A stretch of 63,584 nt of DNA, filler included, from Reticulomyxa filosa (lineage: Eukaryota > Protista > Foraminifera): assembly GCA_000512085.1 (NCBI GenBank). It is 14 parts of 14 records of this genome, joined end to end, with 100 filler letters (N's around TTAATTAATTAA, not from the genome) between each part and the next. Parts side by side here need not be neighbours in the genome. Positions count along the whole stretch, not along the records: positions 56,809 to 61,271 come from ASPP01043214.1; 13 more parts are not named here. One strand, given 5' to 3'. This document shows, piece by piece, positions 1 through 63,584 of this stretch (position 1 is the first letter of the stretch; each line of letters opens with the position of its first letter). Below the pieces are notes generated by a model. That model ran no database searches. It saw only the letters and a list, made by a program, of their open reading frames with translations, and was not told the origin of the DNA. The translations under genes and the position numbers were made by a program.

Positions 1-2535
1 TATTTCACTCATCGAAATGCCTCCAAACAAAAAGATTCTGATTTTATTCAAGATTTACTTGGCACAATCAAACGTGTGGAAATAATTGAGGACAATGTAG
101 ATAGATGTAAGGTATATATTTCAATTTTGCAAAAATTGAATTCCAAGATTGGAAATAAACTCATTCCCAAAATGCAAATTTTGAAAGAAATGGTGTCACA
201 TGGATATGTGAATAATAATCTTGCTTTGTATTCAGACGAAGCAATACGGTTGAATCGTTGTTTGGAATTGATGCTTTTGAAGAATGAAGTAAATAATAAT
301 AGCAAAGATTGGACGCAGTTATGTGATAAAAGTAATACCTCTGATCTTGGTTGCATTGTAAAAATTTCAAAAGTGAAAGTGGATATTACCAAACTTATTT
401 TCATCATGGTTAATGGAGATATTGATCTGACACAACTTGAGGAAAACCAGAGTGTATTTAATTCACTGGAAGAAATGAGTAAATTATTGTTGGATTTCAG
501 TAGTTGTTATAAACAGTATGAACGTGCTTTGTATGTGTGGTTTTTGAAACAACTTTGCGTGCGGAAAGGAATCCATTGGATTGAGATTATATTCACACCA
601 TCAGATACTGGCATAAACTTTCCTTTTTTTACAAGATTAAAAACAAGCAATATATTTTGTTTGTTACGTACAAGAACGTTGCACAATAATTCTTTCAATC
701 CTTTTATTGGAGTGTATGGAAATATCAATTATATGGACAACATAAAGCAAATTATGAATAAAGGATTCGTAATTGAAAGTAGTAATTACTCTTTGGATAT
801 ATCTATTTCCCCTCAAATGATAGCAGAATCGCTGTCATTGATCAATTTCTATGATCGATATACCAGTAATCAAGTGCAAAGTTAGTTATTTTGTATTTTT
901 GTTTGCCTATTTTCTCCACAAGTTTTTTCATTATTTAAAACAAATGATCAATGACAGATCTATTAGCATATATTCAAAAGAATGACTCATTGAAACTCCA
1001 AAAACAAAAAATCTTTTGGCAAATCTTCACTCATTGGACCACTTCCAAAAATGATCAATTTTTTGCCAGAGATACAATTGATGTCATTGTAACAAGATTG
1101 GGTTTCCATTTCGTGTCCATTCTCCCATTTATGAAACAGAATCCATTTCAATTGCTATTGGTTGATTCCGGGTCATTTTTGCTCGCATCAATTGAGCATG
1201 AAACAGTCTTAAATGAGCCTTTGAAAGTGCACTATTGTTCAAACAATCATGCACTATTAATCGACGGATCAGACGACCTTCTGAAACAAGTGAAATGCCA
1301 AATAAATGGTTGTGAAGGCACTATCATCAAAACAATTTCTAAAAAGTCGACTCAATGGAAGGATACGATAGACATGAAAGGTTGGTTTATATTGAAAAGA
1401 TATCATTCATTTCCCAAAAAAACAGAGCCAAGCACGTTGAAACCTTTAACGTTCATATTAGTGCGATTGTTATATCATTTATTATTATTTTTACGAAATG
1501 AAAGTGTTCCGCAAGATACTGAGAAGATTCAACAATTGCTAAAACAAAGTAATAAAGACAAAGTATCCAAATATTTATGGAAAAAAATCAAACGTGAATT
1601 CAAAAGATTGCAAATGATAACAAATTTGAATGAAGAACTGTTATGTGTTGCTCTTCATTTGTGGATTAAAGATTTCCATGAAAAATTTGAAACATGGTAT
1701 CCTAAAGGCTTGCTTAATAACACTTTAGAAGTGGTTTATGAATTTGAAGAGAAGCTAGACAAAGAGTACTCGACATTCTTTAATCGCAAAACTGAGTTTA
1801 TTAAACTTCGAAACAAAAGTGAAACTGAATCAAATCATTACAACATGAGGTTATTCGAATTGATGAGCGAAATTGAAGAAACCAAAGAATTGAATGAGTG
1901 TTATAAGATAGAGCATCTTTCACAATTATTTTTGGAAATTCGGCCATTGTCATGGAGAAATTTATCTTCTGTGTTTAATGCGAATCCATCTCTGGCCAAT
2001 AATTATCCATTGATTGCCCAATTGTTGAATTGGGATCAAGGTATCTGGTATCTGCAATATCTTCCAGTTATTGCAAATTTGATCAAATATGTCCACAATG
2101 AATACTCTCGACAATTATTGCCAGATGAATTATATCAAATAAAAATAGTTGACATATTGACACAAAAACATCAATGTAAGACATGGTGGGGACATCTCAT
2201 ACTTTGTTGGAATTACTTTACAAACCAAAAATTGAAATATAATTATCAAAATATTCCAATTGAACAATTTTGTGTTATTAATTCCGATGCAAATAATTCA
2301 CAGTTCAATATTTATCAAATAATTCGATTTTTAGAACAGCAACAAAATGAATTCCTGAAAAAGTTTGAGCGATTCAAGTCTTCATATATCCAGATCATTG
2401 AAGAGAAGAAAGAAGATCCCTTACCACCACATCTCGATGACAATGGACAACACATTTGGAAATACCTTTTTGATATCACAAAATATGATACTTTATGTTT
2501 TAATGAAGTAAAATTAAATAAAATTGTTGAGCGAC
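1..2535 (+). CDS. RNF213/mysterin-like large E3 protein, C-terminal region (partial at both ends), with degenerate RZ zinc finger
   Basis: ORFs 76-885 and 951-2535 join in frame through a GT..AG intron at 881-957. YCSNNH..IDGS..KCQINGC resembles the RZ finger. It is followed by LKPLTFILVRLLYHLLL and WYLQYLPVIANLIKYV, which resemble RNF213 C-terminal motifs in the same order. Confidence 0.65.
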
Positions 2536-2635
2536 NNNNNNNNNNNNNNNNNNNNNNNNNNNNNNNNNNNNNNNNNNNNTTAATTAATTAANNNNNNNNN
2601 NNNNNNNNNNNNNNNNNNNNNNNNNNNNNNNNNNN
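2536..2635. other. Artificial contig-joining spacer N44-TTAATTAATTAA-N44 (first of 13)
   Basis: Identical 100-nt spacers occur at 2536-2635, 4193-4292, 5853-5952, 8534-8633, 9667-9766, 10808-10907, 12105-12204, 20997-21096, 38506-38605, 52463-52562, 53997-54096, 56709-56808 and 61272-61371. The core places stop codons in all six frames. Confidence 0.98.
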
Positions 2636-2643
2636 TTAGAGCA

Positions 2644-3652
2644 TTTGATCCGATATGATTTTCATTTGCTTGAAGAAAGGAAAATGGAAACATCAAAGTA
2701 AAACATGATTTTGAACAAATACTGTAATTTTCAAACGTTTTTGTTGTCACAAACTAGACAGAGTAACGTAAAAGAGGGAGCAGTTCTACCAAACCAAAAA
2801 AACTCTCTTAAAAGTCGTTTTAAGGTAGATTTTCGTTTTTTTCCAAGAGAAGACAACTTAGAAAAACAAAAATTGAAAGTGCAATTTGCTTGTCTCTTGG
2901 CTACTCGTACTTCTCTGCACCAGAAACATTTACGACAGATTACGACAACTTCCTCAAATATTTCTGCATTTTTCCGAATCAAAATAACATGAAATCTCCA
3001 CAACATTTGTAGCTGTGACAACGACCGCTTGAAATACTTTCGATGATGTCATCATCTTGCGCAATTTCTTTCTGTTCTGCTTTGCATATTATCAACAAGT
3101 GTTACAGCAAGTTTTCTTTGAAAAAGTCTTAGCAAATCTGAAATTTGATTAGAATGACCAGGACAAACATGCTTTGTGCAGTCTCATTTGAAGGTATTGA
3201 TATGTATTTGTGATTGAATGTCTCTTTGAAAACAAAAGTAATCAATTTAGTGAGTATTAGCCTTCTTAAAATATCAAACAGTTTTCAAAAGACTTTTTCT
3301 CAGATGTCATTGAAAAGGCTATTTCAAAGTATATAAATACATCATTGTTAAAAGGTTAAAAATTCAGATGGTTAGAATGTTAAACGTTTTTCTCTTTGCC
3401 ATGCAAGCAAAAAGTAGTTGTCTCTTTGAAATTATTTTATCAGAAAAAGAAAGAAAAAGATGGTCTATCGAAGAAGCCATAGTAAAAAACGACAAAAGCA
3501 TTAATTGAGTCTCAGCAGTTGGTAGCATTAGCCTTCAGTCCTTTCCAATTTGCCTGCAAAGCAAAAACATTACAAAGGAAAAAATAAAAAAAATGGAACC
3601 AACCCCTTTTCGGGCCTTTGATCCGATATGATTTTCATTTGCTTGAAGAAAG
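2644..3652 (+). repeat. Exact 36-bp direct repeat pair (2644-2679 and 3617-3652)
   Basis: TTTGATCCGATATGATTTTCATTTGCTTGAAGAAAG occurs twice, 973 bp apart, in a contig with no convincing intact ORF. Confidence 0.9.
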
Positions 3653-5256
3653 CAAGAAATGCATTGAAAAAACAAAAATAAACACAATTTTGGATAAATA
3701 GGTGCATTTTTAAACTTATTTCTTATTAAAAATGCATTGGAAAAAAGTAACAAGGTGTATCAAATCAAAAAACTCTAGAAAACGTATTGCAGAGTTGCAC
3801 TGGCTTCTTCTCCTCTTGTATTGACACCTTGCGAGGTCCCAGTTAAAAGTATTTGAATTGTTTTTAGTTTTTGTGCAATTTGTTGAAGAAACAAACCACA
3901 AGTAACGTACGCTGATTATGAATACGATTTACTTATTATTTGTGAAAAAACTACGGCAGTACTTTTCATTATTCCTTTGAAATTAAAACAATGCTAGTAA
4001 TAAAAATGTAAGAACAACTGACTCACTGCATCAAAAATATTTGCCTTTCCTTGTTATTAGGAAGCTCATTGTTGCTGGTTCAAAGAAGACTGTTTTTTTA
4101 GTTAAAAAATGAAAGTACGCATACATTTGGCACCTTTTTGGATTGCATTTATTTGAATAATGAAATGTTCAACAACATCAAATAATACAATTNNNNNNNN
4201 NNNNNNNNNNNNNNNNNNNNNNNNNNNNNNNNNNNNTTAATTAATTAANNNNNNNNNNNNNNNNNNNNNNNNNNNNNNNNNNNNNNNNNNNNAGGTGCCA
4301 TTTTATGTGTCAACTTTACTTTGCATTCTATTGTATTTGTTTTTCATAGAAAATCTACTATCTTCATAAGGGTGCCAGTTAAGTATTGTAGTTTTCTTTG
4401 CAATCTACTGTAAATTTTACCACACCGTCCCGAAATTGAAAACAAAATTGGCAGTATATCATACATAAATTGAAGTTGTCATAACCAAATCTGCAATCAT
4501 GTTACGTATTGAACTTTTAAAAAATTTTTGTTGATTAAACAAAAAAATTTCTTTACTTAAAAAATACTCTTTTTATCTTTGTACAACAAATAGAAATCGA
4601 TTTTCAAAATTTTTTTCAAAAATCTTCATCTACATAGCTATTGTTCATATTTATAAATCATGCTAATAAGTCAAATCAAATGTTACATATGTTTCAGTGA
4701 AAATATTAATTTGTAAAGAGTTTTAAAGTAAGACTTAAACATAAAACATTACAAATATTGTAGCAATCTTTTTTTTTAATTTAAATTAAATTGTGTTGAC
4801 ATTGTAAGTTTAAGGCATTGGGCAATTTGGTTTTTTGTTTTGCTTTTACGCACTAAGTCCTATTTGGATATGATGGGCAAACTGGTATCGCATGTTTTAG
4901 CGCTAATATGAGCCGTGCATTCTCTAAAAAAAAATGAGCAATCAAAGCCAAATGATCATAATGAAAAAATTCTCTCACTGCACATTAGTCAATAAATGTT
5001 TAAATACTTTCATGCACATTAAATCAATTGTTGTTTTTTGATTTAATATGTTGACTTTATCTCATAAATTAAGACAATTCTAATTTTTGATATTTCTGTG
5101 TCTGACGTTGATTTTTTAAAACTTGGCAGTGAAAAAAGAGACTACAAAAAAAAAACTCTTTGTAAAATTTTTTGAAGACTATTGCTAAACAAAGCAAAAA
5201 GTTTTTTTTGTGAAATAGTCATTTGAATGTAATGATCTATATTTTATAAATTTTTT

Positions 5257-5830
5257 CTACGTGATTTTCTTCATATCTCTGGTCTGTTGCTTCAATTTCA
5301 AATCAACACGGTCAATTTTATCTTCAATTGAGTTCAAAAGAACATCTTGTCTTCTTAATTCCATGTTCATGTCATCCGTCATTACATGGATACGTTTGAC
5401 CCCTTTCAATACTTGATCCAACTTTTCATCAAGTTCGTCATTATGAGTTTCATAAGCCTAAAAAAAATAATTTAAAAAATGCAAACAAGGAAAGATTGGA
5501 GAGAGAAGAGATTCGATTACAGCGAAATAACTTGTTGTTGATCTTGACCATTGATTTGCGATTTATTGACCGACGAGCCTTGTTGAGTATTGCCATATCT
5601 GCTAGTGAAATCGCCACGTGCACATGCATGTATGCAATTCACCCAATCAATAGCCTCGGATTCGTTAGGAGCCTGAAGCCACCATTTGCGAGATTTTGTT
5701 TGAAGAAAGAACCATCCTGTCGCATATGCAAATAAATCCCATCACACAACAAGAGGCTAGTGAGCAATGAGACATAGCCCTTGGGCAAGTCATGTGTTAG
5801 CAATAGTTCATTTGCTACCATGTTAATGTT
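5257..5830 (-). CDS. SNARE protein 3' end, SNAP-25-like C-terminal Qc-SNARE motif without a TM anchor (partial)
   Basis: The last exon, 5457-5257, translates AYETHNDELDEKLDQVLKGVKRIHVMTDDMNMELRRQDVLLNSIEDKIDRVDLKLKQQTRDMKKIT*. It has the heptad pattern with zero-layer Q in ELRRQD and stops directly after the motif. An upstream exon supplies a Q/N/S-rich linker. Confidence 0.8.
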
Positions 5831-5982
5831 ATCACATACACATATATATATANNNNNNNNNNNNNNNNNNNNNNNNNNNNNNNNNNNNNNNNNNNNTTAA
5901 TTAATTAANNNNNNNNNNNNNNNNNNNNNNNNNNNNNNNNNNNNNNNNNNNNCCCCCCCCTCCCCCTTCTCTCCTCCTTATT

Positions 5983-7816
5983 TCATATTGCCATTCTTTG
6001 GAGGAGAAAACAAAACAGTTGCTTTGCTGCCACATCAAAAGCAATGTTTCCCAATTGTTCGTTTGTTTTTGAATCCGGGGGCTGGCTTTTCACTTTTTGC
6101 AAATTTTCGCGCAAGTATTTCAAAGCAATTTTGATGGCAGGCTCGCCCAATACTTTGAATACCTTCCCCAAGGCAATTGCGCTATCCTCACGAATGGGCG
6201 GAACATCTAGCATTTTTATTTATTTATTCCAACATTTGTATGTGGCGATTTATTGTTGTAGCAGTTCCAACTGCCTTTCTTTTTTCTTTTCCGATATAAC
6301 TCTCCCCTCCCCCCCCCTTTGCAGTTCAAAAAAAAAAAAGTATGTACATGTATATGTATATACTTTTAAGTGTATATGTTATATATATATTATGTGTATC
6401 TGTATATGTATATGTATATGTATATGTGTGTACACGGTAGTGACTCAACTGTCAGATAAATGTTCATACCACAAACGGTAGAGCTCGTCCAGACGTTGTT
6501 TCGACTCATTTGGAAACGTCGACGCAAAGTCGCCCAGCGCTAGTACCGTTTTCACATACAAATTGTGTGTTCACAGTGTTTTTATATCTGGCAAACACGA
6601 AATGTGAAACACAACAACAAACCAATGCACGCTGCATCGCGAACAGCCCAAGCCTCATCTTTGAAACATGCCATAAGTGCTTCCACAAGTGTTGTTACAT
6701 GTTTACTGACAGCCTTTTTTAATATATGTATACACATATACATACATATATAAATACATATACATATATAACAGAAATTCAAAAAACTACAAGTTTAAAC
6801 TACTGTAGGAAACATCAAAGAAATAAATTATTCCCCCCCTTCCCTCCCTCCCCTTTTTTTGGTTTGGTTTTGGGATTGACGCCAGAACTTGATGATCCAC
6901 TTTGGTGGCCAGTTCGACAATGCAATGACAAGCCGCTTGTCGAACCGTATGATTATCAGCTCTGGCTTGTTGAGCGAAATAGACGACAATATCATCAATG
7001 AACTCGGCGACCAGTCCCGCACCGCTTTCGAGTCCTTGACTGAATACCAATTTCTTCCACGACTCCAACACGTGTATCCGCACACCGGCTGCCGTGTAGT
7101 ATCGATTCAAACACAGTGGAGGCAACAGGATCGGGAAATATTCTCGGTGGTGCTCAACCACCACCGTGTCAAAAAATGCTCGCGCTGCCAATGACGATGC
7201 TACAAAATCAATATATGTATATATGTATACACATATAATATAATTAGTAATAAGAAAAGATAATATAATCAAAAAATGAAACACACAACGTCATTACAAA
7301 AAAAAAAAAAAAATACCATATCGAACTTGGCTCCAATTATCACTAAGACCAGCTCGGATGACTTTTGCAATTCTAATGCCCACTCTTTTTTTGTTTGTTT
7401 GTTTATATATTTTGGTTGGTTGATTCAACAATTCGAAACGAATACGACATTCATAGACATATACTTCTTATGAAGGGTTATGTTACGATGCATATAGCCA
7501 AAAAAAAAAAAAAAGGGAGGGTAAACCCCTTTTTTTTTTTTTTTTTTTTTTTGTGAAAAGGGTCAGATTGTCAAAACTTTTCCAATCCTTTTGACGAATG
7601 GGATTTGCAAATCGATTCGAAAGATTGAAGGGTGACTTCTCGGACAAAGCGGTTGATATGAGCCGCAGTGCGCTCGAGCAGTTGCAACAGCTCCTCGGTC
7701 ATTTCCGCTTCAAAGCGTTTGCCTAAGCCAACAATAATTTGTTCCAATGTTTTCATCGCCGACCACAAGCACTTCCATCCCTCCGTGTCGTGCTATTCGT
7801 TGTATTTTATTATTGG

Positions 7817-7848
<32 letters not shown>

Positions 7849-8452
7849 TTACTCGTTTGTTTTTGTGTACACAATGCATTTGCATTCGTTCTAACGTTTA
7901 GCAGTTTATGCATACGTATACATACATATACATATATATGTGGATGTATATATACGTATACATACACATATACATATATATATATATATATATATATGAC
8001 AAAAGTGAGGATTGATGAAAGCAATTGAACAAAATAGAAAGAAATTGTACAAGTGTGGAAAGGAGACATGGTTATTTAACTCGCAAAGTGGTTGCTTTTT
8101 TAGGGATATGAGTAGCCTCAGTATCATGAGCATCGACATGATCCGCTGTTGTTGTCGTTATTGTTGTCGTAGTTGTTGTCATTGTTGTTGTCGTTGTTGC
8201 TGTCATTGTTGTTGTTGTTGTTGTCGCAGTGACAGTCACTTGGTCTGGTTTTTTTTCGTGGAGTTTAATTTGCTCGATTTCGGTCAATTGTACGGGGATC
8301 ACTCCTGTATCTTTGTGCGAGTCACTGTGATCGTGTCTGTGCAATGTCTTTTCGGTCTGTTTTTCGTCTGTCAATCGATGCACACCCTCCGGCCCGTCTG
8401 GTCCGGCTCGTTCAAAATTTTCCTCAATCAAACGAAAGATATCACTATTCAA
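5983..8452 (-). CDS. Multi-exon HEAT/ARM-repeat protein (partial)
   Basis: Exon-like ORFs separated by microsatellite introns carry HEAT-type motifs: AHINRFVREVTLQSFESIC, ADNHTVRQAACHCIVELA, DEAWAVRDAACIG and DVPPIREDSAIALGKV. Confidence 0.75.
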
Positions 8453-8488
8453 TTTTTTTTTTTTTAGTTAATTTTTTTTTGGGTACTT

Positions 8489-8522
<34 letters not shown>

Positions 8523-8633
8523 CTCCCTTTTTTNNNNNNNNNNNNNNNNNNNNNNNNNNNNNNNNNNNNNNNNNNNNTTAATTAATTAANNNNNNNNNNN
8601 NNNNNNNNNNNNNNNNNNNNNNNNNNNNNNNNN

Positions 8634-9160
8634 TTTCTTTTTGTTCGATTTGTCCATTTTTTGCGTCATTGAAGCTATTAGCAAATTGGATAAATTGTTG
8701 TTCGCTGATATCAACTGCAAAATGAACAAATAATGTACGGAAATTTCCAGAAAATGTGTGCTAATACTTTTCTGGACAACAAATTCTTGTTCTTTAATTC
8801 AAGGAACTTAATCACTGATGTTGCTGATCGAAGTTCTTTGGATTTAATTGGAGTTATGGCTATCGTTGAAACATTGGTCGAGTTTTCATATTCTTTTTCC
8901 ACATGTTCTCGAATGTAACTCATCAGCTTTCTTTTCGTCGTTGTGTCGCGAATTTGAACTTGACACAACAACTTACAAAGTTGAGTGATAATGCTTTGCC
9001 TTCTTCACTTCTTCATTTATTAATCCATCATCTGGTGTTTTCCTTTTTGTTGTGTTTCTTTTGATGTTATTATTATCGACATCCATCTTGTTCTGCTGCT
9101 TTGCTGTTCCATAATCTTGGGAATTCGATAGCAATTGATTTACTAGTGGCAGACATGCTC
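8634..9160 (-). pseudogene. Frameshifted, intronless basic ORF; possible ORF1/gag-like N-terminus of a non-LTR retroelement
   Basis: The reading frame from ATG ~9156 is broken by frameshifts (MSATSKSIAIEFP / MDVDNNNIKRNTTKRKTPDD / LMSYIREHVEKE..STIAITPIKS..). It has no introns and is preceded by a GC-rich structured leader. No RT is visible in this short contig. Confidence 0.3.
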
Positions 9161-9879
9161 GGAAGTGTAGTTAACATGTCTTACCATTAGATCGGGTGCT
9201 TGAACCAATCCCATGTTCTTGCAGTAGAGCCGATTGGGGTAAAGACCTTGCCTCGACCGTCCGGATCGCTTTCACAAGCCTTGTTATCAGCGAGTGGGTT
9301 TCGGTTTTGCCCGATGTTCAGTAGAAGTTACCCAACCCTCGGAGTTCTGTCAAAGAAAAAAGACTGTTATTTGTCTCGATATTGTCAGAAGGCGTCGAAC
9401 ACCCTTAAGGCTAAGCTAGGATCGATACCCTCTCACAAGCCGCCCGTTGCCAGTAAAGGAGTTACTATCTCAATTACCAGGAGCTTGCACCTCGGTACAC
9501 TTAAAGCAACTGATGTCAATATAGGTGGTAAGTTTTAAAGCACTTCCACATCTCACAGTCACACAACACATAAGATGCAGAACCGACGACAATAGCCCCC
9601 CGAAATGGTGAAGATTAAAAACCACACAATACTAGCAATATCACAAAAATCCAACTACTATAAAAANNNNNNNNNNNNNNNNNNNNNNNNNNNNNNNNNN
9701 NNNNNNNNNNTTAATTAATTAANNNNNNNNNNNNNNNNNNNNNNNNNNNNNNNNNNNNNNNNNNNNATGCCGAAATGATCAAAAACTGCACATGCGAAGG
9801 AAAAAGAGTACCCAAGAATATAAAGAGAAAGGTGCAACAACAACAGCAAAAAACAACAAATTACTTTGTTTTTCGAATG

Positions 9880-10807
9880 ATTTGAGAAATGAATTATTTT
9901 TTTTGTCAAGACTTCCCAAGGTGCCTTCTAAGGGACGAAAAGTGTCAATGAATTCCATGATTTCTTTTCCATTGCGCATATCGCGAAATTTTGTTCAAAG
10001 ACCGCGCGAAAGCCGCTGTCAGCTTACAGTAAGACAGTGACATGTTGAATTTTCATGAGAGATTCTTTCAAGTCCATGTCCCATTTTTGTAAAACGCGTC
10101 CATAACTTGTGAGTCCAGTTGAATGCGTTCGGTCAATTCCTGTGCTGAGCACTTTGGTTTTTTATGAGCCATGGTGACCAAGTATTCCTCCACCATTTCC
10201 ACACAGGAAACTTTGACAAAGATATTTTGAAAGAAGTAGCGTTCGCACATACATTTTTCGTCATCTTGGAAGAACTCATCCAAAGTTTTTTCCCAGCTTT
10301 AAATGAGTTCAGGACACTCAACCCATTCTTTGGTGAAATAGGTATCAAAGATTTTGGGTTTGATGATTTGGTCCATCATCAATTGCACGACATACCGAAC
10401 ACAGAGCGTGGCCAAATTGGTGACGCGCAGAGTATCATCACATAATTTTTCTTTATCGCCATCTTCCAAGTTGTACAATTCAGCATTGTCGTCCAAAATG
10501 AATACGTCCATGCGTTCCTTCAGCTTTTCGCTGATATCGTTGACAGCTGTTGATAAGCGCGCACAAATACAGATCACTCCAATTTTCTACTTTTCGTCCA
10601 CGTGCTGTTGGAGCATTTTGTCGAAAGCCATCCATGCACTTCAAGATCATTTGCACTTGAACGAGGGCATGTCCCTTGAGCTTTTCTTGTGCCGTGTTAA
10701 ACTGATGGTTCAAAATGGTGAACAAGTCCTGCTGCGTGTGCGTATGTGGGACATCATTTATCATCACCTCTTTGCACGTTTTCATTTCCTCCTCCAAAAT
10801 GTTGTCC
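9880..10807 (-). CDS. SEC6: Exocyst subunit Sec6/EXOC3-like C-terminal region with frame disruptions (partial)
   Basis: Stitched frames give DLFTILNHQF, YLCALINSC, IFDTYFTKEW, TLDEFFQD, VEMVEEYLVTM and LTERIQLDSQVMDAFY, matching the Sec6 helical-bundle pattern. There is an in-frame TAA at 10299-10301 and a frameshift near 10535. Confidence 0.65.
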
Positions 10808-11390
10808 NNNNNNNNNNNNNNNNNNNNNNNNNNNNNNNNNNNNNNNNNNNNTTAATTAATTAANNNNNNNNNNNNNNNNNNNNNNNNNNNNNNNNNNNNN
10901 NNNNNNNATTATAAAAGAATTTTGATAATTATATTTTTTCATTGAATCATTTGATTGTTTTTACAAGTTCAGACAGAAGATTCTACGCTTGATGAAGCCT
11001 CCAATTGATTTTTTAAGTAGTTTTATAGTGTAAAGATGAAAACTCGTTCGTTCTCTTTGCAGACAATTTTGTGATAAATATTTATATTCCAAAGTACATA
11101 AAACAAATGAGTGTCGTTTTTTTTTTTATAAAAAACTATTAGAAATAGTATTATGAATATCGTATAAATCTCTTGGTTGCAAAAAAGAAAAGTAGTTTGA
11201 GAAGTCTGTAAGTGAATAACTTGACTCCCTTTTTTTAATCAAATGCTTAAATTTGTACCGTCTCTCTATATCTAGCACATTCTTGTATTTCCTTTGTAAA
11301 TTCGTAACAATCTTTCGGCATTTAACTAACTTTTTGAAAATGACTAAAGAAAAAACTGTTCGTATTACACTTTTGCAGCTTCTTATGTAA

Positions 11391-11440
11391 AAATGATGAA
11401 AAATGATTAAAAATGATGAAAAATGATGAAAAATGATGAA
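11391..11440 (+). repeat. 10-bp tandem repeat (AAATGATGAA)x5
   Basis: Directly visible. One unit has a G>T change, and an A-rich run follows to 11459. Confidence 0.9.
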
Positions 11441-11459
11441 AAAAAATGAAAAAAAAAAC

Positions 11460-11756
11460 AACATCGATAGGGGCTTGAATCCTAAGAGATAACTACCATG
11501 TCAATGTGATCCCTGTAGGTTAGCTTGGGCCCACTAAGAGCGAAGACATTTTCTTAGTGAACTGGTCACCAACTTATGCGATAGCAGCCTCAGAGCACAT
11601 GCCCATTAGTAGCTTGTGACGTCAGTCCAAAGATTGGGCCCAGTCTGGATCGCCTCACATACCACAAACATCTCTAATGTTTAAGCTTCTCACATACAGC
11701 CCTAGAGCAATGCAATCTTTGAACTGTGATCTTCATCACATTATCTCTTCGATGTT
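11460..11756 (-). ncRNA. Candidate ~300-nt structured non-coding RNA of unassigned family
   Basis: GC-enriched island with nested complementary segments: 11460-67/11749-56, 11484-92/11741-49, 11503-10/11735-42, 11532-39/11552-59, 11623-36/11713-26 and 11666-71/11677-82. On the minus strand it ends in a T-run and has TATATAA about 30 nt upstream. Confidence 0.5.
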
Positions 11757-12204
11757 TTGATATATATTTATTTTATTTTGTATTATATATTCCAATTTTT
11801 TTATCATAATACTTATTTTGTAAATTTTGTTATTTCTGCAAAAAAAAATGTCAAAAAATTATTTCTATTCTTTTTTTATCAGATAATAATCGTATTGACC
11901 CTTAGTCTTAGTGTTTAACTTTTACAAAAAGAGTTATCACAATCAAAGTATAACATGAAATAAGTTTTATTCTAATCAACAAGTATCACTACAATGAAAC
12001 TGATTAGATCAGAAAATGATCACAAGAATAGTTTTCGTCAAAGCTAAACACAACCACAGTTAATTCCTAGTTGTAACAGTTGACCTAGTATCTCTTTACA
12101 AGAANNNNNNNNNNNNNNNNNNNNNNNNNNNNNNNNNNNNNNNNNNNNTTAATTAATTAANNNNNNNNNNNNNNNNNNNNNNNNNNNNNNNNNNNNNNNN
12201 NNNN

Positions 12205-13059
12205 ACCAATACCAATACCAATACCAATACCAATACCAATACCAATATTGATGATGCTTTTTCTTATTTTCATCCTCTTGACAATGGCTTTCAAGTCCTC
12301 TTTGAACAACTTCTACTAGATCCTCGATTCGAAGAGGGACGCATCATTACCAAATGGAAAGACTTGGAAAAAAAAAACAAGAATCTCACCATGCGCAATA
12401 TATCGCGCTTCTTATATCATCTCACTCAGACTTTGCTGAAAAATACCGAGCTGACTTCGGACAAACCCTACTTTCAACCCCATTTCTTCGAGGCCACTCA
12501 TCTCATGATCTGTCGCTGCATCTTCCCGCGATCGAAAGAACTCGTCCAATGCATCGTCACCAAAAACAGTGAAAAGGATATCTCGTATTCCAAACAGCTC
12601 GCGTGGATGTCCGAACTCACGCAGGAACAGCTCGGCGTCGATGCACGTCTTTGTGGCCCCAAACATAGCACTGCCTATGCGCAGGCCATTCAACATATCA
12701 AAGAGGTGGAGATTGGCATCTGTCTCACTCCTCAAGATAGTGTCATCGGACTCATCGAGGCCGTCCATTCCATTCAGAAAACTGCCACTGCTTATTATCA
12801 TGATCATTGTCCCAATGCTCAGGACAAAGACATTGTCGTCAATGGCGATACCCTTTTCCCCATTGTCGTCTTTTGCGTTATTCAAAGCACTGTGCACACG
12901 TGGCATGCTTGGCTCCATTGTATGGAAAACTTCTTTCGAAAGGAAATTCTCTACTTTGGCCAGTCGGGGTTTTGCTTCACGCTTCTCAAAGCCACCATCT
13001 CCTATGTCATGAGTCGCACTCCTTCCCATTTCACTTCTGACACTAAGACTGATACATAA
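12205..13059 (+). CDS. VPS9-domain Rab5 GEF, C-terminal part (5' partial)
   Basis: The frame is open from the contig start, with (ACCAAT)n encoding a TN repeat. VPS9 motifs include AYAQAIQHIKEV..TPQDSV, VNGDTLFPIVVFCVIQS (ADD-L-P equivalent) and GQSGFCFTLLKATISYV. Confidence 0.85.
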   Translation, partial: TNTNTNTNTNTNTNIDDAFSYFHPLDNGFQVLFEQLLLDPRFEEGRIITKWKDLEKKNKNLTMRNISRFLYHLTQTLLKNTELTSDKPYFQPHFFEATHLMICRCIFPRSKELVQCIVTKNSEKDISYSKQLAWMSELTQEQLGVDARLCGPKHSTAYAQAIQHIKEVEIGICLTPQDSVIGLIEAVHSIQKTATAYYHDHCPNAQDKDIVVNGDTLFPIVVFCVIQSTVHTWHAWLHCMENFFRKEILYFGQSGFCFTLLKATISYVMSRTPSHFTSDTKTDT

Positions 13060-14020
13060 ATTAAAAGTACTTGAGGCTCTTTTTTTTTTTTTTTTTGTGC
13101 TTGCTTCTTCATCTTAAAAATAGTTTTTTCAACTTTGTTTAATCTATTCCAAAAACATTCCCTTGATACAGTTTTGTTGTTTTTTTTTATAATTATTTTT
13201 TTTTTTTATATAAGTGTCTTGTTTTTTTTTTTGGGTGTAAATTCATACCGATTCTCAATCATCTGCAACTTCTTTTTTTTTATCGCATTCAGAAAGTTTG
13301 TTGAACAAAAGCTTCATTGAAAAGTTCGCTCTTAGGACAGGTGGTGTATTGGCCTTATGCTGAAACTTACATCTCGTGGGCCCTTCCCCCCACGTTTCGT
13401 TTTAATATATTACAACTCGATCTTTCAACATTAAACAAGGACTCAAAGGTTAATTCTATGAACCAAAATTTGTATTCGCAAACAGAAAAAGGGATGACAA
13501 ATAAAGCAAATTAAGATATCATTCTTTGTCAAAATAGGATATTTTTCTTGTGTTTTGGCAGGTGGATGTTGGAACACAACTTTGATGCTCTCTTCTTTTT
13601 TTCACTGACAAAATGAAGCTCTTTTTCTAAAAAAGTAATACTATTTCAATAAAAGTACAATTTTTTCGTGTATCAAAAGTTTGAATTATTCAAATAAAAT
13701 AATTATCCGAAATTTTTGCATAAGAGAAATTGCTTGTTTCCAAAATCGAACTAGTCTTCATCTTGAAACTATAGTTCTTACATTGTCAAAATATTCCACT
13801 GTGTATTTTTATTTTGTTTAGCCATTTGTAAAAAGTAAACTGTGTTTACAAGTTCATTATCTTGAAGCTTTACTTTCTTACAATAATAAAAATATTATAT
13901 CTTTGAATAAACATGATTATAAAAACATAGCATTAAAACTGTTGAACGTGGAACAGCTTTAACCTCTTGACACAGCTGGGATATTCTTCGAAATCATTTT
14001 GTTGTTTGACAATTGGCACA

Positions 14021-15254
14021 ATGACCGGCAACAGTGCATTGGATGAGCTTTTGGATTTGTTATCAGATGATGATAACAACAAGACTGTGCCGAAAACACC
14101 GACAGCAAAAGAGAGCAGTTTGTCTTTGTTGGATTTTAGAAGTAGGAACGAGGGACAGGGACAAGAGGAAAACAAAATAACTCAAAATAAAATACAAGCG
14201 AACTGAATATAATTAAGAGTTCCCATTTGCTTTGTATACCATTTATTTTTTGTGTTGTCTTATGATCTTTTACAGAGGAAAACAGTGGCTGTTTTTTGAT
14301 AAAAGAACCCGCGGAGAAGAAGTTAGAGGAACAAAAACAAGAAAATAGTAGCACGAACAAAAGTAATGTGCCAGAGTATGTGTGTGAAGGATCCAATTTG
14401 CGGATAGAGTTGAGAAACAATATAAACAATAAAAAAAACGAATAAAAAAAAAAAGGGTGTGTTCTGACTTATTGAAAACAGTCCGACGAATCGTAAAATA
14501 TCGTACGATATGTTAAACTTACGACTGAAAAATTGGAAGCTGTTATCAGTGAAGCGATTGTCTACGATGACGGATCCCTCACAACTCAAAGAGAATGACT
14601 TTGCTATCATTGGTGTCGTAGGACTTAAGTCATTCCGAACCTCGGTTAACAATATTATTTTTTTTTTCAAAAAAAAAAAAAAAAAAGAAGGCAATTAAAA
14701 TGCAAAGTTTGGAGGGAGCAGTGACTCAAAAAAAAAAAAAAAAAAAATAAATGTATATGTGCATACATTACACATATGTACATATATACATATATATATA
14801 TATATATATTTTGCGATATCAGAACAATGATAAAAGATATTTATTAATGTCATTGCATGATTTGCAACAAACGAGCATTGCATGTTTCATATTTGATGAC
14901 AAGCTAATGAGTCATTGTAACAAAATAATGGAGGGCACCATTGTTGTTGTCGCAGGCGCAAAACTATTGAATTCCAAAAAAGTTTGACCTTTTTTCACCA
15001 TTTTTATGGACTCTTTTTTTTTTTTTACTTATTTATTATATAATAGTGAAAATATCTTATGCTTAACATAGAGAGGCGATATCGCATTGTGCATCAACCA
15101 CGACGATCAAATATGCGTGGTTGGCACAGCCACGGACTTTGGTTACTGCAAAAAACTCAAAAAGGACATGTCGCAATGTAATCAAATCATCAACAAGTTT
15201 GTATACTTTTTTTTTTTTTAAAAAAAAAAAAAAATTTTGTTTTAGCTTAATCAT

Positions 15255-15295
<41 letters not shown>

Positions 15296-16250
15296 GTGAT
15301 GTCAACAAATTAACCAAACAATATGCATGTGTGAATCCATTGTGCAAGATAGAAGTAAAGGGGAGTACTGTTTATTCCATTCGAAGCAAAAATCTTCCGA
15401 CACATCAAAGCACCGCAACGGCAGCAATGTGAACAGTGGTCCAAGCTTACAACAGCTTCGAGAGGAACATAGACATAACCTTGCATTGGCTGGGTTGTCC
15501 TCTTCCAAACCAAAGCTTGACAAAATTGTAAAGACAAATGTGTCCAAATCAAAGACACATGCTTATGGGAGGCATACGAAATATGAGCGTGCTACAACAA
15601 ACAATGCGCCTCATTCGGACATTGTTGTGGTTTCTGCACACATTTCCAACCGTCAACACTTGGCCTCTCAGTCTGCCAATTCGATTGCCACAAGACGTAC
15701 ACTGTCTTCTTTGTTACGACACAACAAAATACAGACGAATAATAAGTTTGCATCCAATGCTGTCTCATCGAAGGCAAACCAAAGAAATCGTCCTCCATAT
15801 TTGCCAAAGGTGGAGGGAAAAGATAGAGCCAAAGAAACAAGGCCAGAAAATATGGAGCCAATGCTAGGCAGAAATTGGAGTGGAGGAGATACTATTTGTT
15901 TGTGTGTTGATGTTTCAAGTAACAACCATTTTAATCAGTTCAACCCACAAAACTTGTTAACGAAAGAAACTGATCAAACACAAGGAATAGCCTTATCGAA
16001 AAACAAAACAATACACTCTCCCAAACCAAATGATGTCTCACACGTGGAAAACAGTCAATCCAAGAAAAGAAATTTTGGACAAATGTGCAATAGTTGAAAA
16101 TAATTTGTTTCAAAAAAAAATTATAATGAAACACCGTACACACAGTCTTTTTTTTAAAAAAAAGAAGGCGACGTAAACGATAAGGATAATATTGGCACTC
16201 AAAGTAAGCGTAAGAAATTGCCTACTTCAAGTATCTCAGAAAAAAAATGA
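14021..16250 (+). CDS. MCM10: MCM10 DNA replication factor (multi-exon)
   Basis: The N-terminus has LDELLDLLSDDD. The OB-fold region has DFAIIGVVGLKS..RYLLMSLHDL..EGTIVVVAGAKLL. The CCCH zf-primase motif VGTATDFGYCKKLKKDMSQCNQIINK-SKGEYCLFH assembles across the intron 15197-15352. The 3' end is approximate. Confidence 0.88.
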
Positions 16251-17921
16251 AAAGGTATTAAAAAGATCAATTCTAGCTGATTTTTTTGTCTTCTCAATAT
16301 TAAGCCCACATCTTGTAAGTGACTTGATTGTTTCTATGATGAATACAGATTGCAATTAGCGTTTCAACAAGCCAGGTCATGAAAAATTCACAATAAATAC
16401 AATGAACATATTTAATGATAAAGAAAAAAATCTAATAATCTGTTACTATTACTTGTGTATGTCATTTTAAAATGTCAGATCAATCTGTCATTATTTTTGA
16501 ATTTCTATCAATAATCAAGCCATTAAAGTCTAGTTTTATTTAATACTATATAATGTTAATTCTTTAAAAAAAATTCATTATTGATCAACTTTAAAAAACA
16601 ATTTTATTTTGAAGTAGTTTGAATAAAATCAACTATATAATGCAACATATTGCAGTATCTGAAAGAATTTTGAAGGATCACTTCGAAAATTGTCAACTAT
16701 TTCGACTTAGTCAAAATCAGTGTCGAAAGCATAGCAAGTAAAAAAAATTTTTTTTACTAGCTGAAAATATCATATATAGTGAAATGTCATATATGTCAAG
16801 TACTAAACTGGCCAAACGAATCAGCAGTAAACATTAAATACAGAATATCATGAACAAACAAAAATTGCAAATAAAATTGAAGTAAATCAAATAATTCACA
16901 CTTTTTGATTATAATTATTTAAATTTTTTTGTTTTGCTTTTTTTCAATTTGTTGAAAGAAGTATTGAATATCAATATTTTATGATAATTCAACAAGTTAC
17001 TGTAATTTCCACCGATTATCTACATATAAAAGCTAAAATTGTTTTCACAACAGTTGATTGATCTAGACTTAAACATTTGATATTTTATTTTATTTTTTAT
17101 ATTTTAATGATTAATCAAAACTTAAATGTGTTTTTCTCTTGTTGTTGTCTATTGTGTGAGTTTGATAAACTTTTAATTGTCTTTTCCTTTCGTATTTTAT
17201 TTTTTATTATATTACCGTGTTCCTTTTGGGACGCGGTGCTAGTTTTTAACATGATAAGATCTAATTCTCGCTAAAAAAAAAGTCCATTCTTTTATTACAG
17301 TTGCAAAACATTTAAAAGCTTTTGTAATAGTTTAAACTATCAAAGATGCACTTTTAGAACTTAAACTGTGAGACCTTGACAGTTTTGCGTTACATGAAAT
17401 GTAGTACAAAAAGACTTGCTCTTTAAACAAAATTTCAACAAAAAACAAAAATAAATTAAATAAAGAAATAAAAAACAAACAAAGAATCAGCAGAAACGAG
17501 ACATAGAGAACGTTTTTACGGGAAAAGGATCCCAACGTTCCTTTGAAACTTTATCACATTAAGTGGTTCGTATATATGATTTGAGCCATATTAAGTTATA
17601 GATTGGTTGTTGTCCTAACATATTCGCATAAAAGCGAGTTTATGCGAATTTTTTGTCATTATTTTTCCTCAAACGGAGCGTTTTGTCTGACAATTTTTGC
17701 ATTGCAACAGAAGAGAGGGATCACAACTTAAAACTTGCATAGTTTACTTTGCGTTACAAAAAAATTTATATCATTGATGGACCACTATTCCAAACAAAGA
17801 ATATTCTTGTTTTATTAATTGCAGGGAAACGAGAACCAACGGAAAAAAAAAAGATGAGAAAGACACAATAATAAAAAAAAGTGTTCCACCTTTAAAAAAA
17901 AAAAGCCTCTCAGTGACTTTT

Positions 17922-19920
17922 TTAATTTTTGGCATCTTCAGTGTCTTTTTGATTGTACAAATGAATAAGAGAACCAACGCTCCAAGCAATGAGCACAGCT
18001 CGAAAAGCAGTCCATGGCATCGAGTAATTGGACTGCATGCACTTTTCAACAACAGCATGAGCAGTACTTCCCTTCCAAAGAGACGAAGTAAGTCGCGAGG
18101 AGCACAACACGCCCAACAGCAAGGAATGTCGAAGCATTTCACTGAACTTGCTCCATCGACGTTTGCTCAAAAACTGACCCAAACTACTCAAACTTCCAAA
18201 TAAAAACAGTGAGCTGACAACCTTGGACGAAAGGGAAGGGAGTTGTCGAAATACGGTGGAGAAACACAAATAGTCGAGCAAAATGGTGACAAAGCTGAGC
18301 GAGCAATAAATTTGAGAGCGAACAGATAAGACCGGGTTGTAACGCAATGGTTTGTGGATATCGTCATCTTGGCAAGCATCCAATTCAAAACGTCCAGATC
18401 GACCCAACACTTTCAGTTTTTCCCAAATGCCTTCCTTTCGAGACATTCGATTGAATAATTTCGTAAATTGACGCACATGTACGGTTACGGGGTCAAATGT
18501 ATCGGGTTTATCTTTATTTATGTTGTTACACACATTCACAGATGATATACACATATTTATATGTACATGTTTACATGTACGTATACATATTAATTTGTGT
18601 ATTCATTTGTTTATAAGTTTATTTATTTATTTAATTGTTGAAACTCTTCTTCATTTTTTTTTTAAAAAAAAAAATTTTGGAAAAAAAAAAAAAGAGAAAG
18701 GTACACATAACCCACAATCCCAAATTTGTCAGGGGCATTTTCCAAATCAAAAGTACCAAACAGTTGGTCCCACACTGAGAAGACACCAGCGTAATTGCTG
18801 TTGCACAAGCCAGGAGCCCTTGCGTGGTGGTTTATGTGTTGTCTTGGCGTATTGAAAATGTATTCAATTGGCCCCAAATGTCGTACCTTTTTTCACATTG
18901 TGTCACCCCCCCCCCCCCCCCAAAAAAAAAAAAAAGTATATTAAAAAAGTTTGATTTGTGTTAATATTTGTTGTGTACAACACAAACAAATATTGACTTA
19001 AAAAAAAAAAAAAATATAAATATAAATATATACATATACATATATGTACGCATATATTTAAATAACATCACATATCAAATGAAGTGTATAAGTGTGTACA
19101 TGAGATATACAAATATAATGCACATACATATTGAGTATGGATCCAGAATTGCAGTACAGTGTTCAATTGATTATGCAAGTTCCATAACCTCGGTGGAACA
19201 CCAAGAAGTGCGTTTGGCAATGTGTTCCAAAATAACATGCACAACTCTTTTTTTTTTTTTTTGTTAGGAAATGAGAGGAAAAAAAAACAAGCAATAATTA
19301 GTGGAAAAAAAAAAAAATGAGAGAACTCATGAAAGAGGACACATAAAAAAAAAAAACGAAACGTTGAAAAGCAGATTGTCTCAAAGCAGTGCTCAAGTTG
19401 AAACTTTCACTGTTGTGATGGATGGAATGTGCTGCCCATGCAAAGTTATATTCGTGGCTCAAACGGTGCGCTTTTTTTTTTTTTTTTTTTTTTTTTTAAT
19501 TGGTACCGTTGGTAACATCTATCGACAAGGGATGCAACATTTTAACAAGCAAAAAATAAAAATAAAAAATACCCCAGTAATACGCAAGATCGGCAAATAC
19601 AAAAAAACGATGAATGTTTTCCAGTTGTCCGAAAAATTAAATAGTCGAAAGTTCGCAAACACGTATTGATATGGAATGTCTGTCAATGGATGGATCCACA
19701 TGCTGACCATTTGCTGAACCGTTCCGCAAGACAGTGAGTTGATTGTATCATTCACGCGATATACATTGGTCTCTTTCAGTACCAAGCAGCTGTACAGTAT
19801 TTCGCTTACAATTGCAAACGTGAAAGCTGGGATGCAGGATTGCGTCAAGGGGATTGTCGGAGTTGGCTTATAGGTCTTAATGAGCTCGAAGATGCTCACT
19901 TTGGGGGGTACATCAGACAT
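17922..19920 (-). CDS. AGMO: Alkylglycerol monooxygenase-like, fatty acid hydroxylase superfamily (multi-exon)
   Basis: Motifs in order: [13 protein letters not shown]; His boxes [28 protein letters not shown]; QFWIH; [33 protein letters not shown]; then an AGMO-type C-terminal TM extension. Confidence 0.88.
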
Positions 19921-20663
19921 GGTTCCAAATCAAAGTGTATGAGAGGACCGAACAAAAAAAATTACCCAGGAACTTTGTGTTCTGTGGCTCTGGTTGTCGC
20001 TTACAATAATTGTTTTTATTCTTTCAGCATTTCAAGCAACTATTTTCTTGTGTTCATGTAAGAAATTTTTTTTTACAATAATATAGAATTGCATTTCATC
20101 GACACACTTAAAACATATTATTTACAGTTTGCGTCTTCGCTCTGTTCTAATGGTTTACTCTTCTATGTTTCTCTGCTCGTCCTCCGTATAAAATCCAAGC
20201 CATTTGGAGTGTTCCAGAATGCTTTGGGGAACAATTTTTTTTTTGTTGTTGCGAATTGTTCCTCATTGATAAAATGGAAAGCTGCAAAATATGTCCCACA
20301 CCGAAAAAAAAGTTTAAATCAATTTCAATATATACATTTTGCAGCTTCCTAAACTCCCAAAGTCCAATTCAAAAAGTGGAATGCAAGAAGCCTGTTTGTG
20401 TAGTTCAATCTCAGACGTTGATTGTTTCCACGGATTGGAAGCATATCCCGCGAAAAGAAAAAAAAAAAGTTAAGTGATGACTGAAAAAGATATAACATTG
20501 TAACGTGACTGTTTAATAGACACATTACCAAAATCGAAAAGTGACTGTCTTTTTCTTTCAGCCATTTGTTCTAAGTGAGTTGAAACAAACAAAACAAAAA
20601 AAACAGAAAACAAACAATGAGGATTACCATTATTGTGTTGACAAAATTGGTCTTTGTGGGGGA

Positions 20664-20924
20664 ATGAATACTCAAAAACAAATTAGCGTCACATGCAATC
20701 ACCAAACAGAAAGTAAACTACAAGTAACAAATTTGGTAAGCGGAGCATTTTATTTTATTTTTTTTAAATTAATCGAATGAGCATTAAAAAAAAAAAAAAA
20801 AAAAAAGTGACTGCATGTGCAATAGACTGAGAAAAAAGTAGTAATGATCGTCGAGAATTGGACTCGAGCAGCGTTTATTCATTGGGGATGGATAAATGAA
20901 TTCAATCAAATTATCACCCAATAT
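20664..20924 (+). CDS. 5' exons of a member of a lineage-expanded family with the 'W.R....GWI.EF...I..Y' N-terminal motif (usually followed by WD40/kelch repeats); 3' truncated by the contig end
   Basis: Exons 20664-20735 and 20826-20924 give MNTQKQ...TNL-TEKKVVMIVENWTRAAFIHWGWINEFNQIITQY. Confidence 0.6.
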
Positions 20925-22499
20925 GTTTGAGTTTGAGTGTTTGTTTGTTTTTGTATTTTATTTTATTTCATTTTATTATTATTATTATTATTATTANNNN
21001 NNNNNNNNNNNNNNNNNNNNNNNNNNNNNNNNNNNNNNNNTTAATTAATTAANNNNNNNNNNNNNNNNNNNNNNNNNNNNNNNNNNNNNNNNNNNNTTGA
21101 AGCTTCAGCAAGAAGATCTTCTTCCCCTTTCTGGTTGCTCACCTTAATTTCCGCTAAATGTTGAAAAGGTTAGAATGGAGTTTGTTTAAAGTTTTTTAGA
21201 GTATTTTTTTTAACTTTTTTTTTAAAGTAAAACATTGTCAAGCAGAATGTTTTGTACAGTTTTAGTAATTCTACAACTAGTTTTCTTTGTAGTACCTCAA
21301 GAAAACATTCTTGACATATATATAATTCAACAGTATAGATGTACTGTTGTTTTATCTGACACGTTGATGGACGGTAAAAAAAAACTAAATTGTAAAAAAC
21401 TCTATACATGAACATCAATTCCCTCATTGAAAAACATCTCCACACAAAGTTTAATGTCTTCCCAACTCGTTCATATGCCCGTCTGTCAATAATGACACAT
21501 AGTCACAAATCTCGACATTGTGTTTCTTGGTAATATTCCCTTCCCTTTTTTAAAAAAGCTGCTTAATCAATGGCCGAAAAGAAGGAAACATCATCCGTTG
21601 CTACTTCATTTTATTCAACTAATTGGCTCTTTTTTTACCACAAATCCTATTGCTGGCCACGCTTCTTGGCTTATGTCCTGTTCCAGATCTTTCAAACAGC
21701 TTTTTGTAGTCCAAAACATACTCAGTAAATCCTTAAATACCACAAGTAAAAGCCTGATCATCCACATGAAGAAATTAGCCATTGTGCAACACTATCTTTT
21801 CCATTACCAAGTCACTAAAGAGATATTGTGTTAATTTAGATATTAAAGTACTTGATCTTCTTAATAAATATGACTGAAACCAATCGGATAAAATTTATTT
21901 CAAGGTAATTTATTGGTGCATGGCATTGAAAAGATAGAAATATTGGCAATTTAAAAAAACAAAAACAGAAGATATCTTCAAATAAAATGGATTTTACCAT
22001 ATATCAAACGTGTATCATATGCAAGTATTTTTTCTCAAAAGTTTTTTTAAAAAGAACAGGAAGCTATTATATAATTTAATACTTGTTTAGAATAGTAGCG
22101 TTTCGGTATAAAAAAAAGGGCAGCAAAATAAAACATACGGTAAATTGGAGTGTCTCATTTATAATGAAACATCCAAGCAAATCTGATCTATAAACATCAT
22201 ATTTTCCACATTTATTTTCTTCTAAGTGCCTATTGTAAATTAAAGTTGATATTAATCAAACCATGCAAATTTTCAAGTCCTTTGAAACCAGTTGCAGAAT
22301 ATTGAAATTTCACAAATACTTCAACTTAATACTCAGTTTGAAATAAACTTTAAAAAAGAAACGCCCCCCCCAAAAAATTAGTCTACAAACTTTGACGCTC
22401 CTTTTTTTTAATTTTTCACAATATTCGAGCGGAAGAAAGCAAAGCACGGCAGTAAACAGGAAGAGAAGAAAAACTTTCTGAAATTTCAGAAACAAAAAA

Positions 22500-25250
22500 A
22501 AAGAAAATGAAAAAAAACAGCCAGCGCACGTTCTACATCGTCTTCACTGTCTGATTCTATCTTTTTGTATCGTCACCATCTGTGTCAATGTTTGTACGTT
22601 GTTCTCATTTCAGCAACAATTTTGTGCTGGAAAAGAAATAAGATTTATGCATTTCTTCGGCTGTTTTGTTTTGTATTAATCAATGGTGGTGTTGGCATAG
22701 CATATAAAAAAAAAGAAAATAAAGAGTATACATAACACACATTACTTAACATCAAATATCAATACTTTGAAGAAACGAATATTGACATTAACCAGCGATT
22801 GACATAAAGCATTGTTCACTATTTACAGTTGATATAAATAGTTGAATATTGCTTGTTTCACTTGTGTATATCGAGTCGCATTTAATCCTACTAAAGATAC
22901 GAACATCACAATACTTTCTTGTGACAATTTGTAGATTCCTTGAGCACATCAAATCTCACAAAGTTTATGCAATTGTGAAATAGTATTGCTTGTCTATGAT
23001 CTTTTGTCGCGAAGCGAAGATTGCCAAACATTTCTGTTTTGTTAATACCATAATATTTTTTTAGCAAGGATTGAGGCTGCATTTCTGTTTTGACCTTTGC
23101 AGAAGCTTCAATATTCGGACCAATGTTCCAATGTATATATTTTCAAAGTCTTCTGATATCCACAAGTGATTTGATTCCTCTTTTTCACATTGTTGGATGG
23201 GATGGTCTGTTTCCACAGAAATCAGTTCGATTGAGCTCATTTGATGTTGGATTTGCTCATCAGATAAGGCAGTATTTGCTTTGACATTTTTGTACTTATA
23301 GTGTTCTAGTTGTTGTAAAAACAAAAACAAAAACAACAAACAACAAATTAATTCAAATTGTTTAGAAAAGAAAGACAAAAATAATCAATGTCTTTTAACT
23401 GTAATCTCCTTTCAAAGGCATTCGAATCAATGAAACCAATCATTTACTGCCAATCACCTAATTAAATTGCAATATGCTACAAATTTTAATACTTCCACCA
23501 AATCAACACGAAGGCCATACTAATTGTATTTTGGAAGTGTTTCCATAAACTCATGTATATTGACATTGGGAGTCACAATAGCATAGTCATAAATGCATTG
23601 AAAAGGCGGCGATGGATATTTAACCAAGTTATGCACGTTGATAAATTAGAGTGAATTGAATGAAGAGTTCATACTTCCTGCACGGTCCATTGTCAGGTTG
23701 TCGCATTTCTTGATGATAATCCACTAATACTATTGATATGTATGTTTGCTTCTTTCTTTTTCAATTAATCTACTATTCTTTCTTTTCTTCTTCATCTTTC
23801 TCTTTCTTTCATTCCAAACCTAAGGTAAATCATTCTACAATTAAATGGTCCATGTTTCACATTATTTTGGTCAAAAATCTCACAACAACTGAAAAGTTAT
23901 AAAAATAACACATACGTTCAAATAAAGCTGCTATCCTTCGTGCTTGGTTGATATTTGCCATTTGCATGCGTTGTCTTGATGTTGGTGATTTGCATTTTGT
24001 CTTGAGCTTGAATAATGGCAGGATTACATGCCATGATGGAATTCTCCACAGAATATGCTTCTACTTGAACATTTCCTCTTTTCTTTCAAACAATCCACTT
24101 TTGAGATGTGATTGCGATAGACCAAGAAAAAAACAACTGGACAACGATACAATTGCGTTACATTCTATTGATAGATTGAATTTATATTTTCGTTTTTATT
24201 TTTGATGACTTGTGATATGGGTAATATTTTAAGATTAGAAATGCAATTGTAAATTGATTCTTGGATGCCAATGATCAATTTATGGAGTATATTCCAAGAT
24301 TGCTTAGCATAAACCTAATTCACTTGTTTGCTGGCCGTGTTAATATGTCACTGGATATATCCAATATTTGACTATCTGAGCCAACACAATTTGGAAAGGA
24401 GGCAATTCGAGCAGCTCTGTTATCGAAGGGGCTCATATGGCTCAAAAATAGTACCAATACCATCTGCGACCGAGATAAGCTGTTCAATACTTTCGAGTCA
24501 ATATTCAGATTCACCCAAGACAGAGTCAACAATATATACGTGTTATATGTCGACTATGCTGGGCAAATTGTTGATATCACCATGATTCACTTGAATAATA
24601 TTTTTTATTGTTTCAAATCAATATCCACAGGATTAACGTGCCAGTTGGAAATTATTTAATAATGAGGAATATATTCACTCCAGTACATACTTCTTCCAAC
24701 TCACTTCAATTGGTTGACCATTTTCCTTTTGATGACGAGATTTGAATATGTGACTTGCTTTTATTGTTTTAATATTGCATCTTGGAGACATATTCAATTC
24801 GTAAGCGCGTAAATATCGACGATGTGGAACATTTGTTTGAGTAGAAGACAAAAGTATTAAGACGTTTTAATACTCGTTCGAGCCGTGCTAGTCGTCGATA
24901 TTCGAGAAAAGATACAACTAAGATTTGATACAATCGATAGCCAATTTGAGGGGCCTTCAAAATGGCGTGGAATCGCAAGTTGTTATTCACCTTGAATCTT
25001 TATTTAACAAGTGAATGTTCAGATCAATTTTTGGACCAATGAAGTGATAGTGCTGCTTTTGCAATTGGGTCCGTTGGTTTTTTTAGCGATAGTGGGAAAC
25101 AATAAAACAGCAACTAGATTGAACGCAAATAATAAAAATGGTAACATTATATCCATTGATTCCATTTCATTGTTCACTTTTTGCACAAATCTCATAAATA
25201 AAAGATTAGCACCAAATTGATACAGTAAATTGTTGCGCTCAAGCTCTTTA
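22500..25250 (-). pseudogene. Decayed large Cys-rich ectodomain/membrane protein, copy A
   Basis: Many stops and frameshifts. Clear nucleotide similarity to 29930-32700, for example 23300-23376 vs 30258-30328 and 24319-24420 vs 31489-31590. Boundaries are approximate. Confidence 0.55.
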
Positions 25251-26139
25251 TATGATTGATTTATGATCTTCTACAATCCGCAAATCGCCGCAACTATTTC
25301 CAGATTTATATATATTGCTTTCGAACCGTTGATTATTGGAATATAGATTCTATAATTTATAGTATGTTTTTATATTTGATTTTTTTAAACAAACATAAAA
25401 GAAAATTACTTAACTGGCGTTGCTATCCCACGCGGATATCATTTCTTCAAATATTTAAAAAAATTAAAATTAATTTATTGTTCTTTTCTTTTCTTTTTTT
25501 CTTCATTTATTATTTTTTCATTATAACCATTTATTTTTTTTCTTTTTTACATACTTTTTTCTTTTTTCTTTTTCATTTTTCCTTTTCTTTTTTTCTAAAC
25601 CTTTTTTTTTTTTCTTATTCATTATTCTATTTTTTTTTTATTGATATCTTTTTTTTTCTCATCCCTTTTTTTTTTGTTATTCCATTTCTTTTTTTTTATC
25701 AACTTTTTTTCTATCCACCTTTAATAATTATTTTCCCCCTTTTATCTAAATCCAACTTTTAAAAGATAAATACCTCCTGCTACGGTCTTGCTGCGCTGGA
25801 CATCTATACACAAACAAACTTAATTTATAATTATTTAAAGAACAACCAAAAAAATATACATATACATATGATAATTGGACATGCTTTCCACATTCTTTTT
25901 TTTTTCACTATGGAAATCACTTCACATTATTTTTTTTTTTTGATGGGGGGACAAATGAATATAAACATATATTTTTTTCTTTGGGGGAATTCCTATTGCT
26001 TCACAAACACAACAACATTATATAACAAAAGAATATATTATATAAATAAACATAGATATCACAAACTTTTCTTCATCCTCACGGAGACATAGTGGATTTC
26101 AACCCCATTTTTATTTTGTGTGGAGGGAAGTAGAATACA

Positions 26140-28000
26140 TATTATAACGATCTTTGGTTGACAGTAGAACCTATGTTACATAACACAAAGCACACAACAC
26201 TTAAACATATTTTTTTAAAAAAAGATAAATAAAATAAACCTTTGTTTCTCCTTTCGGAGACGGGGTGGTTTCTACAATGTGCTATTCTTTTTTTTATAAC
26301 GGTGGAGGGACTATATTGTAAACAACACAACCCATAGATATAAGTTAAACAAAATAAAAAACTAAAGATTTACCTTCTCTTCCGTTTGTTACTGCTTCAT
26401 AAACATTTACTATATACAAGCAATGACCAAAGCATAATGTATATTATTGCAACGACAATAAATAAATAAAAAATAACTTGGCGACATCACAACAGATAGC
26501 AGACGTTTGAACTGAGATAGCCACTTTGAACTGTTTGTGCATTAGTAGTGGAGCATTCACAGTGTTATTATTGCCATAGAAGGATTTGCGCGGATATATA
26601 AATTTTTATATATGATGATGAGGACACTGTGTGGATGAGCAATTTTTTGAATATGAGCATATTTGTGTCCATGTAGTGCGATAAATGTGTTGGCTGCATA
26701 AGTGCCGTTGAGTACCACGCCCAGGAGAAAGAAGCGCTGCTTTACATAAAAGATAATTAACAATCACGACTGACTTGCAATTAAATTGCTCGTCTTGTGC
26801 GTTTTTGTTCAATATCCTCATATGCGCCAACAGCGCTTCTGTCGCCTTAAAGGCATGTACTGAGAATTTGTCCATGACGACTGACTTTTTGTCACACGTT
26901 CTACCAGCAATCGTAACTGGTCTGACCATGTGCCAAAGTCTCCATCGCCGTCGGCCCATTCTCCACTTAGCAATACAATTACATACTCACACAAACTCTT
27001 GTGATCTGCTTTATCACATGATCTATCCAATTTTTTTGTTTGTATGTTTTTTTAATAAAAAAAAAGTGAAAAAAAAAAAGAACTTAACATTGCAGTTTTG
27101 GACAACACTTGCAAAATATCGGGCGAAGTTTTGCGTGTCAGCAATAATCGCTTGTACTTGGCGTTGGAACGGCACAATTATTGCAACGACGTGTATCATT
27201 TGTTGATTTCTATGTTTGCGCCAACGTGGTACATACAATATTTGATTGCAAATAATGTCTTACTCGCTCCTGACTGTTTGCGCAATTTGCACTCTTCATT
27301 CGACGGTGTCGTGCTTGCAATCACCTCTACTTCACCATTCGCCAATATATTACTTTTTTTTAAAAAAATACTTTTAAAGCAAATTATCACTACTTACTGT
27401 CTCTTGATATACGTAATATCTTTTTTTTTTCATGAACATTTTTTTTTCCATTAAATCTTTATATCACCGTTATTTACCTGTACATCAATACTTTGAATGT
27501 GATTTATAAGATTTCGATGATACACTCGAATTTGATTGGAAAATTGGTAGCAGCCGTTTTAGTATATGAATTCTTCTTGGACTGATCATAGACTTGCTTT
27601 GGATAAGATGTATACGTTCGTTTTCTGATTGCATCGACTCCTTGTTTGAAATTTGCACCCCAGTATAGTTGTTATGTCGTTGTAGACTTATGCAAATTGC
27701 GCACATCCACGTTTTCGGTTTCCACACATTGTTGAAATAGTCCCATAATGTCATCAATATGATCTTATGGTGATTGTTCAAATATGAATGTCCGTTTGTT
27801 AAGTTCCAGCTTGAATTTCTTGTATTCGCGTTTGATACTACCACGACTGCATTTAATACATGCAGCGTCATCAATACAATTTCATATACCAACGATGAGT
27901 TCATGTTGTTGCTGAAGTCTAAGAGTTTTCCACTCAATCTTTTCTTATCCGTTTGCCCCTCTCTTACCGGGTACACTGAACTGAAGGACACCAAATCGGT
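26140..28000 (-). pseudogene. Decayed Cys-rich secreted/surface protein, copy C
   Basis: Signal-like start (MNSSLVYEIVLMTLHVLNAVVVVS), spaced Cys in alternating frames and many disruptions. It is an inverted homologue of 36030-38120. Confidence 0.55.
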
Positions 28001-28699
28001 AATAAAGCCACTTTAAGAGAGAAAAACAAATAAAGTTTGTGGCAAACAAATATATTTATAAAATTTTAAATGATTTATAGAAATGCCGAGTTTGTTGTGA
28101 AAATACAATTTGTTGTACTTGTTCTATGTACATCCACAATAGCTTAAGGCAGAAAAAGAATTGATCTTTTTATCATTTCAAATTCTTTTCACTTAAAAGA
28201 TTAATCATTAATATCCAATCAAAAAAAAGTTAAATAAAAAAAGCACGACCAGTGAATACCCAGCAAAAGTAAGAACAAGTGTTTGGAGCCTCCAGATGTG
28301 CAAAAATACGTACTGACCATCGCTCGTTTATTTTCAACGCACAAGATTTCGGCATCGAGTTAGCATTGTTGCACTCAGTATCATGCTCTTAGGTTTTTTT
28401 AATTTTAGAAGCACTGAAATTGCGCACTTATTAAATTGTGCAAAAAACTTTAATGAGATTTTTATTACAAAATAATATCTTAAAAAAGATTATAAAATTT
28501 ACTTTAGAAATGATTGTATTTGCTTTATTCTGAAAATTTCAACGAATGTGTTTCTAAAAAGGGTCTAGTTCCTTTTTATTTTCTTGTCTTTTATGTTCGT
28601 ACTTAAGTTAAAACTTAGAAAGTGTAAGAGATGCTATGACTTTCGATATAAAAGTGAAAGAATAATCGAATTTGCATGGTATACTGTCTAACGAGACAT

Positions 28700-31600
28700 C
28701 TACGAGATATGTTTTTTAAAGAAATAAGCGGACTTTTCCCTCTGTTGCATTTCTCTTTGGACTCTCCATATCAATTGAAATCAACCAATCACTGCGAAAA
28801 GTGCAAGAGCATAATATTCAAACGCAAAAACTGGGTGCATATGCCACAAACCTTTGCAAATCTCTGAATCTTTTTCGTACAGCCATTGTAGCAATCTCGT
28901 GTTGTCCAGCACAGTCTTTGTAATGTATCTTTTACCCGATTTATCAACTTTCTGCTATTACCCCCCACAAAATCTACTTCTGGTCTGCTTATCGTCACAC
29001 GTGTACTACTTATTAGCAATTTTTTTTCACATACATCTTACTTCAATTTTGTGTGAATATTAATTTCAATTGTTTCATTTGATTCTAATCGCCTTTTATC
29101 AACACAAATTTGTTCGTTCCAGTTTTATATTTTTTCAAGCTTCCCCACAAAAAAGATATTACACAATGAAACTTGTTGATAATGGAAATAATAATAACAT
29201 TGACGAAATTATCTTGTTGTCTTCTGTACAGAGGGATTCACAAATCACACATTAACAATAAAATATGTAAGTGGAAGCAATCATCATTGCTATTTATCAC
29301 TTCTCTTATTGGCAATATTTATGCATTTCAAGAAGATCAATCTCAATTTATTAAACACACCATTTTGTTAGTCTGTGGTATACATTTTCCTGATTTGTTC
29401 AAATGAGAAATACAGCAAAAGAGATTATCGAAAATAAAAAGGAAAAAGAGAATGAATAATTCTATTTCATAGCAATCGAAAATTTTATATTGGATATGAT
29501 GAAAACAATAATGCAATTGAATTGGGTTGAATCACAAAACATAAAAAAATATAGTGTTATAAAATGCACACAATTTCAGACATTAAAAAAAAACGTTGCA
29601 AACAGTGTGTGCAAAAGATTATATTGTGGCCATGTTGTTTTTATTATGTGCGTCCCAACGTCGTGGTATGTATATTTGCTTTGCTTCTGCTGGTGCGGCA
29701 ATAGCAGGTTTTGCAATAAAGATCAAACCTCGATGATGGTGCGATCGAACGTGTCTTTGGCAGCCAATGCAAAATGCAAAGAAGAAATAGAAGATACGCT
29801 AATACAACAGTGGCTCCAAGACTAGACCACGACATTGACGTCTTCTTAAGTGCTCAATAACGACAATGACGGAGCCAATAGCAATAAAAAACGATTGGAA
29901 GGCAGTATTCGTAGCGAGACTTGTATTGAGAGTTTGCACGAATTGTGAGAAGTATGTATATCGTTTTCTTGACTCGGATGTTGCCTTGGAAAATATTCAC
30001 AATTTGTGTTTGATTGAGTGGAGATTGCACCCCAGATATTGTAGACGGACCGATATTGTTTCCCGATCCAACCTCTTTATGCGCCTTTCCATGATACTAA
30101 TTTGCTATTATTTATGTCCTTTTCATGGAGGGGTCACTATATTATTTTTTGGATATCGTTTGAAACTTTTTTAAATAGTTTTTGCAATGCCTCCATCCTC
30201 ATCAAGACAGCATTATTTGCTTCAAGTTCCGCCATTTGTACCGCTTGTGGACTTAGCGCATTCTAGTCCTTGTAAAAACAACAAACAACAAACAACAAAT
30301 TAATTCAAATTAATTAAAAAGAAAGACTTCTTTTAAAGGCATTCAAATTAATCAAGCCAATCATTTCCTGTCGATCTTACTTGACGATAAACCACAGTTT
30401 TTTTTACATCGAAAAAACAGTCCAATCACCGATCAAATTGCAGTAATATTTTCCACCAAGTCAACATGAAAGTCATATTAATTGTACCTTGGAAATGCTT
30501 CCATGCATCTTTGGTATGTCAATATTGGGAGTCACATACGCATTACTATAAATTTGTGCAAAAGGAGATGACTGAAATTTGACCAAGTTATATACGTTGA
30601 TGAGTTGGAGTGAATAGTGAAAGTTTGCGCCAATCTGATATCGTTGTATGATTGTAAACACATAGCAACTCATTGTCAATTGTGTTTCTTTTCCATGCAT
30701 ATAGTCCATGACCACTCATAGTCTCGATGAAACGTGTTTATTGTATTGATCCTCTTCATTCGCATTATCTTCTTGCTTCTCTTGATAAGTTCATACTTCT
30801 TACAGGATTCATTATCACTTGTCATAGTTGTTGACATAATCCATATGTCACAATACTATTGATCTTTCTTTTTCTTTTGTTCTTCCTTTAATCTACTCTT
30901 CTTCCTCATCTTCTTTCTTTCATCCAAACCTACAATTAAATGATCAATGTTCACATTGTTTTGGTTAAGACATTTCACAACAACTGAAAATATGATAAAA
31001 ATAACATATACTTTCAAACAAAGCTGCTGTCATTCGTGCTTGGTTGACATTTGTCCTTTGTATATCTTTCTTTTCTGTGGGAGAATTCCCTCATCGCAAT
31101 TGAATTCAAAACATAGAATGCGTATCATCGACTTCAGAACAACGAATATGCATTTACTTGAACATTTTCTCTTGGTTTGTCGCAATCACAGCTCAAACGT
31201 AGATTGTTGTGTAGGTTCACAAATCAATCAATGTAGTACATGCAATTTGGGAAAGATAGTTTTATCAGAGCTTTGGTGAACAACAAAGAAAAGAAAACAA
31301 CAAGCTGAATAACGATATAATTGCGCTGCCTCTGCTTATAGATTGGGTTCATATTTTATTTACAATTTTTGATAGTAGCTTGTGATACGGATCATATTTT
31401 GAAATTGGAAAATGTAATTTTGAGTTTTTTCTCGTGCCAATTGGTTAATTCGCGGAGCCGATTCCAAGATTACTGAACATGATCTCGATTCACTTGTTTG
31501 CTGGCAGTGTTAATGTGTTGACTGGATATGTCCAATATTTGACTATGTGCATCAACACAATTTGGAAAAGAGGCAATTCGAGCAGTTCTATTATTGGAGG

Positions 31601-32800
31601 AGTTCATGTGGCTCATAAATAGTGCCAATACCATCTATCGCCGATGATAAGTTCAATTCGCTATTCAAAATCTTGACTATTCATCCAAGACAGAGTTAGC
31701 AATGTATACGTGTTATATGCCGATTCTGCTATAAACAAATTGTCAATATCACCACTGTTCACTTAAACAACATTTTTTGTTGTTTCAATGGATATCCACA
31801 GGACTAGCGTGTCAATTGGAGATTAGAAGCTGGTATTCACTCCAACACATACTTGTTCCGAACTTACTTCGACAATTGATTTTTTTTCTCCTTTTGATTG
31901 CGAGATTGAACATATGGAACTTGCCTTGTATCATTTCGATATAACATCTTGGAGGCAAGGCTCAACTTATAAGCATTTAAATGTCGATAATGTGTAGAAT
32001 TTCTTCGACTTAAAGGTAAAAATATTAAAACATTGTTCGATCTTGCACGAGCCTGCTGGTGTCTGAGAATAGATACAACTAAACTCTTTGAGCAAATGTG
32101 GTATAATTAATAGCCAATTTGAGGATTATTCCAGGTGTATGCCCACATGCTCTCAGCAAAGTTGTGGATGTAATAAAACTGTAATGTGCACCAACAATGA
32201 CACTGAAATGCAAGTTTTTTGACAAACGAATGTCCATATCAATTTTTGACCAATGTGGTTGGATGGTACAGTCGTTGTCACTAGTGATCAGTCGCTTTTT
32301 TTTTAGTCCATGTTGGTTCCGAGAAAATCTTATGTGTTGAGAGTATCGTTCGAGATATCTGCGGAAAGCAAATTGTTGGTTTTTGAAATTCATACATATT
32401 GAATTACAATATCTCCATCGAAGCTTCATTCAAGCGACGAGTGTGTATTCATATGCACTAATATATTCCAACTGCCGACGTTGGCGATAAAGTGGGAGAT
32501 ACTGAAGCAGTAGCTCGATTGAACACACATAATAACAATATTTAGATTTTTAGCTGTGTTATATTCATTGGATCCATTGCATTGTTCACTTCTTGCACAT
32601 ACACTCAATATCTTCGCCACATCGAACCGTATAAATAAAAAATTGATATCGAATTTGAATAATATATTGTTGTACCCAAGCTATTCACCAATAAGGACTT
32701 GGCACATTCAAGATTATCAATTATATCTTTTTTCCCGTTCTCGTTGTAGTCGTTGTTGTAAATGATATCAAATGTAATGTTTGTGCTCTTTCGCTTTTGC
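28700..32800 (-). pseudogene. Decayed large Cys-rich ectodomain plus multi-TM membrane protein, copy B
   Basis: Fragments such as VCARSEQC, IMCVQSSYC and CIYSQTPAGSC are followed by hydrophobic segments (WSSLGATVVLAYLLFLLCILH). Numerous stops. Paralogous to copy A; boundaries are approximate. Confidence 0.55.
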
Positions 32801-33949
32801 AAGCCAATATTTTAATTCAGATTGGATTATTCTTTCAATTTGTTCTAAAAACTACCTTTTCTTTTAAATTATCCAAGTTAATGCAAAGACAACGTTTTAT
32901 TCCTTTAACTTAAGTAAAAACATTAAAGAGAAAAAAATATAAAAATGGAACTACCCCCCCCCCCTCTTTTTAGAATAATTTGCTGATATTTCAAATAAAT
33001 CAAATAAAATCATTTTATAAATCTTTTTTTAACATTATTTTTGTATATAATTCTTTTATAATTAGTTGACTTAAAAAAATATATTTAATTCTTTAAAAAT
33101 GTGTCTTGAATGTGCTTATTTCTGAACATATTGCTTATTTATTAACAATAATTATATATATTTATCTGAAAAAAAAAATACGTGAATTATTAAAACAAGT
33201 AAAATATTTTAAAAAATTTTGTTTGAATGAATACGTTAATGAAATAACTTATCTTCTTTGTTATTTGCATGAACAATGTTCAAATTTCGTAATAATCATC
33301 AAACTTTTGTTGTAAAAGACAATTCTGTTCAAAATAAAAAAAAGCTGTTGAAAATTTTTTTAAAAAAAAGTGTTGTTCATGTACTTATTTTTGAACATAT
33401 CACACTTTATATATAAATTGTAATTTTTGTACAATTTAAACAAGGTGTGTGATAATAGAAAAAACTTATGTCATGAAAGTTAATATGTTAAAATACAAAT
33501 TAAAAAAATCATTACGTGATTTTAAATAACTTCTTACTTTATGTCATTTCTTATAAAGCATGTGTTTTTGAAAGCATTTGATAAATTTAATTCTATCGTC
33601 AAATATTTACAATATGATAAAAAATTGTCAATAATATCGATGATTCTACAAATACAAACATTACCAAACAGTTATGCTGGGTTGTATTTACAAAAATTAT
33701 GCAAATAAATGATGTACAATTGACATTAGAATTCATTGTCATTATTTTGTAAACTTGTTTATGATTTTTCAAATGTAAAGATATACGTTATTTGTTTGTT
33801 CTTCATCTAGACAGTGGAAGAAAAGACCAAACAAATGAACTCTTGTTGTGCAAAACAACGTCCACTGACTATCAAAATGCCTTTTCTATAATAAAAAATA
33901 AAGTTGGACAAATGTAACAAGAAGTTACTTTCTGATTGACGTCTTGTCT

Positions 33950-35549
33950 GCTTTGATAAATAAAAGTACAAAACAATAAGTCTAAATCATATTTTTTAAA
34001 GAAAAATAACAAATTCGTTAATATTATTTATTCCAAGTGATTTTGCACATAATTTATGAATAGTTTCAATGTTTTCATTCATAGACCAAAAGATGAAGAT
34101 AAAAATCTATTCAATTGTTTATCATTCAAATTTTGTTGAAATTGTTTCAAGTGATTGCTCACATAGGGCACGAATATATTTAAACATCCAAAAACATCAT
34201 TCAATTGCTTTTTATTTAATTTCATTAAAACATATCCAATAGATTCTGCACACAATTCACGATTTTGTTCATCTTTATCTTTGAATTCATTCACCGAACA
34301 TGTGAAAAGAGAATTAATTTGTGTTCATTCAATTGCATTGCAATTTTTTCAAGTAAACCACAAGATATATCACAATGATATCCATTTATATTTTGAAATA
34401 CATCAATTAAACATTGAAAAGTAATATCCAATTGTTTATCATTCCATTTCTTTGAAAGTGTTACAAGTAATTGTGTACACCGCCAAACGCATCCTATAAG
34501 AGATATTTATATCATTGAATATATATATTAAACAATTGAAAGCATCAAGCAATTGTTTTTCATTCCATTTCATTGAGAGTTTTCCAATTCATTTTCCACA
34601 TTTTGCACAAACATTATCATCTGCTTTTTTGTCGGATAATCGATTAATCAAGCATTTAAAAAGATCCTCTAATTGTTCTTTTTCAATTTCATTATAAATT
34701 AAGTCACATCTGCACCATAATTTCTATTATAAAAATATAAAGAAAATCTATGAATGAAACATTGAAATGTATTATTCAACTGTTTTTCTCTCAATTGTGA
34801 TGAAATCATTGCAAGTACATGTATACAACCATCAAGAATTGCAATCTTCCCACTATCAAAGCATCATCAAAAATTCAAATAGTTTATTCCATTGTCTTTC
34901 ATTCAAGTTCAATGCTATTTTTGCAATTGAAAATGCGCATCTATAGTGAATATTTTTATCAATAAATACATCCATGAAAAATTTAATACAAAGCAAATCT
35001 GCACACTTCCAAATCTGTCTCTTAAAAACTTGTTTGCAATGTTGCAATGATTGTAAATTAGTATTTTTTTAAATTTCACCAAATCCATCTAATAATAATA
35101 ACACCCATGTATTAAATTAATAATGCATTTGGTATTATTTAAATTCCATTGTGAAATATGTAATTCATTTATAATCATTGACCATAAGTATTCGATATTG
35201 TCATTACTTTGATTTTTCTTTTGATCATCACTGTTGTCATTAATGTGACGAAAAACATTGATAATTTTTATCAAAGGAATATATAATAATAGTCTAATAA
35301 ATTTGGCCATTTTTCATTTTCTTTACTTTTCTTTTTTCTTTATTGTTAATTGTTGTTGGATTAAAAAGGGACAATCGAATGTAGCAAGATCATCAAATAA
35401 TGGGATAACTTATTTTGTGATTGGTAATATTGTTTTAATTTTTCTTTCGTTGCATCTAATTCTTCATTTTTATTATCTTTTTCTGCTTCTGAAGTTTTAT
35501 TTTCATAAATTCCTTCCTTTGTTTCTTTTTTTCTTGTTTGACTGCCCAT
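33950..35549 (-). pseudogene. HEAT-like repeat protein pseudogene (lineage-expanded 'LN.KQL..VF.CL' family)
   Basis: Repeated units such as ELCAESIGYVLMKLNKKQLNDVFGCL, IAKIALNLNERQWNKLFEFLM and LNDKQLNRFL are broken by frameshifts and stops. Confidence 0.7.
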
Positions 35550-36029
35550 GATTACTGAGCGTTAAGAAAAATTAGGATGAAGGGATGCTTTAAGTTTTTA
35601 AAGTGTTTTTTTTTTAAGAGTTTTTTTCAAGAATTTTTTTACACCAATCAAAATGAAGTGTAAAACACAAAAATTAGAATATTTCAATGATATGACATGT
35701 CAAACAAATGCAAAGATGTTTTTATTAATATCTCATCATTGCTTTACATGATCATGCAATGATGCAATCCACACGATATATGTTATAAAATTGATTATAT
35801 GAAAGATGCCGCATTTTTAAATGATCAGTGGCTACGAATTAATTGTTGGAAAGAATTGAAGCATTCGCTGGTCCTGCTTTTTCCATTCAAAGTTTTTTGT
35901 TTTCTTGGTTGAAGATTGCATTTTTTTTTATCTCGGCCTTTAAGTAAGCAGGCTGTGACTAAGCTGAAAAAATTTTTAAATGTACATAAAACAAAATACA
36001 ACAATTGCATTTTCCCAATCAACTAAGCA

Positions 36030-37900
36030 TTTCCAGAAATCGTTTGCCAAAACTTTTTTTGTTTTTTCTTAAAGTGACTTGATGTACTTTCGTTTCAGTG
36101 CCCAGGAGGAGAAAATATTGAGTGGAGAACTTTGAGTCATTTCGGCAGCAGCATGAAATCCTTGTTGGTGTTGGTGGTACTACATGTATTAAAAGCATTC
36201 CTGATGGTGTCAAGTGTAACTAATATTAATACATGCAATTCAACTGGGAACGCAACCAATGGACAAATATATTTAAAATATCAATACAATATGAATATAT
36301 TGAAAATATTGTGGAATACATTGGTTAACTACATGTGGAAAATGATAATGTGGAAATGTGCGCAATATCCACAAGTTAAAGGATTGAAAAGCGTATTGGT
36401 GGTGCAAATCTTCAACAAAGAGTCGACATCATTAGAAAACAAAATTATACGTATCCTTCAGAACATTATGATGATCAATGCAAAGCAGTTCAATAAAAAT
36501 TCGTATACAAAAACGCCGGCCATGAATATGTCTACATACAATTCGAGTGTCTTTTCGACGTCTTACAAGTTGACCTTCGATGCATTTATATACAGGTAAA
36601 TCACATGGATAGAAAGACCAAATGGAAAAAAAAATTGTTTATGAAAAAAAAGTGAGGTTTACGTATACCAATAGATAGTAAGTGGAAGGATTGATTGCAA
36701 ATATGATTGATCTGATTTAAAAAGCATATTTTTTAAAAAAAACAAAAATAATAGTGTATTGGAAACTGGCGAAGTAACGATTATAAGGACACCACCATTG
36801 CAAACTATGTCAACGATCATGAGCAAGTATAAGATCCAAGACATTGTTCGCAATAAACTGTTCCTGATACCACGTATCCACCAACACAGAGCTCAGCCAA
36901 TACTATTTGCAGCAAATTTACTTTTTCAAAATCTCGCTGCCCAAACTCTTATTGTCGACTCGCACAACTTCGCCAGCAATTTTGAAATTATTGTCCAAAA
37001 CTGCAATGTTAAGTTGTTTTTTTTTACTTCTTTTTTTAAAAAACCAAACAACAAAAAAATTTATATAAATCATGCGATAATGCATGTCCAAAATTACTTG
37101 GGATGATGTTGTGCCGTTTATAATTGGAACATGAACAGACGACAATGGAGATTTCAATGGTCAGACCAGCTGCAATTGCTGTTACAGCAAAAAGGCAGTC
37201 ATTCAATTGCGCAACCCATGCTTTTAAGATGATAGAAGCGCTGTTGGCGCAAATGAGAAACGGTCATAACGCTTCTGACGAGCAAGTATATTGCAAGTCG
37301 GTCGTGATGCCCGTTCTCTTTTACGCAAATCAGCACTCCTTTCTTAAATGCGTGGACTCCAATGGCACTTAAGCTGTCAACACAAATTTACATACTAATT
37401 GATACAAAATGGTTCGCTTGCATCCACACATTGATCCCGCTCCTAGCTGTGGGAAAATGCTATGTTATAAACTTCTAAATAATGACAAATGGCTATCCCA
37501 ATACAACACGTCGACGATATCATGTGATGCTGCCAAGTTATCTTTGTTTTTTTTATTGTGATTCCAATAACAAACATTATTCATTTGTTTGTTACTTGTG
37601 CATAGGGAACACTAGTTGAGCTAGGAGATGGAAACAAGATGGTGTAAATTGTTGTTAAATTAGAATATTGAATGTGTACCACCACATATTATTGTGGCTT
37701 GCAATGCGAGCGGTGCATTGTAATATGAAACACCAATAGAAGGTAAAATCTTTGTTTTTTATTTATGTTCAATCTATAACTATGACTTGTGTTTATTTAC
37801 AATAGAACAACCTCCAATACAATAAAAAGAAAGAAGAACCTGGGTAGAAACCACCCCCGTCTCCGCAAGGAGAAATAGAGGTTTGTTTTATTGATCTTTT
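36030..37900 (+). pseudogene. Decayed Cys-rich secreted/surface protein, copy D (inverted relative to copy C)
   Basis: Signal-like start MKSLLVLVVLHVLKAFLMVSS. ETGEVTIIRTPP corresponds to ANGEVEVIASTTP in copy C, and IVQNCNVKLFFF to VVQNCNVKFFFF. Multiple disruptions. Confidence 0.55.
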
Positions 37901-39713
37901 TTTTCTGAATATATTCAAATGGTGTATGATTTATAATATAGGTTTCCCCGCCCGCAAATATATACAGATTATGTCCCCTCTTGTACACACAAAAAAAACT
38001 GGGGTTGAAATCTACTCCGCATCAGAAAAAAAAAGAAAGGTTTGTGTATGTTTATATTTATTTATATATTATTTTCTCATATAATTTGATTGTTGTGATA
38101 AATAGGAATTCCCCCTTCAAAGAAAAAAATCATATATGTATATATATATTTATTATGTATTTGTTAGTCCTCTCCCCCAAAAAAACAAACTCATTTAAAG
38201 TGTTTACCACAGGAAAAAAAGAAAATGAAATTGGATCATGCTACACTTATCAAAGTTATAAATATGTTTTTTATTTGTTCTTTAAAATACTAAAATGTAC
38301 TTTGTTTTTGTGTGTACATATGTTCAGGACAAAAAAGTATATGTATGTTTTCTTAAAATAGTATTTGGGAAAAAAGGTGACAAAATTGGATAATACGTAG
38401 GTGGGGGAAAAAGTAATAAGATTGTGAATAAAAAAAAAAAAAAGTAGTAATAAAAAAAAAAAGGATGAATATTAAATTAAAAAAAGTGAGAATAAAAAGG
38501 GAAAANNNNNNNNNNNNNNNNNNNNNNNNNNNNNNNNNNNNNNNNNNNNTTAATTAATTAANNNNNNNNNNNNNNNNNNNNNNNNNNNNNNNNNNNNNNN
38601 NNNNNATCATAAGATATGTTTTAGGCGTTCAGTTTTCTTTGCAACCTACTGTAGAAGAAGTACTTACAAATCTTGCACAAAAATTTGAATAAAAATGTTA
38701 TAAATTTTGTAGATTATTATTTTTTATATCGATTTCCTTTTCACAAACTGTATCATTAACTCATATATTTTTCTCACATAAACAAGTCTTAGGAAAATTG
38801 AAAATTGCTTAAGTTGTAATTAAACCAGAGATTAACATATCTCCTCAATCACTTACGCGAATAATATTTCTCAAGGAGATTTTTACAACTTTCTTTGTTC
38901 CAAAGGCATAGCTATTTTGCATGACAATTTGTGTAAGATTCGTGCGTAATCAATTCAAACCAAAAGAAAGCAAATGTTAGTATGAACAGAAAGAGAACGA
39001 ATAGGGGAAGAACAATCAAACAGACGAATAGTAAAAGGTCCTAATTGTGGTTGTGACTGCAAAAGAGATTTGGAAAGTTTAGTTTGAAAAAAGTGGTTCA
39101 AATTACATAAAAATATGGAGCCATCATCAGCAATAAAAAATTGTTCACGTACGTCCATTTGAAATTTCAAGAGATCAGTGAGAGTTCCAGAGAATTTTAA
39201 ATATAATGTGTATTGTTATTTAGAGGAATCGATAACTACATTTGCTGAATTAAAGTGTGGAATGTCTGCTGCTGAAAAGAACTGCGCAAAGTGTAATACG
39301 AAAGACTGATTAACTCTCATGAGCAAACTTTCAACAAAAATGAAATTTGTAAATAACGAGAAAATAATGATCTAAAACAAACAAGCAAAAGTAAGAAAAA
39401 CAAAGGACTAAGGAGTGAAGCGAGTGTGAACCAGAATAAAGGGAGTTCTGAGGTTCATATAGATTTCTGGTAATGATTAGTATTTTACGTACTACAAAAG
39501 ATAGTTGGTGAAAACCTAATTTTATTGATTTTTGATCAACAGTAGTTAGTCAAAAAAGGTCTCACTGTTAACATAAAGAAAGTGCAATATTTTATGACTT
39601 TCCCAATTAAGTTGAAATTGACAAGTTTTTTAACAAGATAAGGATAAACATGCCCTTTTTTTGTTCCCACCAACTCCACAAACGAGAGTAACAAAAAACA
39701 AACATAACCAAAG

Positions 39714-42033
39714 TCACGTTTTTATTGGCATGGAAAATTCAGTAATAATTAAGAAATGATCAGATAAACCCCCACGTTTGCCAAATGTGTAATTTTTGAC
39801 ACAAGAAACGGGGAAGTTGACCAAAACATAATCAATGCTCCAATCTCTTCGCTTAAAAGTCGGTTGATACAAATTAATTTTTTTCATATTCAATAAGCTT
39901 TCAACAGGCAAAAAAGTTTTTTTTAAAATGCCTCTTCCGATATCGTGCTGCAACTGATGATCAGGGGGCAATTTCATCGCTTCTTCTAATGATACACTGT
40001 GAGTAGTCTCATCTTCTCGTTTTTTTACCACCAACTTTGTGTTTATATTTCTGTCGACAAAATCACGATTTTGTGACACCGGTATGATTGCATCGCCAAA
40101 AGTTTCTCGTTTTTCGTCGTTTGGATCTTTTTTTTAAAAAATAAAATACGTATATAAACATAAAACAAAATATAATACAATACGCAAATGACCCTAAAAA
40201 AAAATTTACAACAATATAACATGTACCACGAGTATCAGCCATGGGGACATGAATAGCGGGGTGGTAAAGTGGGGTCGAAAAATAAGAGTGAAGTTGCTCT
40301 AATTCGCAATAGGTCTGGAAAGAGCGTAAATTGATGGAACTAACATCGATGACTGAGCTTTGATCGGAGATTGGATGTGAATTGGAGACCATGCACTCTT
40401 TCTTATCATTCATGTGTTTATACTGTTTCATCAGACGAGCCTTTGTCGCCTTTCCATTTGCTGTCATAGAGTGATTATTGCCAGAATTATTTATGCTATT
40501 GGCAGGCGTTGCAGTGATTGCCATGGAACCCAAAGCTTCCGCAGTGATGGCACCAGTGCTCATGCTAGTACTTGTACCTGCATTCCCACCATTGCTGGGG
40601 TTTCTTATGGCATTCTCCGCACTGCTATTATCACTCATCACAACATCAAAGTCGATCGTGTGTGCATTGTCTCCACAAGAATTGGAGTCATAACGCGAAA
40701 ATCCAAGGAGCCTTCATAGTTGGTCCCCAAATTGAAATGGATACGTTTCATCTGTTCCAAGCGGCACATTCGAATGGCATTGCTGCGACAGTCGATATTA
40801 AAATCTCCAGCAATCAGTACATTCTTCACGCCTTTCAATGACCATTCTTCCCTATTTATGAAATTTTTAAGCTGTTCGAGTTGATCTTTTCGCTCTTTGC
40901 CCGTTCCTGCTGACTACACTTGAGAGAACGTGAACAAAGAAGAGATTTCCAAAAAAAATAATTGGGTACCACATGGCAGTAATGCAAAAAAAAAAAGGGT
41001 ATTACAAAACTTGCATATGAGTATTAATAACCAAAAGATTGAAATGGTGAAAATGCGCCCAGAGGATCCCCTTTGCAGCAAGACTATCATCGCAGCGATG
41101 GGATATAAACTGCTCGAAGCCGTGGCCCTGTGGCTTCTTGTTAAAGCACATAAGCAAACCGTTGTCCAGTCCGCAATTCCAAGGCACTTTTGAGTTTTCC
41201 ACTTGGTACGGCAAATACTTACGCAGTTTGCGGCCAAAGTTTTTTTTTGGATTATACGTAAATGGAAAACATTTTAGGATTGGAAGCAATCCAAGTAACA
41301 TTGCTATAAATTGGAAAAGCCAACTTATTATACGACCTAATTATATATGTATGTGTTTGTAAATTAAACCTTACAATGTTTTATGCACGTATAAACACAT
41401 TTATTTTAATTATTAATGTTGTATATACATGTATATACGTATTAAAAAAAAATTGGAAGGTTGTATCGCTCAATAGAACAAAAAGGGGTGCAAAAAAATA
41501 AAGATCTTTACCTATGACTGGACACCACTCAAACCATGATACGCACCACAGAAGAATAGGTGGAAATATACCAGTTTTGAAAGCCCACAGCTCTTGCAGG
41601 TGAAACACAATCAAACCGTCAAATTCTCCCACTGCTGTGCTCTAGCAATCTCTTGAACGTATGAGGCACAACGATAAGGATTCGAAAGTGTTCTCGGACT
41701 GCTAAAAGGCATGCACCATAGATTCCACGTGCACACCTTGAACTTTTTTATTACTTCGCCGTTATTATTGTTATTATTGCTGTTATTATTATTCACACCA
41801 CTGCTGTTGTGGATACTACCCGCTCTATCCAATTTTCCCGTTGGGATCGGTGGAGGGGGATGTAGAGGAGGTGCTGGAGAGCGATCTTTCCGAATTTTGT
41901 TGCTAGCATTGTTCTGGTCTTTGTTTTCTTTGAATACGTTCGTTTCGGGGTACGTTGTAATCACAACATCGTCCGACGAATCTAATATCTTTTCTTTGTG
42001 TAAGGGATTTATATCCCCTCGTCGTTGCTGCAT
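39714..42033 (-). CDS. Endonuclease/exonuclease/phosphatase (EEP) family protein, neutral sphingomyelinase-like (multi-exon)
   Basis: EEP motifs appear in order: VCTWNLWCMP, LQELW, DNGL, LAAKG, INTHMQ, LIAGDFN, IDYVL, LSDH. A 1-nt frameshift at the G-run 41628-41630 is probably a sequencing error. Confidence 0.88.
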
Positions 42034-42716
42034 AGTTAAAGTCACTTTGTTTGGAAATAAGCAACACAAAAGGAGCAGTTTCAAAAAATGACTTTGTTGT
42101 TTTTGTTTTTTGTTAGGGTAATTCTAAATTTTTTTGAGATAAACACCTTAGATGGACCTACTTTATTATTGCAAATTTTTTTGAATTTAATTTTAACGTT
42201 TTCAAACATTAACAATCTAATCATGGTGAAATTAATTTGCAACAAAATTCAAATGTGATTTATTAATAATTACAATTTGGTTGTTTGGATATTCAAGAAG
42301 GAGTTATGAAGGTTTTGGTCATATACTTTTGATGATCAAGCTCGGATTTTAAGAATAAACAAAGGTAATATGACTCTCAATTCAATTTTTGTTACGTGCG
42401 TGTATAAAGTCCAAATTTTCTACACTCTTTTTGCATCACATTTTTTAAAAAATAATGCTGAGTTGAAAAACAAAGGCTAACTTTAATTCAATGAAAACGA
42501 GGTTTCATTGGTTTTCTAAAATGCTACAGAACAATACGTGATATTATTCAGGTGTGTTGCAGGAATGAATTTGCCAGCAAAAAGAAAGTATCCTCAACAC
42601 AGATGCTTCGCACATGCGACAACCAAAATAGAGAAGAAAGAGGAAACCAAAAAAAAGAACAAATAAAAAAGGAGAATAATAAAAGTAAAAATAAAATAAA
42701 AAAGAAAGATTTAGAG

Positions 42717-44905
42717 TCATTTGACAATGGATTGTTTATAAAAAGGAGTAGGAGTAATTTTCAGCAAATCTTTTGATTCAATTGTCCCACCATAAATGGC
42801 AATCCTTCCAAATCCTCCTTGGCGTGATGGAGCATAATTATTCCCGCCAACACATTCAATTTTGCCAGGAACGTGTTTACGGTTTCCAGTGTTGTTAAGA
42901 ATTTTGATTAAAATGGATCCTCCACTTCCTCCACCACCACTAAAATAATCACTTCCATCGAATCCATTGCATTGGATTTTTCCATAATTAATCATATGTT
43001 GAGTGACAATTAATTCAACGATCCCTCCTCCATTCCCTCCACCAGTCCCAACAGTAGTGCCACCTCCTCCACTGCCGCAATAGATCTGTTTCAGGAGTGT
43101 TTCCTCCCCATAGACATCTCCACCTTGTTTTCCAGACCCAAGAGTGCCATATCCACCCCCACATCCGGAAAGGCCATGTCCAATTCCCTTCATCGGTTTG
43201 TATCCCAAGCCATTGCAATGAATAACACAAGTGTCATTGGCAAGTAGCAAATGACTACAGCGAAGTTTCAAATGTCCAATTTCATCGTTTGCATAATCAC
43301 AAGTGATTTCAATATTTTTGCCCAGCAAATAAACCCCATACAAATAATCATTCCACTCTTTATTTTTCATTTCAATCCTCACATTACTTTTTTCAATTAG
43401 CAAATAATCCCTGCCATTTTCCAAGTTTTTCGGCGGAGAAGAGAGTAATTCCTGAAGCATTTGAGGACAAGAGAGTTTGGTTACATCCAACGCGGCCTCT
43501 TTGCCATTGTCCTCCTCATCTTCCTCATTGCCATTATCATTATCATTATGCCAAGTGGTCCCTTTGAAATTGCTACCACCACGTCCATCCTCACTTTTTG
43601 TTTCATCAATTTCATTATCCGTTCCACTTTCGCTGCCAATATATTTGGAGTGTCTCTTTGTGAGCCGTCGTCCCTCCTGCATATATTTGCCCCGGACGTC
43701 GTCATCACTATTCCCACCACTCTCACTTCTCCCTTCCTCCCCTTCCTTCCCACCACTATCTCCATCCAGCAAATCGCTGTCTCTCTCTTCGTCCTCTTCA
43801 GTCTGACTCTTGATCTTATATCGGGGCCAAGTCAGTCCTTGTGTCTGATTGGCATGTGGATTATCCATCTGAATTTCCATAAGCAGTTTTAAAGTGTCTT
43901 TCAGCCTCGCATTTTCAAACTGCAACAGCTCCAGTTGCTGCTGCAGCTTTTTTTTTTGCGCGGCGTATCCAATGTGTCGTCCTTCTGCTTGTTTCTGTAC
44001 AACTGTTGAAACAACATGAAATGCTTCAGGTCGAGCTTTGTCAACGAACGGCTGTTGCGATTGCGATTGCTATCATCGGCTCCATGGAAGTTGCTGAAAT
44101 TGCCTGTGTCGGTCGAATGCGGCGTATGTGCAGAGGACTCTCCATCTGTGGCCAAGTCTTGACTTTGTCTTTTTCCAAGCATATAGGTTTGCAAATGTTC
44201 GATCGTTTGTCTCAATTCCTCAATTCTTTTTTCTTGGTTTTGCAACGTCACCCTCAATTTGAAAATGCTTTGTTGCTTCTGTTGCTGTGGTGAATCGTCT
44301 CTGTCCTGTCTCGGGTTCAACTGCTCCATTTTTAATCTTCTTGCCTCTTTTAGCAACATTTGCAAATGCTGCGCCATGTTGCGCTGGTTGTGATATGCCT
44401 TTTGTGATGCTTCCACTTTTTCGTCACATCCAAACTCTTTGAAGTCACACGTGTTTTGACACAACACACAATCGTTTAACAAGTGCTTCTTCATTTCTTT
44501 TATTCGTCCCTTGAAATTACATGCCACACTCTTGCTTCCACTGCCATAGCTTTGCTGCTGCTGATACTGCTTTGGACATTGAATCATCATCTTTTCCACT
44601 TTTTTTCGAACATTTATACTCTTTTGATACTCACATCTCGAATGGTTATTTATTGGACACTTGCTATTTTTCTCTTGCAAATACTTCTTTAAACATGATT
44701 CTCCAAATATATATACTTCGTCACTGCTCTCGTGCTCTTTGCATGACAACTCCAACGCGTGGTTGGCCAGCTTGTGACAGAGATGACATAAATATTCCTT
44801 GACGCGCTCTTGCTCTGATGCTGAGATATCTGTCAACAAATCTAAATCAAAACATTCTGTTAGGATGTCATCTTCGTCGTCATCATACATTGATGATTCG
44901 GTCAT
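42717..44905 (-). CDS. RING-variant + TRAF-type zinc finger + coiled coil + C-terminal Gly-rich domain protein; a single gene split by a homopolymer indel
   Basis: RING-like YLCHLC..ELSCKEH..FGESCL..CPINNH; TRAF-like CPKQ..CNFKG..HLLNDC..CDFKEFGC..H; C-terminal GGGYG..YCGSGGGG..GGNGGG..GGGGSGGSI..GGFGRI. The two ORFs join if one base is changed in the T10 run at 43948-43957 (KKKLQQQLELLQFENARLK). Confidence 0.8.
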
Positions 44906-46289
44906 TTTTTTTAGTAAGAGTTTTTTTATATTGTCCTTTTTATGGAACGTTCCCCTTCCCGTATCTCTTGTGATTGAAACTTTTTGTAATAAATTCTGAT
45001 AAAATGTCATCAAAGTAAACATTCATTGGAACCGATCAAATAATTAACTAGAAAAAGTAACGAAACAGCTCATGCTGTATAAATATAAGATAAGAGATTA
45101 TCCGTTGATGAAAAATTTCTTGTTGCAGCATACGATCGATCCACTTTGATTTTTCAGTTCCTTTTTCTACACCAACGAAAGTGATATTTTAATAGTCGCA
45201 ACTAAAAAGTATTTTGGAGTTGGCCAAACAGCAACTACAATCTTGTAAGAATAACGTATACACAAAATATTATATTGTGGATAGTTTGTTTGAAAGCAAC
45301 TATGAACTGATTGCAAGTTGTGTGTTCTTTATCCAAATACTATTTTTGTCGAGTGCATACCAAATCCTAGGCCAACAGTAGTTAAAAGCATATATTGAAA
45401 ACACTTAATACATCTGTTCATACCTGCAATCAATGTGTGGCTGATCAATTGCTGTGAGCGACAATCGATGTTGTAGCTTATCCAATTATTAAGTAGATAT
45501 AAGCAAGAAACAAATTCTCAGTAAAAGAAATATGTATGAGAGCTGACCTTATAACTTTTGGGTCTTATTTTATTTACCCATAAAAGAAGTCAAGCAATGA
45601 ATAAGAAAAACTGCAGAGTTACCTAGTTAAAAGAAAACGGAAAAAACGTGACAATCTTACTGAAGTTTGGCACGAGCAGATCTTGGAATTGTGTAGTTAT
45701 CAGATGCAAAAAGTATACAGCTCCAACAGTTTCCCTACAAATAAGTCAATAACAGCCATTGTTAATAATAATCGATGTTTCTATTCATTCGCCTTGACTA
45801 CATGTAAGATAGGATGACCTAGAAATAGTGACGTCCTGCAGATGTGGGGCTCATTTTGTGTCATTTGTAGTAAATCGCTTGGATCATCGCTGGTTTTTTA
45901 TATTATTATTTTTCATTGGAAGATGTTACGTATACTTTGTAATGTAATATTTTTGAAAATGTAACTTGGGCAGTTTTTCAGTCTTAGGTCCGCACCACAT
46001 ATCTCTTTACAAGCCAAACAAAAGTGGGACATCAACAGTTAAGGTGAAAGGGGAGGAGAAGAGAGATACAGAGAAAAAGAAGAGGAGGGGAGAGGGAAAA
46101 TAATCAAAATTCTGTTAGGACTAACCGAAGAGCAAAAATTACGTCAGTGTTTGACTCGCTTTCAAATCGACTGTCAATCTGCATTTTAATTTTTGTGAAA
46201 AAACAAAGTAAACCAAAAAAAAGGCAGAGTAAAACAAAAAAAAATACAAAACAAGAGGATACCACAAACACTAATACGAATGACCAAAT

Positions 46290-48993
46290 TCAGACATGGT
46301 GTGTGTTGCAGTCATCAACGTGAATATTACAAATGTTACGAAGCAATTCCACATATTCGTAATAAATATCGACGACGGTTTTGTTTTCGCGTTGGCGAAC
46401 AGAAGAAGTAGGAGAAGCAGTGGGAGAAGCAGTAGGAGAATCAGTGGGCGTGGTCAATCTTTGGGTATGCAGCTTTTCTTCTCTTTGTTTCAAAATAAGT
46501 AACAGTTGGTGTGGAAGACCGTGAGGAAAATTTAACAAAGATTTTGTCTTCTTATGGAGAGATTTAGCCTTGTTAAGCTGTGCTAAAATTTTGCTGGGTT
46601 TCTTTTTCAATTGCAACCAGTCATGTTCTAGTGCGGCCATCCATTGTTCGCTATTCTCGTAAATGTTGTCCCCATAATGGGTTGTTCCATTGCAGCATAT
46701 ACGTGCCTTCCATCGCGCAGGAGGCTGTCTCGAAGTGCAAAAAATACCTCTGAACTTTCGGTTTTCAATTCGAAAATGTCTGTGAAGAGTTGTTGATGCT
46801 TTGAGTTTCGAGTTTGGTGATACGCTTCCAATGTATTCCGTATTTTTTTTGACCTCTTTGCAACCCTTCAACTTACCGTCAATCGTTTTACTTTTTTTAC
46901 AGCTGTTTTTAGACGGTGCATCGGACGAAATTATGCTCGGGCCATTTTCAAAATCAATTGTCACGCTGTAATAACGAATAAATAAAAGTTCGTCTGGGGG
47001 GACGGGAGCACCAGCCTAATCCAATTCCGCACAATTCACATCACCATTACATACATCAATTGCAACCAATCAAAAAACATACAACCTCATTGTTGTCAAA
47101 GAACAACACAATAGAGAAGAGATCATCAAATGAAAATCGAAGGGATATAAGAAGTTTGAAGAAGAGGAAAAAGGGAAAAAAAGACAGAGATATTCAAACA
47201 TGAAATCTGCTATAATGTCTTAAAAGGTTTATCTTGCCTCTGTAAATATGTAGAGGCTTTTTCAACTCTACAGAGGTGGACTGATCCTTATTTGTATCGC
47301 AAATAGCACAAACCCAACGAAAACCCATGTGTTCAACCACATTGTGACACTCGAATTTATAACCACTCAAAGCTGTATACGAGCACTCTTTGACTTTGCA
47401 ACAATATTTTTTGGTGTCTGGATTTCTTGTTGCTGCCAATCGTTGATCCATTATTGTGTGAACACATTCTTCTCCAAAATTAAAGCAAAGCAATAACGCA
47501 TAAAATTTTGTGTGTATGAATTGTGTGAGCGTGTTTTTTTTTTAAAAAAACAAATAAACAAACAAACTTTGTTTTTCTGGTTCAGACACATGTCGTCGTG
47601 GTTGATTAGGAAACAAAACACTTTTATTGATCTTTGCATTTACAATCCACTCCGATTCAAGCATTTGTGATAAACTTCGCTTTCGACAGTTGTCTTGGCC
47701 AAACTGTTGTTGTTGTGACCGTGCCTGCAATTGTGGTGGTGACAGCGACAATGATTGCAACTGCGGTTGCGACTGCAAGCGTGAACAGTCTTGATCCAAC
47801 AATGTCGTGGAAAGAACAGTACCAGCAACATTTGAAGAGCCTATCAATGCCGAAGGTGATGGACAATTTTGCATTGTCCATGAATTGATTGAATTATCAT
47901 CGTTGTGGAGGACCTGGCTATTGAAAATGTCTTTTTTTTGCTCGAGATAGCCAGGAATTGAGTCGCTGTTGTACATTTCCAGTTCTCCTGCAATAATCAA
48001 TGACAGCTTACAAGATTCGATTCCATGTTTTACCCATTGTGTTAATTTCTCAACCTTATTTAGATTTGTTATTTTTTTTTTTGTTGCTTTTTTTTATTTG
48101 TTTGTTTCATTTCATTTTTGTGCGTTTATTCGATCAGTGAATTTTTTTTGTTGTCAGTGTTTTATCTTTCGTTTTCAGACACAAATACAAACTGTTTCTT
48201 TGGATCCGGTGCCCACGACCAAATAGGCGGCTAGTTCACTCATGGGCACATGCGTTTCAATTTGCAGCTGATTCAAGTTCATTTTTCGAATAAACGTTAT
48301 TTCATAAATACATTCGCTCAATGGTTTCAACTCGTCGTGAAGGTCTACAAGAAAATCACACATTTACGACCATGTCAATTACCGCTTCTCTTGGCTACGA
48401 CAAAGAGTCGCGGATAGAGATTAAAAAAATAAACACAACAGATTGCAACAAGGAAATTGTTTAGGGGCATTAAAAAAAAGGGAAATTAAGAAGACAACAG
48501 AAGAAAAAGAACTTTTGGGACAACACATTTTTATTGAAAGTATACGTCCTCACAGTAAAGATACTTTTTTTTTTGGAGAGACAACAAGTGTTTTGGATGC
48601 AACCAGCTACCTTTCACTTGTCTATTCGTGAATGTTGGTAGTTCAGCAAGATTATCTCCTGTGCATTTGACGTCGCTGTCCCATCTTTGACTAAAATTGT
48701 AAAAGTGACAACGAACAATATCACATGCTTTTTTGCTTAGAATCTTCACACAATACCACTCATTTTGGAAATCCTTCCACTCGTAATTTCCATTTACTTT
48801 CACGTCTGTTATTTCGAGTTCCCATTCCCCCCATTTCCCCCACCCCACATCAATTATTTTTCACACTCACCGCTTACTGGTTACTTTCGTTGGGTTTTTC
48901 CTCTTTTTTTTCGACTCCTTTCAGCATGGAACGCAATGTACAAAAGCAGTGGCTTCACTGCACCTCACCTTCCCAATTCACAAAACGGGACAT
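46290..48993 (-). CDS. Putative chromatin-reading transcription factor: Tudor-knot/chromo-barrel-like + two C2H2-type fingers + AP2 domain (6 predicted exons)
   Basis: Phase-compatible GT..AG joins give MSRFVNWEDVKVNGNYEWKDFQNEWYCVKI..VRCHFYNFSQRWD, then YCCKVKECSY..FECHNVVEH and WVCAIC..NLLRHYSRFH, then RKFRGIF..RWKARI..HYG..YE..AALEHD..LNFP. Confidence 0.65.
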
Positions 48994-50067
48994 AACGTTA
49001 GATTATGAAGATTGGTGTTAGCTTTATAGCATATCTTTGTGAAAAAGTCTCCGGGCTATTTTTTAAAAAAGGAACGTTAGACACCTGTCAGCAGCTAAAG
49101 TTGACTGTTTACCGAACATAAATTCACGTAGTAAGTCAGATTTTTGTGAGTGGATGCTGATACATCTTGTAATCCTTTTTTCAATACTTACACTTAACAA
49201 CATCTTGACAACAACGAGTCGTATGATAAAAAAAAGAAAAGAATGTTGTGTAACAAAGAAGAGACTAGTCGTTGTTATGCGCTAGGGAAGACTTACAGTA
49301 GAGCAACGTTCAAAGGAATCGTAATATCTTTTCTTTTTCAAAACTTCGTTTCACAAACCTCTCATTCTCTTGTTTTGTTCTTTTAACTTCCTTTAATTTG
49401 GCATTTCGCTTTGTCAAGATTTGCAAGAGGGCAACTTTGCTGTCACTCTCAGTGCAGAGGTTAACACTTCTCACAAATCCTCAGTTAGGAAAACACCAAG
49501 TCTATTCACATTATATTCTGCTATTCAAAATTTCAATGAAGCGATCATTAGTTTCATCAAAATCAATCAATGGCCAAACAACTGTCAGATGCTGACAACT
49601 TGCAGACCTTGCGTAATATAAAAATGCACCTTCTCCAGAAAATTTGAACGAAAAACGGAAGTGGTTAAAAAAGAGATTAGAACCAAAACGATAATTATTT
49701 GCCATTATCCTGATCTTGCCTACAAAAGAACCATTTATGACTTAAATTTGGCACACGCTGTTATTCAACTTTTTTTCGTGAAATTGTAAAAAAGTGATTA
49801 TCTTTGTGTTGCAGGGTTTTCTTGAGAAATGGAATAACAATGGCAATATTCTATGAAACTTTTTGGAATGTCTTTATTTGAAGCACTAACTTTAAGATAC
49901 CATGTTCTCCTTTTAATTGTTTTCCAAATGCACACTTATCACCAAGGAAAGCAACGTGTCTTTGAACTTACGATTAAGCAAGTTGGCATTTTTCGGTCAG
50001 TTTGTAAAAGGGGAGAAAAATGAACCGAGCAACCAAATATAAAAACTCGTGTGGTTGATCAATCCAA

Positions 50068-52407
50068 ATGACTTGTATACTTTTTTTGCTTGAATTTTTA
50101 TTTTCAATTGTATTGTCCTTATCAACGACCACATCAACAACAATTACTGGCAATCTCACTTGCACAGATGTTTCAACCTACAAAATTTATTGTTCCAGTT
50201 AAACAATAGCAATATTCTTCAAACAATATAAACAAATCCTCAAAGAGAAATTGCAAACTTGCAATAAAACAAAAACAAAAAAATGAATAAACAACAAACG
50301 CACAATACACAAGGTACTCAGCCATGCATTAATTTAAATATCCAATGTCCTTCTGTTGGATTATTAGCAGGCATAGAACTGCAATGTTTTGGATCTAATG
50401 CATGCACTAACATCAACATCTACAGCAGCAAGAGTACGAGCATATTATGTTCTAACGGCCAAGGGGCATGTAATACAGTAAACTTGTATTGCGGATCATC
50501 TGTAGATGATATTGGGCCAATTACATGCACAAAAGAGTGCCATGGCGAACACTCTTGTCTTAATGGGTTGGTCAGCTGCAATGGTATCACATTATTACCA
50601 TCATCACCAATAACAACAACAATGATAAAAACAATACACAAACTGCAATAATGTGATCCAAAAAAAAAAAAAAACAAAAACAGGTAATGCCACTCAATGC
50701 ACATTAGCATCCAAACATAACACTGCTGTTCGAAATGAAATAATGCATTGTAATAATTCCGCCTGTTGGGTTGATTGTCAACACGGAGATTGTGTAGTTC
50801 AATATACATATACATGCATATGTATATGTACATATATATATTTTTTTTTTTTTTTAAAAATACTCCCCCCCTTCCCTTTTTTGTTTTTCTTCAATCATCT
50901 TACTCTTTGTTTATCGTGTTTGCTCTCAATTTGCTTCGACGAAAAAACAAGAATACCTCACTGCGCTGTGACACAAGACGAAGTAATTGCTTGTGTCGTG
51001 GCCGTTGTCAAGACTCAAATGTTTCAACTTTTTCAGTTGATGTGACCGAACGGACATGCACATAAGTCTTTTTTTTTTTTTAAATGGAGGGAAAAAAAAA
51101 AAGGAAAAAGCGTCGAAAAAACGTATACTTCGTGAACTTCTTTGGTTCTGCTCCCTTTTTCCTCTTTGCTTTTTTTGTTTGTTTGTTTTGTAAACTAATG
51201 TTTTAAAGATTGACAATTGGGAGGAGGGGGGGGTAAATGTTTGTTTGTGCAATAAAAATGAGGAGTAGAATCCATCAGCAATGCCAGAAAAGCATGAAAT
51301 AAAGAGAAACAGTATAATCGAAAGCAAGGAAGAGAAACACGGCAATGGCATACCCATCACGCAGATTGGGTTCCAAGTAACAAAAAACGGCAGGTTGACA
51401 TCGCAAATGATTATTGGTATGAAGGAGTTATATATGCATACACATATACACATATATATATGTACTAAACAACGGACAAACAAACAAATAATCAACCGAA
51501 AAGTCATCGTATTGGGGGCATTTGTTGGGCTTTGCTGTGGGATGCTAGTATGCGCTATTTGTCTACAGCATCAATTTGCAAGACGTGTTGCCACGAATGA
51601 CGGATCTCGCGTATACACGTTTGGGTTGTTTTTTTTTCTTTTGCATCTGTGCTCACTTTAAACAATATGTGTATATGTTTTTGGAGAGTTTTTTTTTTGT
51701 CTTGCAACTAGTACTTATCACATTCCATTGTTATATATGTACATATACATATATGTGTATACATATCAATAACAATGACTAGTCACAGTATGTATTCGTT
51801 TCCAAGTATGACAATGCCAGTTTTGCAAATCTGTGTACAAGATCAGATCGTGCACGTGTATAACGTGTGATCTATGATATTTGTGTGTGTGTTGTGTGTT
51901 GTGAACTGCGAATGAAGAATCAAAACAATAACGCAGTAGAGATATTGTACGACGAGTTTGGACGTCCGGTAGTGATGCGAAAAGTGGTTGGTGGTGGACA
52001 TGGTGGACATGGTGGACATGGAGGCGTGAGCAGGACGGTAATGAGTGGGGATAATATGATAGTAGTGAAAAGTGGAGGACAAGAGGATGGATATTACACG
52101 AACGATGGTTCCCGGAAGTTTGTGGGAACACACATGTTTTCTCCCAAGGACCTGCAGAGTGAATTGAGCTATCGGCAGTCTCCAGATATGAAATTCAAAG
52201 ATAACGAATCGAGTGGAACACGTGGGACCAAACACGGGATGGACAGCAGCGGTGGTGGACGACATATTGCCTTTCAATCACAGACGGTGGCAACAAAAGG
52301 TGCCACGAATGATTTGACGGAAAAAAAAACGTCCACCCGATTTCAAAGTGCCACTTTGACCGGTACTGTTCCGTTGCATGATCCCAACTTTTCGATGACG
52401 TTACAGC

Positions 52408-52441
<34 letters not shown>

Positions 52442-52462
52442 TGTGTTTATGCCTTCACTATC
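50068..52462 (+). CDS. Cys-rich single-pass membrane protein (multi-exon, 3' partial)
   Basis: Signal peptide MTCILFLLEFLFSIVLSLS; repeated C-x-G/x-x-x-C units (QCFGSNAC, LCSNGQGAC, ECHGEHSC); TM segment VIVLGAFVGLCCGMLVCAICL; cytoplasmic GGHGGHGGHGG and poly-Q. Confidence 0.65.
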
Positions 52463-52586
52463 NNNNNNNNNNNNNNNNNNNNNNNNNNNNNNNNNNNNNN
52501 NNNNNNTTAATTAATTAANNNNNNNNNNNNNNNNNNNNNNNNNNNNNNNNNNNNNNNNNNNNCGATTGAGAATTTTTGGGAAAAAT

Positions 52587-53777
52587 GATGCAACGCAAAC
52601 AGATTCTGATTCTGACACCGAGATATCCTTATCCGGTAATAGGTGGTGACAGGCTGCGCATTTATGAAATTTGCAAGGAGCTTGCCAAGTATCACGACTT
52701 GTCGCTCTTGAGCTTGTGCGAGACTCAAGATGAACTGCATTCGGCATTGCCTGATGATGGCGTTTTCAAGCGTATTGAGCGCGTTTATTTGCCAAAGTGG
52801 CAATCATTGTTGAATGTTGCATTAGCCATACCGACTTCTACACCGCTACAGATTGCGTATTATCGCTCAAATGAATTTGCAAGAAAACTGGATGCGTTAG
52901 TGCCTGAGCATGATATGTTTTTTGCACACCTCATTCGAGCCGGAGAGTACCTTAGGGGGCGTGACATTCCTTCAGTTCTGGAAATGACTGATGCCATTTC
53001 GATGAATTATCAACGGATCAGTAAACTTTCCTCTAAAAGGAATTTCAAATCATGGGTTTTCCATTTTGAAGCAAATCGTTTGTTAAGTTATGAGCAGAAA
53101 ATTGTTGATGAATTTCCGCTTGTAACGTTAGTGTCTGATTTTGATCGTGATTTTCTATTGAATGGTAGAGTGCTGGATAACTTGCTTGTATGTTCAAATG
53201 GGGTTGATTTGAGCGCACTGCCCTTTAAGTCGCGAGAAGTAAGTGCTCCCATTGCTGCTTTTATTGGCAACATGACTTCTGTGCAAAATCTTGATGCATG
53301 TTTTTATTTTGCAGAAGAGGTTTTGCCTGTGATACGTCAGCGTTTGGATTGCCGGTTCCGGGTAGTGGGACGAATTAAACCAGGCGACGCAAAGCGGCTA
53401 GAAATGTTCGATTCTGTAGAAGTTGCGAGCAATGTGCACAGTATTGCTGACGCATTGGCTGATGCGCGGGTGGGGGTTGCACCGGTAAGATTGGGGGCTG
53501 GCGTCCAGAACAAGGTTCTTGAGTATATGGCACTCGGTTTGCCTGTAGTTACCTCTACCGTTGCTCTGGAAGGATTGCAGGCTATGCCGGAGCGTGATCT
53601 CTTAGTAGCTGACCGGCCTGAGGAGTATGCGGCGGCACTTTTTGCGGTTGTGGCAAGATGATACTCTGCGAGGTTCACTGGCGCAGGCAGGTTTGAAATA
53701 TGTAGAAGAGTACCATTCGTGGCATCAGCGCCTGATGCCTATGGGTAGAGCGAATTAACCGTATTCTCGCTGATTAA
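52587..53777 (+). CDS. Bacterial GT4 (glycosyltransferase group 1) surface-polysaccharide sugar transferase
   Basis: Intronless. Motifs LILTPRYPYPVIGGDRLR, FIGNM..QNLDA and VAPVRLGAGVQNKVLEYMALGLPVVTS (EX7E-type region). The C-terminus continues past homopolymer slips (T-run 53639-43, G-run ~53743) as LLRLWQDDTLRGSLAQAGLKYVEEYHSW..RILAD* to 53777. Confidence 0.92.
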
Positions 53778-53815
53778 TATATTGCGCATTTTTGAGAAAA
53801 ACCGCCAGCATTGCG

Positions 53816-53845
53816 AATGCCAGTCAGCGTTAACTGACTGGCATT
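53816..53845. terminator. Perfect 12-bp inverted repeat between convergent bacterial genes; probable terminator hairpin
   Basis: AATGCCAGTCAG-cgttaa-CTGACTGGCATT lies between the GT4 stop and the MarC stop. There is no clean adjacent U-tract. Confidence 0.55.
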
Positions 53846-53864
53846 ACCCCCTCGGGGCGATTTT

Positions 53865-53996
53865 TTACGCCAGTTTTTTGATGTAGGCAGCCACGCCGCC
53901 AAGCAGCATTTCAATGGAAATGGCGGTCAGTACCAGGCCCATCAGGCGTTCCAGCGCGGTGATGGCTTGTTCGCCCAGCGCGCGGTGGATCTTGCC
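53865..53996 (-). CDS. marC: MarC-family inner membrane protein, C-terminal fragment (bacterial)
   Basis: GKIHRALGEQAITALERLMGLVLTAISIEMLLGGVAAYIKKLA* matches the MarC C-terminal signature (R.MGL.L..I.VEM...G). Codons are GC-rich. Confidence 0.85.
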   Translation of the reverse strand, partial: GKIHRALGEQAITALERLMGLVLTAISIEMLLGGVAAYIKKLA

Positions 53997-54309
53997 NNNN
54001 NNNNNNNNNNNNNNNNNNNNNNNNNNNNNNNNNNNNNNNNTTAATTAATTAANNNNNNNNNNNNNNNNNNNNNNNNNNNNNNNNNNNNNNNNNNNNCAGT
54101 ATTCTGGCTTGGATGAAACAATTTAAAGCATTTTTTGGTTCATCCAAATGAAAAAAATTTAAAGAATTGATAAAAAGTAGGACTATTCTCTTTTTCATTT
54201 TCTTCTGTTGTTGCAAGACAGCTACTTTCAAATGAACATTTGAAATTTTGCGAAAATAGGTCACAAGTCATATTTCGGTTGGCATTAATTGCCAATCACA
54301 ATTTTTGAA

Positions 54310-56240
54310 CATCAGTTAAGAATTTACACAATTATCTAATAAGCGAACGATAGCGGCATCTTTGTCAATAGCCTCCAACACAGCCCTTTGGTCAAGCGCT
54401 CCTTCGGCCACTGCTGTTATCACAAACGCCGCTACTGAAGCAAGTGATACGCTGTCACGTAATCAACAGCTGGAGGTGGAGCTAGAAACTGGAGCTGACA
54501 CACTTGGACAAAAAATTGCTGAAATTGGATACTCTTATTGAAAATACAGATGACAGGCCTAAAAAGGACAGAGGCACATCCATCAAGTTTTTGATTTCCA
54601 AGGGATGCTCTTGCAATCCTTTTTTTTGCCTTTTTCTCTTCATTCTCTTCATCCTGTTCATATCCTTTGGATCTGTTTATTGGGTCTCAAAATACCACCA
54701 TCATTGTCATTGTCCTCCCTATCGCTATCATACCCAGATTTTCCTCGACGATGTATCTTATGCCAATGATATTTGCGTTTCCTCGACAAATGTCTGGGTT
54801 CTGAATTTTTTTTACCATTTATGGAATATATGTATACATATATTCAACAATCTCACATATCAAATAATTTTTTTTTTAAAAAAAAACAAACTATTTTTGA
54901 CACCAATTCGTTTTTTTGTTCGTCGGGCTGCAAATCATTGTCATCGTCTTTACCATCGATGGAGCCTTCAGGCGCGCCCAAGGGCTTGGCATTGATTCTG
55001 TACATCCGATTCAGGACGAGCGTGATGGTGCGTCCGACGACGTGTTCCATGCGTTCCAGCCACAAGGGCTCGTCCTCTTGCTTCGTCTTTGGGTCGGTGA
55101 GGGACAGGCAGTCATCGTCGCCGCAGCCGCGCCAAGAGTATTGCGGTGACGGCGGGAAGGCAAATTGCCAAGGCATCTGGTACGACGAAAAAGCTGGCGG
55201 CGCATACGGATGAGAATGCACAGTTGAATGTGCATGCGTATGCGTATGTGGATGGTAATTCCAATGTGGAGAATAATTATAGTTAAACCATGACCATGGC
55301 TATAGCTATGATTATGATCATAGTCTTGTGAATGAAAAGGATATTGAGATTGATAAAATGGATGATGTGGATATACATACATTGATCCACTTGCTTTATT
55401 CCATTCATCTGTTCAATCCATTTGTTCAAACAAACAACAAATAACAGATTAACAATAAGTCTGAAAATGTTATTGCATTTGCAAAACTTTTTTTTTTTTG
55501 GTATACATTACATCCGGTATTGTAAGCCGTTGTTGTTGTTGTCGTTGTGGTAATAGTCATAACTACTCTCGTGACTTGCCGTAAGTAGTTGTTCTTCATC
55601 TTTTTTTTTAAAAAAAAAAACAATTAAAAAAATCCACTTTGTGGAAAATCACATGTGTGCTGTGTTTTTTTTTTTGAAAAAAGAAACTTTTTTTTGTGAA
55701 GGCAGATCTCTGCTGGCTTGTTTCGAATCGCTAGTGTCTTTTGCTTTTTTGGGACCGAAAGAAGGGACGGCAGACACATGGAACTTTAGCTTGAACTGTT
55801 CACGAAGACTTGGGCGCGATGTGAGTCTTGAATTCTCCTGCTTGCCTACTTTCTCGCGCTCTTTTTCGTCGCCTTTCCATTTGTCATTGTTACCAACACT
55901 TGCAATTTGCGGTTTGTTGGTTGTCTTGTTTGGCGTTGTCGATGTCAATGTCATTGTAGTCTTGCTGTTGTTGATGTTACTGCTGCTTGGTGTCTTTTCG
56001 GAATCGAGTGGGTTACATATTATACACTCAGCATCACCGCTACGCAGTCTCATCATTGGATACTTTGATTTTTTTTTTCCCAAATGTTATTGCTGTTACT
56101 GTTGTTGGAGGGTAGGAAAAGATTACACAACACCTGACAGCTGGGACAATGCTCGGCCAACATCATCCAACCTTGCAATAGCAACACATCCATACACTGC
56201 GAAGCGAGACTCGTTTGCCCCAACATCTTTTCCCATGCTT
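54310..56240 (-). CDS. Hypothetical multi-exon low-complexity protein, partly frameshifted
   Basis: Exon-like ORFs at 56083-55649, 55382-54853 and 54800-54310 are separated by poly-A/T introns. No recognisable domain. Confidence 0.35.
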
Positions 56241-56808
56241 CCTCATCCTAGCCCAGGGAATTTGAAGCATTTATCTCTTTGTTCACATGATCATTACCTG
56301 ACATTATGTTTATTTTTTTTAGAGTTTTTTTTGTTAAAACCCTGTGTGTGTGATTAACTTAGAAACAAATCAACATGTTCACTTTTTTTAAATATGTTTT
56401 AATAGATTGATTTCTTTGGTGAAGACACAGCAGAAGAAGAAAATGAGAAAGAAAGCAACAGCATAAGCGACAGTATTTTTACTAATCTCCTTTCGAATGA
56501 GTTTGATTATTGAAAAGCAAAATTAGCAAGCTGGTTTTGAGCGATTTAAAACTTTATTGCATTGAAATGCAAGTTGATCAATAAATACCGCTTGAATATA
56601 ATAAAGAATTTACCTTGTAAAAAAAGAACAATTGAATAGAGTCCAAATATGAATGTTTTAGGAATTAAATTGGATTGTAGTAATTAAGTGAGTATTGAAA
56701 GAAAAAAANNNNNNNNNNNNNNNNNNNNNNNNNNNNNNNNNNNNNNNNNNNNTTAATTAATTAANNNNNNNNNNNNNNNNNNNNNNNNNNNNNNNNNNNN
56801 NNNNNNNN

Positions 56809-58935
56809 CATGTCGTTGTTCAGTTTGGCCAATTGCTGACTTATTTCCATCAATATTTCTTTTATTTCTTCATTTATTGAGTCTTTTTTTGTATAGTTGA
56901 TGTTGAGTTTGTCTTCTTGGTTTATTCTAATGTATCCATCAAATTCTTTGTATTCTTGTTGTTTTTTTATTTTAATGTCTATTTTTCCTTGTACATCGTC
57001 GATCATTTTCTTTTGTAATGTAGTTTGCATTCTATGATATATTTGGTTGACTATCCAGTTGTATGTTTTAATATTGTTTCTATTAAGTTTCTTTTGAAGA
57101 TTTTGTAGTTTGATTGTAAGTGTCATGATTGATAAGCTAAGTTCTTTTACTAAGTATGTTATGTTTACTGTTGTAGTTGTGATCATTTGTTTCTCTTTTA
57201 TTATGTTCATTCTTTTGAGTATTTCTTTTCTTATATCTGGTGCAGTTATTTGTGCTGTTGGTATACTTATACCATAAAGTTTATTAGTTGTTTTTATTAT
57301 CAAGTTATATACATATATCATTTCACTAATGACTTTTTCGCTTGTTTTAATTATTTCTTTAGTATTATATTGAAATTTGTTATTAGTGTCTTCGTCTATT
57401 TCTATATTTTCTTTGTCATTTATCAGGTTTTTTATGATTTTGGCTGTTAGGTTAAGCGGTTTGCCCCATCTTTCTCTTTCATTTGTGTTAATTGCCAAAA
57501 TTTCACCAATTTCCCTGGGATCGTTAATGATGATGCCATTTCTTTCTTTCACATTCCATTTCACGATTTTTTCTAGATATTGATTTCTGTTAATATTTCC
57601 TTTTTGTAAATCATTTATTGTTTCTTCGTATTTTATGGTAAATTCTTCCATGAAATTTAGTAGTTCTTCTACTTTGTTGATTTCTTTGTCTGTTGTGATA
57701 TCTATTTCTACTTTGCTTTCTAGTTCTTTTGTTTTGTTTTCTGTTCTATTTTTATTATCAATTTGTTCTAATAGCATTTGGGATAGTTCTTTGGTATTTG
57801 GATCTTTGTTTTCAGTTTCTTCTACTACTTCTTGTAGCAATTGGTTGTATGTATTACTTTGTATGTCGTTTGATCCTTCAGTTGTTTGACCTTTATTAGT
57901 TATTCTTGATGTATTTGTGTTGTTGCTTCTTATTGGAATAGTAGTTGTGTTGTTACTGATCAGGTTTTGTTCTAGTCTTTGTTTTCTTTGTATTTCACTC
58001 CTTATTTTCTGGAGTTCATGACTTCTTTTTTGTTTTCTAAGTTGTGATATTTGTTCTGTTTTCTTGTTTTTAATCGTATTTAGCCAGTTTTGGTTTTGGA
58101 ATTCTCTGTTTTCTTTTAATTGGACTAACCTAATGTTGTTATTTCTGATGTTTGAAGTGACCTTTAGTTGCTCTTGATGATTATATTTTCTGCTTTCCAT
58201 TAATGTATTAATTTTGGTTTCTGATATTCTATACCATATCTCCATTTCTTCGTTATTTTTCTTTTCTTTGATAATTTTAATAACTTTCCTGTCTTGAATT
58301 ATTTTGTCTAAGTTTATTTTTTCTTCTAGGAATTTTTTTATGTGAATTACGATAATTTTATATGTAATTCCTGTTATGGTTGATATAAGTATATTACCCC
58401 AATTTTTTGCAATTTCTTTTAGCCAGTTTTGTTTGACTGATACAATGACTTTTCTGTTGTTATTATCTATAGTTAGATTTAGCCCTTGTGTTTCTTTCAG
58501 CCATTTGATACTTAATTCTTTTCCTTGTATGTCTGTGACCCTGTTTGTTTTGAATGTTTCATTTTCATTATTTTTTATTTCCCATGCTTCGTTCCATTCT
58601 ATGTCTTGTATTTTTATTGTCATTCCTATTTTTTGCTTGCTGGCTTTTTCTGCGAAAATGATTTTCTCGGATTCTATTTCTATATCATTGTTCTGTTGGC
58701 TAGTGTTTTTCCTGGAGTCGTTTTTTCTGGAGTCATTTTTTCTAGTAGATTGGTCTGTGTTTTCGGAGTCGTTTTTACTGGTAGACTGGTCTACATTTTT
58801 TCCAGAGTTACTTTTTGTATGATTATCTCCTGTTTTTTTATCATTATTATTAATAATGTCTGTTGTTTGGTTTTGTTTTTTTTTAGTTTGTTGTTCTGTA
58901 GATATTGGTATGTCTTGTCTTGTATTTTCTGTCAT
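56809..58935 (-). mobile_element. Penelope-like retroelement ORF, long N-terminal region running into the RT (3' truncated by the contig end)
   Basis: Intronless, strongly A-rich coding strand, more than 700 aa and K/N/I/E-rich. KLYGISIPT (~57257-57283) resembles the PLE L.KGL.F.PT motif. YIRINQEDKLN (~56902-56934) resembles the I.I..ADKG motif that precedes PLE RT cores. Confidence 0.5.
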
Positions 58936-59633
58936 TTCTTAATTTTTACTAGTTAAAAAATTTTTTTCCCGAAAAGATTTTTTCTTTTTCTTGCTAGTTG
59001 AGTTTTTTGTGTAATAGGTTTTCTTCTTTGCAGTATTACTATCGTCCTGTTCAAGTTTAAAACGTATTAATGTGGAAAACCTTTATTACACTTTGTGGTT
59101 TTATAAAAATAACTTACGCAAAATCGCACTTAAGGTAAAAGGTTAGTAAAAAAATTAAGTAAGTTTAAAAAGAGTTATTTTTTGTTTAATTCCCCTTGAA
59201 CTTCTGTTTTTAGTTTTTTCAGTTCTTAAGTCCTTTTTTCGTATTTTTCTGTAAATTCTTTCGCTTTATTTATCAATGTTAATGATTTGTAATCGATTTT
59301 CCCGTCTTGATCTGTGATGCCTAACTATAGTTTTCTTTTTGCTAATCAGTATTGTGTTTTATTTTGGTTTAGCTATTTTAATACTTTATTAGTTTCTTTA
59401 TTTGAACTTTATTTGTTAAGTTTGGGTAATCCCTTGTTTTATTTAGATTTTATAAGTTCAGTTTTATGTTCAGTTTTAGTTTTTGTGTTTGTGTTTGTGT
59501 TTTGTTGTGATAACCATTTTGTTTGTTTGTTGTTACTGTTGGATTGTGCTTTTTTTGTGATTATTATTTATTTTTATGTTAAAATACTTTAACCAATTAT
59601 TGTTAAGTACTTTTATTTGTATATGTTTTTCGT

Positions 59634-59740
59634 TTTTGGTGTTCATTAATTTCGTTTCTGGGTATGCGTATTATTTTTGTGTTCACTAGTTTCGTTTCTA
59701 AGTATATGTGTTTTTGGTGTTCACTAGTTTCGTTTTGGGC
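59634..59740. repeat. Three imperfect tandem copies of a ~39-bp unit (core GTGTTCACTAGTTTCGTTT)
   Basis: Cores start at 59639, 59679 and 59717. Confidence 0.85.
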
Positions 59741-59749
59741 ATATTATTT

Positions 59750-60900
59750 ATATGTTTAATGTGATTTGTCTACTTGAGTTTATTCAACTTATAATTCTAT
59801 ATATGTTGTGTATTCATTTGTTGATTCATTTTATCTTTGTTTTTAATATTTTATTTATTCTTCTTCTTCGTCTTTAGTATCATATTCTTATGTTATGTTA
59901 TATTTTACTTATATTCTAGGTAATGTTTCCCATTATTTCTTCTGTTCTTTCTTTCTTTTTCTTGTATTCTTCAGTATCCATGTTGATATATTCAAAATTT
60001 TTTCCTACTATTTCCTTTTTGTATCCGCATTTAATAAATTCTTTAATTACGTTGATTATTTCAATGTCGTAAATATTTTTATTTGGGGTTAATCTGATCA
60101 ATATGTCTCTTATTATAGTAATCACTTGTGATTTCCATTTCCTTACACCTGATGTTCCTGGATTAGCATATCTTTGTACAATGTCTGTTTTTAGTTTGAT
60201 GTACTATGTGAAATCATTTTTTTCTAGATTTTTTTTTTGATTTCTTCTTATGTTTGCTACATTTTGTAGTTTTGTCTTTATATTATTGATTTCTTCATTT
60301 TCTTTTTTTAAGTTGTTTTGTATTTCTTTAATGTATTCTCTTATTTATTCTATTCTTTCCTTTATTGTCCCTTGCAGTTCTTTGTATGTTTCATTTGTTA
60401 GTCTGAAGTTGGGTCTAAGTAAGTTTGAGTATTCATCGGTTTCTTCTTTATTTTCTTGATTAATTCAGTTTAGTTCCCTTTTTAATTCTTTGCTTTTATT
60501 CTTTTGTGAATTATCTCATTTTTACCATTTTTATTTGATATGGAAAGCCATGTGAGTTGACTTAGTTTCACGTTTTGTTTATTTCATCATTTAGTTTTTC
60601 TATTGTATTAAGATCATTATGACTTAATTCTGCTTTGTATTTCCTGTTTTTATTTTTATTTCTAGTTTACCATTTTTTAATTCTAACGTTCTATCATTAC
60701 CATATTGTCCGTAATTATCTGTTTCAATTGTGAGATCAATATATTTTGTAATGTGCTTTCATTAATTTCTAATTCACAGTTTCAATATATTTGTTCTAAA
60801 TCTTCTTTTATAAATTTGTCAATTCAATATGTTTCTTTTTGTTTGTTTTTGTCAAAAAAAATTCATCTCAATTATTTTTATTTCATCCCTCTGATCTATT
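59750..60900 (-). mobile_element. Decayed upstream Penelope-like RT copy (thumb/C-terminal region), no endonuclease visible
   Basis: DFT*YIKLKTDIVQRYANPGTSGVRKWKSQVITIIRDILIRLTP..EIINVIKEFIKCGYKKEIV resembles the PLE post-RT pattern Y.K.T....Y....S.HP...K......R..........E...I...L..NGY...I. It has the same A-skew as the downstream ORF and many stops. Confidence 0.55.
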
Positions 60901-60919
60901 TGAGAATTTTTAAAAAAAA

Positions 60920-61271
60920 ATGAGCGCCGAGACCATGCATCGATTGGTGTTATTGGCCCGAGCGAAAGCGAAAAAGAAGCAAGAGCAGCATAGTCGAACG
61001 CGCTCAGGTACTCGTGGGCATATACGTGCAGGTTCGAAGCAGCTATATCGAACGAAGACGATAACGAATGTGAACGACGGTGCTCCAAATGCGAACGAGG
61101 ACATGGCAGCAGAAAGAAAAGTGGCAAAGCGATTAATAGCGACTCACAAAGTGACAGAAGTGCCGCCATTGCAAGTGCGGAGTTTTTCACTTCCTCATCC
61201 GGGGTCTCCTTACGATAATGACACCGACACTGACAATGACAACAACAGTGCCGATGGTAACAAACCGAAAA
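60920..61271 (+). CDS. Fragment of a host protein exon (basic/low-complexity)
   Basis: Open frame of higher GC than the adjacent retroelement DNA, running to the contig end. Confidence 0.4.
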
Positions 61272-61499
61272 NNNNNNNNNNNNNNNNNNNNNNNNNNNNN
61301 NNNNNNNNNNNNNNNTTAATTAATTAANNNNNNNNNNNNNNNNNNNNNNNNNNNNNNNNNNNNNNNNNNNNCCCCCCCCCCCCCTTCTCTCCCTCGTTTT
61401 TTTTTTTTTTTTGTCTTGTTCTTCCCATGACAATAACGTATACGACAATATCAATACGTATACTTCTATTCGCCATTGGCAATCTTATGTTTGTGTGCA

Positions 61500-62381
61500 A
61501 AAAAAAAAAAAATGCAGATACGTGTGCAGCAGCCGCCATTTGCGTTTGGTAGACATGCGCCATCGCCAAAAGATAATCGATCGCACGCGTCGCAATCCGA
61601 GAAAGAGACGACAGACACGGAAGACCAAACAACAAAAGAAAAGCCGGAAGACGAACATCACCCGTCGGGCCATCATCGGTCGAACAGCTCAAGTGAGTCC
61701 GTGTATAGCAATTCGCAGCAACACGATCAGTGTGCGTATCCGAACAGCAAGTATGGTCATCGCAGAAATACCAGCTTCAGCTATCGCAACAGCGATGGCC
61801 AGCTGGTCACTGTCCAGGTACAACGACAATTGTCGCGATCAAAGAAGGACACTATGTTGACCAACAACCAAGTGGAATTGGTCCAGGCCATGACAAGGTC
61901 CAATGATGAGGAGACAAAACTGGCTCATATATCATTTCTTTTTCCCCCCTTTTTTTTTTTTTTTCAAAAAAAAAAAAAACAAGGTACCACGATCCGACAC
62001 AACAACAACAACAAAAAAAATAGACACACATTACTGAATTTTGTTGTTATTGTAATGACGGTCTCATTTACCTCTGCGGTAATTGTGCGGTTCATGGCGG
62101 TCAAACGGATCTCCTTTGATCGTACTCAACACCGATTTGAAGTGTGGATTCAAACATTGTTCTTATTTTTACATAACGTTGTCAATGTCATATGCATTTA
62201 TTTCAATTTGGATTTCACCAAAAAGCACTACTTGCGCTGTTGCAATCCTTGCGACTACATGTGCGAGTATTGTGGAATTACTATTTCTGAACATTTCATT
62301 CGTTATCGATTGCAAAAAACAGCCTCCATTACAGGTGGGCAAGCTACTGAGCCACGTTTAAGTACTATTCGAGAAGAGTGA
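61500..62381 (+). CDS. C-terminal part of a multi-pass (7TM-like) membrane protein
   Basis: A long polar loop is followed by two TM segments (LLNFVVIVMTVSFTSAVIV; IQTLFLFLHNVVNVICIYFNL) and a Cys-rich tail YLRCCNPCD. A probable intron lies at ~61922-62023. Confidence 0.55.
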   Translation, partial: KKKKMQIRVQQPPFAFGRHAPSPKDNRSHASQSEKETTDTEDQTTKEKPEDEHHPSGHHRSNSSSESVYSNSQQHDQCAYPNSKYGHRRNTSFSYRNSDGQLVTVQVQRQLSRSKKDTMLTNNQVELVQAMTRSNDEETKLAHISFLFPPFFFFFQKKKKQGTTIRHNNNNKKNRHTLLNFVVIVMTVSFTSAVIVRFMAVKRISFDRTQHRFEVWIQTLFLFLHNVVNVICIYFNLDFTKKHYLRCCNPCDYMCEYCGITISEHFIRYRLQKTASITGGQATEPRLSTIREE

Positions 62382-63046
62382 CTCAGTTGCTTTCTTCTTT
62401 TTTTTTTATTTGAGGCTTGGCTTTGTTTTAATTTTGACTTTTTTTCTCTTTCTTTAATTTTTTGCAATGTACATGTTATTTCGATGGAATATATTAAGAC
62501 GAAATGGTTAGCTTTTATTGCGAGTTCAATGCTCATCGTTGATGTCAAAATAATTCACATAATCAAAAACTGCAATACTAAATACTTGCAACCTTCAAAA
62601 ATCAGAGTCATCTATTTCACACCTCTTCCACTCTACTAGTTTTATCCAAACAAAAGTAACTTTATTACATCTTTTGCAAATAAATCCAGGTCGATACATT
62701 TAAAGCTTTTTTTGTAAAAGTATGTTAGTATGTGTGATGTTAATATTAATATCTCATTTTTAAAAGTAGTACAAATATTTAAAAGAGCAGTAAAATAATG
62801 TAATGTAATTTAGTATATTTACAACAATTAGTTGCTTGGAAAAAAATAGACAAACACAAAGCGTACATGTATTTCGAAGAAAGGGAAAAAATAAGCCACT
62901 TGTATGATCATAAGAGCGTCACACTTCAGAGAAAAATCTAATTCAAATTGGCCAAATTCTTTATGTTTACAATAGATTAAATTGTATTTTGCACTATCGT
63001 AAGTTTCTCAAACTTTTTTTTAAAAATAAAAGCTCCTTAGAAATCT

Positions 63047-63552
63047 ATGACCGAGCCAATTTTTGGAAAAAAGCGGCAACGATCAGACCTAATTCATGAA
63101 AAAGAATCAACATCTACAGATGTGTTAGCAGTTCCTCCAGCAAAACGAAGTCGATTGAATGAGGATCGTCAAGAGCTGCAGGCGTCGATAACAAATCAAA
63201 AAAGTGAACAAGCGTCAGCGGCTCAGGAAGAGAGCGAAGAAGAAATTGTGGCTAGTAGCGACGACGGTGGCGGCAATGAAAAAGAACCAGCCCCACAAAG
63301 TTAATTCTTTCAACATCAATAACTTGTCGAGGTTCAAAAGGGGCAAAAAAAAAAAAACCAAAAAAAATAAGGGATGGGATGGGGACATTAAAAAAAAAGA
63401 ACTTGAAGGGTTGGACGCCTATGAAAAGATTGATCGATTAGGAGAAGGCACATATGGGATTGTGTACAAAGCAAAAGACCGCAGAAATGGGAAAACTGTG
63501 GCACTAAAAAGGACACGAGAGACATCAGACATGGAAGAAGGAGTTATCAGTT
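63047..63552 (+). CDS. Cyclin-dependent kinase with acidic N-terminal extension (3' partial)
   Basis: Exon 63047-63299, intron 63300-63408, then LDAYEKIDRLGEGTYGIVYKAKDRRNGKTVALKR..EEGVIS, containing the CDK Gly-loop GEGTYG and VALK. Confidence 0.88.
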
Positions 63553-63584
63553 GTATGAGCAGTCTTTTTTTTTTTTTTTTTTTT

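What the first reader, a model, noticed from the sequence alone, without database searches (positions are those of the whole stretch)
56809..60900. Tandem, apparently endonuclease-less and highly divergent Penelope-like retroelement with a >700-aa N-terminal extension
Seen: a 4-kb intronless block with extreme A-skew on the minus strand. It holds a decayed frame with a PLE-type post-RT thumb pattern (YIKLKTD..RYANP..R..E..IKCGY), then about 800 nt of spacer with a short repeat array, then an intact ORF. The last ~200 aa of that ORF contain analogues of the PLE pre-RT motifs (KLYGISIPT, IRINQEDKL) just before the contig ends. No GIY-YIG follows the thumb. Known: endonuclease-deficient PLEs (Athena/Coprina type) form head-to-tail arrays at telomeres and are the closest retroelement relatives of telomerase RT. 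Inference: this may be an undescribed rhizarian/foraminiferan EN-minus PLE lineage, possibly involved in chromosome-end maintenance or healing.
Basis: partly seen in the sequence, partly recalled or inferred. Interest (0 to 1): 0.78.

Follow-up and report, generated by a model that had tools for sequence, protein, structure and literature searches.

The report
Divergent Penelope-like retroelement lacking tail nuclease
This short contig from the foraminifer Reticulomyxa holds the broken tail of what is likely a very divergent Penelope-like jumping gene, whose frame stops before any DNA-cutting domain, followed by an intact long gene that may be the start of the next copy; nothing found here ties it to chromosome ends.

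Summary
The block is real: a 4.1-kb A-rich minus strand on a 4,463-bp Reticulomyxa filosa contig. The upstream decayed frame has two paralogues in this genome and no other hit among 1.84 billion proteins. Their joint profile matches a Penelope-like (PLE) reverse-transcriptase thumb profile built here (HHalign probability 81, P 1e-5, 0 of 100 shuffles); a Lon-lid rival fell to chance. Read across two frameshifts, the window copy stops at the same codon as paralogue RFI_30303, about 90 residues after the thumb, so no C-terminal GIY-YIG is fused.

The downstream ORF is 709 aa (not 724), intact, cut by the contig end and without relatives. Its claimed pre-RT motifs scored at chance, so its link to the RT is unproven, and no RT core was seen. 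No hammerhead or telomere-like repeat was found. Host-type DNA and the more decayed copy both lie on the 5' side, opposite to what addition at chromosome ends predicts.

Verdict: likely a new, very divergent rhizarian PLE family without a tail nuclease; 'endonuclease-less' is open and 'telomeric' is unsupported.

The parts
60912..61271 (+). Host-type flank, without the A-skew, on the 5' side of the element; plus-strand frame open from an ATG at 60920 to the contig end
   Evidence: Composition change-point at about 60911; base composition; ORF; no Pfam hit. Being a host exon is inferred.
60495..60911 (-). Heavily broken 5' part of the upstream copy; position would fit the end of an RT core, but motifs C-E are not recognisable
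   Evidence: A codon model favours short coding stretches in changing frames at 60851-60731; the match to a 51-sequence PLE C-E profile is at chance.
60219..60494 (-). Decayed in-frame helical, coiled-coil-like stretch directly before the thumb
   Evidence: Same frame as the thumb, 2 internal stops; coding signal of 10-16 bits per 40 codons; only weak coiled-coil Pfam hits, E 0.02.
59975..60218 (-). PLE-type reverse-transcriptase thumb (decayed; one stop at its start)
   Evidence: Paralogues RFI_26414 and RFI_30303, 59/80 and 56/82 identical; HHalign to PLE thumb profiles P 3e-4 (2 sequences, 0 of 300 shuffles) and P 1.2e-5 (3 sequences, 0 of 100).
59748..59974 (-). C-terminal extension after the thumb, broken by two frameshifts (near 59947 and 59861) and several stops; terminal TAA at 59750-59748
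   Evidence: 59947-59861 and 59861-59760 match consecutive parts of RFI_30303 in two frames (0 of 1000 shuffles each); both end three residues after RQIT.
59632..59735 (-). Three ~39-nt repeats just behind the stop, each with a palindromic hexamer; not a hammerhead by the tests run
   Evidence: no Rfam ribozyme; no CUGANGA core with a stem II; folding z -1.7.
58936..59747 (-). 812-nt A-rich spacer, likely the 3' UTR of the upstream copy plus the 5' leader of the ORF
   Evidence: Stops at chance level in all frames; no clear coding frame; GIY-YIG profile at chance after composition correction.
56809..58935 (-). Intact 709-aa ORF (RFI_37775), no cysteine, cut by the contig end; likely the 5' part of a mobile-element unit; link to the RT unproven
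   Evidence: only itself found; no Pfam, NCBIfam, PHROG, PDB or Atlas match; PLE N-terminal, RT and GIY-YIG profiles at chance.

Best explanation
The upstream 1.2 kb is likely the 5'-truncated, decayed tail of a very divergent Penelope-like retroelement family of Reticulomyxa whose frame stops after the RT thumb with no nuclease behind it, and the intact 709-aa ORF is probably the 5' part of the next unit of the same kind of element. Shown: the repeated thumb-and-tail family, its shared stop codon, the intact ORF, and host-type DNA on the 5' side. Inferred mechanism: the element's RNA would be copied into DNA by its own RT, primed from a free 3'-OH inside a chromosome (a break, or a nick made by a nuclease supplied in trans or encoded further 5'). 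Copying that stops early would leave the truncated tail, and a tail in front of a fuller copy is the usual PLE partial tandem, in which the upstream piece would act as a non-coding promoter region. The ORF is younger than the tail or kept open by selection.
For: Family profile versus PLE thumb plus extension: probability 81, P 1.2e-5, score 37.0 against 11.1 +/- 2.1, 0 of 100 shuffles. It holds when the columns used to fish the reference set are removed (P 1.4e-4, 0 of 100) and in a frameshift-aware DNA alignment (19.1 against 11.3 +/- 1.3, 0 of 40). The motif is repeated on three contigs at 68-74% identity. The same terminal codon occurs in two copies. The A-skew runs through tail, spacer and ORF apart from a short T-rich patch at 59200-59050, and a codon model trained on the ORF scores the decayed frame at 6-17 bits per 40 codons against 11-27 for held-out ORF windows. 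5' truncation and partial tandems are typical of PLE insertions (PMC8557442).
Against: No RT catalytic core was seen anywhere: motifs C-E upstream are at chance. The ORF matches no PLE profile and has no relative. Tail and ORF differ in decay (3 stops in 193 codons against 0 in 709; Fisher P 0.01), which a single insertion event does not predict. No hammerhead was found. The extension alone did not match the canonical profile (P 0.26-0.28). The third copy, RFI_26414, ends earlier. RFI_30303 is a predicted gene whose DNA I could not read. The thumb was compared only with PLE and Lon-lid profiles, not with telomerase or other RT thumbs.
Confidence: 0.55

Rival explanations
1. The tail is a PLE remnant, but the 709-aa ORF is unrelated: a separate, younger A-rich mobile element or a single-copy gene that sits behind it.
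For: Different decay; no sequence or motif link to a PLE; no second copy of the ORF found while the tail has two; a possible link through the N-terminal part of RFI_26414 was not significant (P 0.12-0.53).
Against: Same strand, same extreme skew and shared codon pattern. The ORF searches covered only 389-1241 aa and, for residues 470-709, 30-388 aa; no HMMER search was run with the ORF.
Confidence: 0.22
2. The family is a nuclease-bearing PLE with the GIY-YIG placed elsewhere (N-terminal as in Naiad/Chlamys, in a separate ORF, or decayed in the spacer).
For: Naiad/Chlamys end after the RT and were first mistaken for EN-minus elements (PMC8557442). An internal position is what a nuclease allows. 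One segment at 59303, in the thumb's frame, was the top of 122,875 window positions for the C-terminal half of a GIY-YIG profile.
Against: That segment fell to chance after composition correction (9.9 against 11.0 +/- 1.4; 29 of 40 nulls as high) and lies behind the shared stop. The ORF has no GIY-YIG-like word, no cysteine and so no CxC motif.
Confidence: 0.1
3. One reading: an Athena/Coprina-like EN-minus element added head-to-tail at chromosome ends.
For: No C-terminal nuclease; co-oriented tail and ORF; host genes can be captured between telomeric units and arrays can be internalised (PMC6431247); foraminiferan telomeres are undescribed (PMC13746701), so the repeat test is weak.
Against: These elements attach by their 3' ends (PMC6431247), so the chromosome body and the older copy should lie 3' (inference). 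Here host-type DNA and the more decayed copy lie 5'. No hammerhead, and no tandem of any of 11 telomere-type units.
Confidence: 0.08
4. The motif is not an RT thumb but another small helical domain, such as a Lon-type AAA+ lid, in a decayed repeated gene.
For: ESM Atlas feature hits to Lon_lid at 0.90-0.91, with recognition below the reliability line; two-sequence profile versus Lon lid P 0.013, 1 of 100 shuffles.
Against: With the third copy the Lon-lid match fell to chance (24 of 100 shuffles) while the PLE match rose; no Pfam hit.
Confidence: 0.05

Closest known systems
EN-minus Penelope-like elements, Athena and Coprina clades (PMC8557442 introduction and passages; PMC6431247 section 8)
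   Same: PLE-type thumb with no C-terminal GIY-YIG; 5'-truncated piece followed by a co-oriented long ORF.
   Different: No hammerhead and no telomeric-repeat stretch found; 5' side joins host-type DNA; no RT core seen; no verified Athena or Coprina sequence was in my reference set.
Naiad/Chlamys N-terminal-EN PLEs, including EN-less PLE-X and Chlamys-1_pPol (PMC8557442 parts 1-2 and section 9)
   Same: Frame ends after the RT; canonical hammerheads mostly absent; non-telomeric; an insertion between RT motif E and the thumb is known in Chlamys-1_pPol.
   Different: The adjacent ORF has no cysteine, hence no CxC motif, and no GIY-YIG-like segment; the pre-thumb stretch here is coiled-coil-like, not a recognised SAP domain.
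Canonical C-terminal-EN PLEs (Penelope/Poseidon, Neptune, Nematis); the type of most long reference ORFs fetched here
   Same: Thumb aligns without gaps over 63-66 columns; A-rich sense strand.
   Different: Stop about 90 residues after the thumb with no nuclease; YRKPT-type motif altered; skew about 0.45 against -0.02 to 0.39 in 20 reference ORFs; not found by HMMER from this family.

Membership tests
Penelope-like elements | PLE-type RT thumb | tested here: met
   HHalign probability 81, P 1.2e-5, 0 of 100 shuffles; holds without seed columns. Not compared with telomerase or other RT thumbs.
Penelope-like elements | RT core (motifs 1-7) grouping with PLE/TERT | not testable with these tools
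Penelope-like elements | N-terminal GxKF/Y and DKG motifs in the downstream ORF | tested here: inconclusive
   At chance against a 22-sequence profile; the profile is mostly canonical and may miss so divergent a family.
Penelope-like elements | 5' truncation and partial tandem (pseudo-LTR) | tested here: inconclusive
   The layout fits, but the second copy's tail is beyond the contig end, so no direct repeat can be shown.
Penelope-like elements | Hammerhead ribozyme near the 3' end | tested here: not met
   Rfam scan and relaxed core search negative; canonical hammerheads are also absent from Naiads (PMC8557442), and this copy is decayed.
C-terminal EN+ PLEs (Penelope/Poseidon, Neptune, Nematis, Hydra) | GIY-YIG fused behind the thumb | tested here: not met
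   Same stop codon in the window copy and RFI_30303; spacer at chance against a 52-sequence GIY-YIG profile.
Naiad/Chlamys | N-terminal GIY-YIG and CxC motif | tested here: inconclusive
   Absent from the 709-aa ORF, but that ORF is not proven to be the family's N-terminus.
Athena/Coprina (telomeric EN-minus) | No endonuclease anywhere in the unit | tested here: inconclusive
   None in 4.1 kb; no complete unit available.
Athena/Coprina (telomeric EN-minus) | Reverse-complement telomeric repeats at the 3' end | tested here: inconclusive
   No tandem of 11 units tried; the host's telomere repeat is undescribed (PMC13746701).
Athena/Coprina (telomeric EN-minus) | Terminal position with the 3' end towards the chromosome body | tested here: inconclusive
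   Host-type DNA and the older copy lie 5', opposite to the prediction, but the 3' flank is not in the contig.
Lon protease AAA+ lid | Match to the lid profile | tested here: not met
   24 of 100 shuffles score as high.

The most novel reading that the evidence does not exclude
Reticulomyxa carries its own deep-branching, truly nuclease-free PLE lineage with a >700-aa cysteine-free N-terminal arm and an insertion before the thumb, which spreads to internal chromosomal sites without a nuclease, hammerhead or telomeric repeats: a break-primed relative of telomerase in a supergroup where I found no PLE described.
Probability: 0.3. Interest if true: 0.7.

Novelty: new variant of a known kind. Interest (0 to 1): 0.5.

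Why it matters
PLE reverse transcriptases are the sister group of telomerase, and the order in which nuclease-free and nuclease-bearing forms arose is unsettled (PMC8557442, passages). I found no PLE described from Rhizaria. A family too divergent for HMMER to link to any protein outside this genome would add a new branch. If it is nuclease-free yet internal, it would offer a case for asking how such elements obtain a primer. The present evidence is one domain on short contigs, so the value lies in pointing to three contigs that can be checked quickly.

Tried and rejected
No sequencing run was listed, which is no evidence on expression. Pfam, NCBIfam, PHROGs and PDB sequence searches gave nothing significant for the ORF, the thumb or the stop-read-through frames. 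This Pfam copy also gave no thumb family on 6 of 6 reference PLEs and RVT_1 on only 3 of 6, so the blank is uninformative. No relative was found in viral, metagenome or prokaryote contigs or in phages. AlphaFold models were poor (pLDDT 36 for ORF residues 346-709; 52 for the thumb family). Fold searches gave no usable match and listed no RT thumb (best E 4.7, best Z 5.1). The Atlas gave no usable hit for ORF 400-709. Rejected after tests: the Lon lid; a decayed GIY-YIG at 59303; a link between the N-terminal part of RFI_26414/RFI_13628 and the ORF; a thumb-like score at 25775, which is low-complexity DNA; a hammerhead in the 39-nt array. A PLE pattern scan of viral contigs was empty. Five look-ups of earlier findings by sequence, place or words were empty or, for RFI_30303, empty as well. 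The single HMMER job went to the thumb alignment, so the ORF had only word-based searches, and proteins over 1241 aa were not searched for it.
Full report
Setting. The window is a string of short contigs joined by N linkers; the finding lies on one of 4,463 bp, 56809-61271. The long ORF is annotated as RFI_37775, partial, of Reticulomyxa filosa, on a contig of the same length. No whole genome was held and no sequencing run was listed, so copy number and flanks could be approached only through annotated proteins.

Observation. The minus strand of 56809-60900 is 53% A and 20% T, the strongest skew in the window, with a change-point at about 60911. Beyond it lie 360 bp of unskewed, host-type DNA with a plus-strand frame. 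The upstream frame 60494-59916 has 3 internal stops in 193 codons. Three ~39-nt repeats lie at 59632-59735.

The upstream piece is a repeated family. A word search found RFI_26414. HMMER with a two-sequence profile over 1,835,955,588 proteins returned 3 hits, all R. filosa: RFI_26414 itself, RFI_30303 (thumb plus tail) and RFI_13628, which matches only the N-terminal part of RFI_26414 and not the window. The three thumb copies are 68-74% identical (59/80, 56/82, 55/80).

It is most likely a PLE thumb. This Pfam copy has no model that hits PLE thumbs, so I built references. A degenerate pattern recalled from the PLE thumb fetched 120 metagenome loci, in which 116 motif-bearing frames were found; 3 of 6 full-length ones tested hit RVT_1. 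Distinct frames long enough for each region gave profiles of 55 (thumb), 20 (thumb plus extension), 51 (motifs C-E) and 18 (RT) sequences; iterative searches of the same loci gave 22 (N-terminal) and 52 (GIY-YIG). The set is mostly the canonical C-terminal-nuclease type and holds no verified Athena, Coprina or Naiad. The two-sequence alignment matched the thumb over 63 gapless columns (P 3e-4; 0 of 300 shuffles). With RFI_30303 the match rose to probability 81, P 1.2e-5, score 37.0 against 11.1 +/- 2.1 (0 of 100), and it stayed at P 1.4e-4 without the columns used for fishing. A Lon-lid lead from the Atlas was tested with 51 lid sequences from 65 loci: P 0.013 with two sequences, chance with three (24 of 100). 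Telomerase and other RT thumbs were not compared, and both fold searches were uninformative because the model was poor.

No C-terminal nuclease. RFI_30303 continues past the point where the window frame breaks. Its tail matches 59947-59861 in one frame and 59861-59760 in the thumb's frame (0 of 1000 shuffles each), and both copies stop three residues after RQIT, at 59750-59748 in the window. The 812-nt spacer scored at chance against the GIY-YIG profile once composition was corrected; an uncorrected scan had put one segment at 59303 first of 122,875 positions, which I treat as unconfirmed. Caveats: RFI_30303 is a gene model, RFI_26414 ends earlier, and the extension alone did not match the canonical profile.

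The long ORF is unexplained. It found only itself among 7,996 scored candidates of 389-1241 aa, and residues 470-709 found none of 937 shorter candidates. Family libraries, PDB, phages and the Atlas gave nothing. The claimed pre-RT words rank 506 of 684 and 8-11 of about 680 within the ORF and score below every shuffled maximum. By eye the last 40 residues resemble the DKG region, but the tests do not support it. It has no cysteine and no GIY-YIG-like word. What ties it to the tail is indirect: same strand, same skew, and a codon model trained on the ORF that scores the decayed frame at 6-17 bits per 40 codons against 11-27 for held-out ORF windows. Against a single insertion, tail and ORF differ in decay (Fisher P 0.01).

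Mechanism. Inferred from PLE biology (PMC8557442): target-primed reverse transcription, frequent 5' truncation, and partial tandems in which an upstream piece precedes a fuller copy. With no nuclease in view, priming would use an existing break or a nuclease supplied in trans or encoded elsewhere in the unit. My odds: tail is a PLE about 0.85; ORF belongs to the same kind of unit about 0.6; whole reading 0.55; truly nuclease-free about 0.35; telomeric about 0.08. Telomeric EN-minus PLEs attach by the 3' end (PMC6431247), so by inference the chromosome body and the older copy should lie 3'; here both lie 5'. The same review notes captured host genes and internalised arrays, so this argues against the model without excluding it. 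No hammerhead and no tandem of 11 telomere-type units were found, but foraminiferan telomeres are undescribed (PMC13746701).

Literature seen. PMC8557442: parts 1-2 of 10, section 9, passages, and a term search of the one supplementary file held (figures; no 'reticulomyxa', 'foramin' or 'rhizar'); its family tables were not held and may bear on novelty. PMC4209133: parts 1-2 of 4. PMC6431247: section 8 and passages. PMC13746701, PMC12477816, PMC13421374, PMC5408684 and bioRxiv 10.1101/2022.12.15.520654: passages. The R. filosa genome paper and the 2007 and 2017 papers on telomeric PLEs were not held. The listings, and the passages read from four of the listed papers, showed no description of a PLE in Rhizaria; the other listed papers were seen as listings only. 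PMC12477816 states that PLEs had not been reported in TSAR before Ectocarpus, although PMC4209133 shows a hammerhead variant from the diatom Thalassiosira oceanica in its figure on protist retroelements. Unchecked earlier notes of this scan report nuclease-bearing divergent PLEs in a foraminifer-like genome; they are leads only.

Verdict. A real, likely new and very divergent PLE family without a tail nuclease; the long ORF's role, the absence of any nuclease and a telomere link are not established. Novelty: new variant of a known kind. Interest 0.5.

Noticed in passing
window 52563-53996: A separate 1.4-kb contig of higher GC with a bacterial-type glycosyltransferase (TIGR03087, E 6e-55, below its cut-off); likely a bacterial contaminant, possibly a transfer.
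   Followed up: partly
window 59632-59735: Each repeat holds GAA plus a palindromic hexamer; in the third copy both changed positions keep the palindrome, and copies 1 and 2 pair through it in the predicted fold. It resembles half of a minimal hammerhead, but the CUGANGA strand is missing.
   Followed up: partly
window 57225-57272: The public model RFI_37775 removes this 48-nt in-frame stretch as an intron, and the aligned RFI_26414 lacks 9 thumb residues present in the other two copies; both may be false introns.
   Followed up: no
proteins P0004 and P0006: RFI_26414's N-terminal part and RFI_13628 form a second small R. filosa family (E 2e-16) with no match in this window; it may be another part of the element or a chimeric gene model.
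   Followed up: partly
window 59200-59050: A T-rich patch interrupts the A-rich strand about 150 nt before the ORF's ATG; it could be a promoter or a short leader intron.
   Followed up: no
window 59330-59170: About 50 codons with one stop in the thumb's frame, weakly like the second half of a GIY-YIG domain; not significant after composition correction.
   Followed up: yes
L032:128-2368: A 747-aa reference PLE frame with DKG and the thumb motif but no YIG word; possibly a different PLE type.
   Followed up: no
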